A stretch of DNA of 63,889 nt, filler included, from Acidimicrobiia bacterium (GTDB lineage Bacteria; Actinomycetota; Acidimicrobiia; Spongiisociales; JAHEDJ01), in NCBI GenBank assembly GCA_029210695.1. It is 4 parts of 4 records of this genome, joined end to end, with 100 filler letters (N's around TTAATTAATTAA, not from the genome) between each part and the next. Parts side by side here need not be neighbours in the genome. Positions count along the whole stretch, not along the records: positions 35,018 to 52,322 come from JARGFH010000070.1; 3 more parts are not named here. One strand, given 5' to 3'. Within the stretch, counting starts at the first letter, position 1, and every line of letters begins with the position of its first letter. The notes beneath the pieces were generated by a model, which saw only the letters and a program-made list of their open reading frames with translations, made no database searches and had not been told where the DNA came from. Of the stretch, positions 1 through 63,889 are shown piece after piece. The position numbers were made by a program, and so were the translations under genes.

Positions 1-76
1 AGAGCCCTCCTCTACGCCGGAAAACCCAACTGGAATCTACTCGCCACCATCACACCCCGCTGAAATCCGATGAGCC
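1..76 (+). mobile_element. ISL3-family IS right end (transposase C-terminus plus terminal IR)
   Basis: 1-63 translates RALLYAGKPNWNLLATITPR*, a typical actinobacterial ISL3 transposase tail; ends ...GAGCC; exact reverse complement at 17363-17438. Confidence 0.85.
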
Positions 77-92
77 AGTTAAGGGCTCCGCC

Positions 93-360
93 GGTCCCCC
101 CAGCGAGCGCAGCGAGCGTCCGGCGGGAAGGTCCCTACCGCCGCAGACAGCAGTGCCGCCGCTACAGAGCCAACTATCGCGTTCTCCCCCCACCGGGGTG
201 GGGGGAGTCCCGAGTCTTCGAGGGGAGGGGGGCATCCCCCAACGAACGAAGTGAAGGCAGGAGGGACCCCGGTCGGTCCCCCAGCGAGCGCAGCGAGCGT
301 CCGGGGGGAAAGTCCCTGCGCCGAAGCAAAGCGAAGGCGGAGGTAGGGGGGCTCCCCCAG
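93..360. repeat. Cluster of REP-like GC-rich palindromic repeats
   Basis: GGTCCCCCAGCGAGCGCAGCGAGCGTCCGG..GTCCCT at 93-136 and 275-317; 315-352 matches 11801-11838 in reverse complement. Confidence 0.65.
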
Positions 361-487
361 CCAGCGAAGGCGACCCTGGAACGGCCGGCGCACGACGACC
401 TCGTCAAGCCAATGGGAGCTTGCGGCGCATTCGTAGACCCTTCGAGCATAAGATGCCTTTCGGGAACAATCGCGAGGAGGACCGCAT

Positions 488-1186
488 ATGCCCGTAATTG
501 CACAGATAGACCTTTCGTTCGTCGACCGGATGACGGAGTCGTTCAAGGAGCTCGGCTCCGGAATCGGGAACTTCATCCCCAAACTCATTGTCGCTCTTCT
601 GATCATCTGGATCGGGAGTTGGGTGGCGGGATTCGCCCGCAAGTGGCTCGAGAGGATCCTCAAGAAGGTCGGCGCCCGCAAACTGACCGAGGCGGCCGGA
701 ATTGAGCCGATGCTCGAACAGGCGGGAACGTCGGGTCCGCACCTCGTATCTCAGGTCCTCTATTACCTGGTGATGATCATCTTCCTGCAGATCGCCACTG
801 AGGTACTGGGAATCGATCGGCTTACGGTGCTGCTCGACACGCTGATTGCGTACCTGCCCCTGGTGGTGGTGGCACTCCTGATCGTGTTCGTGGCCGGCGC
901 GGTTGCCGGATGGGCTGCGGGAGTCGTTCGACCCTTTGCCGAAAGTCGCAACATGGGTTGGCTGGTCGTTGCAGTCCGCTGGGCGATCATCGTCGTCGGA
1001 GCGCTGGCCGCGCTGGACACGCTCAACTTCGCACCAGGAGTGACGGAGAATATCCAGGCAACTCTGCTGCAGTGGCTGCCCCTTTCGGTTCTGGTGACCG
1101 GGGCCATCGCCTTTGGGATCGGAGGGATCGATACCGCCAAGAAGTGGTGGGCGAAGCTCGATCCGAAGCAGGAAAAGCAATACTGA
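488..1186 (+). CDS. TM-helix repeat membrane protein (CmpX / mechanosensitive-channel-associated type)
   Basis: GAGGAGG RBS; repeated 'FIPKLIVALLII' / 'YLPLVVVALLIV' TM-helix motifs; AFGIGG near C-terminus. Confidence 0.75.
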   Translation: MPVIAQIDLSFVDRMTESFKELGSGIGNFIPKLIVALLIIWIGSWVAGFARKWLERILKKVGARKLTEAAGIEPMLEQAGTSGPHLVSQVLYYLVMIIFLQIATEVLGIDRLTVLLDTLIAYLPLVVVALLIVFVAGAVAGWAAGVVRPFAESRNMGWLVVAVRWAIIVVGALAALDTLNFAPGVTENIQATLLQWLPLSVLVTGAIAFGIGGIDTAKKWWAKLDPKQEKQY

Positions 1187-1198
1187 TCGTCTAACAGG

Positions 1199-1235
1199 AG
1201 GCCACCTCTCTTGCCTGCAGGGGAGGTGGCCTTTT
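1199..1235 (+). terminator. Intrinsic terminator
   Basis: AGGCCACCTC...GAGGTGGCCT hairpin followed by T run, between convergent genes. Confidence 0.7.
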
Positions 1236-1249
1236 CGCGTCAACGTTCC

Positions 1250-1768
1250 CTAGTCCACGGGCTCGGAGTTGCCGGACAGCGCTGTGGCTCGCCTGCGGTA
1301 CATGACTCCGGCGGCGGCTACCAGGCCAACCAGGAGGAGGTCCCAGGCCGCCACTCCCCCACGGCTCTCGATGTCGATGACCGCTACACCGATACCCAAC
1401 GCCGCGACCGCCAGCAACCAGAACCCGACCCGGCCGACCATGACTGCCTGCCTGTCAACCGGCAATGGTTCGTAGGCGCCGGCATCCTGGATCCTCTGCA
1501 CGGCCCTCGCAACGGATCGAGCCGTCCATGCCACGACGCCGGCTAGGTAGGTGACGCCGAGCCCGATCCAGCCCGGCTCGGCAAGCAGGGCGACGAGGAT
1601 TCCGAGCGCTCCCGCCACGAGACTCCAGCGAAACACATCCGGAAGCCGGTTCATTGCCCAGTCGGGGCCGCGGGTCGTTGTGTTGACGGTCACCTGGGCA
1701 GCCCACAGTCCGGAGCCGACCGCCAGAGCTGCGAGGACGAAGATCCCCTGGGCGGTGCTCAGTGTCAA
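1250..1768 (-). CDS. Hypothetical multi-pass membrane protein coupled to htpX
   Basis: About 5 hydrophobic helices; TTG start overlaps htpX stop (TTGA). Confidence 0.6.
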   Translation of the reverse strand: MTLSTAQGIFVLAALAVGSGLWAAQVTVNTTTRGPDWAMNRLPDVFRWSLVAGALGILVALLAEPGWIGLGVTYLAGVVAWTARSVARAVQRIQDAGAYEPLPVDRQAVMVGRVGFWLLAVAALGIGVAVIDIESRGGVAAWDLLLVGLVAAAGVMYRRRATALSGNSEPVD

Positions 1769-2625
1769 CTGATGCCCGACGCCTGTTTCCAAAGGCGGTC
1801 GATCCGCTCCTCGACCGGCGGGTGCGTCGAGAAGAGCTTGCTGAAGCTCTGGCGTCGATTGACGGCCTTGAGCGGATCGTCGATGAACAACTGGCTGACG
1901 GCCGGGTTGACGTTCATGGGGATGCGGGCGGTCGCTCCGGAGATCTTCTGCAGCGCCGAGGCCAGGTTGACGGGTTGTCCGGTGATGTCGGCCCCGCTGC
2001 GATCGGCCTGGAACTCGCGGGAGCGCGAGATGGCGAGGCGGATCAGCATGGCGGCAATCGGAGCCAGGATGAGAGCCAGGAGGCTGATGATGCCCGACAG
2101 CGGGTTGTCCCGGCTGCTGCGGCCTCCTCCGAACCAGAATGCCATCCTGGCGAAGATCGACAGGGCGGCGGCCAGCATGGCGGCGATCGACGAGATCAAG
2201 ATGTCCCGGTTGCGGACGTGGGCGAGTTCGTGGGCGAGCACGCCCTCGAGTTCCTGGTTGGTGAGCAGTTGCATGATGCCGGAGGTAACGGCGACTGCGG
2301 CGTGTTTGGGGTTGCGCCCGGTGGCGAAGGCATTCGGCTGCGGCGAGTCGATCAGGTAGATGCCGGGCATCGGCATGCGAGTTTGCTCGGTCAGATGTCG
2401 AACGATCGCATACACCTGCGGCAGTTCGTGTTCCTCGACGGGCTTGGCCTTAGTGGCGGCCAGTGCCATCTTGGCCGAGAAGAAGTAGGCGAAGAAGTTG
2501 AGCCCGGCAGCAAAGAGCAGCCCGATGTAGAAGCCCGACCCCTGGCCGAACAGCGCAATGCCGAGCCACCACACCAGGGCGGACATGAATGCCAGCAGTC
2601 CGACAGTCTTGAGGTTATTGGTCAT
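1765..2625 (-). CDS. htpX: Zinc metalloprotease HtpX (M48)
   Basis: PNAFATGRNP, HELAH, SRSREFQAD, FSTHPP motifs; start MTNNLKT 6 nt after TACAAT. Confidence 0.95.
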   Translation of the reverse strand: MTNNLKTVGLLAFMSALVWWLGIALFGQGSGFYIGLLFAAGLNFFAYFFSAKMALAATKAKPVEEHELPQVYAIVRHLTEQTRMPMPGIYLIDSPQPNAFATGRNPKHAAVAVTSGIMQLLTNQELEGVLAHELAHVRNRDILISSIAAMLAAALSIFARMAFWFGGGRSSRDNPLSGIISLLALILAPIAAMLIRLAISRSREFQADRSGADITGQPVNLASALQKISGATARIPMNVNPAVSQLFIDDPLKAVNRRQSFSKLFSTHPPVEERIDRLWKQASGIS

Positions 2626-2734
2626 GGGGCAATTGTATCGGCATGTGGGGATATTGGGAGGTGTCACCCGTCCACAGAGCGTTCTGGCGTCAGAAAGCGG
2701 CCAGAATTGAGACGTTCCTGACGCCAGAACGGTG

Positions 2735-2770
2735 GAAAAAGAGAGGGGCCGCCCCGAAGGGCGGCCCCTA
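2735..2770 (-). terminator. Intrinsic terminator after S8 gene
   Basis: AGGGGCCGCCC-TTCG-GGGCGGCCCCT followed by CTCTTTTT on the minus strand. Confidence 0.8.
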
Positions 2771-2794
2771 CCCTTGTCAGCTCGAGAGCTGAGG

Positions 2795-5700
2795 TCAGTC
2801 GGTGTCGACGCGGACCACGGTGAGATCAAACAAACCAGAAAGGTCTGCAGTCTCGCTATGACTCACAGCACCGAGGTACTTCGTATCGGGGTCGAGGCCA
2901 ACCCAATCCACCTGGATGGAGTAGGTGTCCCCGAGGGTGGCCGTCGTGGGACCGGTCACCGTCATATTTGTACTGCCCGGCGTTGCCGGAACGGACCAGT
3001 CGAACAGCGTGTATCTGCTGTCCGGACCGTCCGTCTGCCAGCCGTGGACGAACACGTAGTAGTCACCGGCAGGCGGGAACAGGACGTTGACTTCCTCCGC
3101 CGATGTGCCCGAACCACTCCCTCCGGCAAACGAGCCACCGGGGTAAAACACGTATAGGTCGAGGTCGTCGTTTCCGTCTGTGTAGTCGTCGAACAGCGAG
3201 AATCGCGCCAATGCAGATCCTGCGGGAACGGTGACGAAATGCAACGTAGTCCCCGGGCCGAATGGCGCAAAGCTGTTACCGGGGTCATCAAGCACAGTGC
3301 CATCGGTCATCGTCGCGGCCACCAACCCATGGGGTTGGGCGAAGTAATCGCCGTTGTACCCGAACACGATCGAGAACTCGAGCGACCCATCCGTGCCCGA
3401 ACCGAAGACCTCACCTGGAACGGCTGCCTGCACCGCGCGCACCGTCAGCACGCTACGAACCGCGTGCGGTCCGTGGGACCACGTCAGTGAGCCGAACGCA
3501 TAATCGCCGATCGTCGCCGTATCAGTCGTCGTGAAGGTGACCTCGTAGATTCCCGTTTCACCCGGGGCGAGCGTGAGCTCATCGGGCGAGACAACGACGT
3601 CCACGCCGAACGGTTCGTCCACAGAGACTGCGTACGTGTGCGTGCCACCGGCGACGTTCGTCACTCGGCGCTCGACCGTCTGGGTTCCCGCCAGCTCACC
3701 GATGGTGATGTTCGGCTGGTTCAGGTCGCTCGGATCGATACCGATCAACGGGCAGTAGCTCGCCTGGAGCTGACCCGTCCCGCACAGGAAACCGAGCCAG
3801 TCGACCCAGCCGGCGTCGTACACGAGACCCGGATCCAGCGCCGAGTTCGGAGCTACATGGCCAGAGCCGTAGTCAAACGGGTCACCCGGAATCGGGTTCT
3901 CCTCGTTCGTCAACTGCGATGCCGTCGTCATCAGGGCCGACTTGATCATCGTCGGCGACCAGTCGGGATGAGCCGACTTCACCACGGCGGCGAGACCGGC
4001 AATGTGCGGACTCGACATCGACGTGCCGCTGAGCGAGTCGAAGTTCCGGCCGTTGTATCCGGCGGGTGAAACTGCGGCGATTATGTCCTGGCCAGGCGCC
4101 ATGATGTCCGGCTTGAGCAAGTCGGATGATCCCTGGAGTGGACCTCTCGACGAGAACGACGCCACATCGGGTGCTTCGATCGTGACAGGTGTCGCAGGCG
4201 AAATCGATGCGGTGGCATCGGCGGTCTGGGCATACGCCCGAATCGCCGCTCCATCGATGTGATCGACGTGAACCGTCGGCACTGAGTGCAGATCAGCGTT
4301 GATGGAGCTGGGGCTGACATTGGCGTGCACCATCCCAGCACCGCCGGCCATCGCCACGGCCAGGCTCTTGTCTACGCGTGCGATCGTCCCCCGATCGCAG
4401 ACGACGATGTTGCCGTCCACCAGAGCCGCATCGAGCGTGCCCGGGTAGCAAAGGCGGACTTGTGTCGGATCCTCGCCTGCCAGCCCTACATCGGCCGAGT
4501 AGACCAGGTTGGTCTCATCGACTCCGGTGAACTGGAAGGAGGCGCCGACGTACGAGTCGCCGTTGCCCAGGGTGACCGTGGCCTCTGAATACCGATCATG
4601 AGTCCCGGCCGCCACCGTAGTGATCCACGGCGAGGGATGGGCGACGGTCGCCGCTGTCGGACCGGCGTTGCCGGCCGACGCAGCGACGAACACACCGGCG
4701 TCCTCCGCAAATAGGAACGCAACTTCCACAGGATCGAGGAAGTTGGTTCTGGTGCCGCTGATCGAGAAGTTGATCACGTCGACACCGTCTGCCACAGCCT
4801 GGTCGATTGCTGCCACGGAGTCGGATGAGAAACACCCACCCGCGTCGCCGCGGCCCCAGCAAACCTTGTACGAGGCGATGCGAGCCCGCGGGGCCATCCC
4901 GCTAACGGATCCGAGGGCGAGCCCATCGACCACAGCCGCCACGTTGCCGTTTCCACCTGCTGTGCTGGCAGTGTGGGTGCCATGTCCATCGGCGTCACGC
5001 GCCGACCAGTACTCGTAAGGGAATAAGGCACTCACGCCTGCTTCCCCGCCCCAACCGGCTCCAAAGAACTGGGCGCCGATCAGCTTCTGATTGCACTCGT
5101 CGGCTTGGAACTCGTCACCCGGGGTGCACTTGCCGTGCCAGCCCGGTATCTGCTGGTAGTCGAGCTTCCCAGGCGTACCGTTCGGGTTGGTACCCGTCCG
5201 ATCGGCGAAGCTGAGGCTCTCAGGCCAAATGCCGGAGTCGACGATGCCGATGATGACATTCTCGCCGGTGTACCCCATTTCCCACGCTCCGCCGTCATCG
5301 GTCAGACCGAGGAAGTCCGGGGTGGAGATCGTGTCCACGGCCATCAGCTCGTCTTGCCAGATCATCCGCACATCGTTGCGCGCTGCCATCGCGGCAGCCT
5401 GCGAACCGGTCAGCTTCGCGGCGAAACCGTTGAACGTGTAGGAGTAGTCATACAGTTTCTTGTCGAGGCCGGCACCGACGCCATTCAGCGCGCCGTTGTG
5501 CTTGCCCTTGAGGTAGTCGACATACTTGACGACTTTGCCGCTGTCCGGGTCGATCTTCTTCCCGTCCTTGGGCTTGGTCGAAGCCAGGCCTTTGATACTC
5601 CCGTCGTATGCCACCACGGGGTCATCAATCATTTGAACGATGTAGGTAGCTTCGCCTTTCTCAGCGTTGATCGCCGAGACCACGTCGTCCGGAACTTCAA

Positions 5701-5812
5701 GGTCCGCGCTTTGGCCGAGCACGGGCAGCGCCGAAAACGCCAATCCGAGCACCATGACCAGAACGAGGAGAATGCGACCAGAACGCCCGCGGCGTGCCTT
5801 CGATGAGCTCAT
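2795..5812 (-). CDS. Secreted S8 subtilisin-like protease (I9 prodomain, PA domain, Fn3-like and PPC-like C-terminal domains)
   Basis: Signal peptide; IVDSG, HGTHTAST, GTSMSSPH catalytic motifs; CDRG PA domain; DLDLYV PPC motif; AGGAGG RBS. Confidence 0.92.
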   Translation of the reverse strand: MSSSKARRGRSGRILLVLVMVLGLAFSALPVLGQSADLEVPDDVVSAINAEKGEATYIVQMIDDPVVAYDGSIKGLASTKPKDGKKIDPDSGKVVKYVDYLKGKHNGALNGVGAGLDKKLYDYSYTFNGFAAKLTGSQAAAMAARNDVRMIWQDELMAVDTISTPDFLGLTDDGGAWEMGYTGENVIIGIVDSGIWPESLSFADRTGTNPNGTPGKLDYQQIPGWHGKCTPGDEFQADECNQKLIGAQFFGAGWGGEAGVSALFPYEYWSARDADGHGTHTASTAGGNGNVAAVVDGLALGSVSGMAPRARIASYKVCWGRGDAGGCFSSDSVAAIDQAVADGVDVINFSISGTRTNFLDPVEVAFLFAEDAGVFVAASAGNAGPTAATVAHPSPWITTVAAGTHDRYSEATVTLGNGDSYVGASFQFTGVDETNLVYSADVGLAGEDPTQVRLCYPGTLDAALVDGNIVVCDRGTIARVDKSLAVAMAGGAGMVHANVSPSSINADLHSVPTVHVDHIDGAAIRAYAQTADATASISPATPVTIEAPDVASFSSRGPLQGSSDLLKPDIMAPGQDIIAAVSPAGYNGRNFDSLSGTSMSSPHIAGLAAVVKSAHPDWSPTMIKSALMTTASQLTNEENPIPGDPFDYGSGHVAPNSALDPGLVYDAGWVDWLGFLCGTGQLQASYCPLIGIDPSDLNQPNITIGELAGTQTVERRVTNVAGGTHTYAVSVDEPFGVDVVVSPDELTLAPGETGIYEVTFTTTDTATIGDYAFGSLTWSHGPHAVRSVLTVRAVQAAVPGEVFGSGTDGSLEFSIVFGYNGDYFAQPHGLVAATMTDGTVLDDPGNSFAPFGPGTTLHFVTVPAGSALARFSLFDDYTDGNDDLDLYVFYPGGSFAGGSGSGTSAEEVNVLFPPAGDYYVFVHGWQTDGPDSRYTLFDWSVPATPGSTNMTVTGPTTATLGDTYSIQVDWVGLDPDTKYLGAVSHSETADLSGLFDLTVVRVDTD

Positions 5813-6101
5813 TGCTCTCCGCCTCCTATAGGTATCTTCCCAACCGCCGGGAGGCCCCAATTGACCCAGCCAACCGGCCGCCCGACCCTAGCAGGCCATG
5901 GGCAGCCGCGACTCTGCGGAGTGGGGCAAATCCCACCGTACGTGGTGACTAGACATTCCGAGCAGGAGACGGATCAAGAACCCGCTCAACCATCTGCAGG
6001 TGTCCGCCCAGAGGTGTAGTTTCGGACGAAGTGGGCTTCAGTATCCCGCAACCACCGAACCATCCAGCGGATGGAACGAATCCTATGAAGGGAGGATTGT
6101 G

Positions 6102-9100
6102 GTGAGACGACTCCTCGTACTCGCCGTCGCCTTCCTGACACTTCTGGCACTCGCAGTGCCTGTAGGTGCGCAGGGGGTGCCTGGCGATCGGATGGAAGAT
6201 CGATCGTTACCAGACGCCGTGAGCGACCTCATGCTCGACAAGCCGCTGACACTCGAAGGCAATGTTGCGCTGGGTGTCATTGACTCCAGCCTTAGAGGTG
6301 CAGAGGGCGAGCAGAACGTAATCGTCCGGCTGAAGGGGAATTCCTTGGCCGCGGCCGGAATCGCCGGCGACTCGGCCCAAGCTGCGTACGTCCGTGGGTT
6401 GAATAGTGCGCAGAACCGCTTCATGGCGCGGATCGGAAGCACCGGCGCAACCGAACTCGGACGAGTCCAGCGCGTGCTGAATGCAGTCTTCCTTCAGGTC
6501 GACGCTGATTCATTGCCTGCGATCGCCGCAGATCGCGACGTTCTGCGCGTTGCTCCTGTCGGCAACTACGAGATGGACCTGAGCGAGACGGTTCCCTACA
6601 TCGGTGCCGCCGCGGTGCAAACAGCAGGCGTCGACGGAAGCGGCATCAAGGTCGCCGTTCTCGACAGCGGCATCGACTACAACCATGCAGCCCTCGGCGG
6701 CTCGGGTGATCCGGCGGACTATGCAGCCAACGATCCGACGATCATCGAGCCTGGGTCATTCCCCACCGACAAGGTGGTGGGTGGCTACGACTTCGTCGGT
6801 TCAGACTGGCCGAACGCTCCCGAGGCTCCGGATCCGGATCCGCTCGATGACGGCAGCGAGGCCGGGCACGGCACGCACGTCGCCCACATCATCGGTGGGA
6901 ATGTGACGGATGAAGCCAGCGGGATCTATCCCGGCGTCGCTCCCGGAGTCGACCTCTACGCCGTCAAGGTGTGCTCGTCGGTATCGACCGCCTGCTCCGG
7001 CATCGCTCTCATCCAGGGCATGGACTTCGCCGTCGATCCGAACATGGACGGCAAGGTGAAAGACCGGGTCGACGTCGTCAACATGTCACTCGGATCCAAC
7101 TACGGGCAGCCATTCGACGACGACCTCGCGGCCGCCGTCGACGGGGCCACGGCTCTGGGCGTCCTAACCGTGGCCTCGGCCGGCAATAGCGCCGACAAGC
7201 CATACATATCCGGCACACCCGGCGCGGCGCCTACTGCTTTGTCTGTGGCGCAGACTCAGGTGCCTTCGGCCTCCCTGCCATTTCTCGAAGTCAACGGAGT
7301 CGACTATCAAGCCGTGTTCCAGCCGTGGTCCGTTCCACCGGTCGGTATCGTCAGCGGAACACTCCAGTACGGCGACGGCGGCGGCGGAAACCTCAACGGC
7401 TGCGCCGCATTCGCTCCCGGCTCCTTGACCGGATTGGCAGTGCTCGTCGATCGTGGTGCGTGCAACTTCACGCTCAAGATCAAGAACGTCGGCGATGCCG
7501 GAGGCACAATCGGCATTATCGGACTCGTCGCTCCGGGGGCGCCCTTCTCAGGTGGCGACGGGGGCGACCAACCGATAACGATTCCCGGCTACATGATCAG
7601 CCAGGCAGACAGCAATGCTCTGAAAGCAGCGGTTGGATCGACGCTGACCATTGACCCTGCAAACGCTCTGCCGCTCATCGGTCAGATGGTCGGATCATCG
7701 TCACGTGGCCCCTCGAACTACTACCAGGCCATCAAGCCGGAAATCGGTGCGCCGGGAGCATCCGTTTCTGCGATTGCCGGAACGGGGACCGGGAACGGCC
7801 CGTTCGGCGGCACTTCTGGAGCAGCCCCGATGGTGACCGGCTCGGCAGCCCTCGTGCTCGACGCCTTCGGCGGCACCAAGACAAGTGCGACCGGCACGCC
7901 GCCTGGTACGGCGATCGGGCACGGGCTCGATCCCCTGACGGTCAAGGCGCTGCTGATGAACAACGGAGAGACGAACATCGACACCGACCCGTTCACGGGT
8001 CTTGCTCCGATCACCAGGATCGGTGGTGGTGAGGTGCGTGTCGACCGCGCCGTATCGGCTCCGGTGGCGGCCTTCTCGGCCGACGACTACACGGGCGCTC
8101 TCGGATTCGGATTCGTGGACGTGGCGGACACGGTCACGCTGACCAAGACGGTGACGATCCGCAATCTCGATAACAAGCGCCACACCTACGACGTGCTCCC
8201 GACCTTCCGGTACGCCTCGGACAAGGCAACCGGAGCGGTTTCGGTGAGCGCACCGTCGTCGGTGACCGTCAAGCCCGGCCTGGATCGCGAAACGACGTTT
8301 GAGGTGTCGATCACCATCGACGGTTCTCTGCTTCCGGGCAATTACATGAACTCGGGATCGAACGGCGCCAACGGTGACGCCCTGACACTCAACGAGTTTG
8401 ACGGCTACCTGATCCTCGACGACGGAAGCCACCCGATCCATCTGGCGTGGCACGTGCTGCCTCGGCAGGCGGCGGACGTGGTCCCCGACACGATGGCGTT
8501 GACCGGCGGTCTGTTCCCCGAGGTAATCGGTCTTGACAATCAGGGTGCGGGTATGGCGCAGAACGATGCCTATGCGCTCCTGGCGATCAGCCCCGACCAA
8601 CCTGAGGGCGAGCGGGGCGAGCAGTCGCCGACTCCGGATATCCGGGCGGTGGGTATCAACACGTTCCCGGTTCCGGCCGGCTACTGCTCGGCTGAGGAAT
8701 CGTTCATCTGGGCGTTCGCGGTCAACACTTGGGAACGTCAGTCGCACGTCCTTCCGGTGAGCTTCCTCATCGATCTGGACATCGACCAGGACGGCATCGT
8801 CGATGCAACAGTGCTGAACCGCGATCTGGCTGCCGCCCCTCCGGGGTTCAACCAGATCGGCGACGGCCGTCAGGTGACGTGGGCGCTCAACTACAACACG
8901 GGTAGCGCCTCGGCGTTCTTCTTCACCGAACACTCGACGAATACGGGAAACACCGTGCTGTTGATCTGCGGCGAGCAGATCGGCCTGACGGGAACCGACA
9001 TGTTGGCGACCAATGTCGACATGTCGGTGTTCGCACAGGACTTCTACTACGGAGGTCCCGGCGACCTGGTCGACGGCCTGACGGTGACGCCGCTCGGTGA

Positions 9101-9296
9101 ACAGTTCTACGGCGTACCCAGCGACGTAGCCGGATTCACCTACGACCCGGCCGGTCTGAGTGTGTACGACTTCGGCCTCTGGCCGGGGAATAGCGCTGAA
9201 CTCGGCCTGATGCTCCTCACCAACGGTGACCGTGGAAGCGGTGCCCGAGGCGGGGCGACTGCTGACACAGAAGCACTCCTGTTTACCGTGCCGTAG
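6102..9296 (+). CDS. Secreted S8 subtilisin-like protease (Vpr-like, PA domain)
   Basis: GGAGG RBS, signal peptide MRRLLVLAV; VLDSG, HGTHVA, GTSGAAP motifs; DRGAC PA domain. Confidence 0.92.
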   Translation: MRRLLVLAVAFLTLLALAVPVGAQGVPGDRMEDRSLPDAVSDLMLDKPLTLEGNVALGVIDSSLRGAEGEQNVIVRLKGNSLAAAGIAGDSAQAAYVRGLNSAQNRFMARIGSTGATELGRVQRVLNAVFLQVDADSLPAIAADRDVLRVAPVGNYEMDLSETVPYIGAAAVQTAGVDGSGIKVAVLDSGIDYNHAALGGSGDPADYAANDPTIIEPGSFPTDKVVGGYDFVGSDWPNAPEAPDPDPLDDGSEAGHGTHVAHIIGGNVTDEASGIYPGVAPGVDLYAVKVCSSVSTACSGIALIQGMDFAVDPNMDGKVKDRVDVVNMSLGSNYGQPFDDDLAAAVDGATALGVLTVASAGNSADKPYISGTPGAAPTALSVAQTQVPSASLPFLEVNGVDYQAVFQPWSVPPVGIVSGTLQYGDGGGGNLNGCAAFAPGSLTGLAVLVDRGACNFTLKIKNVGDAGGTIGIIGLVAPGAPFSGGDGGDQPITIPGYMISQADSNALKAAVGSTLTIDPANALPLIGQMVGSSSRGPSNYYQAIKPEIGAPGASVSAIAGTGTGNGPFGGTSGAAPMVTGSAALVLDAFGGTKTSATGTPPGTAIGHGLDPLTVKALLMNNGETNIDTDPFTGLAPITRIGGGEVRVDRAVSAPVAAFSADDYTGALGFGFVDVADTVTLTKTVTIRNLDNKRHTYDVLPTFRYASDKATGAVSVSAPSSVTVKPGLDRETTFEVSITIDGSLLPGNYMNSGSNGANGDALTLNEFDGYLILDDGSHPIHLAWHVLPRQAADVVPDTMALTGGLFPEVIGLDNQGAGMAQNDAYALLAISPDQPEGERGEQSPTPDIRAVGINTFPVPAGYCSAEESFIWAFAVNTWERQSHVLPVSFLIDLDIDQDGIVDATVLNRDLAAAPPGFNQIGDGRQVTWALNYNTGSASAFFFTEHSTNTGNTVLLICGEQIGLTGTDMLATNVDMSVFAQDFYYGGPGDLVDGLTVTPLGEQFYGVPSDVAGFTYDPAGLSVYDFGLWPGNSAELGLMLLTNGDRGSGARGGATADTEALLFTVP

Positions 9297-9319
9297 AACC
9301 AACATACGACGAGATGCGG

Positions 9320-9348
9320 GAAGCGGGGCCGTCAAGGCCCCGCTTCTC
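9320..9348. terminator. Probable bidirectional terminator
   Basis: GAAGCGGGGCC-GTCAA-GGCCCCGCTTC between convergent genes. Confidence 0.7.
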
Positions 9349-9364
9349 TGTGTACTCAAGCGTG

Positions 9365-9991
9365 CTACTTGCTGTCGTCGGACGGCGGCGGGACTCCAAG
9401 AGAGCTCTCGCACAACTTGAAGGATCCCCTGCTCGATGCCCGGTAGTCCATCTGCGAACCACCTGCATCGAGGACAACCCAGTAGCCATCGACCAGCGCC
9501 TGGGTATACATCACTCCCGGCTCAGGACATCCGAGCGAACCGTCCGACCAGGTGACGGACTCTGCTCGCACGACGGTGAGCGCACCCTTTGTGGTCATCC
9601 GGGACTCGGCGTCGGCCATGATCGCTTCGAGGAGGTCCATCGGGACCTCACCCGTCACCGCCGGTGGCGGGTCCGAAGGAGGGATGGTTTCCGCGGGTGG
9701 CAGGGATGGAGTGGGCTTCGGCAGCGTGGATTCCGGACTCACAATCTCGTCCTCCGCCCTGTCGGTGGCGTCAGGCAGTTCATCGACGATCGAGTCGTCG
9801 GAGGCGGTCAGGCTGGCCTCGCCGGGCTCCTCCGCCGGTTGATCGGCCGCGGAGGCATCTGCAGCATCGTCTGCCGGGGTCGACGCCTCGACCTCCGGAA
9901 GTGCGGCATCATCGAGAGGAACGCCGCCGCCGTTCGCGCACGCCGCAGCAATCAGTGCAAAACCAGTAATCACTATCAGGACTCTTCGCAT
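9365..9991 (-). CDS. Lipoprotein with acidic linker and conserved WxDGSLGCPxPG domain
   Basis: Lipobox LIAAAC; VTWSDGSLGCPEPGVMYTQALVDGY motif. Confidence 0.75.
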   Translation of the reverse strand: MRRVLIVITGFALIAAACANGGGVPLDDAALPEVEASTPADDAADASAADQPAEEPGEASLTASDDSIVDELPDATDRAEDEIVSPESTLPKPTPSLPPAETIPPSDPPPAVTGEVPMDLLEAIMADAESRMTTKGALTVVRAESVTWSDGSLGCPEPGVMYTQALVDGYWVVLDAGGSQMDYRASSRGSFKLCESSLGVPPPSDDSK

Positions 9992-10045
9992 AGGCAATTC
10001 CACCTCGGTCTTGCCTCCCCTTCTCATTAGGGTAGTCATCGATGA

Positions 10046-10072
10046 GACGTCGGCGTTACGACCGCCGTTTCC
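10046..10072 (-). promoter_or_regulatory. Putative ECF-sigma promoter of the lipoprotein gene
   Basis: GGAAAC-N17-CGTC, 55 nt upstream of the start codon. Confidence 0.5.
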
Positions 10073-10145
10073 TGAGGCGTCCCAACTTGCGGTGGGCTAG
10101 GCTCACTCTCAGTGGCAGGAGGCCACATGAGTCATGGGAGGGTTC

Positions 10146-10967
10146 GTGAGAAAGCTATCCATCCTGGCGCTGGTTGGCGCTATGTCAATTGTCCTGGCAT
10201 TGCCAGGCGGGGCCATTACCAACGGTGAGCGCACCGACGACCACCCAGAGGTCGTTCTGATCATCATGGATGTCGACGGAGAACCTGCATACCGATGCTC
10301 CGGCGCGTTGATGAGTCCAACCATCGTATTGACCGCCGGCCACTGTGCAGGCGCCCCGGGCGAGTTCACCGGTCTCCGTGTGTTCACAGAGGCTGACGTC
10401 CAGAACGGCGACAACGACTACCCCTTTGGGGGCGGAAACAACACGATCGAGGTGAAGAACTGGGCGGCCCATCCGGACTATCCCGACTTCCCCTTCTTCG
10501 TCAACGACGTCGGCGTACTCGAGTTGGAGGAACCGTACGTAATCGATTCCAGCAACTATGCCAGTCTTCCCGAAGTGAATGCACTCGATGCGCTGAACAC
10601 GAGGCGCGGTCGGGAGAACGTGACATTCAATGCCGTCGGCTACGGTCTGCAGCGGATCAATCCCGTGTTTGTCGAGAGCGATCGTGCCAGGTATGAGGCA
10701 TCGCCTCGTCTGATCCAGATCAACGTCCCGGGATTCACCGGCGACTTCTCAATGCTGCTGTCGAACAACCATTCGACCGGGGGCACGTGTTTCGGCGACT
10801 CCGGGGGGCCAAACTACTTCGGCGACGGCACGGATCGTGTCGTGGCAGCGGTGACATCATTTGGGATCAACGGCAATTGCGCTGGTACCGGCGGAGTGTT
10901 CCGTGTGGATCGCGAGAACGTCCAGGAATTCATCTACGACTTCAGAGACAACCCCTACACGCCGTAG
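10146..10967 (+). CDS. Secreted trypsin-like (S1) serine protease
   Basis: Signal peptide; TAGHC, NDVGV, CFGDSGGP catalytic motifs. Confidence 0.92.
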   Translation: MRKLSILALVGAMSIVLALPGGAITNGERTDDHPEVVLIIMDVDGEPAYRCSGALMSPTIVLTAGHCAGAPGEFTGLRVFTEADVQNGDNDYPFGGGNNTIEVKNWAAHPDYPDFPFFVNDVGVLELEEPYVIDSSNYASLPEVNALDALNTRRGRENVTFNAVGYGLQRINPVFVESDRARYEASPRLIQINVPGFTGDFSMLLSNNHSTGGTCFGDSGGPNYFGDGTDRVVAAVTSFGINGNCAGTGGVFRVDRENVQEFIYDFRDNPYTP

Positions 10968-10986
10968 AAGCATGACACCCTAATGG

Positions 10987-11024
10987 GAAGGAGGGGCTCC
11001 ATCAGGAGCCCCTCCTTCTACTTT
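10987..11024 (+). terminator. Intrinsic terminator
   Basis: GAAGGAGGGGCTCC-ATCA-GGAGCCCCTCCTTC hairpin. Confidence 0.75.
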
Positions 11025-11100
11025 GCCGACCGCGCCGATCCAAGGCTCCACCGGTTCATTTCCTTCCACTCAATAGGAGACTTCTGGCGAGGGGTTTGGA

Positions 11101-11524
11101 CTAGAGGAGCACGGCCGTGGCGTCGCCTGGGTCGATACGGCGAAGACCCTCGACCTGGTCGAATCCTCGGTCTGGCTCACGATCACATCGATGCGCACCT
11201 CCATACAGGTAGCGACGTGCACCAGATCACGCGCCGACAGGTCCTCGTACTCGGCGAACAGAGCCGGCATACGTCGCATCATCCGCTCGGTGATCGGCAG
11301 CACCGGAGCGAACAGGTCGAGTATCGCTTTTGCCATTGCCGCACCCACATCCCGCCGCCCCGAGCCTGAGAAGCGATGGAGAATCTCTTGCACCACCTCC
11401 AGCGAGACGGCTGCATCGAGCCGACCGTCGACAACCGCATCGATCAACTCCCTGCACGGCTGTCGCATCGGATGCGACGCTCCTGCCGCGAACATGACAC
11501 ACCGGTGGCGAAGAACACCGTCAC
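11101..11524 (-). pseudogene. vapC: vapC PIN toxin pseudogene (two frameshifts)
   Basis: GTG start overlapping antitoxin stop gives MTVFFATGV, shifts to MFAAGASHP..EVVQEILHR..ARDLVHVA..IVS, shifts again to DRGFDQVEGLRRIDP..*; first catalytic Asp reads Ala. Confidence 0.8.
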
Positions 11525-11763
11525 GCCGTGGCTCCACGGAGGATCTCGTCCTTCATGACCTCCCAGTCGTCGACCGGAGCCTCGAGCGAAAACAGAAGCT
11601 CCGCCGCTTCGCTCCCTATTCGGATTGCCGGAACGGTGTATGCGTCTATCGCCTCGCGGATCAACGCTCCCATCGAGAGCTGTCGGTCCTCTGCCAGTCG
11701 TTCGAGCCGATGCCGCTGGGCAGGAGTGAGCAGCACCTGAGTTCGTTCAGAAAACATGTGCAT
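11521..11763 (-). CDS. vapB: RHH/CopG-type VapB antitoxin
   Basis: RTQVLLT..LERLA..SMGALIREAID ribbon-helix-helix pattern, directly upstream of the PIN gene. Confidence 0.8.
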   Translation of the reverse strand: MHMFSERTQVLLTPAQRHRLERLAEDRQLSMGALIREAIDAYTVPAIRIGSEAAELLFSLEAPVDDWEVMKDEILRGATA

Positions 11764-11789
11764 ATCAGACTATGCGTATGTTGTTCGGT

Positions 11790-12200
11790 CAGGGGTGACT
11801 GCCCCCCTACCTCCGCCTCCGCTCCGCTTCGGCGCAGGTACCTTCCCCCCCTGCGGGGGGACCGACCCGTCTACCCTTTCGCCTTACGCTCCGCTTCGAC
11901 GCAGAAACGCTCCCCCCTCCGGGGTGTCGGTTTGCGCGACGGGCCCGCCGTCTCAGCGGCGGCCATCCCATTACAGCGTGCTCTCCCGCTTGCGGGGGAG
12001 CTGTCCGGCGTAGCCGGACTGAGGGGGGTGTCCTGCGGGTCTCGTCCCGGTCCCACAGGTGTTCGGCCATTCCCCCTCCGCCCTGCTGCATCGGCAGCAG
12101 GCCACCTCCCCCAGCTGACGCTGGTGGAGGACGTTTCTGAGCGGCCACGTGTCGGACTCAAACCGCGACAGAACACCCTGGGGGGGACCGAACCCTCAGC
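11790..12200. repeat. Array of REP-like palindromic elements
   Basis: Several GC hairpins, e.g. CTCCCGCTTGCGGGGGAGCTGTCCGGCGTAGCCGGACTGAGGGG; one unit shared with 315-352. Confidence 0.6.
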
Positions 12201-12209
12201 CGCCCCGCC

Positions 12210-15200
12210 TTACGCTTCGGCGCCCAGTCCGGCGATCCGGGCCCGGCCGCGGCGGTATTCGAAGAAGATCATCCAGCCCGGGCTGCCCGGCGAGCGCACG
12301 CTCAAGTAGTGGTAGTTCTTGCATTCGGCCGGGATGAGGTGTGACCGCTCCAGCGGCGCATCCACGGCCAGCTCGTGGTTCGAAGACCGCCATGACTCCA
12401 GGAACAACTCCAGCAAGCTCGGCGCCTCTCCCCCGTGGTCGTTGGTGAGGATGTCCAGTACCTGGTCCCCCGGCACGTTCACGGCCTGCCCGTTGAGCGC
12501 AACGAACATGCCCCGTCCATCCAACAGCCCGGATCCGATCCCGCGACGGCGCAAACGGGCGAGACGATCCACCAGTCGGTTCGGGCGAAGGTCGCTGGCG
12601 AACTCGATCGAGTCGACATCCTCGGTCACGTTCGCCCGGTTGACCCATCCATGTCCGATGTCGGCAGAAACCGGGAGCCACACCGTGCCGGTTTCCGCAT
12701 CGCGCACCGGTCGCTCGATCGAGACGAGTCCCCTCGCATTTGGCAACAGCTTGAAGGCGACGGAACTCCGTTCAGACGGTTCGGTGTACACATTGAGTTT
12801 GTCCTCGGGCCCCACCCACACGACCGCCCAGTGGCGGCGTCTGGCCAGCAGCCCGGTTGCCCACGGAGTGCCACCGACGAGGAACCACAGTGCCGCGAAG
12901 AGCAGCAGCACCAGCGGCAGCTGCATGGCGGAGAGGCTCTGGAAGAACGCCTGGGTGAAAAGTCGTATCGCATGCGGAGTATCCAACGCCACCCTGGCGA
13001 GCGTCAGCGGTTCGGGCGGATCGATTTCGAGGAGGCCCGTTCCAACTATGCCGGAAAGACCGATAGCGGTGATCAGGGCTGAAGAGACAACTTCCGCCGA
13101 AACATCGACCACCGTCGTTGCCCCGTTCGGATCGGACACTGTGTAGGTGAAGTTGTCCGTCCCCACCCAGCCTGTGTGCGGGGTGTAGAGCACTTTGCCG
13201 TCGACGAGTTCGACGGTACCGTGCTCGCCCTGAGTGACCGACACGATCGTGAGGGTCTCGCCCTCTACGTCGTAGTCGTTGTGCAAGACGTCCAGAATGG
13301 ATGCAAGGTAGCTGGCCAGAACGATCACGTCCGAGCCGGCTCGCGGTGGATCATTGACCGGGTTCACAACCACCGAAACCGACCCCGACGCCACCGACCC
13401 GAACGAGTCGGTGAGCGAGTACCCGATCGACGCCTCACCGAACCAGTCGGCAGGCGGCAGGAATACGATTGCACCATGGTCGGCCGAGGCCGTGCCCGCC
13501 GCCGGTTGACGTGTTACCGCCAGCACGACCGGATCTCCCTCCGCATCGTATCCATCGGTGACCAGGATCCGGGCGACTCCGTCCTCGTTGATCACCGCCG
13601 TGTGATCTTCGGCCACCGGCGGCTGATTCAACACCGGGACCACGATTCGAACGGCCGCCCGGGAAGATCCGCCGCGGCCATCCGACACCTGGTAGATGAA
13701 TACGTCCTCGACGCCGCCCAGTCCGTCGTAGGTATAGGTGAACGAACCCGACGGGTTGAGCACCAACTCTCCGAAGTTCGGGGCCGACACCAGGGTCACC
13801 GTCAGTGCGTCGCCGTCAATGTCCGTGTCGTTGCCCATGACGCCCGGGGCCGGCACGCCGATCTCCCCCACATCATTGACCGTGTAGCGATCATCGACGG
13901 CAATCGGCGGCGAGTTAGGCACGACCACGGAGACCAGCCGTATGGCCGTTGCCGGGTTCCCGGAGGAATCGACCACCGAGTAGAAGATTGGATAGGTGCC
14001 GGCCGCAGCCAGATTCAACGCGCTCACGTCCACGACGATCGACCCGGAGATGGTGCCGTCGAATCCGTCGATAGCGCTGGCACCCGGCTCGAGATAGATG
14101 CCCCCGACGAACAGCGACAGCGGATTGGGGCCGACCAACGTGATAACCGGAGGGGTGGTATCCACCACGCGCACCGTCCGGGTCACCGTCGGCGCCAGAT
14201 TACCTTCTGAATCCGCCACGTTGTATGTGACCGGGTAGGAGCCGAGTCTCGACGTGTTCACCAGTGAGGCGTTGACGACGATCGACCCGGAGATATCACC
14301 ATCGTACGCATCGAACGCTGACGCGCCCGGATCCACAAACGGAGATCCCGCCTCGAGCACGAGTGGGTTCGCCCCGAGGAGGCTGATCGCCGGGGCAGTT
14401 GCGTCGACGACGTTCACGGTGCGAGTGACTCGCACTGCCGCGTTGCCTGCCGCATCCGAGACGTCGTAGGTCACCGGGTATGGTCCAACCACCGCGGGGT
14501 TCACCGCCGAGGCGTCGATCACGATGGCGGAGGACAGATTGCCGTCGTTGGCGTCGAATGCCGTCGCTCCGAGTTCGGCATATGTAGCGCCCACCTGAAT
14601 GGTCTGAGGGTTCGCCCCGATGAGAGTGATCACCGGCAGTCCGGTGTCGACCACGTCCACGACCCTGACGGCACTCGACGGATTACCGGCGGCATCCGTG
14701 ACGTCGTAGATAACAGCGTAGGAGCCGACCGCGGTTGTGTTCACCACCCCGCTATTGATCACAATCGACGCGGTCACGTCCCCGTCGTAGTTGTCGAACG
14801 CGGTTGCACCCAACTCCGAATAGACGGAGCCCACCTCGATGGTCTGCGGGTTCGCCCCGATGAGAGTGATCACCGGGATGGTGGTGTCCACCACATTCAC
14901 CATGCGGACCACCGTGGCTGCTGGGTTGCCGTTTGTGTCCGAAACGTCATAAGTGATGGTGTGGGCGCCGACAACCGCAGTGTTCACCGGGTTCACTGTG
15001 ACAATCGAACCGGTCAGATCGCCGTCGCCGATGTCGAAGGCGGTCGCACCAGCATCCACATACGGGCTGCCCACTTCGATCGTCACCGGATCAGCACCCA
15101 CCAGAGTGATCACCGGCACCGTTGTGTCCACCACATTGACCGTGCGGGTCACGGTGACAGCCGCATTGCCCTGCAAATCGGCAACATCGTAGGTAACCGT

Positions 15201-17362
15201 GTATGCACCAACTGTCGAGGCATCGACGCCGGTGGCGTCAATCACGATGTGCCCCGATAGGTCCCCGTCATAGTTGTCCAACGCGGTCGCACCCAACTCG
15301 GTGTATCCAGTGCCGACTTCGATAGTCTGCGGACTCGCACCTAGCCGAGTGATCACTGGGACGGTGGTGTCAACCACATTGACCGTCCGGGTCACAGCGG
15401 CAGCAGCGTTGCCGTTGGCATCCGAAACGTCATACGTGATGGTGTAGGCACCGACCACTCCAGTGTTGACCGACGTGGCGTCAATCACGATGCTGCCCGA
15501 TAGGTCCCCGTCGTAGTTGTCCAGCGCCGTCGCACCCAACTCCAAATACGCGGTGCCGACCTCAATCACCTGCGGATTCGCACCAGTCAGCGTGATAGCC
15601 GGGATGGTGGTGTCAACCACGTTGACGGTGCGAGTCAGCTGAACAGCAGCATTTCCTTGTGAGTCGACAACGTCATACGTCACCCCATACGTGCCAACCA
15701 CCCCAGGGTCGACCGGGTTGACCGTCACAATCGATGCCGTCAGGTTGCCGTCACCGATGTCGAAGGCGGTGGCACCGGGATCCAGATACGCGGACCCGAC
15801 TTCAACTGTCACGGGCGACACACCCAGCATGATGATGACCGGAACACCTGTATCAACCACGTCCACGGTTCGGGTCACCTGCACTGCCGCGTTGCCGTTG
15901 GCATCGGTCACGTCATAGGTCACCGAGTAGGAACCGACGACTGCCGTGTCTACTGCGGATGCGTCAATCGAGATCGAGCCGGACAGGTCCCCGTCGTAAT
16001 TGTCAGAAGCAGTCGCACCCAACTCGGCATAGGGGCTGCCAACCTCAATGGTTTGCGGGTTCGCACCAGACAGTGTGACGACCGGAATGGTCGTATCGAC
16101 CACGTCGACCGTGCGGGTCACGGTGACAGCCGCGTTGCCATTGATGTCGGAGACGTCGTAGGTCACGACATAGGAACCAACAGTGTTGGTGACACCGGTC
16201 GCATCGATCACGATTATTCCCGAGATATCTCCGTCATAGTTATCAGAAGCAGTCGCCCCCAACTCCACATACGGGCTACCGACCTCGATCGTCTGCGGAT
16301 CCGCACCAGACAGTGTGATCACCGGCACCGTTGTGTCGACCACGTCGACTGTGCGGGTCACGGTCACGGCGTTGTTGCCGTTGGCATCGGTAACGTCGTA
16401 GGTCACGACGTAGGAAGCAACCGTGTTGGTATCAACACCGGTCGCATCGATGAGGATGCTGCCCGAGATATCCCCGTCATAGTTATCAGAAGCAGAAGCT
16501 CCGAGCTCGGTATAGGAGCTACCGACCTCAATGGTTTGCGGGTTCGCACCAGTCAACGCGACAACCGGGATTGTCGTATCCACCACATTGACCGTACGGA
16601 TCGCCGAACCGGGATTCCCGGCGGCGTCCGTCACGTCATAAAACACAGGATACGAACCAACCACCGAGGTATTCACTGCAGTGGCGTTGATCACGATCGA
16701 ACCTGAAATATCCCCGTCATAGGTGTCAGAAGCAGTCGCCCCCAACTCGACATACGGGCTACCGACCTCGATCGTCTGCGGGTTGGCTCCTGTCAACGAG
16801 ATCACCGGCACTGTCGTATCCACAACATCCACAATCCGGGACACGGTGACAGCCGCATTCCCGTTCGCATCCGAAACGTCATAGGTGACCGTGTAGGAAC
16901 CAACGACTGCCGTGCTTACTGCGGATGCGTCAATCGCGATCGAGCCGGGCAGGTCCCCGTCATAGTTATCAGAAGCCGTAGCCCCCAACTCCACATACGG
17001 CGACCCGACCTCGACGATCTGCGGGTTCGCACCAGACAGTGCGATCACCGGCACCGTTGTGTCGACCACATCCACCGCCCGGGTCACCTGAACAGCCGCA
17101 TTCCCGCTCGCATCCGAAACGTCATAAGTAACGACATAGCTGCCGACGACCGCAGTGTTCACCGGGTTCACGGTGATAATTGACCCGGTCAGGTTGCCGT
17201 CACCAATATCAAAGGCGGTCGCTCCGGCATCCACATACGGGCTCCCCACTTCGATCGTCACCGGATCCGCACCAGACAGTGTGATCACCGGCACCGTTGT
17301 GTCGACCACGTCGACTGTGCGGGTCACGGTCACGGCGTTGTTGCCGTTGGCATCGGTAACGT
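12210..17362 (-). pseudogene. Giant Ig-like repeat surface protein (DUF5011/HYR-like x14, three Big_9/cadherin-like domains, TM helix, C-terminal domain), 5' part cut by ISL3
   Basis: 14 complete ~80-aa DTTxPVITLxG..VTRTVxVV repeats; NxPPxAxDD domains; the ORF's ATG at 17369 lies inside the IS end; no signal peptide. Confidence 0.8.
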
Positions 17363-17438
17363 GGCTCATCGGATTTCAGCGGGGTGTGATGGTGGCGAGT
17401 AGATTCCAGTTGGGTTTTCCGGCGTAGAGGAGGGCTCT
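17363..17438 (-). mobile_element. ISL3-family IS right end, inserted in the Ig-repeat gene
   Basis: Exact reverse complement of 1-76. Confidence 0.85.
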
Positions 17439-17538
17439 NNNNNNNNNNNNNNNNNNNNNNNNNNNNNNNNNNNNNNNNNNNNTTAATTAATTAANNNNNN
17501 NNNNNNNNNNNNNNNNNNNNNNNNNNNNNNNNNNNNNN
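17439..17538. other. Artificial contig linker
   Basis: N-run with TTAATTAATTAA, identical design at all three gaps. Confidence 0.95.
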
Positions 17539-17615
17539 CAACGGAGGCTTCGACATGACTCTCCTTCAGATCAGGTCCCAACAATGACCTGTCCCACAAA
17601 TCATGACACGCGGCA
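17539..17615 (-). mobile_element. Probable IS left end (IS3-like)
   Basis: Minus strand begins TGCCGCGTGTCATG.., then GAAGGAG RBS and ATG (MSKPPL..) running into the gap; same ~77-nt contig-end length as the other IS ends. Confidence 0.5.
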
Positions 17616-17712
17616 TGAACCCCATAGACGGTCTACAAACCGCCAACGATGTCCTGGACCTTCCCCCCTATAACCTATTACCTCGTACCGGTTTCCTGGT
17701 ACCTTCTTGGCC

Positions 17713-18864
17713 ATGATTCGATTCCTCACCGCCGGTGAATCGCACGGTCCGGGCCTCGTCGCCATCGTCGAAGGACTCCCGGCCGGCCTGCCCTTTTCCA
17801 CCGGGGAGCTCTCGGTCGAACTGGCGCGGCGTCGCATGGGCTACGGACGCGGGAATCGAATGAAGCTCGAAAAGGACGAACTCGAGGTGCTGGGTGGGAT
17901 CCGTCACGGTTTCACGCTGGGTAGCCCCGTGGCCGTCCTGATACGCAACACCGAGTGGCCGCGCTGGGCCGAGGAGATGTCGGCAGAACCGGCACAGCCC
18001 AAACGGCCACTGACCACGCCGCGCCCCGGCCATGCGGATCTCGCCGGGATGCTCAAATACGACACCCACGACGCCAGGGATGTTCTCGAGCGATCGTCGG
18101 CTCGCGAAACGGCGGCGCGGACCATCGTTGGATACCTGTGCAAGCAGTTACTCTCCCTGGTCGACGTCGAGGTCGTGAGCCACGTGGTCGCCATCGGTTC
18201 GGTGGAGACATCCGCTGGATCAGTTCCGACCCCGGCCGATCGCCGGGCCATCGATGATTCACCGGTGCGGGTGTTCGATCCGACCGCAGAGCAGTCGATG
18301 ATTGCCGAGATCGAGGCGGCCAAAGCCGATCGCGACACGCTCGGCGGCATAGTTGAGGTCATCGCATACGGGTTACCGGCCGGGATCGGCAGCCATGTGC
18401 ATTGGGATCGAAAGATCGACGCCCTGCTGGCCGAAGCGCTCATGTCGATTCAAGCGATCAAGGCGGTTGAGGTGGGGGACGGATTTGCCACGGCGCGCGA
18501 GCGTGGCTCGACGGCGCACGACGAGATCTTCTACGAAGACGGCTCGTGGCGTCGTAATCGCGATCGAGCCGGCGGCACCGAAGGCGGGATGTCGACCGGA
18601 CAGCCTTTGCGCGTTCGGGCCGCCATGAAGCCAATCGCCACATTGATGCGCCCTTTGGCGAGCGTTGATGTCACCACCAAGGAAGCGGACGTCGCATTCC
18701 GAGAACGTTCCGACATATGCGCGGTCCCAGCTGCCGCCGTTGTGGCCGAGCAAATGGTCGCATTCGTTCTGGCCGCCGAGATGCAACGCTCTTTTGGTGG
18801 TGACACGGTGGATGACTTCCGGCAGACCGTCGATGCGTACAGGGCCCGGCTCGACGCCTTCTGA
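17713..18864 (+). CDS. aroC: Chorismate synthase
   Basis: FLTAGESHG, PRPGHAD, ERSSARETA, ERSD motifs. Confidence 0.97.
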   Translation: MIRFLTAGESHGPGLVAIVEGLPAGLPFSTGELSVELARRRMGYGRGNRMKLEKDELEVLGGIRHGFTLGSPVAVLIRNTEWPRWAEEMSAEPAQPKRPLTTPRPGHADLAGMLKYDTHDARDVLERSSARETAARTIVGYLCKQLLSLVDVEVVSHVVAIGSVETSAGSVPTPADRRAIDDSPVRVFDPTAEQSMIAEIEAAKADRDTLGGIVEVIAYGLPAGIGSHVHWDRKIDALLAEALMSIQAIKAVEVGDGFATARERGSTAHDEIFYEDGSWRRNRDRAGGTEGGMSTGQPLRVRAAMKPIATLMRPLASVDVTTKEADVAFRERSDICAVPAAAVVAEQMVAFVLAAEMQRSFGGDTVDDFRQTVDAYRARLDAF

Positions 18865-19373
18865 TGGCGCACCTGTGGCTGATCGGCATGATGGGATCCG
18901 GCAAGACGGTGGTCGGCCGGCGCATCGCCGAGTTGACCGGTTGTCGTTTCGTTGACACCGACGTCCGGGTCGTTTCGGAGGCGGGCAGGTCGATTGCCGA
19001 GATGTTCGAAGGCGACGGAGAGGCATCGTTTCGAGAAGCCGAGGCCGCGGTGTTGAACCGCCTGGCCGGCGAGAGAGACACGGTGGTGGCGACCGGCGGT
19101 GGAATCGTCCTCAGTGACGCGAATATCGACCTGATTCGTGCCACCGGGACCGTTGTCTATCTCGCTGCTCGTCCGGCGACACTGGCGAGGCGGATCGGTG
19201 ACGAACCTGGCCGGCCGCTGCTGGTCACCGCAGATCGTTTGACCGTCCTGACAGAGGTCCTGGCGGCTCGAAGCGGACTGTACGATCGTGCCTGCCACGG
19301 GGTAATAGAAACCGATGATCTCACCCCAGATCAGGTTGCGGGGGAGGCAATCGTCCGATGGAACAGATTCTGA
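18864..19373 (+). CDS. aroK: Shikimate kinase
   Basis: GMMGSGKT, FREAE, ATGGG, RPLL. Confidence 0.95.
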   Translation: MAHLWLIGMMGSGKTVVGRRIAELTGCRFVDTDVRVVSEAGRSIAEMFEGDGEASFREAEAAVLNRLAGERDTVVATGGGIVLSDANIDLIRATGTVVYLAARPATLARRIGDEPGRPLLVTADRLTVLTEVLAARSGLYDRACHGVIETDDLTPDQVAGEAIVRWNRF

Positions 19374-20386
19374 TCAACGAGAGATCTGAGATTCTGATCG
19401 GGCGCGGAACGCCGGATCCCTTTCTGCCACCGCGGACGTCACGCACGCAAGCGGCGGTCCTTGCCCAGCCTGGAGCGGGCGAAGTCGCCGACCGCACGAT
19501 CCGGGCGATTCGATCCGGTGGAACGCCTGCGACGCTGAAGGTCATGCCGGACGGTGATGCCGTCAAGGACATGCAGGTGGCCTCGTCGACGTACGAGTGG
19601 CTCGCCGAACTCAACATCGGCCGGCACGACACGATCGTAGGGGTCGGAGGTGGAGCCATCACTGATTTTGCCGGGTTCATCGCCGGGACGTGGTTGCGAG
19701 GTGTCGAAGCCGTCTATCAATCGACGACGCTCCTGGGCGCCGTAGACGCCTCTGTAGGAGGAAAGACCGGCCTCAACTTGAGAGGTAAGAACCTCATCGG
19801 CCTGTTCCGCCATCCGAGCAGAGTGGTGATCGATGTCAACGGGATCGAGCAACTGCCGGAGCATCTCCTTCGGGAAGGCTTCGCCGAAGCCATCAAGGCG
19901 GGGTTCATCGCCGACCCGGGCCTGGTGGACCTATTCGACCGCAGCGGCGGTCAACCCGACCTGACCCAGGTCATCACCCGGGCAGTGCGAGTGAAGGTCG
20001 ACGTAGTGTCCGCCGACTTCCGCGAAGAGGGGAGGAGAGGCATTCTCAACTACGGGCACACAATCGGACACGGAATCGAAGTCGCGGCCGGTATTTCGCA
20101 CGGCGAAGCCGTGGCGATCGGGATGGTGGCGGCGGGTGCAGTCAGCGAAATCCGATGTGGGTTCCGCGGCGCGGCTCGACAGCGAGGCTTGCTGGAACAG
20201 CTCGGCCTTCCAGTCGTCTCACCCGGTGTGGATCTCGACCAGGTGCGCCGTCTCATCGGTCTCGACAAGAAGCGTGATGCAGAGGGGCTGCGGATGGCAC
20301 TCCTCGAGGACTTCGGCCGGACGAAACTCGTGTACGTCACCGATGACGATATCTCAGTGGGGCTGGCGGCGGTCGGACTGGTCTGA
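19358..20386 (+). CDS. aroB: 3-dehydroquinate synthase
   Basis: GGGAITD, DASVGGKT, LNYGHTIGH, HGEAVAIG. Confidence 0.95.
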   Translation: MEQILINERSEILIGRGTPDPFLPPRTSRTQAAVLAQPGAGEVADRTIRAIRSGGTPATLKVMPDGDAVKDMQVASSTYEWLAELNIGRHDTIVGVGGGAITDFAGFIAGTWLRGVEAVYQSTTLLGAVDASVGGKTGLNLRGKNLIGLFRHPSRVVIDVNGIEQLPEHLLREGFAEAIKAGFIADPGLVDLFDRSGGQPDLTQVITRAVRVKVDVVSADFREEGRRGILNYGHTIGHGIEVAAGISHGEAVAIGMVAAGAVSEIRCGFRGAARQRGLLEQLGLPVVSPGVDLDQVRRLIGLDKKRDAEGLRMALLEDFGRTKLVYVTDDDISVGLAAVGLV

Positions 20387-20527
20387 CCGCCGGAAGGAGG
20401 AGATGCCTGGAGGGTGATGTCCGGGTGCCGGCTCACCACTCAGAACGCACGATTGGGAACCCCCGTCGGCCGGCCACCCGGGGTTGCGGGTTACACTGCT
20501 GCCGCCGAAGCTCCGAGGTATCCGCCA

Positions 20528-21085
20528 ATGATCTCCACGAACGAAGTAAAGCCGGGAATGGCGTTGCAGCTCGACAACGGTCTATTCAATATCGTCGAGT
20601 ACCAGCATGTCAAGCCCGGCAAGGGTAAGGCGTTTGTTCGTATGAAGCTCAAGAACGTCGAGACCGGAGCCGTCCTCGACCGGACGTTTCGCGCTGGTGA
20701 AGACGTCGACAGAGCGATCATCGAGCGGAAAGATCACCAGTACCTCTTCCGCGATGACATGGGATTCCACTTCATGGACCTCGAAACGTACGGCCAGTTC
20801 GCCGTCTCGACGGATCTGATCGGTGACGATGAGCGCTTCATGGTTGAGGGGATGACCGTTGTGCTGGCGATGTACGAGGGAACACCCATCGGTGTCGACC
20901 TCCCTGCCGCGGTGGAACTGAAGGTCACGGAATCCGAACCGGCCGTCAAGGGAGATCGCGTATCGGGCGCCACGAAACCGGTCACGGTCGAGACGGGCCT
21001 GGTCGTACAGGTTCCCCTCTTTGTCGACTCGGGCGATGTGATCAAGGTCGATACCCGCAGCGGCGCCTACCTCACTCGCGCGTGA
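20528..21085 (+). CDS. efp: Elongation factor P
   Basis: HVKPGKG loop, ETGLVVQVPLFV, KVDTRSG. Confidence 0.97.
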   Translation: MISTNEVKPGMALQLDNGLFNIVEYQHVKPGKGKAFVRMKLKNVETGAVLDRTFRAGEDVDRAIIERKDHQYLFRDDMGFHFMDLETYGQFAVSTDLIGDDERFMVEGMTVVLAMYEGTPIGVDLPAAVELKVTESEPAVKGDRVSGATKPVTVETGLVVQVPLFVDSGDVIKVDTRSGAYLTRA

Positions 21086-21459
21086 ACGTCGAGCCGCGCG
21101 ACATAGCGCTTCAACACCTGTACGAGGCAGAACAGCGAAAGGCTGATCACGTGGACATCGACAACGTGTCCACCAAGGCAAACCGGATCATCCGGGGCGT
21201 ACTCGAACACAAAGCCACCCTCGATCGATCCATCGAAGAGGCTTCAGAACACTGGAGCCTCGAACGGATGCCGCCCGTCGATCGCACCGTGTTACGTATC
21301 GGGCTCTACGAACTTCGATATGAACGAGATGTCCCCCAAGCGGTGATCGTGTCTGAGGCAGTTCGACTGGCCAAGACTTACTCCACAGAGCGAAGCGGTG
21401 CTTTCGTGAACGGGGTGCTCGGTCATCTGGCGAGAGCAGAGCGTTCAACCGAGGAGTGA
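21082..21459 (+). CDS. nusB: Transcription antitermination factor NusB
   Basis: WSLERMPPVDRTVLR, EAVRLAK, FVNGVL. Confidence 0.95.
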   Translation: MNVEPRDIALQHLYEAEQRKADHVDIDNVSTKANRIIRGVLEHKATLDRSIEEASEHWSLERMPPVDRTVLRIGLYELRYERDVPQAVIVSEAVRLAKTYSTERSGAFVNGVLGHLARAERSTEE

Positions 21460-21499
21460 TCCCCGGTCGCGGCCGGGATCGGTGCTACGCTGCCGCCGA

Positions 21500-21586
21500 A
21501 ACGTCCTTTAAGTCGGTCCGGTGAGGCCGAGAAGGAGCCAACATGCCGATCCTTGCCACCGATGCCGCCCGAGAGGCGGCTTTCTT
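21500..21586 (+). promoter_or_regulatory. PyrR-binding leader / attenuator
   Basis: CCTTTAAGTCGGTCCGGTGAGGCCGAGAAGG resembles the PyrR binding loop; GCCGCC-CGAGA-GGCGGC-TTTCTT terminator at 21564-21586. Confidence 0.8.
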
Positions 21587-21598
21587 GTGAGCGCAGTC

Positions 21599-22120
21599 AT
21601 GACCACCGTGATGACCTCCGCCGACATCGAGAGGTCGCTGCGACGCCTCGCTCATGAGATCCTCGAAGCGACGGTTGGCGCCGATCTCGCCCTGGTCGGG
21701 ATCCAGACGCGCGGGGTGCCACTGGCCGAACGGCTCGCCCGCAACCTGAACGACATTGGCGGAATGCCGGTGCCGGTCGGAGGATTAGATATCAGCCGGC
21801 ATCGTGACGATCGGCCGGCTCCCATGGAGGCCGTCCAATCTGATCTCCCGTTTGGCATCACCGAGAAGACCGTGATTCTGGTCGACGACGTGCTTTACAC
21901 CGGGCGCACCGCCCGCGCCGCCCTAGACGCCTTGATCGAGCGTGGCCGCCCGGCCGCCGTCCGGTTGGTGGTGCTGGTGGATCGCGGGCATCGCCAGCTA
22001 CCCGTTCGAGCCGACCACGTTGGTAAGAACCTTCCCACCTCCCGGGACCAGCGAGTCAGCGTGCAGGTCTGCGAGGTCGACGGTGTCGACCAGGTGCTGT
22101 TGGAGGAGGTCGAGACATGA
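21599..22120 (+). CDS. pyrR: Pyrimidine attenuation protein / UPRTase PyrR
   Basis: GIQTRG, LVDDVLYTGRT, DRGHRQLP, GKNLPTS; start could also be 21587. Confidence 0.95.
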   Translation: MTTVMTSADIERSLRRLAHEILEATVGADLALVGIQTRGVPLAERLARNLNDIGGMPVPVGGLDISRHRDDRPAPMEAVQSDLPFGITEKTVILVDDVLYTGRTARAALDALIERGRPAAVRLVVLVDRGHRQLPVRADHVGKNLPTSRDQRVSVQVCEVDGVDQVLLEEVET

Positions 22121-23370
22121 TCAGGCTTCGTGGTGGCATGCTCGTGACTCCCAGCGGGATTCGTCGCGCCGACATCATGATCGAGGACGGTCGGATAGCA
22201 GGCATCGGTGCCGGTTCTGCGGGCGGCAAGGTCCTGGATTGTTCAGGGTGTTTGATCGGGCCGGGCTTCGTTGATATTCATGTTCACTTCCGGGAGCCGG
22301 GTCAAACCTGGAAGGAAGACATCGAGACCGGTTCGCGGGCTGCCGCGGCCGGAGGCTTCACCGGTGTGGTCCCGATGGCCAACACCGATCCTGCTACCGA
22401 CCGTGGACATCTGGTCGAATCAATGGTTCGCCGAGGGGACGAGGTTGGACTCGTCGAGGTGCGGCCGGCGGCGGCGCTGACCGCCGGCCGAAGAGGTGAT
22501 GAGGTCGGCCCGATCGAAGAACTCTGGGAGGCGGGCGTGCGGATCTTCAGCGACGATGGCGACAGCGTGGCCCGACCCGAGGTGCTGGAGGAGGCGATGG
22601 TCCGTATCGGCAGGCTCGGCGGCGTCGCGGCCCAGCACGCCGAGGAGGCCGCGCTGACGGCAGGTGGGCACATCCATGAGGGTATCGTGTCGGCCGCCCT
22701 CGGCATCGGCGGGCTCCCGGCGGAGGCGGAGGAGCGAGTGGTCGCTCGTGATCTGGTACTCGCGGCCAGAACGGGGGTCCGCTACCACGTCCAGCATGTT
22801 TCGACGGCCGGTACCGTTTCGCTGGTACGAGCGGCGCGATCCGACGGTGTCCCGGTCACGGCCGAGGCTGCACCCCACCACTTCTCGCTCGATCATCGCC
22901 GCCTTCTCGATCGCAACCCGGTCATGAAGATGTATCCACCGCTGCGGACCGCAGACGATGTTGCCGCGGTAGCCGGCGCCGTTCGTGATGGGACGATTGA
23001 AGTAATCGCCACGGACCATGCACCACACACGAGCAAGGAAAAGGAAGTGGCGCTCGAGGATGCTCCGAGGGGGATCATCGGACTCGAGACCTCAGCGTCA
23101 ATTGCCTGGTCCATCCTCGAAGATGATCCGGTTGCGTTCTTTCAACGAATGGCCGTTGCCCCGGCCCACCTGGCCGAATTCGTCGACCATGGACAATGGC
23201 TGGAAACGGGTGGCCCGGCGAATGTGGTGGTGTTCGATCCAGACCGGATCTGGACTCCTGAACACTTCGAATCGAGATCACAGAACTCGCCCTGGCTGGG
23301 CACTCCGCTGAGAGGACGGCCCGTCGTCACGATCTACAAAGGTCTCTTGACGAACGAGGTGGGCAGGTGA
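22117..23370 (+). CDS. pyrC: Dihydroorotase
   Basis: DIHVHFREPG, KMYPPLR, ATDHAPH. Confidence 0.95.
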   Translation: MIRLRGGMLVTPSGIRRADIMIEDGRIAGIGAGSAGGKVLDCSGCLIGPGFVDIHVHFREPGQTWKEDIETGSRAAAAGGFTGVVPMANTDPATDRGHLVESMVRRGDEVGLVEVRPAAALTAGRRGDEVGPIEELWEAGVRIFSDDGDSVARPEVLEEAMVRIGRLGGVAAQHAEEAALTAGGHIHEGIVSAALGIGGLPAEAEERVVARDLVLAARTGVRYHVQHVSTAGTVSLVRAARSDGVPVTAEAAPHHFSLDHRRLLDRNPVMKMYPPLRTADDVAAVAGAVRDGTIEVIATDHAPHTSKEKEVALEDAPRGIIGLETSASIAWSILEDDPVAFFQRMAVAPAHLAEFVDHGQWLETGGPANVVVFDPDRIWTPEHFESRSQNSPWLGTPLRGRPVVTIYKGLLTNEVGR

Positions 23371-24482
23371 AGACGCCGGGATACGTCATCACAGCAGACG
23401 GAACCGTCTTCGAGGGGCACAGCATCGGCGTCGAAGGGATCTCCAGCGGCGAACTGGTATTCAACACCTCGATGACCGGATATCAGGAGATCCTCACCGA
23501 TCCCTCCTATGCGGGGCAGATCGTCCTCATGACATCTCCGCACATCGGCAATTACGGTACGACCGGCCTGGACTCCCAGGCCGACCGGCCTTTCGGCGCA
23601 GGACTGGTCGTGCGGTCGCTGGCTCGAACCCATTCGAACTGGCGTGCAGAGGGCTCGCTCGCCGACTACCTCCAACTGCACGGGGTGATCGCGGTGGCCG
23701 GTGTCGATACCCGTCGATTGACTCGCCATGTGCGGAGCTTCGGTTCGATGCCCGCCGCCATTGGTGGCGGAGTCGACCGGGCGGCGGTTCGGTCGGCGGC
23801 CGTCGAGGCACCTCGATTGGAAGGCCGCGACCTGGTGAAAGATGTCACCACGTCCCGGCCCTACGAGGTACCGGCAGTCGGTCCGCGGCGCGGCCGGATC
23901 GTTGCGCTCGACCTGGGAATCAAACGGGACATCTGCGCGCGTCTGGCCGGTCACGGCCTCGACGTCACGGTCGTGCCTGCCGGAACCAGTGCGGCCGACA
24001 TTGCAGCACTCCACCCCGACGCTCTGTTCTTGTCGAACGGACCGGGTGACCCGGAACCGCTCGCCGGTCCGATCGCAGCGGTGCGGGCGACGCTCGGCAC
24101 CATGCCTGTGTTCGGGATCTGTCTCGGCCACCAGGTCCTCGGACTGGCCCTGGGCGCCGCCACGGTCAAGCTGCCGTTCGGCCACCATGGTGGCAATCAC
24201 CCGGTGCGCAGGATCAGCGACGGTCGCGTGTCGATCACCGCCCACAATCATGGGTTCTCGGTGGACCTGGCCGGCCTCGGGACGCCGGACGAACGGGGAG
24301 CCGTGGAGTCACCGTACGGTCCCGTTGAGCCCACCTACGTGAACCTCAACGACCGCACACTCGAGGGCCTGCGCGCCGGAGAGGCCGGAGCGTTTGGAGT
24401 CCAGTTTCATCCCGAGGCCGCACCAGGACCACACGACGCCGACCCCTTGTTCGGCGAGTTCATAAGGGCATTAGGCTCCTGA
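23367..24482 (+). CDS. carA: Carbamoyl-phosphate synthase small subunit
   Basis: [32 protein letters not shown]. Confidence 0.97.
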
Positions 24483-27400
24483 TGCCCCGCCGTTCCGATC
24501 TCCATTCGATCCTGCTCATCGGTTCCGGTCCGATCATCATCGGGCAGGGCGCCGAGTTCGACTACTCCGGCACTCAGGCTGCCAAGGCCCTGCGGCGCGA
24601 GGGCTTCCGGATCATCCTGGTCAACTCAAATCCGGCCACGATCATGACCGACCCTGAGGTGGCAAATGCGACCTACCTCGAGCCGATCACTCCGGCCGTG
24701 ATCGAGGCAATCATTCGAAAGGAACGGCCGGACGCTCTGTTGCCCACCCTGGGCGGCCAGACGGCCCTCAACGTCACCGCCGAGCTCGCACGCCTGGGCG
24801 TGCTCGATCGATACGACCTTGAGCTGATTGGCGCCGGCCTCGAGGCCATCGAAGCCGCTGAAGATCGGGGGCGGTTCAAAGAACTCATGGAGGCGGCAGG
24901 CCTGCAAACTCCGAACGCGGTGTACGTCCGGTCGATGGATGAGGCCATGGTCGCCGTCACCCGGATCGGGTATCCGGCGATGATCCGCCCCTCGTTCATT
25001 CTCGGAGGCGGAGGTACCGGGATTGCCGAGGACGAGGAATCATTCATAGATCTCGCCGGAAAAGGATTCGCGGCGTCACCAACGGGTGAGATTCTTGTCG
25101 AAGAGTCCGTGTCTGGTTGGAAGGAGTTTGAACTCGAAGTCATGCGCGACCGGCACGACAATGCAGTAATCGTCTGCTCGATTGAGAACCTGGACCCCAT
25201 GGGCGTACACACGGGCGATTCCATCACAGTTGCGCCGATTCAGACCCTCTCGGATCGTGAGTATCAGGACATGCGCGACGAGGCCATCACCTGCCTGAGG
25301 GCGGTTGGCGTCGAGACCGGGGGATCCAACGTCCAGTTCGCCGTTGATCCGGCAACGGGACGGAGGCTCGTGATCGAAATGAATCCACGGGTGTCGAGAT
25401 CGTCCGCACTCGCATCGAAGGCGACCGGGTTCCCGATTGCCAAGATCGCCGCCTTACTCGCCGTTGGCTACAGCCTCGATGAGATAACCAACGACATCAC
25501 AGGCTCGACGCCTGCATCGTTCGAGCCTGCACTCGACTACGTCGTCGTCAAGGTCCCCCGCTTCGACTTCGAGAAGTTCCCGTCCGTCGAACCCCGGTTG
25601 GGAACCTCGATGCAGAGTGTCGGAGAAGCCATGGCGATTGGTCGAACCTTCCCCGAGGCGCTGCAGAAAGCGCTGAGGAGTCTCGAGACCGGCCGCAAAG
25701 GCCTAAATGCAGATGCGGGAGAACGCCCGCTCGTCGACGCGAGCCAGAAAGAGCTCGAGGAGAGAGTTCGGCGACCCACTCCAGACCGTATCTTCGAAAT
25801 TGCAGAGCTGCTCCGAAGAGGCGTATCCGTTGGGGGACTCGCCGTCGCCACAGGAATCGACCCGTGGTTCATCGATCAGATGCTCGAGATCGTCGAGATC
25901 CGTACCGAACTCGAGGAGTCGCGACCGACTCCGATCGCGCTGCGGACGGCGAAGCGCTTCGGCTTTTCGGACGCCCAACTCGCCTATCTCTGGGCTTTGC
26001 CCGAGCAGAAGATCCGCCGACTCAGGGGCCGGTGGTCGGTGAGGACCACCTTCAAGACGGTGGATACATGCGCAGCGGAGTTCGAAGCTTCGACGCCATA
26101 CCTGTACTCGACATACGAGGAAGATGATGAGGCGCCTCCGGCCGGGAGCCGCACGGTCATCGTGCTCGGATCTGGTCCGAATCGAATCGGGCAGGGCATC
26201 GAGTTCGACTACTGCTGCGTACACGCTTCGTACGCATTGCAGGCGGCCGGCTACGAGACGGTCATGATCAACTGCAATCCTGAAACCGTCTCAACCGATT
26301 ACGACACCTCGGATCGCCTCTACTTCGAGCCCTTGACCGTCGAGGACGTTCTCACCGTGGTTGAGCGCGAGCAACCGGAGGCGGTCATCGTGCAACTGGG
26401 CGGACAGACACCGCTCAATCTCGCCGGGGATCTGGCGGCAGCCGGAGTGCCTATCGCCGGTACGCCGCCCGCCGCCATCGAGGTCGCCGAAGACCGTCGC
26501 CGGTTCTCGGCGCTGTGCGCGGAACTCGGTATCAAGCAGCCACCACACGGGATCGCCACCTCCCCGTTGGATGCCGAGGAGGTCGTCGACCGGATCGGGT
26601 TGCCGGTACTGGTACGCCCATCGTTTGTCCTCGGGGGGCGAGCGATGAGAGTCGTGTGGAGCTACGAAGATCTGTCTGCCTATCTGCGAGAGCTCTACGG
26701 CGACGGTGGGGGAGTCGGCCTCGATCTCGCCAATTCACCTTTGCTCATCGATCGCTTCCTCGAATCGGCGGTGGAGGTCGACGTGGATGCCGTTTTCGAC
26801 GGAAATGAGCTTCTGATAGGAGGGATAATGGAGCACGTGGAAGAGGCAGGCGTTCACTCCGGCGATTCCTCCTGTGTCATCCCGGCCCCTACCTTGCCGG
26901 AAGAGACGTTGAAGTCCATCATCGAGGTCACGACCTCGCTGGCTGAGGCGCTGGGCGTGCGGGGCCTGATCAACCTGCAGTTCGCAGTGAAAGGCGAGGA
27001 CGTTTTCTTGCTCGAAGCGAACCCACGGGCGAGCAGGACGATTCCATTTGTGTCGAAAGCGAGCGGCGTCCCCCTGGCCAAGGTCGCTGCACGGGTCATG
27101 CTGGGATCCACACTCGATGGCCTTCGGGTCGAAGGGGTGTTGCCGACCCCGACCGACCGGAGGTTCGTTGCGGTGAAGGAGGCTGTTCTTCCCTGGGATC
27201 GGTTCCCTGGTGAGGACGTCGTGCTCGGTCCGGAGATGCGGGCAACGGGGGAGGTCATGGGGATCGGCATCGACGTTGGGGTCGCTTACGCCAGAGCGCT
27301 GCTCGCCGCCGGTCATCAACTGCCGCCCGACGGAACCGTCTTCTTCTCGCTGGCCGACCGCGACAAGGCAACCGGTCTGGCTGCCGCTCAGGCATTCGCC

Positions 27401-27724
27401 ATGCTCGGCTTCCGGATTCTCGCTTCACCGGGAACCGCCCGCTATCTCGCACACTTCGGGCTCGCCGCCGAAGCTGTAAACAAGGTGGGGGAAGGCCTGC
27501 GGGACACGGTGGAGCGTATAGAAGCAGGCGACGTCGATCTCGTCGTCAACACCCCGCGCGGCGGCCGGGCGCGCAACGATGGACGGCTGATCCGCCGGGC
27601 GGCCCACCGGAGAAGCATCCCCTGCGTCACTACGGTCCAGGGCGCACTGGCAGTTGCACGCAGCCTCCAAGCGGGAGAGCAGTCGCGACTGGAAGTGAAT
27701 AGCCTGCAAGAGTGGCACCGGTGA
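24482..27724 (+). CDS. carB: Carbamoyl-phosphate synthase large subunit
   Basis: [27 protein letters not shown], duplicated ATP-grasp, MGS C-terminus. Confidence 0.98.
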
Positions 27725-28632
27725 TCGACTTCAGCACAACCCTCGGCCCCGTCGAACTGCGAACGCCGCTAATCGGTGCAGCCGGAACCGTCGGCTCGGT
27801 GGTCGACTTCGCGGGCGTGGCTGATTTGTCCCTGTACGGCGCCGCCGTGGCGAAATCCGTGAGTGAGGAACCCTGGGAGGGCCGCCCTGCCCCCCGCCTG
27901 GCGCCCTCGGGATTGGGCATGCTCAACAGTATCGGAATCCAAAACCCCGGCATCGAGGCCTGGGTTGAGCAGGTAGGGCCACACCTCGCCGGCCTCGACG
28001 TCCCTGTGTGGGGTTCGGCAGTTGGGAAGACGGCGGCCGAGTTCGGTCGGGTCGCCGCCGGACTCGAAACCGCGGGCGTGCAGGCCATTGAGATCAACCT
28101 CTCATGTCCGAACCTCGAAGGGCACGGGATGTTTGCCCTCGATCCGGAAGCTACCGGTGCAGTAGTCGCCGCCGTCCGGCAAGCGGTGGGCCTCCCGATC
28201 GGTGCCAAGCTGTCTCCCAACGCCGAGGATATTGGTGTGATTGGCGCGGCGGCGGTGGCGGCCGGCGCTGATTGGCTCGTACTCACCAACACCGTTTGGG
28301 GAGCCGGGATCGATATCAGAACACGGCGACCGTTGCTTTCCGGATTGATCGGCGGCTATTCGGGACCGCCGTTGAAGCCGATCGCACTGCGATGTGTGCT
28401 CGAAACGCGCAGGGCTCTGCCCGAGGTGCCGATCATCGGCTGCGGGGGTGTGACCGGCGGCGCGGATGTCCTCGAATTTCTGCTGGCGGGCGCCTCCGCG
28501 GTTTGCGTCGGTACCGCCCACTTCGACCGTCCGCGTGTCGCCGCCAAGCTCCTCGAGGAGGTTCGAACCCTGATGGAGGAACAAGAGCTGACATCGATTC
28601 GTGACTACATCGGAGCGGTTCGGCCATGGTGA
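27721..28632 (+). CDS. pyrD: Dihydroorotate dehydrogenase (family 1)
   Basis: MLNSIG, INLSCPN, KLSPN, GGYSG; GTGA overlap with carB. Confidence 0.93.
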
Positions 28633-29339
28633 ATGCGGCCGATCCACCGATCATCGTCGCCCTGGATGTGCCGAACGCCGAAGAGGCCGTCCGGTTGGCC
28701 AGGGCCGTGGCAGGATCTGTTGGAGGATTCAAGATTGGACTCGAGCTGCTGATGGGGCCCGGACCCGGTCTGATCGGCGTTCTCGACCAACTGGGCAAAC
28801 CTGTATTCGTAGACGCCAAGCTTCACGATATTCCGCACACCGTGAGCCGGGCGGCCAGGCAACTCGGCATGGCGGGAGCCCGCTGGATCACGGTGCATGC
28901 GGCCGGGGGAGCCGAAATGCTCGAGGCTGCCGTCGAGGGTCTCGAGGCAGGAGCCCGTGGGCGACCGGTCGGCGTTCTCGGCATCACGGTACTCACGAGC
29001 CTCACCGATGCAATGCTGGCTCACTCTGGTTTGCCGGTAACGGCCGGGAAGCTGACCTCGAGGTTGTCGAGGTTGGCGGCCGAAGCCGGTGTTGAAGGAG
29101 TTGTCTGCTCTGTGAAGGAACTGGGTGTTGTCAACGAGGTTGCGCCGTCGCTGATCAAGGTGACTCCGGGTATCCGACCGAAAGGCGAGGATGCCGGCGA
29201 TCAACAGAGGGTGGCAACCCCGGAGGAGGCGATTCGTCGGGGCGCCGATCTGCTGGTGATCGGTCGTCCGATCACCAGGGCCGACGATCCGCGAGCCGCG
29301 GCTGAGGCAATAGCCGCCGACGTACGAACATATGGATAG
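28626..29339 (+). CDS. pyrF: Orotidine-5'-phosphate decarboxylase
   Basis: DAKLHDIPHT, TVLTS, TPGIRP, IGRPIT. Confidence 0.96.
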   Translation: MVNAADPPIIVALDVPNAEEAVRLARAVAGSVGGFKIGLELLMGPGPGLIGVLDQLGKPVFVDAKLHDIPHTVSRAARQLGMAGARWITVHAAGGAEMLEAAVEGLEAGARGRPVGVLGITVLTSLTDAMLAHSGLPVTAGKLTSRLSRLAAEAGVEGVVCSVKELGVVNEVAPSLIKVTPGIRPKGEDAGDQQRVATPEEAIRRGADLLVIGRPITRADDPRAAAEAIAADVRTYG

Positions 29340-29434
29340 TCCTGACGTCGTAATGAGGCCGTGACTCGCGACCGGCGACTCGCGGCTCGCGCTCCGTTGG
29401 TAGAGTGCCAGCGGACCCGAGAGGAGACTCTGTT

Positions 29435-29746
29435 ATGGCACCACCGGAACTCTCTCAAGAGCAGCGCAAGGCTGCGCTCGAGAAGGCGGCGCATGCGCGC
29501 AAGGTCCGGGCCGAGGTTAAACAACTGCTGAAGATGGGAACAATCACATTCCCGGAGTTGCTCGACCGCGCCAATGAAGATGATCTCATCGCGGGGATCA
29601 AAGTTGGCTCGGTGCTGGAATCACTTCCGGGAACCGGGAAGGTCAAAGCCAAACGCATCATGGAGCAGCATGGAATCGCCTCCAACCGGCGCATCCGCGG
29701 ACTCGGAGCACGTCAGCGGGAGACCCTCCTCGAGCTCTTCGGCTAG
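29435..29746 (+). CDS. mihF: Actinobacterial integration host factor
   Basis: QRKAALEKAA..LESLPGTGKVKA..RRIRGLG; GAGGAG RBS; conserved position. Confidence 0.93.
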   Translation: MAPPELSQEQRKAALEKAAHARKVRAEVKQLLKMGTITFPELLDRANEDDLIAGIKVGSVLESLPGTGKVKAKRIMEQHGIASNRRIRGLGARQRETLLELFG

Positions 29747-30302
29747 CACCGGAACCCTCCTCGTCATCTCCGGCCCGTCGGGGGTGGGCAAGAGCACCGT
29801 CGTCGCTCGTCTTCGAGAGCGTATTCCGTTTCACTTCAGCGTCTCGGCCACGACCCGCCGGCCCCGTCCAGGGGAGCGGAACGGGGTCGACTACTTTTTC
29901 GTGGGAGAAGACGAGTTCGACGAACTCGTGGAAGAGGGTCGGCTCCTCGAATGGGCCGAGTACTCCGGACGCCACTACGGGACACCGCGCGGCCCTGTCC
30001 TCTCCAGGCTCGAGGCGGGCGAGCATGTGTTGCTCGATATCGAGAACCTCGGAGCGATGCAGGTCAAACGCAGCTATCCCGACGCGACGACCATCTTCCT
30101 CGCTCCTCCGTCCCGCGCTGAACTCGAAAGGCGCTTGCGGTCCCGGGGTGATACCGATGAAGTGGACATTCAGACCAGGCTGGAAGTTGCCGGCTGGCAA
30201 GAGGAAATGGCACAGGGAAAGTTCGACTACATGGTGGTCAACGATGAACTGGATCGAGTAGTTGACGAGATCGTGCATATAATCAGGTCTCCCTCGCACT
30301 GA
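29670..30302 (+). CDS. gmk: Guanylate kinase (start uncertain)
   Basis: SGPSGVGKST, SATTRRPRPGE, YGTP; nearest in-frame canonical start lies inside mihF. Confidence 0.9.
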   Translation: MESPPTGASADSEHVSGRPSSSSSASTGTLLVISGPSGVGKSTVVARLRERIPFHFSVSATTRRPRPGERNGVDYFFVGEDEFDELVEEGRLLEWAEYSGRHYGTPRGPVLSRLEAGEHVLLDIENLGAMQVKRSYPDATTIFLAPPSRAELERRLRSRGDTDEVDIQTRLEVAGWQEEMAQGKFDYMVVNDELDRVVDEIVHIIRSPSH

Positions 30303-30310
30303 ATGGAGCT

Positions 30311-30550
30311 ATGAATACCCCTCCCCCCATGGAAACCGCGCTCGAATTGACGGGCGGGCGTTTCAGTCTCGTAGTGCTCGCGGCACGGCGGGCGCGCCAG
30401 ATCAATGCATATTTCAATGAATTGGGCGGAGGTATTGGCCACTACGTGCCTCCGCAGGTCCATTCGTTGAGCCGCAAGCCGCTAACCATCGCCTTCGAAG
30501 AGATTGCCGAGCAGAAGGTCACTGCAGCCATTCTCGAAGACACCGAGTAG
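30311..30550 (+). CDS. rpoZ: RNA polymerase omega subunit
   Basis: FSLVVLAARRARQINAY, KPLTIAFEEI. Confidence 0.93.
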   Translation: MNTPPPMETALELTGGRFSLVVLAARRARQINAYFNELGGGIGHYVPPQVHSLSRKPLTIAFEEIAEQKVTAAILEDTE

Positions 30551-30554
30551 CGCC

Positions 30555-31733
30555 ATGGTGAAGGATCGCCGGATCCTTCTGGCCGTGACCGGCGGGATCG
30601 CCGCCTTTAAGGCCGTCTATCTCGCCCGCCGCCTGGTCGAACGAGGCGCCGACCTCGAAGTCATCATGACGGAGAGCGCCCTGCGATTTGTCGGAGAGCA
30701 AACCTTCGCAGCAGTCGCAGGAAAACCCGTCAATATCGACCTGTTCGGAACCGACCGCGTCAGCCCGCATACGGAATTGGGCAGGTGGGCGGAATTGATC
30801 GTAGTTGCCCCCGCCACCGCCGCCTCGCTGGCGAAGCTGGCCGCCGGTCTGAGTGACGATCTCCTTTCGGCAACGCTGCTGGCGACCGCCGCTCCCGTGT
30901 TGCTGGCGCCGGCGATGCACACGGAGATGTGGGAGCACCCTGCGACGCAGCGGAATGTCACGCAGCTGATCCAGGACGGCCATCGCCTGATAGGCCCTAC
31001 CGTCGGTTCGCTCGCCGGCGGGGATGAGGGCGCCGGTCGAATGGTCGAGCCGGACGAGGTCGTGGAGGCCATTGAAGCGGCCTTCGCGGGCCCGCTCACG
31101 GGTTGGCGGGTCCTCATCTCGGCAGGTGGCACGCGGGAACCAATCGACCCTGTGCGGTATGTCGGCAACCGATCATCAGGGAAGATGGGTTACGCAATAG
31201 CTGAATCTGCCGTAGCACGTGGCGCGGAGGTGCTGCTCGTGACGTCTTCACACTTGCCCCTGCCGGCCGGCGTCGAGTCATTCCCGGTGGAGACTGCCGA
31301 GGAGATGGCGGATCAGGTGTGGAGACTGGCTCCCACCGTAGATGTGGCTGTGCTGGCCGCCGCGGTCGCAGATTTCCGGCCGGTCGCACAGCTCGACTCC
31401 AAACTTCGCCGTGCCGAAGGGATCCCCGAACTGATTCTCGAGCCAACCCCCGACATCCTGGCCGGTGTGACGCAGCTCTCGAAGCGCCCGCTGGTGGTTG
31501 GTTTTGCGGCAGAAACCGGCTCGCTCGAAGGCGCTAGACGCAAGGTCACCGACAAGGGGGTTGACCTCCTGGTTGCGAACAACGTCTCTGAAGAGGGCAG
31601 CGGATTCGGCACCGACACCAATCGAGTCACCATCATGCGTCCAGATGGTTCAACCGATGAGTGGCCTCTTCTCGGCAAGCGCCAGGTAGCCGATCGCCTG
31701 TGGGATCTGGTACTTCAGATCCGTCGGGCCTGA
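30555..31733 (+). CDS. coaBC: Phosphopantothenoylcysteine decarboxylase/ligase
   Basis: [37 protein letters not shown]. Confidence 0.96.
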
Positions 31734-31750
31734 CCCGTATACTGCTGGCC

Positions 31751-32926
31751 GTGCGACCCTCCTATTTCACTTCTGAATCCGTGACAGAAGGCCATCCCGA
31801 CAAGGTTGCGGACCGAATCGCCGATGCGGTGCTGGATGCGGTGCTCGAACACGACCCGGTGGGGCGGGTGGCGTGTGAAGTTTTGGTCACCGGTGGGCTC
31901 GTGGTAGTCGCCGGCGAGATCACCTCAGTGTATGCCCCTGATCTCGAAGGCATCGTCCGCAGGGTCATTACCGACGTCGGGTATACCGACGATCGGCTTG
32001 GGTTTTCCGCCGAGACGTGTCGTGTGCAAATCGAAGTTCAACAGCAGAGCGCCGACATCGCCGGGGGAGTCGATCACGCCACAGAGGAGCGGGGAGGGTC
32101 CCACGATCTGTACGATCAACTCGGCGCCGGTGATCAGGGGATCATGTTCGGATTCGCCGCCGACGAAACGCCGGAGTTGATGCCCATGCCCATTCAGCTG
32201 GCGCACCGCCTGGCCGAGCAACTGGCAGAGGTGCGGCGGGATGGAACGCTCGGTTATCTGCGCCCGGACGGCAAGACGCAAGTCAGCGTCGAATACCTCG
32301 CGAACCGGCCGATCCGGGTTTCCCGGGTGCTGATCTCGACTCAGCACGCCCCCGACGTTTCGATCGAAACGATGGAATCCGACCTGGCGAAGTACGTCGT
32401 TGGCGCCGTTATCCCTGCCGACCTCGTCGACGACTCCACAGATCTGGTGGTGAATCCTTCTGGAAGGTTTGAGCTGGGCGGCCCTGCGGCCGACACAGGA
32501 GTGACCGGACGGAAGATCGTCGTCGACACCTACGGCGGATCTGCCAGACACGGAGGAGGAGCCTTCAGCGGGAAGGACCCCACCAAAGTCGATAGATCCG
32601 CTTCGTACGCCACCCGCTACGCAGCCAAAAACATCGTGGCCGCCGGGCTGGCAGAAAGGGTCGAACTACAGATCGCATATGCGATCGGCACCGCACAGCC
32701 CTTCTCGATTCTGGTTGATACCTTCGGCACCGGCCGGGTTCCGAACCACGAACTCGAACGGATCGTGGCAGCGACATTCGACTTCCGGCCCGCCGCGATC
32801 ATCGACCACCTGGGGCTTCGCAAGCCGATCTACGAGCCAACGGCCACGTACGGGCACTTCGGTCGACCCCAGTTCAGCTGGGAGCACACGGACGCGGTGG
32901 CCGCCCTTCAAGCTGCGGCGGGATGA
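31751..32926 (+). CDS. metK: S-adenosylmethionine synthetase
   Basis: [35 protein letters not shown]. Confidence 0.97.
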
Positions 32927-34689
32927 TCGCCCGGGTCGTCCCGGACATTCCGAGTTTCGCAGTTGATGGTGGATTTCGTTACGCGATTCCTCCCGATCTC
33001 ACCGTCGAACTCGGGACCATGGTTCGCATCTCGTTGGGTGGTCGGAAGGTGCGCGGCTTCGTCGTGGGTTTCGAACGCGGCCCGGAGGAGGGCCTCAAAC
33101 CGATTCGCGCCCGATCGGGAGATCGTCCGGTCTTCAATGATCGGTTGTTGCAGACCCTCCGCTGGGCATCAAATCACTATGTAGCCCCGCTCTCAACGTT
33201 GCTGCGCAGGGCTGCGCCGCCGAATCTTCCGCGTAGCCCGAAACGCACGCCTCGCACGGTGGTGACGCCGGTCAACTCCGGAACAGCGGCCGCCGGCCTT
33301 GGGTTTCGGATCGCGGCAGGAAGCACCCGCAACGCCTACCTTCAGGCGGCAGACCCGGACGACCTGGCCGACCTCGTCGCACCGGTCGTAGCAGGCGGTT
33401 CGTCGGTGTTGATCGTGGCTCCCACTGCCTTGGAAGCGGAGCAGATTCTCGATCGACTGAACCGGGACTTCGGAGACGTCGTCCTCGCAGCCACGCCCGA
33501 AACCACCGATCGCGAGGTGACAACAGCCTGGAGCAAGGCTGCGTCGCACGGCGGCTACATCGTTGTGGGAACGCCCAGGGTATCTCTCTGGCCGGTTGCA
33601 CAACTCGGAGCGGCGATCATCGTCGGCGAGGCGCGGCGTGCGATGAAGGATCGGCAAACACCAACGATCCACGTCCGCGAGGTGCTCCGGGCGCGCAGCG
33701 GCGTCGAACGATTTGCTCTCGTTCTGACCGGATTGGTTCCGTCCACCGAGACGATCGCCGCGGGAATTGAGATAGTGGCCGCAGCTCCCCGCCGACCCTG
33801 GTCGCTTGTCGAATTCGCCGATCGGAGTGAAGATCCGCCGGGGACGAGCCCACTCTCCCAAAGAGCCAAGACGGCGATCGCGTCCACCGTGAATCGCGGC
33901 GAACACGTCTTCGTCTTCACTCATCGACGGGGCTACGCCCCCGTCTTTCGCTGCGTTCGCTGTCGAGCCTTGAGGGTGTGCACTACGTGTGGGGCCAGAG
34001 CGGGTAGAGATTTGGAGTGCCGGCGCTGTGGTGCCCTACACGGGCCTTGTGCCTCATGTGGCGGCGACCATTTCGAACCGCTCGGGGCGGGTGTCGAACG
34101 GGTGGTTGAACTCGTGCGGCGGTTCGTTGATGCCGAAAAGGTGGGTGTAGCCGGTGAGGGTCGCCTGGTCACAGTGGGGTCGGTGCGAGATATTCCTGCG
34201 GTAGGCCGCTGTTCGTTGGCGGTGGTCGTGGATGCCGACGGATTGATCTTGGGCACCGATTATCGGGCAAGCGAGGACGCCTTGCGGTCGCTGGCGAGAG
34301 TAGCCGCGCTGGTCGGGTCGGGTAGAGGACTCCGGACCATCGTCCAGACGTCGAATCCTCAGCACCCAGTGCTGGAAGCCCTTACCAGAGGTGATGTGGG
34401 TACGTTTCTCGCCGCAGAAGTCGAACAGCGGGCCGCCTTCGGGTTTCCGCCGGCAGGCGATCTCATCGTCCTCGAATGCCGGACCTGCCCGGAGGAAGCC
34501 GATGTGAAGCTACGGGGTCGCCTCCCGGGTATCACCGTGCTCGGCCCTGCTCCAATCGATGGGGGATTGCGGTGGCTCATACAAGGTAGTGATCTGACCC
34601 GGACACGTGCCGAACTCCGGAACCTGGCCGGTGAATGGCGCGATGCCGGGGCCGGTCTGCGGATCGATGTTGATCCGGTTGATCTCTAG
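32923..34689 (+). CDS. priA: Primosomal protein N' with degenerate helicase motifs
   Basis: N-terminal 3'-DNA-binding domain, RRGYAP, four CxxC pairs, IDVDP end; no GKT/DEEH. Confidence 0.85.
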
Positions 34690-34740
34690 GAGTAGGCAGA
34701 AGGCAGTAGGCGATAGGCGGTGTAGAGGGTGGTGGGTGGC

Positions 34741-34873
34741 GAGTTTCGGAGGAACTCGAATTCGCCGGCGTTGGCTGGTATGCCTCGGCCCGAGTTTCGG
34801 TGGAATTGGAATCTGCTGGTGTTGGCTGGTATGCCTCGGGCCGAGTTCCGGAGGAACTCGAACCTGCCGGTGT
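34741..34873 (+). repeat. 51-bp imperfect tandem repeat (~2.6 copies)
   Basis: Units start at 34741, 34792, 34843 (GAGTTTCGGAGGAACTCGAA...TTGGCTGGTATGCCTCGG). Confidence 0.8.
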
Positions 34874-34917
34874 GAGCCGGCAGGCGACCTGCCACGGGAG
34901 CGGTTTGGTAATTGGGC

Positions 34918-35017
34918 NNNNNNNNNNNNNNNNNNNNNNNNNNNNNNNNNNNNNNNNNNNNTTAATTAATTAANNNNNNNNNNNNNNNNNNNNNNNNNNN
35001 NNNNNNNNNNNNNNNNN
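34918..35017. other. Artificial contig linker
   Basis: N-run with TTAATTAATTAA. Confidence 0.95.
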
Positions 35018-35102
35018 CGAAATCCGCGTGACGGCTGGTACCTGTGGATAACGCCTCGTGGCGGCCCGTCCGTTAGAAGATCCGTTAGAAGACCCGGGTG
35101 AT

Positions 35103-35882
35103 CTACTCGATCAAGGCGAACACGTCGGCCACCACCAGCTCAGCCGCGACGTCGATGTCGTAGCCCTCGGGCCAGGCCGTCACCAGCGGGCGGATGTCTT
35201 CGCGGAACGCCGATCGTTTCACCTTCTCGCGCAGGTTCAGCTCGGCACGGCGTGCGGTGTACCCGTCGGGCCGATAGGGACCGAAGGCATCGACGATGGA
35301 CGACGCCGGAACACCGAGCCGGGTCAGGGCCAGCCAGAGATCGAAGAGGTCGCGCCCCTTCGATCGCTGGAACAGGGCTCGGATCTTCGTTGCCACGACC
35401 TCGTCCAGGGTGAAGGTGAGCACGTCGGCGCTACCGGCGAACCAGGAGGAGTCAACGTGGAACGGGATCTTGACCGGTGGGCGGGCCGGTGAGCGCTCGA
35501 AGGTGTTGACCTCGATCTTGATCCTCATCGGACCTGCCCCGGTCTCATACTGCGCGCGCAGGAACATCTTGGGGTGCTCGGTGAGTCTCGTCCGCACCTC
35601 CATACCAAGTCGCTTGCCGATCTGGGTGACCGCCCGGGTGAGTTCTCGGATCCCGCCGCCAGTGCTGCGGACGTAGTCGAGGTCCTCGCTGTAGCGGAGC
35701 GGTTCAGGTGCATGGAGCTTGTGCAAACAGGTGCCGCCTCGGAACACCAGCTCGTCACCGAGGTAGCCGTCGTTGGCGATCTCGGCGATGAGCCGGGACA
35801 ACAGCAGGTCCTGCTCGATCTGCTCCACCGTCGGCCACGGCACAGTGCGGCCCCATTCGGTGATGGCCGCTTGGGGGATCAC
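35103..35882 (-). CDS. abiEii: AbiEii-family nucleotidyltransferase toxin (type IV TA)
   Basis: QIEQDLLLSR, FRGGTCL, RYSEDLD, KIRALFQRSKGRDLFD; GTGA overlap with antitoxin. Confidence 0.92.
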   Translation of the reverse strand: MIPQAAITEWGRTVPWPTVEQIEQDLLLSRLIAEIANDGYLGDELVFRGGTCLHKLHAPEPLRYSEDLDYVRSTGGGIRELTRAVTQIGKRLGMEVRTRLTEHPKMFLRAQYETGAGPMRIKIEVNTFERSPARPPVKIPFHVDSSWFAGSADVLTFTLDEVVATKIRALFQRSKGRDLFDLWLALTRLGVPASSIVDAFGPYRPDGYTARRAELNLREKVKRSAFREDIRPLVTAWPEGYDIDVAAELVVADVFALIE

Positions 35883-36697
35883 GACGACTCCTCGTCCGGG
35901 TACTCGGCCACGATCACATTCCAACGCCGATCGAGGGTCCCGGATCGTCCGTGGCCGGGGTCCAACGGAGTGGGCGTGGCCCGCGCTGACGCAAGGGGTA
36001 CCAGCGGTTCGGTGTCGACTTCCACGTCGACTCGCCCGGCCATGTAGTCGAGGAGCCATCCGGTACGTTGTACGATCGACGCCGGATAGTCGGAGGCGAC
36101 CTCGGCGAGACGACCAACATCGAGACCATCCTCAATCAGCATGTCGCCGATGATGGTCGCCACGTTGAACAAGGCCCCACTTGCATTTGGGAAGGAAACC
36201 AGATCGAGCACGGTGGCCTCCGGGGTGGACACACGCATGGTCCCGGTTGGGGTGTTGACGACACCCGTGGGACGATCCGACGTATGCACGGAAGTGATGA
36301 ATTCGATTCGAACCCGCCCGAATGTCCGAGACCGAAGCCGCGCCGGCGTCATCACCTGAAAGACCTGAGGACGCTGATGGGAGAACCCGTGGATCTCGGC
36401 CGCCGACAGGAGGCAGACGTAGTAGTCGTGGCCGAGATGGCGCATCATCGGATCCACGAAGTGGGCCGCCGGGACGGCACGCCAGGAGCGGTACTCGGGT
36501 GGGATGGCAACGTACAATCCCGTGGTTGGGCTGAACAGATGCCCGCGCCGCCGCGACTGAGCCAACGACGGTGCTACGTGGTGCTCCGGGATTCCCAGTA
36601 GCTCAGCGGCCTCGGTCGTGGTCACCCAGTGTCGACCACGAGCCAGCAACCAGTCAGCCAACTCGCGCGGTCCAAGCGAAGCTGTCACATCAGTCAT
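35879..36697 (-). CDS. abiEi: AbiEi-family antitoxin (type IV TA); original ATG at 38657-38655, separated by the intron
   Basis: N-terminal wHTH, YYVCLLSAAEIHG, STPEATVLD, QRTGWLL motifs. Confidence 0.9.
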   Translation of the reverse strand: MTDVTASLGPRELADWLLARGRHWVTTTEAAELLGIPEHHVAPSLAQSRRRGHLFSPTTGLYVAIPPEYRSWRAVPAAHFVDPMMRHLGHDYYVCLLSAAEIHGFSHQRPQVFQVMTPARLRSRTFGRVRIEFITSVHTSDRPTGVVNTPTGTMRVSTPEATVLDLVSFPNASGALFNVATIIGDMLIEDGLDVGRLAEVASDYPASIVQRTGWLLDYMAGRVDVEVDTEPLVPLASARATPTPLDPGHGRSGTLDRRWNVIVAEYPDEESS

Positions 36698-38654
36698 TGG
36701 TAGTCAGGGGCGCAGTGCCCGCATTGCGGGTCTGTTTCCCCGTTCTCCTTTCAATCCGTGCGTGCGGTTTTCCCGCACACGGCTTACCGACGGTCTTCTT
36801 AGCATGGTTACGCAGCCTTCGGGTAGCGGATAGTGCCCATGAGCTTGTGCAGGCCCTGGTCGTGGAACCAGGTGCGGGTCCAACGGTCCGCCTGGCCGGC
36901 ATGGAGGTTGCGGCCCCGCTTCTTGATGAGAAGACGTTTGAGCCGCCACGCCACATAGCCGTCCAGAGAAACGAACTTGTTCGCCGCGTTCCCGGTGCGG
37001 AAATAGTTGCCCCATCCCCGAAGGAACAGGTTGAGGTCGCCGATGACGTCCTCCAACTCCCATCCGACCCGACTCCGACCGGTGAGAGCCTTGACTCTGG
37101 TCCGTGCCCGTTTCATCGACCGTTGCGACGGCCACCGGTGCAAGTAGTAACGCACGATGCGTTTCTGTTCCCACAAGCGACCCGACATGCGGGCATGAAA
37201 ATGGCAACCCAAAAAGTCGAAACCCTCAGCACCTTCCCGGAGATCAACCACACGGGTCTTGTCCGGATGCAGTACCAAACCGAGTTCACCCAACATGGCG
37301 GTTGCCCGCCGCTGGGCATCCTCGGCCTGTTCCCGAGTTGAGCACAACACCACGAAATCGTCCGCATAACGGACCAACTCCCCGATGCCGGACTCAACCC
37401 AGACCCGATCGAATGCATGTAGAAAGATGTTGGCCAACAACGGGGAAATGACCCCGCCCTGAGGTGTGCCGGTAACCGTCTCACGCCTCACCCCATCAAC
37501 CATCACTCCTGCACACAGCCACTGACGCAACAGCTTGAGTACCCGCCTATCCGATACGCGCCCAGCAACCAGACCCAACAGGCGGTCATGGTCGATACTG
37601 CCAAAGAAATCCCGAATGTCAGCCTCAAAGACAAACTGTTGTCCTCGAGGGAACGCCACCCGAATCACCTCCAACGCATCAGTGGCCGAACGTTTCGGAC
37701 GGAACCCGAAACTCACAGACAGAAAATCGGCCTCGAAAATCGGTTCAAGGACGATCTTTGCTGCCTGCTGGCACACCCGGTCACGCACCGTAGGGATACC
37801 CAAAGGCCGTCTAGAGCCGTCAGGTTTAGGGATCTCCACCCGACGCGTCGGCGCCGGACGATAGACACCTGCACGAAGATCCACAGCAAGCCCATCCAAC
37901 ATGCGATGAACGCCGTAATCCTCTATCGCCGCCAAGGTCACCTTATCGACCCCAGCAGCGCCACGATTCGCTCGGACCCGTTCCCACGCCTCCCACAAGA
38001 CGTCACTCCTATAGATACGGTCATACAGGGCATGGAAACGCCGCCCCTCCGACTGCTTGGCCGCAGCCCATAGCCGTCTTTGGAGTTGTCGCACTTTGTC
38101 AACCGACCCGCGTCGATCGGGGTAGTTGGACCGACCAGAGTCGGCCATGCCCTCACGCTTACCTCCATCCCCGGCATAACCGAAGCCAGGGCCCTTCCCT
38201 CCCGCCGGGTTCCTCCCAACGATCTGCGGTACTACGACCCCGTCGGACTCCCGCTGTGCTCCGCTCGATTTCACCATTGGCTTATACCAGCGGTCTCCGC
38301 CCGACAAGGCTGCACAGACGGGTCTCTCCTGTTCCGTAACGAAACCATGCACACGTGCCGCTCCCCATACCCCGAGAGGACCCGACGGCGGGCATATCCG
38401 GAACGCCAGTCCGTCGAACATCGACCTTCACCGTGACATGAACGGCTCGGCTCCTCCATTGTGTATCTGACGAGGCTGCAGGACTCGCACCTGATGGCAC
38501 TACGGCCCACGTGCTTGCTCCCTCCAAAGAGGCTTTTGACACCCCGCTCAGCCCGCCACCTCTCAGCAACGAACCGGGGCCTGCTACCGGGCTCTCCGGC
38601 GATTACCCGCACGGGACTCCCACCCGCTGGCTTCGTCCAGCTTCCAGGACGCAA
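36695..38654 (-). mobile_element. Group II intron, 1960 nt, endonuclease-less (class F/G-like)
   Basis: 5' TTGCG at 38654; domain V AAGCCGTGTGCGGGAAAACCGCACGCACGGATT (36785-36753); domain VI with bulged A in CTACC; removal restores ATG-ACT-GAT; boundaries could shift by 1 nt. Confidence 0.9.
36808..38148 (-). CDS. ltrA: Group II intron reverse transcriptase/maturase, no En domain
   Basis: RPLGIPTVRDR, GTPQGGVISPLLAN, RYADD, FDFLG, GWGNYF; ends after domain X. Confidence 0.95.
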   Translation of the reverse strand: MADSGRSNYPDRRGSVDKVRQLQRRLWAAAKQSEGRRFHALYDRIYRSDVLWEAWERVRANRGAAGVDKVTLAAIEDYGVHRMLDGLAVDLRAGVYRPAPTRRVEIPKPDGSRRPLGIPTVRDRVCQQAAKIVLEPIFEADFLSVSFGFRPKRSATDALEVIRVAFPRGQQFVFEADIRDFFGSIDHDRLLGLVAGRVSDRRVLKLLRQWLCAGVMVDGVRRETVTGTPQGGVISPLLANIFLHAFDRVWVESGIGELVRYADDFVVLCSTREQAEDAQRRATAMLGELGLVLHPDKTRVVDLREGAEGFDFLGCHFHARMSGRLWEQKRIVRYYLHRWPSQRSMKRARTRVKALTGRSRVGWELEDVIGDLNLFLRGWGNYFRTGNAANKFVSLDGYVAWRLKRLLIKKRGRNLHAGQADRWTRTWFHDQGLHKLMGTIRYPKAA

Positions 38655-38657
38655 CAT

Positions 38658-38700
38658 GTACCGATACTAACCAGAATCTTTAGATTCGATACATAACCGG
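38658..38700 (-). promoter_or_regulatory. Putative leaderless abiE promoter/operator
   Basis: TAGTAT (38669-38664) 6 nt before ATG; palindrome GAATCT-N2-AGATTC at 38674-38687; CGATAC..AACC direct repeats. Confidence 0.55.
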
Positions 38701-38801
38701 CATGCAGTAGGTGGCGCGGTGAGAGGTCGAGTAGCGAATCCCCGTAGCCACTATTCCAGCTTCCCATAGTTGGCCCTTCTCTAAGCAAAGCTTTTCATAT
38801 A

Positions 38802-38817
38802 CCCTTTACTTAAAGGG
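38802..38817. promoter_or_regulatory. Palindromic operator upstream of the Fic gene
   Basis: CCCTTTA-CT-TAAAGGG perfect inverted repeat 14 nt before ATG. Confidence 0.5.
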
Positions 38818-38831
38818 ACGGGAGCCGAAGG

Positions 38832-40100
38832 ATGGCTGAACTTCTCCAGAAACGGTGGGAGCCTCGACTCGAGGAGATGACCCGCCGCGATCGGCAGGGC
38901 TGCAGCTACGACGCCTACCTACCTGATCCTCTCGCCGGATGGAATCTCACCCTACCTGGCGACCTGGCAGCGGACATCGCGGATGCCGAGACCGCGATCA
39001 GAGATCTGAACGAGGCCGGGACGGGCCATGTCAGTCTCGAGGGTCTCGCCCGATTCCTCCTCCGAGCCGAATCGGTCGCCTCCTCCAAGATCGAGGGACT
39101 CGACGTCGGGCCACGGAGACTGGTCGAGGCGGAGGCCGCTCTCGCCCAGGGTGGCGAGACCGCCGATCGCATCGCCGTAGAAGTCCTCGGCAATATCGCC
39201 GCGATGGAGTCCGCCATCGAGCTGGCGGTCCAAACAGAGCGGTTCTCGTTGACTGATCTGTTGGAGATCCACCGAGTCCTGATGGAACGCTCACCGAGAC
39301 CCGAACTCGGAGGAGTCATTCGCGAACGCCAAAACTGGATCGGGGGCAGTTCCTACAACCCGTGCCGCGCGGTCTTCGTCCCACCACCACCGGATCACGT
39401 CGATGGCCTTCTCCGGGACCTCGTCGAGTACATGAACGGCGATGAGCACTCACCACTCGTGCAGGCCGCTATCGCCCACGCCCAGTTCGAAACCATCCAC
39501 CCCTTTGCCGACGGGAACGGCCGAACCGGACGGACGCTGATCTATGTCATCCTTCGACGGCGAGGACTCTCCCCTAGGTTTGTGCCGCCCATCAGTCTCG
39601 TCCTCGCCACCTGGTCCGACGACTACATAGCCGGGCTGACCACCTTCCGACACCTGCATCCCGCAGACAGCGTCGAGCGATCCACCGCCGCCCACACGTG
39701 GCTGCGGACCTTTTCTGGGGCCACCCTGTGGGCATGCCACGACGCTCAGATCTACGCGGCGAGGATCGACGAGCTGGTCCACCAGTGGCGGACGAACGTC
39801 GGCACCGTCCGAAAGGGATCAGCTCTCGACCTGCTCATCGACGTTCTCCCCGGAGTTCCTCTCCTGACAGTGGAATCAGCGGCCGGGCTCATCAACCGCT
39901 CTGACGTCGCCACCGGAGCAGCCATCAACCGCCTCGTCGAAGCAGGCATCCTGACCCAGCGGAACATCGGCAAGCAGCGCTACCGCATCTTTGAAGCACC
40001 GACCGTCCTCGAACTGTTCACATCGTTGGAACGCGCTCTCGCCAGCCCAACCGGCGACAACGCGACAGAACCACCCGTCCTGCCCGCACCCAGCGAGTAG
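38832..40100 (+). CDS. Fic-family protein with C-terminal HTH
   Basis: HPFADGNGRTGR Fic motif; SSKIEG inhibitory-helix motif. Confidence 0.93.
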   Translation: MAELLQKRWEPRLEEMTRRDRQGCSYDAYLPDPLAGWNLTLPGDLAADIADAETAIRDLNEAGTGHVSLEGLARFLLRAESVASSKIEGLDVGPRRLVEAEAALAQGGETADRIAVEVLGNIAAMESAIELAVQTERFSLTDLLEIHRVLMERSPRPELGGVIRERQNWIGGSSYNPCRAVFVPPPPDHVDGLLRDLVEYMNGDEHSPLVQAAIAHAQFETIHPFADGNGRTGRTLIYVILRRRGLSPRFVPPISLVLATWSDDYIAGLTTFRHLHPADSVERSTAAHTWLRTFSGATLWACHDAQIYAARIDELVHQWRTNVGTVRKGSALDLLIDVLPGVPLLTVESAAGLINRSDVATGAAINRLVEAGILTQRNIGKQRYRIFEAPTVLELFTSLERALASPTGDNATEPPVLPAPSE

Positions 40101-40116
40101 CCCCGCCGAGCCAGTC

Positions 40117-40661
40117 TCAACCATGATGACGGCTGCGGGCTTCGGCCGCACACTGCGCTCGCGTTGCGCTGACCACCTGTCGCCACGGGTTATCCCAGCC
40201 GCGACGATTCGAAGGGGGCTCGAACTCCGCGATCAACGCGTTCTCCTCACCGGGCGCGCCGGCACGAGCCACGACCGCCACGGTGAGATGAGTCGCCATC
40301 CAGTCGGATAGCCGATGGTCTCCATCAGGCTCCAGCGAGATGTTGGTGAAGTCGATCGGCTTGGGTTTCCCTCAGGTGGGTCGGCAGCGCTCAATGAGCT
40401 ACAAGTCGTCCTTCAGCAACGCTGCAAGCGACCTTCTCAGCGTGGAGCGGCCCGTGTGTCGGCACCGTGCTCTCTGCCGATCCGACGCCGCAGGCCATCG
40501 TTGGCCTTCCCAACGTAGAGGGCCTCACTCCCCGCGGTCCACGTGAGCCCATTTACTTCTGTGTCCGAATACACGACATACAACCCGGGATCAGGTGGTA
40601 TCCGGTCGGTCGAACCGATGGGAACGGAGCGGGCCCGAGCGTAACCTGACATACTAATCAC
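40117..40661 (-). pseudogene. GIY-YIG nuclease pseudogene
   Basis: PPDPGLY..ALYVGKA..GLRRRI..H, frameshift to STLRRSLAALL, in-frame stops, then LSDWM..EENALIAEFEPP. Confidence 0.7.
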
Positions 40662-40663
40662 CC

Positions 40664-41410
40664 CTAGTCACTGAACTCCGGTCGAACGATCGCCAACATG
40701 AAGTGCTCGATCCACCACAGGTCATGAGAGTCCTCGACAATCGCGTAGCGCACCTCACAGTTCGACCGGATCCACTGCTTGGCCACGTCGAGCGAGTCGC
40801 AACGTCCGGCGCGAACGAGCTGCGCTCGGAGGTTGCCACTCTGGTTTCCCATGAGATGGTTCTGGTAGACGCGCTGTCGAAGGCCCCCGGAACCGCTCGC
40901 ACGGCCGGCCCGGACGACCTCACTTGGTTGCCCGATTGACGAGAAGGCGTAGATTCCCGGAAGCTCCGGCAGACGGCCCCGAACACCGGCATCCAGTAGC
41001 ACGGGCTCAGCCGCCATCAGCCTTTCGACCCATGCCATGCCTTCAATGGCGCGTTGGTTGTACGGGCGATCGGAGGCTTGCCCTTTCACGTGCGCTCGCC
41101 AGAACTCCTCGTACTCAGCCCGGCGGGCCTTGATCGCGGTTCTCTTGAGATCGACAATCTCCTCTGGGGTCTTGTTTTTCACTTCAAACATCGTGCGGTT
41201 GCAGAACTCATTGCAAATTCGACACGCCGTCACGATGTAGCGCTCATCGTCCCGCGATGGGTGACCCCGCGGAAGAAGATGATCCCACGAGAGGTACAGC
41301 CAGGTCGGCCACTTGCTTCCGTCAACGCCGCAATAGATGCAACAAAACCCATCGCGACGATGAACTCGGTGGGCGTAGCCACGCAAGGCGTCGGAGTATG
41401 ACGCGGTCAA
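40664..41410 (-). CDS. HNH endonuclease fused to a GIY-YIG-like domain
   Basis: RD..CIYCG..DHLLP..ACRICN, then LPELPGIY..RAGRA..LRQRV..NH..E; TTGA overlap with tcmP stop. Confidence 0.75.
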   Translation of the reverse strand: MTASYSDALRGYAHRVHRRDGFCCIYCGVDGSKWPTWLYLSWDHLLPRGHPSRDDERYIVTACRICNEFCNRTMFEVKNKTPEEIVDLKRTAIKARRAEYEEFWRAHVKGQASDRPYNQRAIEGMAWVERLMAAEPVLLDAGVRGRLPELPGIYAFSSIGQPSEVVRAGRASGSGGLRQRVYQNHLMGNQSGNLRAQLVRAGRCDSLDVAKQWIRSNCEVRYAIVEDSHDLWWIEHFMLAIVRPEFSD

Positions 41411-42402
41411 CGGCCACCACCTTCCATCCCGAAGGGAACCCAAGGTGGCTCATAGGCATAGCGTTCGCCCCGAGGCTCTGGGCCTGAGGTGAGGTCACTG
41501 AGCTCATCATCGCTCAGCAGCCTAAGGATGCCCCGCGCCTCATCCTCCTGAACGAGGCGGTGCTGCGCGGCTTCTCGCCTGAGCTTCTTGAACTCCCTCG
41601 ACGCCGTGCCGTAGACGGAGGTCATGATCTTGTTCCCGATCTCATGGTCTGTGACAAAGACGAGGTAGTAGATGGGAACATTGCGAGTGTTGCGCACCTC
41701 CAACGGATGGGTCCATCCATACCGCAGATCGTGTTCCAGGCGCCAGCGCACCAGATTGAGGTACTCCTCACGAGCTTCCGCGGGTTCAAGATCGTTGGCC
41801 ACCCTCGCGTAGTAGATCCGCTCCCACGCATCGGTACCGAACATCCGCGTAAGCCGCGTTGTGTTCCTAGCTGTAACCGAACCATCCTTGGGAAGGAGTC
41901 GGATGAACATCGGCGCAGGCACCAAGATGAATAGCTCGGTCTTCGGCAAGCCTGCTCGCTTGAAGGCTGCGAGCCTCTCGATCGTCGACCATCGAAAGTC
42001 CGGCCCGTCGGGATCGATGAATGCGAAGGTCGCCGCACGATCGAAGCTCTCCAGATCACGCAGGGCGTCCACGATGGTTTCGTTGCAGTCACCCGAGATC
42101 ACCTTGAACTCCCGGCCAGGGAACTCTGCCAATAGCGCGCTCCTGAGAGCCTTCGCCACGGACTCCTGTTCAAAGAACCTGAGGACGCTGAACTGTGGCT
42201 GATCTACTGACAGCGCAATCCTGGGCGATCCCAAAATGGGTTCACCGGTCAGGCGGTCTCGACCCTCCGGCCCGCCGGCGAAGAGATCCAGGTAAATGCG
42301 CTGCGGTGACCTATTGGATGCCTTGGCGAAAGCGGCCAGGTAGTTGCGCAGCAGGTCAAGCTTGCCGCGAGTCCAGAAGCCCCAGAAACGCGGCCCGGCC
42401 AT
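41407..42402 (-). CDS. tcmP: Three-Cys-motif partner protein TcmP (methyltransferase-like)
   Basis: WT..KL..L..YL, YLDLFAG, GSPRIAL, GDCN, FAFIDP motifs; adjacent to DUF5131. Confidence 0.85.
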   Translation of the reverse strand: MAGPRFWGFWTRGKLDLLRNYLAAFAKASNRSPQRIYLDLFAGGPEGRDRLTGEPILGSPRIALSVDQPQFSVLRFFEQESVAKALRSALLAEFPGREFKVISGDCNETIVDALRDLESFDRAATFAFIDPDGPDFRWSTIERLAAFKRAGLPKTELFILVPAPMFIRLLPKDGSVTARNTTRLTRMFGTDAWERIYYARVANDLEPAEAREEYLNLVRWRLEHDLRYGWTHPLEVRNTRNVPIYYLVFVTDHEIGNKIMTSVYGTASREFKKLRREAAQHRLVQEDEARGILRLLSDDELSDLTSGPEPRGERYAYEPPWVPFGMEGGGR

Positions 42403-43148
42403 CAGGTCGCTGCCAGGAGCGGCATTTCATCCCAGGTCCGCTCGTCGAGTTGTCGCCCCCCTGACTTGGGCGTCCGTCCTCCCCACTGCTTGAAGAAGAA
42501 TGGGACGCCGGCAGCCAAGCATTGGTCGCGAATGTCTTCGGCCCACATAGGATCCATCGGCCGTGCCCTGGGGCCGCTCTCTCCTCCAACGATCACCCAA
42601 TCGATACCCGCGAGATCGAGAGTGGCCAGAGGACCGAGAAGCGGCTCAAGGCTTAGGAACCGGACGGCTGCGGGAACTTCACGGAGATGGTCGATCCGGA
42701 ACCGATACTTGTCGTTCTCGACGCTGACACCCATCCAGACATTCGCCGGCCAATCGAGTTGCGATGCGACCTTCTTCAGCCCCTGAGATCGCTTCGTTAG
42801 AACCTGATAGGTGTGTTGTGGGGTGTCTCCCATGACATCGAAGACTTGCTGGATGAACTCGAGCGGAACGTCCGGATGGAACAAATCGCTCATCGAATCG
42901 ACGAAGACGACCCGGGGCTGCCGCCAAGATCTCGGGAGGTCGAGGACTTCGGGGTGGAGCGTGAGTCTGAAACCTGGGCCAGATGTACGAGGGTCGCCAT
43001 CCTCCTGATACTTCTCCGAGCCCATCGCCTTCAGTCGCTTGGCGAGAGTGAGGGCGTAGCAGTTGTCGCAGCCCGGAGATACGCGATCACACCCGGTCGT
43101 CGGATTCCACGTCGCCTCGGTCCACTCGATTCCACTGTGATCAGCCAA
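42402..43148 (-). CDS. DUF5131 (phage Gp37/Gp68 family) three-Cys radical-SAM-like protein
   Basis: [57 protein letters not shown]. Confidence 0.92.
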
Positions 43149-43202
43149 GGAGGCTCCTCGTCGTTTCACAGCACCGAAGATACGCCGTGGCTATGACAGA
43201 CC

Positions 43203-43709
43203 TCATCGCTGTCTCACGGATCGTTCCGGCGTAGGAACCCTGCGTTGACCACGCAACTCGCGAGTCACGCCACCGAACACTTCTCGTCGCCCGGGCCGCC
43301 GAGTCCTCCCTTGCCACGCCGGCGGCGGTACCCAGAAGAACCGCTCGCCAAATGGCAGACCTTCCAACACCAGCGTATTAGGACCTTCAAGCTCAGGGCG
43401 CCAATCCACCGCAGACAGTCCATTAATGGTCACAGGAAGGGTTCCGTCGTCCGGAGCCCACTGCATCTTCAGGTACCGCTGTCCATCCGGGGTAGCTTCG
43501 AAGTAGACGTTCAGGATCGTGAGAGGGCCGCCGCCGCGATTGAGCACCGTGACATCCAATCGTTCCGAGTCGTGGTAACGACGCATCCGAACTCGAAGGC
43601 GTGGACGTCTTACCCACCAGAGGTCATAGGCGACGAAGGCAAGAGTCACTGCGGCGAGAACGAAACTGCCCCACTCCCTGAACGCAATCCAGTCGACCGC
43701 TAAGGACAT
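43203..43709 (-). CDS. Hypothetical protein with N-terminal TM anchor
   Basis: One TM helix then beta-rich region; TGATG coupling to the methyltransferase stop. Confidence 0.55.
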   Translation of the reverse strand: MSLAVDWIAFREWGSFVLAAVTLAFVAYDLWWVRRPRLRVRMRRYHDSERLDVTVLNRGGGPLTILNVYFEATPDGQRYLKMQWAPDDGTLPVTINGLSAVDWRPELEGPNTLVLEGLPFGERFFWVPPPAWQGRTRRPGRREVFGGVTRELRGQRRVPTPERSVRQR

Positions 43710-46342
43710 CAATCGACCTCGTAGACCTTGAGGACCTCGTCGCCGTAGTGGTTGATGACTTTGACGGCGATGCGGCCGGTCTCAGGCGTGGCGAAGGGGC
43801 GGCTGACAGTCGAGTACAGGGACGCCCATGACCCCTCGTCGATCTCGGTGCGGAGGGTGCGCTGGAGGCGGTCATAGGGCTCGTCGCCACCGGTGAAGTA
43901 GGCGTGACGGACGAAGAAGCTCTCCTGGTTGTAGTTGGTGTCGATGAACCAGCACGCTATGTCGTCGGTGGAACTCGATCGCACCTCGCCGGTGGTCGGG
44001 TCGTAGACATCCACACCGAGCAGCTCGACGACGAGCTCGCCTTCCTCTTCTTTAATGTTGACGTCGGGCTCACCGAAGACTGTGAACAGGTTCCCTGCTC
44101 CAGTCTTCTTGAGGAGGTCCTCACCCATCATCAGATCCGGGTTCATTCGGGCTGGGAGCACAACCAGATCGCCGAACTCACGGGCCGTCTCACCAACGCG
44201 GGCATCAAAGGCGAAACCGCAAACGACGAGGATATCAAAGCCGACACCTCGCACGGCCTCCTTGGCAGCCTCCTTTATGTGGGTCGGGCCGACGGTTCCG
44301 TGTTCGGGACCGACTGACACCGCCACCCGCTTGGTATTCTCCTCCTTGTCCGTAAACTCGCCCGATGCCTGGATCCAGGCACCGGCAAACGGCTCCAACG
44401 TGTCAAAGGTCAGACGCTCGCCCTGCTTGGTGTTCTGGACCCCTGCCTTGCGCAGGTTGGCGAGGACCGTTGGAACAAAGCCCTCTGCGTTCGGATCGAT
44501 CCCGGCGGCGACCTCGGTAGCGGGCCGCTCCTCGTCAGGGTCGAGCACCCGATGCGGCGACAGACTCTCGACAGTGAAACGGCCCGTCACCCGCACCCGC
44601 TTGTTGTCCTCATAGGGCTGGTCGTACAACAACTCCTGGTCCGCGTGACGGCGAATGGCCTCGTCGACCTGCTCCCGAGCTATACCCTCGCGGATGTCGG
44701 GGTTGTTGGCGATTGACTTCAACGTGACGTGGGGAACCCGTTGGTATACGAAGCCCCTCTTCACGTCACGCCCAACCGGGCCGTCAGCAAGAGGAATCCC
44801 CGTCAGCTCCATCTCCTTCACCTTGCCTTCTTCCGAGTCTGCGAGGAGGTAGTAGGGGAAACGCGCCGACATCAGGCGAGTGCGGGCCAGAGCGAGTGCC
44901 ACCCGAGAAGTGTCGATCGTGATCCACCGACGACCCCCCTCTTCAGCAGCGTAGGCCGTCGTCCCGGAGCCACACGTGGGATCCAACACGAGGTCGCCTG
45001 GATCGGTCGCCATAAGGATGCAGCGCTCCACGAGGCTCACGGAGCTCTGGACGACATACCACTTTCCCTCGGAGCGACTCTGTTCGGCGCCTGAGATATC
45101 TGCCCAGAGATTTGAGATTTCCTGCACTGGGAAATCGTCAAGGAACCTCTTGTATCGGAGCCCTCCGCGTGATGTCATTTGCACACGATCTGCGGTGACT
45201 AGTTTCGCCCTACCCTCCGAATGTGTCTTCCAGTGGTGGTTACCTCTCAGGACGTACTCCTTGCCGTCCACGACCCACTTTCGGTCTGCGGGATCAGACG
45301 ACACGCCCTCGCTCGTTAGATCCCCCATCTGATATCGACGAGCACCACCAGGAAGCTCGGCGACTCCTACCTTTTCTTCGGGTGTCATGGAACGAGTCGA
45401 TCCGTCGGCCATCTGAAGCTGGTCATAACGAGCGGCTGCATCGTCGGACTTCCCGACGAACAGCTGGCGATACTTGGTTTGCTCGGCGCTCTTGCCGTAT
45501 ATCAGGAGATAGTCCAGGGTCGCAGCGACATGTCTCGACTGGACACCGGTCGTCTTCCTTACTGCAATCTGGTTCAGGAAGTTCTCGCTTCCGAAGACCT
45601 CGTCGAGTAATGCGCGGACGAGGTGCACGTTCTCATCGCCGATCTGGACGAACACGGTCCCGGATTCGGTGAGAAGATCATGGGCCACGACTAGGCGATC
45701 CCGCAGATAGGCCAGGTAGGAATGGATCCCTTTCTCCCAGGTGTCTCGGAAGGCGCGGATCTGTTCGGGCTGCCGCGTGAGATCGGTGTCCTTGCCGTCC
45801 TTGACGTCACGTTTGCGGGTGCTGACCTGCCAGTTGGAGCCGAACTTGATCCCGTAGGGCGGGTCGATGTAGATCATCTGGACCTGGCCGCGGAGGTTCT
45901 CCTTCTCGGCGAGGCTTGCCATCACCTGGAGGGAGTCGCCGAGGATGAGTCGGTTCGACCAGTTCACGCCGTGGTGGTAGAAGTCGACGAGTTCCTCGAA
46001 TTCGAGCCCGTTGAATGCCTCGAACAGCGTCGGCTCGTTGGAGCGTTCGTCTGTGTTGCGGCGTAGGTCCTCGATGATGGCTCGAGGTTCGATCTTCTCC
46101 TGGATGTATATCGGGGGCACCGGAACGGTTAGGTCCTCTCCGTCCTGCTCGTCTTTGCCTTGCCACACCAGCTGAGGATCGAGGGAGGGATCCCTCGCGT
46201 AACGAAGCTTGGAAGGCTTCTTCTCGTCGGACGCGACGAAATCGCGTAGCTCTTCGGTCGGGATGTTGGCGCGGGTGTCGGTGTGTTCCACTGCTTCTAC
46301 CGGGGTTGGTCCCGTCGCCTTTTTACGTGATCGTCCCGCCAA
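43709..46342 (-). CDS. mod: Type III R-M-like N6-adenine DNA methyltransferase
   Basis: IYIDPPY precedes DPTCGSGTT (beta class); C-terminal IAVKVINHYGDEV. Confidence 0.9.
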   Translation of the reverse strand: MAGRSRKKATGPTPVEAVEHTDTRANIPTEELRDFVASDEKKPSKLRYARDPSLDPQLVWQGKDEQDGEDLTVPVPPIYIQEKIEPRAIIEDLRRNTDERSNEPTLFEAFNGLEFEELVDFYHHGVNWSNRLILGDSLQVMASLAEKENLRGQVQMIYIDPPYGIKFGSNWQVSTRKRDVKDGKDTDLTRQPEQIRAFRDTWEKGIHSYLAYLRDRLVVAHDLLTESGTVFVQIGDENVHLVRALLDEVFGSENFLNQIAVRKTTGVQSRHVAATLDYLLIYGKSAEQTKYRQLFVGKSDDAAARYDQLQMADGSTRSMTPEEKVGVAELPGGARRYQMGDLTSEGVSSDPADRKWVVDGKEYVLRGNHHWKTHSEGRAKLVTADRVQMTSRGGLRYKRFLDDFPVQEISNLWADISGAEQSRSEGKWYVVQSSVSLVERCILMATDPGDLVLDPTCGSGTTAYAAEEGGRRWITIDTSRVALALARTRLMSARFPYYLLADSEEGKVKEMELTGIPLADGPVGRDVKRGFVYQRVPHVTLKSIANNPDIREGIAREQVDEAIRRHADQELLYDQPYEDNKRVRVTGRFTVESLSPHRVLDPDEERPATEVAAGIDPNAEGFVPTVLANLRKAGVQNTKQGERLTFDTLEPFAGAWIQASGEFTDKEENTKRVAVSVGPEHGTVGPTHIKEAAKEAVRGVGFDILVVCGFAFDARVGETAREFGDLVVLPARMNPDLMMGEDLLKKTGAGNLFTVFGEPDVNIKEEEGELVVELLGVDVYDPTTGEVRSSSTDDIACWFIDTNYNQESFFVRHAYFTGGDEPYDRLQRTLRTEIDEGSWASLYSTVSRPFATPETGRIAVKVINHYGDEVLKVYEVD

Positions 46343-46358
46343 GTTCAATCCCCTCGTC

Positions 46359-49349
46359 TCATGCTGCTCGTCGTTCTTGGATGAAGGCCCGGATCGTGGT
46401 CTGGGCATTCCACGGGTCGGTGATCTCCACGAACTCCCACCGTCCGAACCCACCGTGGGCGTTCACCGCCGGGATCCACAGGGTGCGGGCGGTGTCCACT
46501 TTGGCTTCTTTGTCGCGCCGCTGGGCGCCCGACACTTCGACGATCAGGCTGAGTGGATCGTCGTGGCCATCATCGAGGTGAACGATGAAGTCGGGGATGT
46601 ACTGACGTTGCTGACCGTCGATGGTGTAGGGGATGGTGAAGCCGAGATTGTGGTTCTTGACGTAGGACACCACCTCGTCCATGTCCTCGAGCGTCTGGGC
46701 CATCTTTTGTTCCCACGACTCGGTGTCGGCCACTACGTGGGAGATGTGGCACTTGGCCGGGTCGGTCAGGTAGGTGGGCCGGGTGGTGTCGAAGTCGACG
46801 TAGCGGGTGCTGCCGACCGGGTCGAAGGGTCTGAGCACCGGTTCGAGCACCGGCCGGGTCTCCTGTTCGGTGCCGGCACGGACGATCGCCCGGTAGATTT
46901 TGTCGATGGCGTCGTCCTCGAATCGGCGGATGCGGAGCATCTGGACGAAGGCCTTGTCCTTCAGGGTGACGCATTCGGCCATCCACCGTCGGACCAGTCG
47001 CAGCAGCGCCGGGAACGCCCACGGTTTCTCGAATCCGGCGTCGTCGCGGAAGTAGCGCTGGGCGAGGCGGCGGGACAACTCGAACTCGATCTGTTGGGCC
47101 CGCCAACCGCGCAGGTCGTCGAGCAGGAAATGGGTGGCGCTCTCTCCGACGATGGGAGCTACCTCGACCTCGGTCGGAAGACCCTGGGTTGACAAAGCGA
47201 GGCGGTCGGTGTCGGCGAACGCCACCTCGGGTAGGCGTCCCTCCAGCACGTAGCGATACCCAACGAGGCGGGGAAACGCTATCTCGGATGCGATTCGGTC
47301 CTCGAGCGCCCTGACATGAGTGAGTGGCGGCCCCGGCTTGGGGTCGGGAGCCGACCCGGCGGCGGGGATGAACGAGAACGGCACCCCGTACACCTCGGCG
47401 TACTCGGGCGGGAACATCCCGTCCTCGTCGGCGGTGTATGAACGACGTCGCAGCCCTCTCCCCACCACCTGCTCGCACAGCAACTGCGTGGAGAAAGCGC
47501 GAACTCCGAGGATATGGGTGACGGTGTTGGCGTCCCAGCCTTCCGTCAGCATCGATACCGACACCACGCATTTGACGTGCTCGCCGAGCCTGCCCGGCTT
47601 GCCAACTGTGTTCATTACTTCGCGAAGCAGGTCCTCGTCGGTGAGGTCGTCGGGATCCCTTCCCGGGAACCGTTGGCGGATCTCGGATTTGAACTCCTCG
47701 ATCTCGCCGGCCGCTACCTCCTTGAACGCCCGGCTCATCGCCTCACCCGACTCCAGTTCCCGGGAGTCGATAAGGATGGTGTTGGGACGGGCCAGCCAGC
47801 GGCCGTCGGCGGCGTTCGAGAAGATGCCGAGCTCCCCCGGTCTGGCGACGGCCTCCCCCGCAGGCGTTTCCACCTCGTAGCCGGCGATGAAGTCGTAGAC
47901 AAGCTTCGATACTGCGGTGTTGGAGCAGACGACAATGAACACCGGAGGGGTCGAGGCGCCATTCGTGGCCCCCGCACTTCGCTCCCACCGGCGGTATGCC
48001 TTCTCGTAGTTCCCGTACAAGGTGCGTAGAGCGCCCTCCAACTCGGCGGGAAGTCGCGGCTCGCCAGGGTCCTCGGCGGTGCGGCGACCACGCTTGGGCA
48101 GCTCATCGGAGATCCGCACCCAAAGATTGCGATAGGTGACACCCTCCCCCGACATTGAATCGTCGGCGACCGGCACCCGCGGCACCTTCACCACCCCAGA
48201 CTCGATGGCGTCGATTAGGGAGAAGTCGGACACCACCCACGGAAACAGCGTGCCCTCCGAATAGCCCGAACCACGAAGGAAGAATGGAGTCGCCGACAGG
48301 TCGAAGACGGTCTTGATCCCCAGCTTTCGGTTCACCGCCTCCAGGCCGGAGATCCAGACCCGAGCCTCCTCCTCCCGCTGGTCGGCCTCCTTGCGCTCTT
48401 CACCCTTCAACTTGACGTCTTCGGCATCGTCGTCGAGCCGGCGTCGGTAACAGTGATGGGCCTCGTCGTTCAGGACCACTATCTGCTTCGAGGAAGTCCC
48501 CAACTCCCGACAAACGCGGCGGACCATCTCGTCGGGGGATTCCTGAAACGACGACTCAGGGAGGATCTGCTTGGTCAGCTTGGGAACGCTCCCAACCTTC
48601 GACCGGAGTTGAAGGCCGTGGAAGTTGGTGATGACGATCCGCGCGCGACCCAAGTGTTCCCGCAAATCGGCTGGCACCAGGTCACGTTCGCGGTAATAGT
48701 CGTTCGGGTCCGAAGGCAGCAGAACCCGCAGGCGGTCGCGAATGGTGATACCCGGTGTTACGACCAGGAACCGGTCGGTGAACCGGCTGTCCTGGGGACT
48801 CGCCGCCTTGTTCAAGGTGTGCCATGCGATGATCATCCCCATCACCACAGTCTTTCCGGTGCCGGTAGCCATCTTCTGAGCCACCCGGAACAGACCCGGG
48901 TTGTGGCGGGCCGACTCCTCCCTGAGCAAGTTCACGATCCAGTCGTCGCCAAACTTGCCGGCCGCCTCGGTGATGTAGATCGCCGTCTCGAGCGCCTCGA
49001 TCTGACAGAAGAACAACGGACGCTCCCGCCCGGAATCGCTCCAGAACTCGAGGAGGCGGCGTGTAGTGGGGGTGACGCCCCGGTGGCCGCCTTGACGCCA
49101 CATACCGACTCGTTCCCGGACCCGGTTGATCGTCGGGTTCTCCTCGAGACGATCCGAAGTCCACTCCGTCTCAAACGTCTGCTGACCTCCCCGTTTGCGC
49201 GCCGACGCAATCGGAACAAAGTACGAACTCGCCCGGCGACCATCGACGACATCCGACGTGATGCCCTCCTCATCGAACCTGAAATGCCGGCCGGGCTGAC
49301 GGAACGGCGAGTTTATGACCGGGTTCTCGATGACGGCGTCACGTGGCAT
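46359..49349 (-). CDS. res: Type III restriction endonuclease/helicase (BPTD_3080-like)
   Basis: MATGTGKT, NDEAHH, MLTEGWD, EQVVGRGLRR, PDFIV..IVEV nuclease motif. Confidence 0.9.
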   Translation of the reverse strand: MPRDAVIENPVINSPFRQPGRHFRFDEEGITSDVVDGRRASSYFVPIASARKRGGQQTFETEWTSDRLEENPTINRVRERVGMWRQGGHRGVTPTTRRLLEFWSDSGRERPLFFCQIEALETAIYITEAAGKFGDDWIVNLLREESARHNPGLFRVAQKMATGTGKTVVMGMIIAWHTLNKAASPQDSRFTDRFLVVTPGITIRDRLRVLLPSDPNDYYRERDLVPADLREHLGRARIVITNFHGLQLRSKVGSVPKLTKQILPESSFQESPDEMVRRVCRELGTSSKQIVVLNDEAHHCYRRRLDDDAEDVKLKGEERKEADQREEEARVWISGLEAVNRKLGIKTVFDLSATPFFLRGSGYSEGTLFPWVVSDFSLIDAIESGVVKVPRVPVADDSMSGEGVTYRNLWVRISDELPKRGRRTAEDPGEPRLPAELEGALRTLYGNYEKAYRRWERSAGATNGASTPPVFIVVCSNTAVSKLVYDFIAGYEVETPAGEAVARPGELGIFSNAADGRWLARPNTILIDSRELESGEAMSRAFKEVAAGEIEEFKSEIRQRFPGRDPDDLTDEDLLREVMNTVGKPGRLGEHVKCVVSVSMLTEGWDANTVTHILGVRAFSTQLLCEQVVGRGLRRRSYTADEDGMFPPEYAEVYGVPFSFIPAAGSAPDPKPGPPLTHVRALEDRIASEIAFPRLVGYRYVLEGRLPEVAFADTDRLALSTQGLPTEVEVAPIVGESATHFLLDDLRGWRAQQIEFELSRRLAQRYFRDDAGFEKPWAFPALLRLVRRWMAECVTLKDKAFVQMLRIRRFEDDAIDKIYRAIVRAGTEQETRPVLEPVLRPFDPVGSTRYVDFDTTRPTYLTDPAKCHISHVVADTESWEQKMAQTLEDMDEVVSYVKNHNLGFTIPYTIDGQQRQYIPDFIVHLDDGHDDPLSLIVEVSGAQRRDKEAKVDTARTLWIPAVNAHGGFGRWEFVEITDPWNAQTTIRAFIQERRAA

Positions 49350-49518
49350 TGCCGGGCCTTCTCATCGGAGTAGCCCTCGCGCCGAGACGGACGGAGAGTC
49401 TGTGGGCTTGGCTCGCTTGGCACGTGAAGTCGTCATTCGTGAGACCTACTGTAGTTTCGCGCCCTCCGACGGCCTGTGACCCAGGCCGCGCAGACCCGAG
49501 GGAATGGGACAGGACACA

Positions 49519-52206
49519 TCAGTGGACGGTCAGATCCAGACCGCGCCCGGTGGTGCGCTCCGTCTCTCGGCCCTGCGTTCGGCGTTCTTCCATGAGCCTA
49601 CGAACATGGCGCTCGAGCCGGTCGAACCGATCTTCGTCACCTGGATCGGGTATCTGCCGAGACCGGTGGGGATCCAGCTCTTTCTTCCGAGCGACCGCGG
49701 GCTGGTCGATCCAGTCGCGGGTGATCGCTTGGGTGAGCACGTCGAGGGCCGTCTGGTTGCCGTCTGTGACGACGTAGGCGTGGTTGGCTTCTCGGCCTCG
49801 GGTCATGGGCGTGTAGACACCACGGCTGTCGGTCGGGGTGTCGACCAGGAGGAGGCTGGTGTCGACGGTGCGGCCTTGGGTGGCGTGACTGGTCTGCGCG
49901 TAGCCGAGCTGGACGTCCTCGGCCACGTACTCGGCGGGGACCCGGATGGTGCCGGTGCGCCCGTCAAGGGTGACGCTGTCATCGGGGTGGATGGTGGTGA
50001 CCGTCCAGTGGTCCCGGTTCTTGACCATCAACCCCCGGTCGGTGCAGAGCCTCCGGTCGTTGCGACGGGTAACCACCTCATCCCCCACCAGCATCGAACC
50101 CTCGCCGATTCGCAAGGAGGGTGCGTCGACGTCGAGTTCACCGATCCCGATGCGAGTGTGTTGGGCGAGCCGGTTGAGCCGATCCACGGTGTCGGCACTG
50201 TTGGCCATCAACGCCACCGTCTCGCCCCGGCTGCGGGCCTGCTCCCAGGCGGTGACGACCTCGGCTTCCATCCCTTCGCGGGTGCCGCCGTGGAGGCGCC
50301 CCCGCTGCTCGTACTCGGCGAGCACGCCCGGGTCCCCGGCACGGAGCCGCAAGCTGGCCTGGCGCTCCCAATGGTGGCGGAAGCGGTGAACCTGGTCGAG
50401 TTCCACTGCCCCCAGGCTGTCGACAAGGTGGCCGAACATGCCGCCCCGACCCACCGCGGAGAACTGGCGGGCGTCGCCGACCAGCACGACCCGCCAGCCG
50501 TGCCGGTCGGCAAGTCGGGCCAGTTCGGCCAGCTTGGGGGTGGCGGCGGTGGCGGCTTCGTCGACGATCACCGTGCTTCCGGCCGGGAGGTCGTAGCCGG
50601 GTTGGGGTGGCCGGGTCGAATCACGATGCTCAATGAGCAGCTTGTCCAGGGTGTCGGATGGCATCGCGGTCTCGGTGGCGAGGACTTCGGCTGCCGCTGC
50701 GGTCGGCGCCACACCGAACGCCAGACGGCCCTGGGCGGCGAGATTGAGCACCGCGGCGGCGAGCATGGTGGTCTTCCCGGAACCGGCAGGGCCGACGATC
50801 AGCTCCAGCCCTCCACGGTCCGTGACGGCGACCACCGCCTCCGCCTGCGCTGGGGTGAGCTCCTCGCCGTAGCCGGTGGTCAGCGCACGGGTATGGACTG
50901 GTTTGTCCGCCCGGCGACTGTCGGCCCACGCGATCAGGGTTTGTTCTTCGTCGAGGATGGTCTGGGTGGTGAACGCTCGATCTACAGCCGCTTCGCTGAT
51001 CGGCCTGCCATCACGCCGAAGTGGAACACCGGCGGGAACGGGTCGGGAGATGTCCACACAGCGGTTGGCGGCTGCATGGTCGGCGAGTCGCTGGAGGAAC
51101 CCGGTCAACTGTACCGAGTCGACGGTGACAGACGTCGGCACGGCTGCGGCCAATTCTCGGACCAGCTCGGCGGGCCGCCACGAAGACTGGCGCTCAGCCA
51201 GCGAGCCCAACGCGTTTTCGGCCAGCAGGACGGCCGTTTCGGAGTCGATGCCCTCGAGACCACGCTGGCGGCCGACCACACCCTCGACGAGCCCGGCCGG
51301 TTCGTGACCCAGCGCCCGGACCCGCTCCTGCCATTCTCGGCGCAGCTCGGCCGGGGTGGGGCTGTGAGGTTTGGCGGGTCGGCTGTCCACGGCCGCCTCC
51401 CGTTCCAGTTTCCATCGCTCGCGGGCGGTGGGGTCTCGCTCTAGATCCGTGCGAAACCGGTCGAGCTTCTCATCCAAGCGGCGTTGCATGTCGTTGGTGC
51501 GTTGGGAGAACTCTGCCAACACGTCGGTGTCGAAGTCGGCCATCTCGGCGATACCATGGTCGGGTGGTTGCCAGCGGACGCCGAGGCGACAAGTCATCTC
51601 GGCTCGCAGGTTGGCGTGATACAGGGCCGAAAGGGTGCGCTGGTCGAGTTTGATGGTGCGGGCGTCCAGGGCCAGCCAGCGGCCGTCGGCTGCCGGTACC
51701 CGGTTGGCGATCACCGCGTGGGAATGCAGCTGGGGGTCGAGCTTGCGGCTGGTGTGCTGTCGGAACACCCCCACCACGATCCCCTCGGCATCCACGCACA
51801 TGATCTGGCCGTGGACGCGCATCCGGGTATGGGCGTGGGATTCGACCCAGCCCAACACCGCCTGCACCGCACACTCGTGCGCGTCCACCACCTGACGGCG
51901 CACCTCCTCGTCGCCCAAAGCGAACAGGACCGACACCGACTTCGGCGCCGAGAACGTGGCGTCATATCCTCGCACCGACCCGTCCCCGAACCGGCGTCCC
52001 AGGTCCTGTCCGGTCGTCGGATCGTGTCCGGCCATCACTTCCAGGAAGGCATCCGAGTCGACCACGCCCCCGAGACCCAACCGGTCTGCTCCCTGACCCC
52101 ACCAGCGGCCCGGAGGCTCGTCACCGTTGAGATAGTAGGAGGGCAGGTGCTCGGTGTAGTAGCGGCCCGCCCCTGCGCCCTTCAACGTGGTCACCCGCAC
52201 CGTCAT
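49519..52206 (-). CDS. mobF: MobF (TrwC-type) relaxase-helicase
   Basis: N-terminal YY..YY, DATFSAPKSVS, DPQLHSH, GPAGSGKTT, VDEA, SHATQGRT. Confidence 0.93.
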   Translation of the reverse strand: MTVRVTTLKGAGAGRYYTEHLPSYYLNGDEPPGRWWGQGADRLGLGGVVDSDAFLEVMAGHDPTTGQDLGRRFGDGSVRGYDATFSAPKSVSVLFALGDEEVRRQVVDAHECAVQAVLGWVESHAHTRMRVHGQIMCVDAEGIVVGVFRQHTSRKLDPQLHSHAVIANRVPAADGRWLALDARTIKLDQRTLSALYHANLRAEMTCRLGVRWQPPDHGIAEMADFDTDVLAEFSQRTNDMQRRLDEKLDRFRTDLERDPTARERWKLEREAAVDSRPAKPHSPTPAELRREWQERVRALGHEPAGLVEGVVGRQRGLEGIDSETAVLLAENALGSLAERQSSWRPAELVRELAAAVPTSVTVDSVQLTGFLQRLADHAAANRCVDISRPVPAGVPLRRDGRPISEAAVDRAFTTQTILDEEQTLIAWADSRRADKPVHTRALTTGYGEELTPAQAEAVVAVTDRGGLELIVGPAGSGKTTMLAAAVLNLAAQGRLAFGVAPTAAAAEVLATETAMPSDTLDKLLIEHRDSTRPPQPGYDLPAGSTVIVDEAATAATPKLAELARLADRHGWRVVLVGDARQFSAVGRGGMFGHLVDSLGAVELDQVHRFRHHWERQASLRLRAGDPGVLAEYEQRGRLHGGTREGMEAEVVTAWEQARSRGETVALMANSADTVDRLNRLAQHTRIGIGELDVDAPSLRIGEGSMLVGDEVVTRRNDRRLCTDRGLMVKNRDHWTVTTIHPDDSVTLDGRTGTIRVPAEYVAEDVQLGYAQTSHATQGRTVDTSLLLVDTPTDSRGVYTPMTRGREANHAYVVTDGNQTALDVLTQAITRDWIDQPAVARKKELDPHRSRQIPDPGDEDRFDRLERHVRRLMEERRTQGRETERTTGRGLDLTVH

Positions 52207-52322
52207 GCCAGGCTCCTCCGCCACCGTCTACCGCAGGTGTGCACTCGTCTGTCCTGAAAAGCTTGGGATCGTGGCTGGGTGGACATGGGATCTCCGTCCT
52301 CAGGTGGACCTGGGCTGCGAGT

Positions 52323-52422
52323 NNNNNNNNNNNNNNNNNNNNNNNNNNNNNNNNNNNNNNNNNNNNTTAATTAATTAANNNNNNNNNNNNNNNNNNNNNN
52401 NNNNNNNNNNNNNNNNNNNNNN
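52323..52422. other. Artificial contig linker
   Basis: N-run with TTAATTAATTAA. Confidence 0.95.
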
Positions 52423-52496
52423 AACAGTGGGTATTCCCTCTCAGGAGGTGGGGAATTTCAGTGAGCAGGTCTGGGGAGTTTCAATGAGCGTGGTCA
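52423..52496 (+). mobile_element. IS21-family IS end
   Basis: Tandem subterminal repeats TGGGGAATTTCAGTGAGC / TGGGGAGTTTCAATGAGC ending in CA. Confidence 0.75.
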
Positions 52497-52608
52497 ATGC
52501 CTCGGCATCAACCTTGCGACTGAACGTTCGGGACCGCTCCTTGCGCGCCGGATCGACATAGCGGACCTGCTACTTACCAGTGTTTGGGTGCTTGCGGATG
52601 TGTGCCAC
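52497..52608 (-). pseudogene. Tyrosine integrase N-terminal remnant cut by IS21
   Basis: MAHIRKHPNTGK*QVRYVDPARKERSRTFSRKVDAEA: arm-binding N-terminus with TAG in place of Trp. Confidence 0.7.
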
Positions 52609-53345
52609 CCATGAGGTCTCCTTCGCTTTCCGCCGCCGTGGGTTGTTCTTGACCCAATCGTCGAACTGCTCCCGGGTGATGGTTCCGCGTTTCCATCGTT
52701 TGTACATGCGGTCGTATTCCCGGCGCCGTGGTTCCCGCCGTCGTTGTCGTTCGGTTCCTTTTCGTTGACAGTCGATCGGTCCGGGTTTCGAGCTTCCCGG
52801 GCAATACTGCTGGTCTGATCTCTCGGGGATGAAAGGGTTCTGGCAGTATCGGCACAGTCGGGGTATCTGCGATCGGTCGATCAGTCCTTCGAGCAGTTCG
52901 AACCACGCTCGACTGAAAATGTGCTTTGGTCTCTCGAAGATCCGACCGGTCTCTTCGTGCAGTCGGAGTTCAACCTGCAATGAATCATGTTCACCGAGTT
53001 CGATGATGAGGGCTGCGGCGGCGGTGCATAATCGAACCGAGCAGTATCTTCGAACAGTCGCATCAGGCGACGCCTGTCTTCGCGGCAGATGCGGACGGTT
53101 TCAGCGTCCGTCCAGGCATCGATCAGATACTTCTCCCAAATCCGTCGGATCCCGAGCACCTCGTAGGCGCCAATGACAGGGCGCCAAGCTTCGCTGTTGA
53201 ACAGCTCGGTATCGGCGATCCATCGAAGAAGCTCCATCATGCCAAGGTGCTCAACAAAGGCTATGAAGCTGTCGGCGTCGCCAGGCTCGAGAGCGAACAG
53301 CTGCGGATGGATGGGATCGAGAAGGTACCGCTGCTCGGTCGCCAA
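52570..53345 (-). pseudogene. Frameshifted Zn-finger (CGNR-like) protein
   Basis: Two overlapping ORFs 52881-53345 and 52570-52980; CRYC..F..YC..C followed by a basic tail. Confidence 0.5.
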
Positions 53346-53419
53346 GAGGGAGTCGGCGTTCTCCTGGCTCGGAGTCGGGCGGTCAGGAACGACCGCTACC
53401 GTCTCGAAGGCGTAGGGCT

Positions 53420-53745
53420 GGCGTGTCGGCGTCTACAAGGTGTCGTTGGTGAGTTTCCCCACATACTTCCAATGCAAACGGTATGCCGGGAGTGTTCCAG
53501 CCGGTGTCGTCCGAGATTTCCGGGGTGCCATGACGGGCCGTGGTGAAAAGGGCTTGGTGATAACCGCCGGCACGTTCACACCGGCAGCGAAGACGGAGGC
53601 CACCAGGGACGGCGCTCCACCGGTCGATCTCATCGGTGGCGACGAGTTGTGTGACCTCCTCAAAGAGTATGGCCTGGGGGTAGAGGTCACGAAGCGGATC
53701 GTGGAGGATGTCGAGGTTCTCCCCGACTTCTTCGACTCGATCTAG
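53420..53745 (+). pseudogene. mrr: Mrr-type restriction endonuclease C-terminal fragment
   Basis: FQCKRY..VRDFRGAM..GLVIT..FT..A..EA..DLIGGDEL; N-terminal half absent. Confidence 0.8.
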
Positions 53746-53869
53746 GCCGCCCCCAGAAATCGCCACAGCCGTTCGGCTGTGACGGGTGACCTGCCCTGCT
53801 GTGGGTGCCATCCCTGCGGTTGGTGGTCGCTGAGCGGCCAGGTCACACTTAGCCGATAGCTTCGCGACC

Positions 53870-54070
53870 ATGTTCTGTATTGAACCGTCCGCCCCTCTGA
53901 CCGAAACCCTGCGCCTGCTCGCCGAAGGGCCGAAACCCGTTGAGCAGCTACCGGTGGCCGGTCTCGACCAGCTACGTCTACTGCAATGGGTGATGGGCGA
54001 CACGGTCGTCGAACTGACCGGTATCGGCTGGTATCACGCCGGACATGTGAAAGGTGGGCTTTTGGGTTAG
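53870..54070 (+). CDS. Small hypothetical protein
   Basis: 66-aa ORF with wHTH-like ELTGIG ending; no family recognised. Confidence 0.35.
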   Translation: MFCIEPSAPLTETLRLLAEGPKPVEQLPVAGLDQLRLLQWVMGDTVVELTGIGWYHAGHVKGGLLG

Positions 54071-54131
54071 TTGCCGGCGCAGGTCGGTGTGTTTGCGACC
54101 TAGCGGAGTACGTCGTGTCCGGGTCGGCGTG

Positions 54132-54950
54132 CTAGCTGATTATCTCGATGGCGTCCGAGAAGGCACGGATCAACCCGAAGACGGCTGCGCCGGTGACACC
54201 GGTCAGGCCGAAAGCGACCGCCACCGTCCACCATCGGCTGGGATGCACAGTGTTCCACCACGACAGCGCTGTACCGACCGCAGCCACGATCACGAATGTG
54301 GCCGCAACGAAGGGCGGGTCACAGTCGCATGCCTGCCGGTTGAACAACAGGAACGGGGTGGTCAGACCACCTGCACCAGCACCGAGGACCGCCAGGAAGG
54401 CATAGGCCCACCGGGCCGAACCTTCGACGGCAGGGAGACGACGATCCAGGATTCCGAACAGCCACTCCATGAAGACGCCGAAACCGACGAACAAGGCGAC
54501 AATCATTCCCACCACCAGTACCTCGTTGCCGAGAATGAAGAAGTCGATGTTGTTGGGGTTCATCACATCTGACATTGCGCTGCCCACCGCAAACAACAAC
54601 ACACCGTAGGCGAAACCTCGCCACCGGCCCGCCCATGCCAGCCAGGGACGGAAGATGAGAAGAAGGGCTGCCCCGACTATCCCCACGAATATCCCGACGA
54701 AGACAACCAACCCCATCGTCCCGCCCAAAGTGATCTCCCCGACGGTGAACCCTGCTTCGGTGGTCCTTCCTTGGGCAAGGTCAGGGGCGGCGGCCCCAGC
54801 GATCCGCATGAACAACCGTCCCCCCAAACCTCCGACGAGCAACCCGGTGATGAGACCGGCGACCCCGGCCACCGTGATGTGACGCGCCAATCCAGACAGC
54901 GTGTCAAACGGTCGGGCCACCGGTTGTCGGGGCGTCCGGTGCAGAGTCAT
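54132..54950 (-). CDS. Multi-pass membrane protein with CDCDPP motif (paralogue 1)
   Basis: AAGGAGG RBS; about 7 TM helices; colinear with 59266-60093. Confidence 0.75.
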   Translation of the reverse strand: MTLHRTPRQPVARPFDTLSGLARHITVAGVAGLITGLLVGGLGGRLFMRIAGAAAPDLAQGRTTEAGFTVGEITLGGTMGLVVFVGIFVGIVGAALLLIFRPWLAWAGRWRGFAYGVLLFAVGSAMSDVMNPNNIDFFILGNEVLVVGMIVALFVGFGVFMEWLFGILDRRLPAVEGSARWAYAFLAVLGAGAGGLTTPFLLFNRQACDCDPPFVAATFVIVAAVGTALSWWNTVHPSRWWTVAVAFGLTGVTGAAVFGLIRAFSDAIEIIS

Positions 54951-55081
54951 GGACCCTCCTTTCTCACGAAGCCTTCACCGTCTATCAGGCGCCAGCCTGC
55001 CTACCGCGACTGGGAGAAGAGCGCATTACTGGACTCAGGTCTGGATCCCGCGACTCGTGACCCGGGATCCAGACCTGCATT

Positions 55082-55381
55082 TCAGTCGTTCACATATCCT
55101 CCGCAGTTTCCAAGATCGCCCGGGGTTCCTTGCACCCACACCACCGTCTCTCCCTGCCGCGTGCCCGGCGCACCAAGATGAACGTTGACATGAAGCGGAT
55201 GCCGCCTCGTATCAAGTCCGTCCGCATGTGGAAGCTGGACCGCGTTTTCCCTGCCATTGGCGGCGAGCACAACGCAGCTCCCGTTGCCTGTCAGCCTCAC
55301 GTGAGTATGGGTGGCGGCCGCCGGAAGCGCCAGCGCCACCATTGATACAGCAAGAATCACCATCCCTACCAGTTTCCTCAT
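55082..55381 (-). CDS. Small secreted His-rich protein
   Basis: AAGGAG RBS; signal peptide ending PAAA; HTH, HPLHVNVH, two Cys. Confidence 0.7.
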   Translation of the reverse strand: MRKLVGMVILAVSMVALALPAAATHTHVRLTGNGSCVVLAANGRENAVQLPHADGLDTRRHPLHVNVHLGAPGTRQGETVVWVQGTPGDLGNCGGYVND

Positions 55382-55409
55382 CTCTCTTCTCCTTTTTCGA
55401 GGAACACTG

Positions 55410-55443
55410 ATACAGACGAACATATGGGCAGTCCCGGTGACAG
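55410..55443 (-). promoter_or_regulatory. Putative ECF promoter (leftward)
   Basis: CTGTCACC-N14-GTTCGTCTGTAT. Confidence 0.65.
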
Positions 55444-55655
55444 TAGGATCCCCTTTTTCCGAAGAACCCGAGGTGGATGAGAGCAGGGTCGAACCCGCGC
55501 TGGTGAGGTCGCTCCCACACGATCAGCTGAGCTGCCGGCTCGGCCGAGTCGGCCTGGGATAGACGGGATGTGCCGCTCTGGGACTCTCGCACGGGGCATG
55601 TGTGTGACCCCTGATATCGGCGAACCGACTCTCCAGACTGCCGATTCTGTTTGGT

Positions 55656-55689
55656 CTGTCACCCAAACCTGTCCTTTGTTCGTCTGTAT
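55656..55689 (+). promoter_or_regulatory. Putative ECF promoter (rightward)
   Basis: CTGTCACC-N14-GTTCGTCTGTAT, same boxes but different spacer. Confidence 0.65.
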
Positions 55690-55856
55690 GAGGTGACGCT
55701 CCAAAGGAGGGAAGGTCTTTTTGGGGGCGATACCACGCCGTCTGACTCGGTGGGTCAGGTGCTTGGCGAGTTTCGCGAAACGGCCGACAACATTAGGACG
55801 GCGAGTCTGTTGACGATGGTCGTTCGTCTGGCAGGATCAGGTCGAGAGGAGACCAA

Positions 55857-56255
55857 ATGGACTGGTGGATTCTGGAAGTGATAACGGTTGGTGCGCTCAT
55901 CGGCGCATTGCTGGCTCTTGGGCCCCTCATCAAGAGGTTTGGTCGTAGTTATGCGGCGGATGTGTTTCGTGCTAATCCGAGAACAGGAAAGAGTTACATC
56001 GTGTTGATGGATGTGGCGTACTACCTCATTTTCACTGCATTCATTCTCTTCACGACCCATTTCGAACCGGACACCGGGTGGGCCGACACTGTCGGCGCTG
56101 ATCAACTCCGTGGGGAGACGGTTCGCCTCGGCGGGATGCTGCTGTTGATGGGAGTCCTTCACGGTGGCAACGTGTTGAGCCTCCCTATCGTTGGTCGTCT
56201 ACTCGGGTTGTCCCAACGTATGGAAGAGGACGCAGGTCAGACAGAGGCCGCATGA
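55857..56255 (+). CDS. 3-TM membrane protein homologous to the anti-sigma membrane domain
   Basis: GAGGAG RBS; GPLIKRFG..DVAYYLIF..LMGVLH. Confidence 0.75.
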   Translation: MDWWILEVITVGALIGALLALGPLIKRFGRSYAADVFRANPRTGKSYIVLMDVAYYLIFTAFILFTTHFEPDTGWADTVGADQLRGETVRLGGMLLLMGVLHGGNVLSLPIVGRLLGLSQRMEEDAGQTEAA

Positions 56256-56308
56256 TTGCCGCGTCGTTTGCCGGGAGTCTGAGGGGGACCACGGTTCGGT
56301 GGCTGTTC

Positions 56309-56851
56309 ATGGCAATCGAGCAGACCCGGGATGTAGCCGCGGTCGCAGTCGGTGTTGACCGTGATGCGCTGGTTGCTCAGTTGTTTGAGTTGGAGGGTGT
56401 CGCTTTGGTGCGGTTGGCCCGTCTCTTCACCGACGATCGCAATGCCGCCGAAGATCTCGTCCAGGAAGCGTTCATCCGTTTACACAAGTCGGCTCACCGA
56501 ATACACGATCAGGACAAGGCGGCCCCTTATCTCCGGTCGATCGTTATCAATTTGGCGCGTGATCACAACCGACGCGGCCTGATGTCGTTGCGACACCAAG
56601 AGGCAATCCCCGTCGGGACCGTGCCTGAAGCACCCGAAGACAGGCTCGCCCTCAATGAAGAACAGAGATTGTTGCTCGATGAGGTGCGAGCCCTTTCGCC
56701 ACGACAACGCGACTGCATTCTTCTTCGGTTCTATCTGGAACTTTCAGAGCGGGAGATCGCAGATGTGCTGAGCATTTCAACCAACTCGGTCAAGACACAT
56801 TGCCGGCGAGGTTTGGCGTCTCTTCGGGGAACAGTCGGGGATGTGCGATGA
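56309..56851 (+). CDS. ECF RNA polymerase sigma factor (actinobacterial SigE-like)
   Basis: AEDLVQEAF region 2; LSPRQR..LS.REIA..NSVKTH..RG region 4. Confidence 0.92.
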   Translation: MAIEQTRDVAAVAVGVDRDALVAQLFELEGVALVRLARLFTDDRNAAEDLVQEAFIRLHKSAHRIHDQDKAAPYLRSIVINLARDHNRRGLMSLRHQEAIPVGTVPEAPEDRLALNEEQRLLLDEVRALSPRQRDCILLRFYLELSEREIADVLSISTNSVKTHCRRGLASLRGTVGDVR

Positions 56852-57591
56852 CGATCGAAGAGAAACTCACTGCCGCGTTCCGCACAGCTGATCTATACCA
56901 GCCGAGCCCTGACCTCTTTTCCAAGGTCTCCAGATCAATCCAAGAGGACGCAGCACACCACAAACGGGTGCGCCGCATCGCTATGTCAGTTGTAGCCGCC
57001 TGCGGGTTCATCGCCCTGTACTTGGCGCTCGCGGTCGACCAGATCGATGGGGCTTTGGTAATGCCGTTCTGGACTCTTGAGGTCCTGGTTACAGGAGTCA
57101 TGATTGCGCTCGTGCTGGTGCTGGGTCCGGCCATTCGGCGTTTCGGCAACGCATTCGAGAGCGACATCTTCCGTTTGGGTCCTTCGACAGGTCGCGGATT
57201 CCTCACGCTGATCGATATTGCCTACTACCTGATCTTCGGTGCTTTCACGTTCATGACATTGCAGTATTCGACTCCGATCGATTCCCCAGGGACCACCCAG
57301 GATCTAGCGGCGTGGCTCGGATATGAATCCTGGAGAGTTGCAGGGCTGCTCATGCTGATGGGCCTGTTGCACACGGTGACCCTCGTTGTGTTACCTGCCG
57401 TGGGTCTGGTCTTCTCTGCGAACACGCGGCGCGCTCATCGGGCCCAACTCGGCGAAGCTGCCCCCCCGGCGAACCCTCACAACGAAGAACTCGATCGATG
57501 GATCACGATTGTCGTCTGGATAGTCATCGGATTGGCACTACTCCTGGCCGCGTTGAATACGCTGCCTCTCTTGATTGGCCTCGGCGGCTGA
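56848..57591 (+). CDS. Putative membrane anti-sigma factor
   Basis: ATGA coupling to sigma; N-terminal IEEKLTAAF..PSPDLF helix followed by TM helices. Confidence 0.7.
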   Translation: MTIEEKLTAAFRTADLYQPSPDLFSKVSRSIQEDAAHHKRVRRIAMSVVAACGFIALYLALAVDQIDGALVMPFWTLEVLVTGVMIALVLVLGPAIRRFGNAFESDIFRLGPSTGRGFLTLIDIAYYLIFGAFTFMTLQYSTPIDSPGTTQDLAAWLGYESWRVAGLLMLMGLLHTVTLVVLPAVGLVFSANTRRAHRAQLGEAAPPANPHNEELDRWITIVVWIVIGLALLLAALNTLPLLIGLGG

Positions 57592-57615
57592 CCGACAGCA
57601 CGATTGGAGAAACAG

Positions 57616-58113
57616 ATGGACAAAGACGGCGGCCACAGGCCCAGCGCAGCTGAACGTTTCGCTGCGACCACGATCACCGGCCCGATCCCGTCGTGGGAGC
57701 CCACAGAACCGCCGGCGATACCCCGGCCGGGCGGTTTCAGCGATGTCATGAGCGTCGCTCCACATGCGGCATCGGTGGCGGAATGGATCTCTCGCACGGA
57801 GCATGTTCGGTGGCTACGGGCGCAGCGCCATCTCGCCATTGCCGTCCCAGCCGCAGCCCTTTGCGCGTTCGTCGCCCCGATCTTGAAAACCCTCGGCGGC
57901 CTACCGCTGTTTGTGACCCTGGTGTTTGTTGTACTGGACTCGCTCGCCAGGGCGCTGGACGCCCGACTCGGCTATCTCTGGGGTTGGCTGTATTCAGAGC
58001 CGAAGCGGTCCACGCGGCTAGATCTGATCGCTGACCGGATCATCCGAAGGCTTCTCATGACGATCCCTATGGCGGACTCTCCAATCTCACAAGTCCAGGT
58101 CGTGGATCCGTAG
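57616..58113 (+). CDS. Hypothetical protein or remnant
   Basis: Open frame only; no family recognised. Confidence 0.25.
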   Translation: MDKDGGHRPSAAERFAATTITGPIPSWEPTEPPAIPRPGGFSDVMSVAPHAASVAEWISRTEHVRWLRAQRHLAIAVPAAALCAFVAPILKTLGGLPLFVTLVFVVLDSLARALDARLGYLWGWLYSEPKRSTRLDLIADRIIRRLLMTIPMADSPISQVQVVDP

Positions 58114-58384
58114 CAGAGGTGACGCGGCTGCAACGAGCCAGAAATCGCCATCGGGTGATTCGGTTGCGGCGGAGGACAGGGGAGTGTTGCGACGGCCACA
58201 AACGCCGGCGACGGTCGCTGGGCGTCTAGGGGATTGCCGTCCGGATTCCGTCGGCTGGGTCCGTCCGGGGTCCGTGAGAGGTCGAAGAACGGTGAGAAGT
58301 GCCGCACAACGCTGAAGGGTGAAATCCCAGGTCAGACCGCCTTTCCGAGTATTTGCCCAGGTCAGCGAAGTAGCCGGCCGCTCC

Positions 58385-58428
58385 CTTGTAAAGAAGTGGT
58401 CGTCGGTTCGATTCCGACACCCGGCTCC
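58385..58428 (+). mobile_element. att site: 3' half of tRNA-Thr(TGT)
   Basis: CTTGTAA anticodon loop, GTCGG-TTCGATT-CCGAC T-arm and acceptor 3' strand; no D-arm or 5' acceptor strand; CCCAGGTCAG repeats at 58326 and 58356. Confidence 0.8.
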
Positions 58429-58469
58429 GTCGAGAGACCTCCAGTTGAGCGAGGTCGGCACCTAGCGTG

Positions 58470-58868
58470 TTAGCGATGGCTAATGGCGGCGACACCGGGA
58501 AGGTTGCTGAATGCTTGCTGATCGGCGGTGACGATCGTCCGGTGTGTGGCGCGGGCGGTTGCCGCGATCAGCAAGTCGTGTGCGCCGCGGGGACGGCCCT
58601 GGCCGCGGACGGCGACGAGGAGTCCAGCGTGTTCGACCGCCACATTGCGGTCGTAGGCGATGATGGGAATCGACTCAAGGATGTCCTCGACGTAGCCCTG
58701 GCGGGCATTCCGTCGCTTGCCAGAGGCGAGCTCCACTCCCACGAGCAGTTCGGCGACGGTAACGGCGGCGATGGCCACGTCGTCGTCGTCATCAATGGCT
58801 TCGTCGAGGTTCACACCGCCTCGCTCGGCATCGATCAGGAACGTCGTGTCGAGAAGGAGCAGACTCAT
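58470..58868 (-). CDS. vapC: VapC PIN-domain toxin
   Basis: LLDTTFLID, TVAELLVG, HDLLIAATA, TAD..F. Confidence 0.92.
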   Translation of the reverse strand: MSLLLLDTTFLIDAERGGVNLDEAIDDDDDVAIAAVTVAELLVGVELASGKRRNARQGYVEDILESIPIIAYDRNVAVEHAGLLVAVRGQGRPRGAHDLLIAATARATHRTIVTADQQAFSNLPGVAAISHR

Positions 58869-59107
58869 GCCCGGTCTTCGATCTCCAACAGTCCTCGGAG
58901 GTCGGTCAGTTCGGTCGACCACGCCGCATCGGGCCGGTGCCGGCGTAGCAGCGCCTTGACATCGACGCCACGCCCTGTGGTAGTCGGCTCGAGATGCGCG
59001 ACCGCCTTGCCCCGGCGAACGATTGTGTAGTGCTCGCCGCGGTGTTCGACCCCGTCGAGTAAATCGGCGAAGTGCCGAGCTGCCTCGGTGGCTGTGATAT
59101 CTGGCAT
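58865..59107 (-). CDS. Phd/YefM-family antitoxin
   Basis: ITATEAARHFADLLD..IVRRGKAVA; ATGA overlap with vapC. Confidence 0.9.
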   Translation of the reverse strand: MPDITATEAARHFADLLDGVEHRGEHYTIVRRGKAVAHLEPTTTGRGVDVKALLRRHRPDAAWSTELTDLRGLLEIEDRA

Positions 59108-59265
59108 ATGATCAGATTATCAGATTCAAGTCTCGCGATAAAGGCCCCCGCCCCGCATATCACTAGATATGTCTGACAGAAACGCACAGTCAGCCGAGCA
59201 CACCAGAAGGGCACGCCGGAGCTCGGCTCTCCCGGCATAGGTCGACCGCCGTGCGAGTTGCCCTG

Positions 59266-60093
59266 CTAGCTGATCACCTCGATGGCGTCCGATACCGCAC
59301 GGATCAACCCGAAGATCGTGGCGCCTATCACTCCGGCGAAGCCCAGAGTGGTCACGGCTGTAGAGAGACGGTTGGGTCGTATCGCCTGCCACCAGTACAG
59401 AACGGTACCCACCGCGGTCACAACCACGAATGCTGATGCGATGACCGGCGGATCGCAGTCGCACGCCTGCCTGGAGAACAGCAGGAACGGGGCGGTCAGC
59501 CCGGCCAACCCGGCACCGAGGACAGACAGAAGGGCGTAGGCCCATCGGGCGGAACCCTCAGCGGTGGGCAGCCCGCGGTTCAGTATCCCGAACATCCACT
59601 CCATGAACGCACCAAACCCGACGAACAACGCGACGATCGTCCCCACCACCAGGACTTCGTTGCCGAGGATGAGAAAGTCGATATTGTCGGGGTTCAGCAC
59701 GTCGGACGTTGCGCTACCCACCGAGAACAGCAGCAGCCCAAACACCACCCCTCGCCACCGGCCCGACCAGGCCAACCAGGGACGAAAGACCAGGTACATG
59801 ACCGCTCCCATTACCCCCACGAAAACCCCGACGAAGATCACCAAACCCAGAGTGCCATCCAGGGTGATCTGCCCCACGGTGAACCCCGCTTCCGTAGTGG
59901 CACCCTGAGCGGAATCCGCGGCAGCCGCCCCGGCAATCCGCATGAACAACCGACCACCCCCACCTCCCACCAACATCCCGGTCACCAGCCCGGCCAGCCC
60001 CGCAACAGTGATGTGCCGGGTCAAGCCGAACCATGTCCGAAACGGCGGTACCGCCACGCCCTGGGCAGCAGTAATCATCCTCGACAACGCCAT
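59266..60093 (-). CDS. Multi-pass membrane protein with CDCDPP motif (paralogue 2)
   Basis: GGAGG RBS; colinear with 54132-54950. Confidence 0.75.
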   Translation of the reverse strand: MALSRMITAAQGVAVPPFRTWFGLTRHITVAGLAGLVTGMLVGGGGGRLFMRIAGAAAADSAQGATTEAGFTVGQITLDGTLGLVIFVGVFVGVMGAVMYLVFRPWLAWSGRWRGVVFGLLLFSVGSATSDVLNPDNIDFLILGNEVLVVGTIVALFVGFGAFMEWMFGILNRGLPTAEGSARWAYALLSVLGAGLAGLTAPFLLFSRQACDCDPPVIASAFVVVTAVGTVLYWWQAIRPNRLSTAVTTLGFAGVIGATIFGLIRAVSDAIEVIS

Positions 60094-60271
60094 GGTCCTC
60101 CCTCATCTGTCGGGCCACCTCAAACTATCAGAAGGGTCAGGGGATTGAGAGGTGACGCAGGTCAACTAACTCCCCTGGAGTGGGGTCGGCTGGGTGTCGG
60201 CTATGCCGTTCTCTCCCAACATAGGGAGCATCGTGCGAGTAGCGTCGGTTTCCCATACCGAGGAGTGCACT

Positions 60272-60598
60272 ATGTATGTCATACGACGGGTCTACGAGGT
60301 GAATCCCCGAACGGCTCGTGAGGCGGCCACGATCGCGGCCCGCATCGGTGAGTTGTATCACGAGGCCGGTCGGCGTTCCGAGGTGACGGTCTACTTCAAC
60401 GGCACGACGCTGCCCGGCGAAACCGACGTCGTCTACATGCAGTGGACCGACGATGTCATCCGGTCGCCGTACGGTCGCAGTGAGCCCTCGATTCCCGAAG
60501 CGGTCGAGCTCGGTGCCCGGCTGCGGGCTCTCACCGTGGACTCCTGGATCGAGTTCTACGAGATGCTGACGCCGGAGAAGGCAATGGACCTCGAGTAA
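60272..60598 (+). CDS. Small hypothetical protein (dimeric alpha-beta barrel-like)
   Basis: GAGGAG RBS; MYVIRRVY..WIEFYE pattern. Confidence 0.6.
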   Translation: MYVIRRVYEVNPRTAREAATIAARIGELYHEAGRRSEVTVYFNGTTLPGETDVVYMQWTDDVIRSPYGRSEPSIPEAVELGARLRALTVDSWIEFYEMLTPEKAMDLE

Positions 60599-60701
60599 AC
60601 GTTCGGCAGGTCACCGAGATGTGGCGAAGGTGTAGGCGATTGCCTGCGGGAAACCTGACCGCGGATGTCCTGGTGCAACGTTGCGGGCGTATCCTCGACT
60701 T

Positions 60702-61406
60702 ATGACACCCGTCGGACCGGAAGTGACGGTGGTCGGCGCTCTGGCCGCCTACAACCTCGTTCAGAATCTGGTCATCCCGGAAAATGCGTATGTGCCGGCC
60801 AACCTGGTGGTGACCGCTGGTCTCGTGGCCTTCGCACGCAATTCCGGGATGCCCCTCGACGCGATTGGACTCGGAGAGGCACAACTGGGTGACGGGCTGC
60901 GTCTGGGTGGCACCGTGGCGGCTGCGCTCGGCGCCGCCTTCATCGCTGCATCCTCGACCAGGCTTCTCGACCGATGGCTGCTGGACGAGCGGGCGCGCGG
61001 CCACGAGTCGGGAGGCGCAGCCTATCGATCCCTCGTCCGTTTCCCTCTGGGGACCGCGCTTTTCGAAGAGGTGGCATTTCGCGGCGTACTCGACGGGTTG
61101 TGGAGGCGCCGCGCCGGTGCGCATACAGCCCGGCTGGTCGGCTCCGCCGCCTTCGGCGCCTGGCACCTTCTCCCCACCTTTCGCGGCTATCCGGGAATGG
61201 GGATCAGGAACGGCCGATCTGCCTCGATCCGAGAGCGCTGCATTGCGGCCCTCTCCGGTGCTGTGATCACCGGATTGTCGGGATTCGGCTTCACGGCCCT
61301 GCGAGAGCGGTCGGACAGCGTGGCGGCACCGTGGCTCACCCATGCTGCCATCAACGCCGGGTCGTATCTCCTTGCCCGCCGCGCCTGGCAAGCCACCGGG
61401 GGTTGA
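60702..61406 (+). CDS. CPBP/CAAX intramembrane metalloprotease
   Basis: EEVAFRG, FGAWH, HAAIN motifs. Confidence 0.88.
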   Translation: MTPVGPEVTVVGALAAYNLVQNLVIPENAYVPANLVVTAGLVAFARNSGMPLDAIGLGEAQLGDGLRLGGTVAAALGAAFIAASSTRLLDRWLLDERARGHESGGAAYRSLVRFPLGTALFEEVAFRGVLDGLWRRRAGAHTARLVGSAAFGAWHLLPTFRGYPGMGIRNGRSASIRERCIAALSGAVITGLSGFGFTALRERSDSVAAPWLTHAAINAGSYLLARRAWQATGG

Positions 61407-61478
61407 TTGTTGAAAAGTGGGCCACAACAGCCGAAATACCCCGGTTTTGCTGACGCCGGGATAGCCTCTCTTCTTGCA

Positions 61479-61727
61479 GTGGCTCTTTCAGCGCGCGATC
61501 AAGCAATTCTCGACTTCGAACGTTCCTGGTGGTTGATTCCCGGGCCGAAGGACCGCGCCATCAAGGAACATCTGGATATCAGCGCCACTCAGTACTACCG
61601 GGTGCTCAGGCGGCTCAGCGACGATCCGGAGGCTGCCTTGTACGATCCGTTGACGGTTCGGCGGCTGCAGCGGTCGGCCACGACGAAAAAGGTAGAGATG
61701 ACTGCAGTAGAGGGAGAAGACCTCTAG
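61479..61727 (+). CDS. DUF3263 domain protein
   Basis: ILDFERSWW..K..AI..SATQYY..YDPLTVRRL. Confidence 0.88.
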   Translation: MALSARDQAILDFERSWWLIPGPKDRAIKEHLDISATQYYRVLRRLSDDPEAALYDPLTVRRLQRSATTKKVEMTAVEGEDL

Positions 61728-62309
61728 ATGGGCAAGCATGCTGCGCCCGGGTACGGGCGGTTTACCCGTGAGCTCTCGTCGTTTTCAGTGCGTCTATTAG
61801 TGGCTGCTGTGGTGTTCTTTGGTGCGGTCTGGCTGCTGATCACCTACCTGCCGGGATGGTTCGACGGTGGTGAGGAGTCGGCTCAATCGTCCGTCCCTCA
61901 AAGCACCTCCACCACCGAAGTGCCTTCGTCGGTACTCGGTTCGACCATATCCTCAACGTTCCCCACCTTGCCCACGACGACAACGTCCACCGCGCCTGCC
62001 CCCACATCGACCACGGCACCACCCGAACGAGCTCCTGCCGATGTGACCGTTCTAGTACGCAACACGACGGGCAAGAGTGGACTGGCTGCTTCGGCGAGCG
62101 CCGGGCTGGCGAGTCTCGGTTACCAGACCCTCGAACCGGACAATACGACGCCGCTACTGAGCGCAACGCAAATCCTGTTCGCACAGGGGTTCGCAGCAGA
62201 GGCGTACACATTGGCTGCGCAGTTTCCCGATGGGGAGGTACTGGCGAACCCGAGCGCAGACCCATTGGCTGACATCGTGGTCGTCCTCGGGACGAGCTAC
62301 GTTCCGTGA
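61728..62309 (+). CDS. LytR C-terminal domain membrane protein
   Basis: TM helix, Thr/Ser linker, VLVRNTTGKSGLA..DIVVVLG. Confidence 0.85.
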   Translation: MGKHAAPGYGRFTRELSSFSVRLLVAAVVFFGAVWLLITYLPGWFDGGEESAQSSVPQSTSTTEVPSSVLGSTISSTFPTLPTTTTSTAPAPTSTTAPPERAPADVTVLVRNTTGKSGLAASASAGLASLGYQTLEPDNTTPLLSATQILFAQGFAAEAYTLAAQFPDGEVLANPSADPLADIVVVLGTSYVP

Positions 62310-63181
62310 CCGACCAAACGGGCAGGCGGTTCTCCAGCGTCTGGCCGATCTGGGCCTGGATCATGGTCGCCTTCGCTCTGGTTGTGACGGGGGTGGGCGT
62401 CGTCGGTGGGGTGTTCCCACGCTCATTGCTCCTCGACCTCATCTCGTTCTGGCCGGGGCTCATCCTCGTGATGTTGGTTGCTGCTGCTTTGTACCCCTTT
62501 CACCGCGGGCAATGGTCGCGGTTGGCTGCCGTAGTGCCGCTGCTCGTGCTGTCGTGGCTCGGCTCGACGATTGCACTGCACCTGGCTGAGTGGAGTGTCT
62601 TGCCCTCGGCGGCGGCGGACTTCAATGGGCCTGCGGTCGCCGGCGTAGGCGAAGCGAGGATGACGGTGGTCACGGGGGGCGAGTTGTTGGTCTTCTTCTC
62701 GGATTCCTCGTACCTGTATGAGGTGCAGACGATCAGAAAAGGAGGCTCGACTCCGGCCCCCCGTGGCCTGGAACGGGTCGACGGTGCCCGCGCCCAGGTC
62801 ACGATCGACGAACGAGACCCGGAGACCTGGTTCCTTGCCAGAGGATGGAGGGTGCGGCTCAGCGCCGACGCTTTTTGGAGCGTCGATCTCGAGGCGGGTG
62901 AGATGGAGGCAGATCTGAGCGGCGGGAGGATTGCTTCTCTACGATTGGCGGGAGCCGGTGACGTTCTCCTCCCGGAACCGGTGGCCGAGGTCGAAATCAT
63001 CGTGGACGGCAGGTTCGCACTGGATCTTCCTGCGGGAGTGGCAATGCGAGTGTCCGGCACTGAGGTAACGGTACCGGCCAACTGGACCGGTGGTGACGGC
63101 GAATGGGCGTCGCCGGGAACGGGGGATGGCTACATCGTGACGGTAACGAGTGGGGCAACACTGGTGGTCAAAGACGCATGA
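62306..63181 (+). CDS. Hypothetical membrane protein (LiaF-like: TMs plus beta domain)
   Basis: 3 TM helices with FWP motif, beta-rich C-terminus; overlapping start/stop. Confidence 0.55.
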   Translation: MTDQTGRRFSSVWPIWAWIMVAFALVVTGVGVVGGVFPRSLLLDLISFWPGLILVMLVAAALYPFHRGQWSRLAAVVPLLVLSWLGSTIALHLAEWSVLPSAAADFNGPAVAGVGEARMTVVTGGELLVFFSDSSYLYEVQTIRKGGSTPAPRGLERVDGARAQVTIDERDPETWFLARGWRVRLSADAFWSVDLEAGEMEADLSGGRIASLRLAGAGDVLLPEPVAEVEIIVDGRFALDLPAGVAMRVSGTEVTVPANWTGGDGEWASPGTGDGYIVTVTSGATLVVKDA

Positions 63182-63813
63182 CCTCCTCCCCGACGCCGTA
63201 TGAGCGAATCCGAAATGCAGGCGTTGTGATCTGGGCGGGCCTCGGCGGGTTCGCCGTACTCGCCCTGTTCACGTGGTTGCTCATTCAGATACGCATCATC
63301 TGGTCGCCGGTGGTGTTCGCCGTCGCCATCGTCTACATCCTCAATCCGCTCGTCAATCGCCTTGAACAGCGTCGCATTCATCGGGCGTTCGGGTCCTGTG
63401 TCTCGTATCTCCTCCTCGTGTCGGTATTGACCGCGGTTGGATTCCTGGTCATCCCGATCATTCGCAGTCAGGCTGTGGCGTTGACCGAAGAAGTACCGGT
63501 CATCGTCGATCAAGTGACGGTGGCGGTTCAGGAGCTCGCCGACCGTTTAGGTGTGAGCATCGAGATGCCCGGTTTCGACACGATTCGTAACTGGTTCTCG
63601 GAGACCGACAACCAGCAACGTCTCACCGAACTTGCCTCTGGAGTGTTCGACGTGGCCGCAACGGTGGTCGAAGCGCTGCTGCTCTTCCTGCTGGCGCCGG
63701 TGCTGGCGTTCTACATCCTCATCGGCGCGCCATCGACCCGGAGAGCTGCGACGGAGTTGGTTCCGGCTGATCTACGCGATGAGGTTGTATACGTGGCGGG
63801 CCTGATCGGCAAG
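63178..63813 (+). pseudogene. AI-2E family transporter interrupted by IS3
   Basis: YILNPLVNRLE, PVLAFYIL; frame stops at the IS terminal TGA after ~212 aa. Confidence 0.8.
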
Positions 63814-63889
63814 TGAACCGCCCTGGGTTTGATGGAGACTCGGTTGTTTGGTTTCCAAGTCATCCGGTAGTGGTCAGTTGAGCGTAGTG
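63814..63889 (-). mobile_element. IS3-family (IS6110-like) terminal IR
   Basis: TGAACCGCCCTGGGTTTGATGGAGAC terminus; 76 nt at contig end. Confidence 0.8.

Follow-up and report, generated by a model that had tools for sequence, protein, structure and literature searches.

How can an intron sit directly behind the start codon of a gene and leave a reading frame that still opens with a start codon? This question is raised by abiEi in a window of 63,889 nt, filler included, which is the whole stretch of DNA analyzed here and comes from an Acidimicrobiia bacterium (GCA_029210695.1); all features described below lie on its minus strand. In this window, abiEi is split as ATG|UUGCG...CCAAUG|ACU. Based on the comparison of related introns and their sites, we hold with high confidence that the best overall explanation is a sublineage of introns specific for the start codons of leaderless genes.

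Results

Identity of the intron in abiEi

The host locus encodes an AbiE type IV toxin-antitoxin system, in which the gene for the AbiEi antitoxin is followed by an overlapping gene for the AbiEii nucleotidyltransferase (PF09407, 1.5e-33; PF08843, 2.9e-30). Exon 2 of abiEi, from codon 2 to the stop codon, spans 35879..36694, and the partner toxin gene abiEii, identified by domain search, spans 35103..36059. The 5' junction reads ...GGTAC-ATG (38657-38655) followed by TTGCGTCC (38654...), and the 3' junction reads ...GACTACCA-ATG (36697-36695) followed by ACTGAT (36694...). Excision of 38654..36695 (1960 nt) gives abiEi ATG-ACT-GAT. Homologues of abiEi begin at the same Met, with an MTD start in 44 of the best 120, and are mostly 271-272 aa long among the 40 inspected. 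A search of plasmids for intron-less abiEi alleles returned only relatives of at most 36% identity, and the protein search gave homologues of equal length.

The inserted element (36695..38654, 1960 nt, UUGCG...CCAAUG) has the traits of a group II intron, i.e., a domain I-IV core, domains V and VI, a reverse transcriptase (RT) with a maturase (X) domain, and EBS-IBS and gamma-gamma' pairings. The domain I core (38495..38629) matches the Rfam family group-II-D1D4-4 (RF02003) with 86.8 bits (E = 1.2e-17; gathering score 49) and begins at intron nt 26; in total, 506 nt precede the RT ORF. This ORF (36808..38148) encodes 446 aa from the ATG at 38148 with RVT_1 (9.5e-34) and GIIM (5e-16) domains; the domain search detected no endonuclease domain in 38148-36808, and the nearest solved relatives are the IIC-type RTs 6AR1 and 7UIM. 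The RF00029 (domain V/VI) match at 36787-36696 scores 35.9 bits and is under the gathering score of 40. RNAalifold on 70 sequences recovered domain V (36753..36785), which has compensatory changes in two pairs and also lies in the RF00029 match, and domain VI (36699..36748) with a bulged branch-point candidate, A36701, and in both domains together 8 covarying pairs. The tail AAUG (36695..36698) is unpaired, and its terminal AUG (36697-36695) is, in the DNA, the start codon of abiEi. With regard to the boundary consensus GUGYG...AY, the window intron reads UUGCG...UG, and in the lineage 28 of 71 introns start with GUGCG while none of 78 ends in AY. Membership in group II rests on the traits other than the boundary consensus, and the boundary is a variant trait. 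We consider the element an intact, endonuclease-less, IIB-like group II intron as part of an explanation that, taken as a whole, is very probable. It is probably mobile, as suggested indirectly by two genomes in each of which 5 different sites hold copies that do not differ in their RT-coding sequence, and by 5'-truncated copies.

Insertion after start codons is a trait of the lineage

A single ATG repeat at both junctions has a chance of about 1 in 64 of arising by coincidence; here, it recurs across the lineage. The comparison set comprised 80 related genome loci (the best 80 of 465 relatives) and one plasmid copy; cultured carriers include Kribbella sp. DT2 (L028), Nonomuraea (L044), and Embleya (L082). 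Counting 69 of the 80 genome loci, the window, and the plasmid copy, 71 5' junctions were available, one of them truncated where its contig stops. Each of the 70 readable ones lies directly behind a start codon (ATG in 50, GTG in 19, and CTG in 1), and at the surveyed sites insertion is always at start codons and never at stop codons. The introns begin with UUGCG in 43 and with the canonical GUGCG in 28 of the 71 cases, and the 78 readable 3' ends read AAUG in 75 and AGUG in 3. In one genome, five copies with identical RT-coding sequence (L059-L063) lie after ATG, GTG, and CTG, and the upstream triplet thus belongs to the target. These junctions confirm start-codon insertion combined with an intron-borne terminal AUG as a trait of the lineage. 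A first-pass annotation of the window had proposed a lineage that inserts after start codons and supplies its own AUG, which agrees with the survey; the counter-pattern it had named, homologues at non-ATG sites that end in AY, does not occur among these 78 ends. Its further claim, that the host ORF is left intact by the intron's AUG, holds at the level of the DNA. Within the explanation that we strongly favor as a whole, the sublineage would have spread through Actinomycetota and be specialized for one generic site in leaderless genes, directly behind the start codon and ahead of codon 2.

We consider it possible, if somewhat less likely than a function as a surrogate start codon, that the terminal AUG is there for reasons of the RNA, for example because its G is needed for the gamma-gamma' pairing or because the tail acts as an imitation of IBS1 that EBS1 can pair with. 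The 3' tail CUACCAAUG is conserved as a whole and identical in 74 of 78 introns, and conservation, therefore, does not single out the AUG. Moreover, the terminal AUG is preceded by neither a Shine-Dalgarno sequence nor a -10 box; an internal -10 box that would rebuild a leaderless promoter in front of it was sought and rejected, the 3' end reading CTGACTACCAATG. Also in line with an RNA role, the AGUG variants for which EBS1 is known (L026 and L037) both have EBS1 CAC and lie at GTG sites. Against it, the sole variant, GUG (3 of 78), is also a start codon, and at each site the AUG necessarily shares the reading frame of codon 2.

The target sites resemble leaderless promoters

In the window, the abiEi ATG is preceded at a distance of 6 nt by a -10 promoter-like hexamer, TAGTAT (38664..38669), which occupies -12..-7 from the A of the ATG. 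Of 65 related sites, 60 have a TANNNT box with 6-7 nt between it and the start codon; the box starts at -15 in 40 and at -16 in 18 of them, and a perfect TANNNT is absent at the remaining 5. Across 66 flanks, the motif starts at -15 in 42, at -16 in 18, and at -17 in 2, while the other 52 offsets together have 5 hits. Shine-Dalgarno-like cores were not enriched, being present in 7 of the 66 flanks, equal to the control window. A -10 box so near the start codon without Shine-Dalgarno enrichment indicates that diverse leaderless genes serve as targets, and the 5' exon in the transcript would then probably consist of AUG only. According to Cortes 2013 (PMC3898074), TANNNT lies 7-12 bp upstream of a purine transcription start, with which the position of the box in the window agrees; 32 of 37 toxin-antitoxin pairs are given there as leaderless, and a -35 hexamer is described as not found in M. 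tuberculosis promoters. A scan for sigma-70 promoters returned 0 sites; because the scan demands a -35 hexamer, its result is uninformative.

The sequence downstream of the introns behaves as the body of a host gene. Frame 0 contains an ORF of at least 100 codons at 62 of 73 loci, compared with 10 and 27 for the other two frames, and such an in-frame ORF is absent at 11 of the 73. Host ORFs have Pfam families of many kinds in 55 of 67 cases. The hosts include housekeeping genes as well as regulators, integrases, and toxin-antitoxin genes, and essential hosts such as ClpB, MetRS, DnaX, and Mdh are among them. One host is Fpg, in which the Pfam domain starts from residue 1 (MPE...) and Pro2 is the catalytic residue.

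Is part of the -10 box read by the intron itself? EBS2, GAUAC (nt 188-192; 38463..38467), was identified by covariation and permutation and in the window forms 5 of 5 Watson-Crick pairs with IBS2, GTATC (38663..38667), which comprises the 3' part of the -10 box and the next base. The lineage mean is 3.8 of 5 pairs versus 2.9-3.1 in 5000 permutations of introns and sites, none of which reaches the observed value. In alignment A2, all 5 pairs vary on both sides; the pairing is imperfect, with 66.7% of cells paired in the fixed register, and EBS2 occurs in 36 variants among 59 introns. Group IIC introns as a class are not known to have an EBS2-IBS2 pairing, whereas an EBS2-like pairing is supported in the window lineage.

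An indirect link to promoters competes with such direct reading, and we regard it as rather less likely. In this scenario, the RNP would accept any C-R-T-G|N and copies at leaderless starts would be those that persist or are expressed, or the RNP would attack DNA opened by transcription initiation. It would account for the "TA" of the box having no identifiable RNA partner and for box-to-start spacing that varies as in natural promoters (the 40 sites at -15 and 18 at -16); in addition, TANNNT-N6/7-CRTG is expected by chance some hundreds of times per genome according to a rough estimate from composition. However, the pairing of EBS2 with the 3' half of the box is specific to the individual intron (0 of 5000 permutations; 5 covarying pairs), which argues that the RNA reads some of this box, and none of the 65 sites is a CATG copy in an intergenic or intragenic position. 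Leaderless promoter/start-codon units as putative targets and the EBS2 pairing both go beyond the first-pass annotation.

Pairings that place the splice sites

Three pairings support splice sites at RUG|[G/U]UGCG and ...CCAAUG|N. First, the EBS1 hairpin (38431..38445) has the stem CCGT/ACGG (38445-38442 / 38434-38431) and the loop TCATGTC, in which EBS1 is CAUG at 38440-38437 (nt 215-218). With compensatory changes, it pairs with C(-1)-R-U-G, i.e., the base before the start codon and ATG or GTG; in the window, IBS1 is CATG (38655..38658), consisting of C-1 and the start codon ATG (38657-38655), and the 5' splice site follows G38655. Exon position -4 and nt 218 form 56 Watson-Crick and 4 G.U pairs and 1 mismatch (n=61). 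On alignment A2, pairing holds in 98.9% of EBS1-IBS1 cells, and double changes number 13 and 6. The covariation score for the whole structure is 0.256 versus 0.121 +/- 0.010 in shuffles, of which 0 of 500 reach it, and slid registers all score lower; the sequences being kin, shuffle controls overstate significance. Second, EBS3, a U in the window (nt 288; 38367), pairs with IBS3, A36694, the first base of the 3' exon. This pair is possible in 61 of 61 introns (A-U 29, G-C 17, C-G 11, U-A 1, G.U 2, and U.G 1), its mutual information is 1.38 versus a null maximum of 0.41, and the tree requires 26 or more changes of EBS3; no signal came from exon bases +2 to +5, and intron nt 1 has no covarying partner beyond an association with EBS3. 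Because EBS3 and EBS2 change fast, copies appear to hop between unrelated leaderless genes. Third, gamma, the C of J2/3 CGA (nt 410; 38245), pairs with the terminal G36695. The ingroup introns, with a terminal G, have C as gamma in 61 of 61 cases, whereas Rh.sp.I1, with a terminal U, has A, and three Streptomyces relatives, with a terminal C, have G. Gamma-gamma' thus occurs in three states, C-G, A-U, and G-C, and the four outgroup introns end in AY. The domain VI tail is A+CCCUAY in the outgroups and A+CCAAUG in the ingroup, at equal length.

These data uphold the U...AUG ends and the junction coordinates proposed in the first-pass annotation, together with the pairing of C38245 in J2/3 with the terminal G and the bulged A at -7 (A36701 is -7 from G36695, and its column is bulged in the RNAalifold model). 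Of the EBS1 claim, the hairpin loop stands and the extent does not, as only CAUG pairs and a fifth pair with exon -5 shows no covariation. The assignment of EBS3 to U38430, the base after the hairpin, has no signal and is replaced by U38367.

The ends could instead be ordinary, GUUGCG...CCAAU, with the ATG repeat as a coincidental 3-nt junction ambiguity. G...AU fits the textbook consensus for intron ends, and the RF00029 alignment places the model's terminal "AU" on 36697-36696, so that it ends at U36696, one base short of the proposed 3' end. Because TG is invariant on both sides, a cut within TG is not placeable from DNA alone; the ligated product would also be the same, and the junction sequence of spliced RNA cannot, therefore, separate the two. 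Nevertheless, we consider ordinary ends very improbable. IBS3 would be an invariant G, yet nt 288 covaries with the base that follows AUG (61 of 61 introns); the EBS1 register, common to Rh.sp.I1, whose AGUG pairs with exon CACU, puts the cut after G; gamma is C and neither A nor G; and 28 of 71 introns would begin with GGUGCG. Hardly credible, finally, is insertion before the start codon, with the upstream RTG as the intron's 5' end and the downstream ATG as the host codon: the empty site would be identical for ATG sites and the 3' triplet is nearly always ATG, but the identical-RT copies L059-L063 carry ATG, GTG, or CTG upstream, exon -3 and -4 covary with EBS1, the spacing of the -10 box sets the transcription start on the upstream R, and the ATG:GTG ratio of 50:19 appears to resemble start-codon usage in Actinobacteria.

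Discussion

The comparison shows that the intron RNA reads its target by EBS1 (C-R-U-G), EBS3 (the first base of codon 2), and EBS2 (nt 188-192), which pairs with bases at the 3' end of the TANNNT box; the terminal G is held by the C of J2/3. The "TA" of the box may be read by the protein or may simply mark easily melted promoter DNA. Transcription would start at the A of the host ATG, and the 5' exon of the RNA would thus be only pppAUG; splicing would then rebuild the exact leaderless mRNA, and the terminal AUG would keep a start codon ahead of the host ORF. By analogy with other endonuclease-less (En-less) introns, mobility may proceed by reverse splicing into DNA with priming at replication forks. 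U1 and UG instead of AY depart from a near-universal consensus and might impair splicing.

Among the closest known introns are Rh.sp.I1 of the Rhodococcus jostii RHA1 plasmid pRHL1 and related actinobacterial En-less introns labeled "unclassified / class F-g1-like" (Toro & Martinez-Abarca 2013, Table S2; Monachello 2016). The RT of Rh.sp.I1 is 51% identical to that of the window and also lacks an endonuclease domain, and the two introns share the D1D4-4 core, the EBS1 hairpin, the EBS3 position, J2/3-DIII, and the domain VI layout. By contrast, Rh.sp.I1 and the three Streptomyces relatives end in GACCCUAY with gamma A or G, and Rh.sp.I1, the sole outgroup whose 5' end was examined, has GUGCG as its first bases and lies away from start codons. 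In the window lineage, EBS1 is CAUG, gamma is C, the 3' end is AAUG, and position 1 is G or U.

According to Zimmerly & Semper 2015 (PMC4424553), group IIC introns insert behind terminators of transcription or behind attC sites. Like them, the window lineage is En-less, has a short IBS1 (4 nt here), a one-base IBS3, and IIC RTs as nearest solved relatives, and its target is a generic recurring gene-boundary signal and not one homing site, which in both cases makes dispersal to many loci possible. Unlike in group IIC, this target is a promoter/start-codon unit and not a hairpin, and the ribozyme is ~620 nt, matches D1D4-4, and ends in AUG. A literature search, incomplete in coverage, on group II introns that target start codons or leaderless genes gave no description of the window lineage and only the IIB1 "start/stop codon" lineage (Avi.groEL, EcKTE56.groEL), summarized in Gomes et al. 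2025 (PMC12584367) with reference to Michel et al. 2007. As summarized there, these introns lie in housekeeping genes and have a 300-700-nt 5'-subterminal insertion in domain I. The IIB1 introns sit in or beside codons for initiation or termination and replace the codon that they split, UAA becoming UAG; similarly, AUG is resupplied here. Compared with that summary, the window intron has neither the 5'-subterminal insertion (506 nt before the RT ORF) nor an En domain, and the hosts of its lineage are of every functional kind. In IIC-attC introns with outward promoters, as reported in PMC3001079, the intron likewise supplies an expression signal of the downstream gene; there it is a promoter, and here it is a start codon with no -10 box before it.

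Reviews give the target specificities of bacterial group II introns as homing sites, terminators, and attC sites (PMC4424553). We lean, by a modest degree and taking all parts jointly, toward a fourth strategy, in which the RNP reads TANNNT-N6/7-RTG and inserts at transcript position +3/+4. If this is true, the element would be transcribed from the first nucleotide of the host mRNA with a 3-nt 5' exon, would end in a surrogate AUG, and would for this purpose have abandoned the universal ends, G1 and AY. G1 would become U1 whenever EBS3 is C, and the intron's own 5' junction would thus not be target-like. If leaderless recognition is true, it would explain how an intron can occupy hundreds of unrelated genes, including essential ones, without destroying them. 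A mechanistic question follows, i.e., how splicing proceeds with a 3-nt triphosphorylated 5' exon, U1, and a UG 3' end. A short programmable set of EBS motifs aimed at start codons could be of use for gene targeting in high-GC Actinobacteria. For annotation, the terminal ATG of the intron makes the host ORF look unbroken to gene callers, which overlook the interruption as a result.

One locus (L013), considered as a tandem double intron (3920 nt = 2 x 1960), has unrelated halves and contains a nested intron of another family.

Results

A group II intron between the start codon and second codon of abiEi

On the minus strand, abiEi carries an insertion with ATG at both junctions, as the first-pass annotation had stated. 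The 5' junction reads ...TTAGTATCGGTAC-ATG (38657-38655) followed by TTGCGTCCTGG... (from 38654), the 3' junction reads ...CCCCTGACTACCA-ATG (36697-36695) followed by ACTGATGTG... (from 36694), and the distance between them is 1960 nt. By four criteria, this element is a group II intron. Rfam group-II-D1D4-4 matches 38629-38495 with 86.8 bits (gathering score 49), the domain V/VI model RF00029 matches 36787-36696 with 35.9 bits, slightly below its gathering score of 40, and the internal ORF contains RVT_1 and the maturase domain GIIM; a search of this ORF for an endonuclease domain found none. abiEi (PF09407) and abiEii (PF08843) lie downstream of the intron, and a divergent Fic gene lies upstream. 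AbiEi homologues share the same start Met; MTD opens 44 of the best 120, and lengths of 271-272 aa predominate among the 40 listed.

TTAATTAATTAA linkers are present at 17483-17494, 34918-35017, and 52367-52378, the middle one bordered by N runs, and the window is probably several contigs joined artificially. The intron locus would then lie on the piece from ~35018 to ~52.3 kb and PriA (32923-34689) on a different contig, and a 51-bp tandem repeat of 2.6 copies (34740-34873) is located just ahead of a contig end.

Relatives and copy variants

An RT scan of species-representative genomes yielded 465 relatives. The best 80 (65-93% identity) were retained; they come mainly from MAGs of Acidimicrobiia and other Actinomycetota and also from Kribbella and Nonomuraea. 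A plasmid search added a copy from Embleya (67%) and outgroups at ~51%, among them Rh.sp.I1 of pRHL1, which is "Unclassified" in Table S2 of Toro and Martinez-Abarca. By projecting the window intron ends onto these loci, we located 71 5' junctions (69 of the best 80 loci, the window, and Embleya) and 78 3' ends (76 of these loci plus the same two). Among the 11 of 80 loci without a 5' junction, the three examined (L027, L049, and L066) are 5'-truncated copies, and in the remaining eight, the RT match lies near a contig start. The truncated copies lack approximately the first 500-580 nt, fitting incomplete reverse transcription, as expected; their AATG end still abuts host sequence, with an ORF of 496 codons following in L049, 339 in L066, and merely 10 in L027.

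Other copies vary internally: L041 (intron nt ~332), L080 (nt ~513-561), and L029 have among them an 830-nt insertion, a 1.4-kb insertion, or a 108-nt RT deletion. Four loci (L003, L013, L016, and L045) are twintrons, in which a second group II intron, matching Rfam group-II-D1D4-2 (e.g., L045:1898-2015 and L013:5449-5566), is nested inside or just past domain V; in L045, it comes immediately past the domain V hairpin, at ...CACGTACGGAT/GTGTG. On the Embleya plasmid (L082:1987-2005), the 5' exon is GTGCGTCC-ATG followed by the intron's own GTGCGTCC, i.e., the first 8 nt of the intron are duplicated upstream of the start codon.

Placement of the splice sites

A start triplet precedes the intron in 70 of the 71 copies (ATG 50, GTG 19, and CTG 1; the other is cut by a contig end), 43 introns open with UUGCG and 28 with the canonical GUGCG, and all 78 3' ends read AATG (75) or AGTG (3); these counts cover the best 80 of 465 relatives, the window, and Embleya. 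Because TG flanks both junctions, DNA alone is ambiguous on the splice sites. Reading the intron as beginning with RUG fails, in that within one genome, copies sharing an identical RT-coding sequence (L059-L063) follow ATG, GTG, and CTG.

Four lines of comparative evidence locate the 5' cut just past the upstream RUG and the 3' cut just past the AUG that belongs to the intron. First, the EBS3 base, intron nt 288 (U38367), covaries with the first base past AUG. In 61 introns, the pairs are A-U 29, G-C 17, C-G 11, U-A 1, and G.U/U.G 3, with 0 mismatches, and the mutual information is 1.38 (at most 0.41 over 200 label shuffles); exon positions +2 to +5 gave no signal of covariation with nt 288. 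In Rh.sp.I1, the EBS3 column is A and the 3' exon begins with U. Second, the EBS1 loop UCAUGUC has an aligned counterpart in Rh.sp.I1, where AGUG of the loop pairs with the four terminal exon bases, CACU. In the abiEi intron, CAUG (38440-38437) pairs with C-R-U-G, bearing out the proposed EBS1 hairpin. Covariation links exon -4 to nt 218 (C-G 48, A-U 4, U-A 4, G.U 4, and mismatch 1) and exon -3 to nt 217 (A-U 44, G.U 10, G-C 6, and mismatch 1), and the helix is 98.9% paired on alignment A2 of the relatives. For the EBS/IBS structure as a whole, the covariation score is 0.256 versus 0.121 +/- 0.010 when shuffled, a value reached in 0 of 500 shuffles, and all slid registers score worse. Third, all 61 ingroup introns examined have C as the gamma base (J2/3 nt 410) and end in G; the gamma base is A in Rh.sp.I1, which ends in U, and G in three Streptomyces relatives, which end in C, in line with the gamma-gamma' claim. 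Fourth, domain VI folds by consensus with a single bulged A and an unpaired AAUG tail; six bases follow the bulge in the abiEi intron (CCAAUG), as in the outgroups (CCCUAY). The hairpin, J2/3 CGA, and domain VI bulge named in the first-pass annotation are all found in the abiEi intron. Altogether, the finding is real, and its first reading, with U...AUG ends and start-codon targeting, was largely right.

Target sites

The target is more specific than originally proposed. The 65 distinct 45-nt flanks from the best 80 of 465 relatives all have T at -2 and G at -1. Position -3 holds A in 45, G in 19, and C in 1, C occupies -4 in 50, and 60 of the 65 contain a TANNNT hexamer beginning at -15, -16, or -17. 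In 66 longer flanks, this hexamer starts at -15 (n=42), -16 (n=18), or -17 (n=2), and 52 other offsets together account for 5. Shine-Dalgarno-like cores were not enriched in these 66 flanks (7/66 versus 7/66 in a control window). In M. tuberculosis, according to Cortes 2013 (PMC3898074), transcription of leaderless genes starts at a purine that is usually pyrimidine-flanked, with TANNNT located 7-12 bp upstream, and toxin-antitoxin pairs are mostly leaderless (32/37). The intron sites match this architecture.

Judged by their reading frames, the triplets before the introns are real start codons: an in-frame ORF of at least 100 codons is present at 62 of the 73 loci with enough sequence, compared with 10 and 27 in the other frames. 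Pfam families were found in 55 of 67 host ORFs, often beginning at profile position 1-5. Hosts include ClpB, MetRS, DnaX, malate dehydrogenase, IPMDH, an Fpg beginning MPE with its Pfam domain from residue 1, six SDRs, MarR, PadR, and MerR regulators, and two integrases.

In the window, the loop formed by nt 188-192 (GAUAC) can pair, as EBS2, at 5/5 positions with exon -13 to -9 (GTATC), a stretch that covers the 3'-most four bases of the -10 box and the base after it. Over 59 intron/site pairs, the mean is 3.8/5 versus 2.9-3.1 when permuted (reached in 0 of 5000 permutations), with two-sided changes at 5/5 pairs and 66.7% of cells paired in a fixed register. A search for an RNA partner of the "TA" of the -10 box found none.

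Evolution of EBS3 and intron nt 1

A quick ML tree built from the RT-coding part implies at least 26 changes of EBS3 (window position 38367) and at least 15 of intron nt 1 (window position 38654). Across L001-L082, G1 occurs in 0 of the 17 introns in which EBS3 is C; such introns always start with U. In 11 independent contrasts, the two positions moved jointly in ~7 and oppositely in 0 (sign test, median p = 0.016). Plausibly, G1 with EBS3 = C would make the intron's own 5' junction (RTG/G) resemble the target or the ligated exons, and U1 may avoid this mimicry.

Discussion

The abiEi intron is no member of the Avi.groEL-type IIB1 lineage, being without the 5' insertion and without an En domain. 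Nor is it a group IIC intron, as its target differs and EBS2 is present. Rh.sp.I1, which has ordinary ends, is the nearest named relative. In L083, an outgroup locus on a Streptomyces chartreusis plasmid (~3411-3440), the intron ends ...GACCCTAC with ATGAGG directly after, and a sister lineage may be positioned just upstream of a start codon. Our literature searches turned up no account of the lineage to which the abiEi intron belongs; Michel 2007 and Simon 2008 could affect priority.

Sequence comparison demonstrates how these introns are built, where they begin and end, which three pairings their RNA makes with the target, and what their sites are and how diverse these are. We suggest a model whereby transcription would start on the host start codon, leaving just AUG as the RNA 5' exon, and splicing would restore a perfect leaderless mRNA. 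Mobility would proceed via an En-less pathway. In most relatives, the frame of the host start codon (38657-38271, minus strand, in the window) is open for ~125-128 codons into domains I-II (127 codons, n=21; 128, n=14; 125, n=8; 126, n=5; 100, n=10). This could be chance in a GC-rich conserved RNA or could be relevant to ribosomes loading on the 5' AUG.

The terminal AUG would act as a surrogate start; alternatively, it could be a mimic of IBS1. Three introns (L026, L037, and L048) end in GUG instead of AUG, and the two with known 5' parts, L026 and L037, have EBS1 CAC instead of CAU and GTG sites. These GUG-ended introns hint at possible pairing between the 3' triplet and EBS1, or at homogenisation of this triplet with the target codon.
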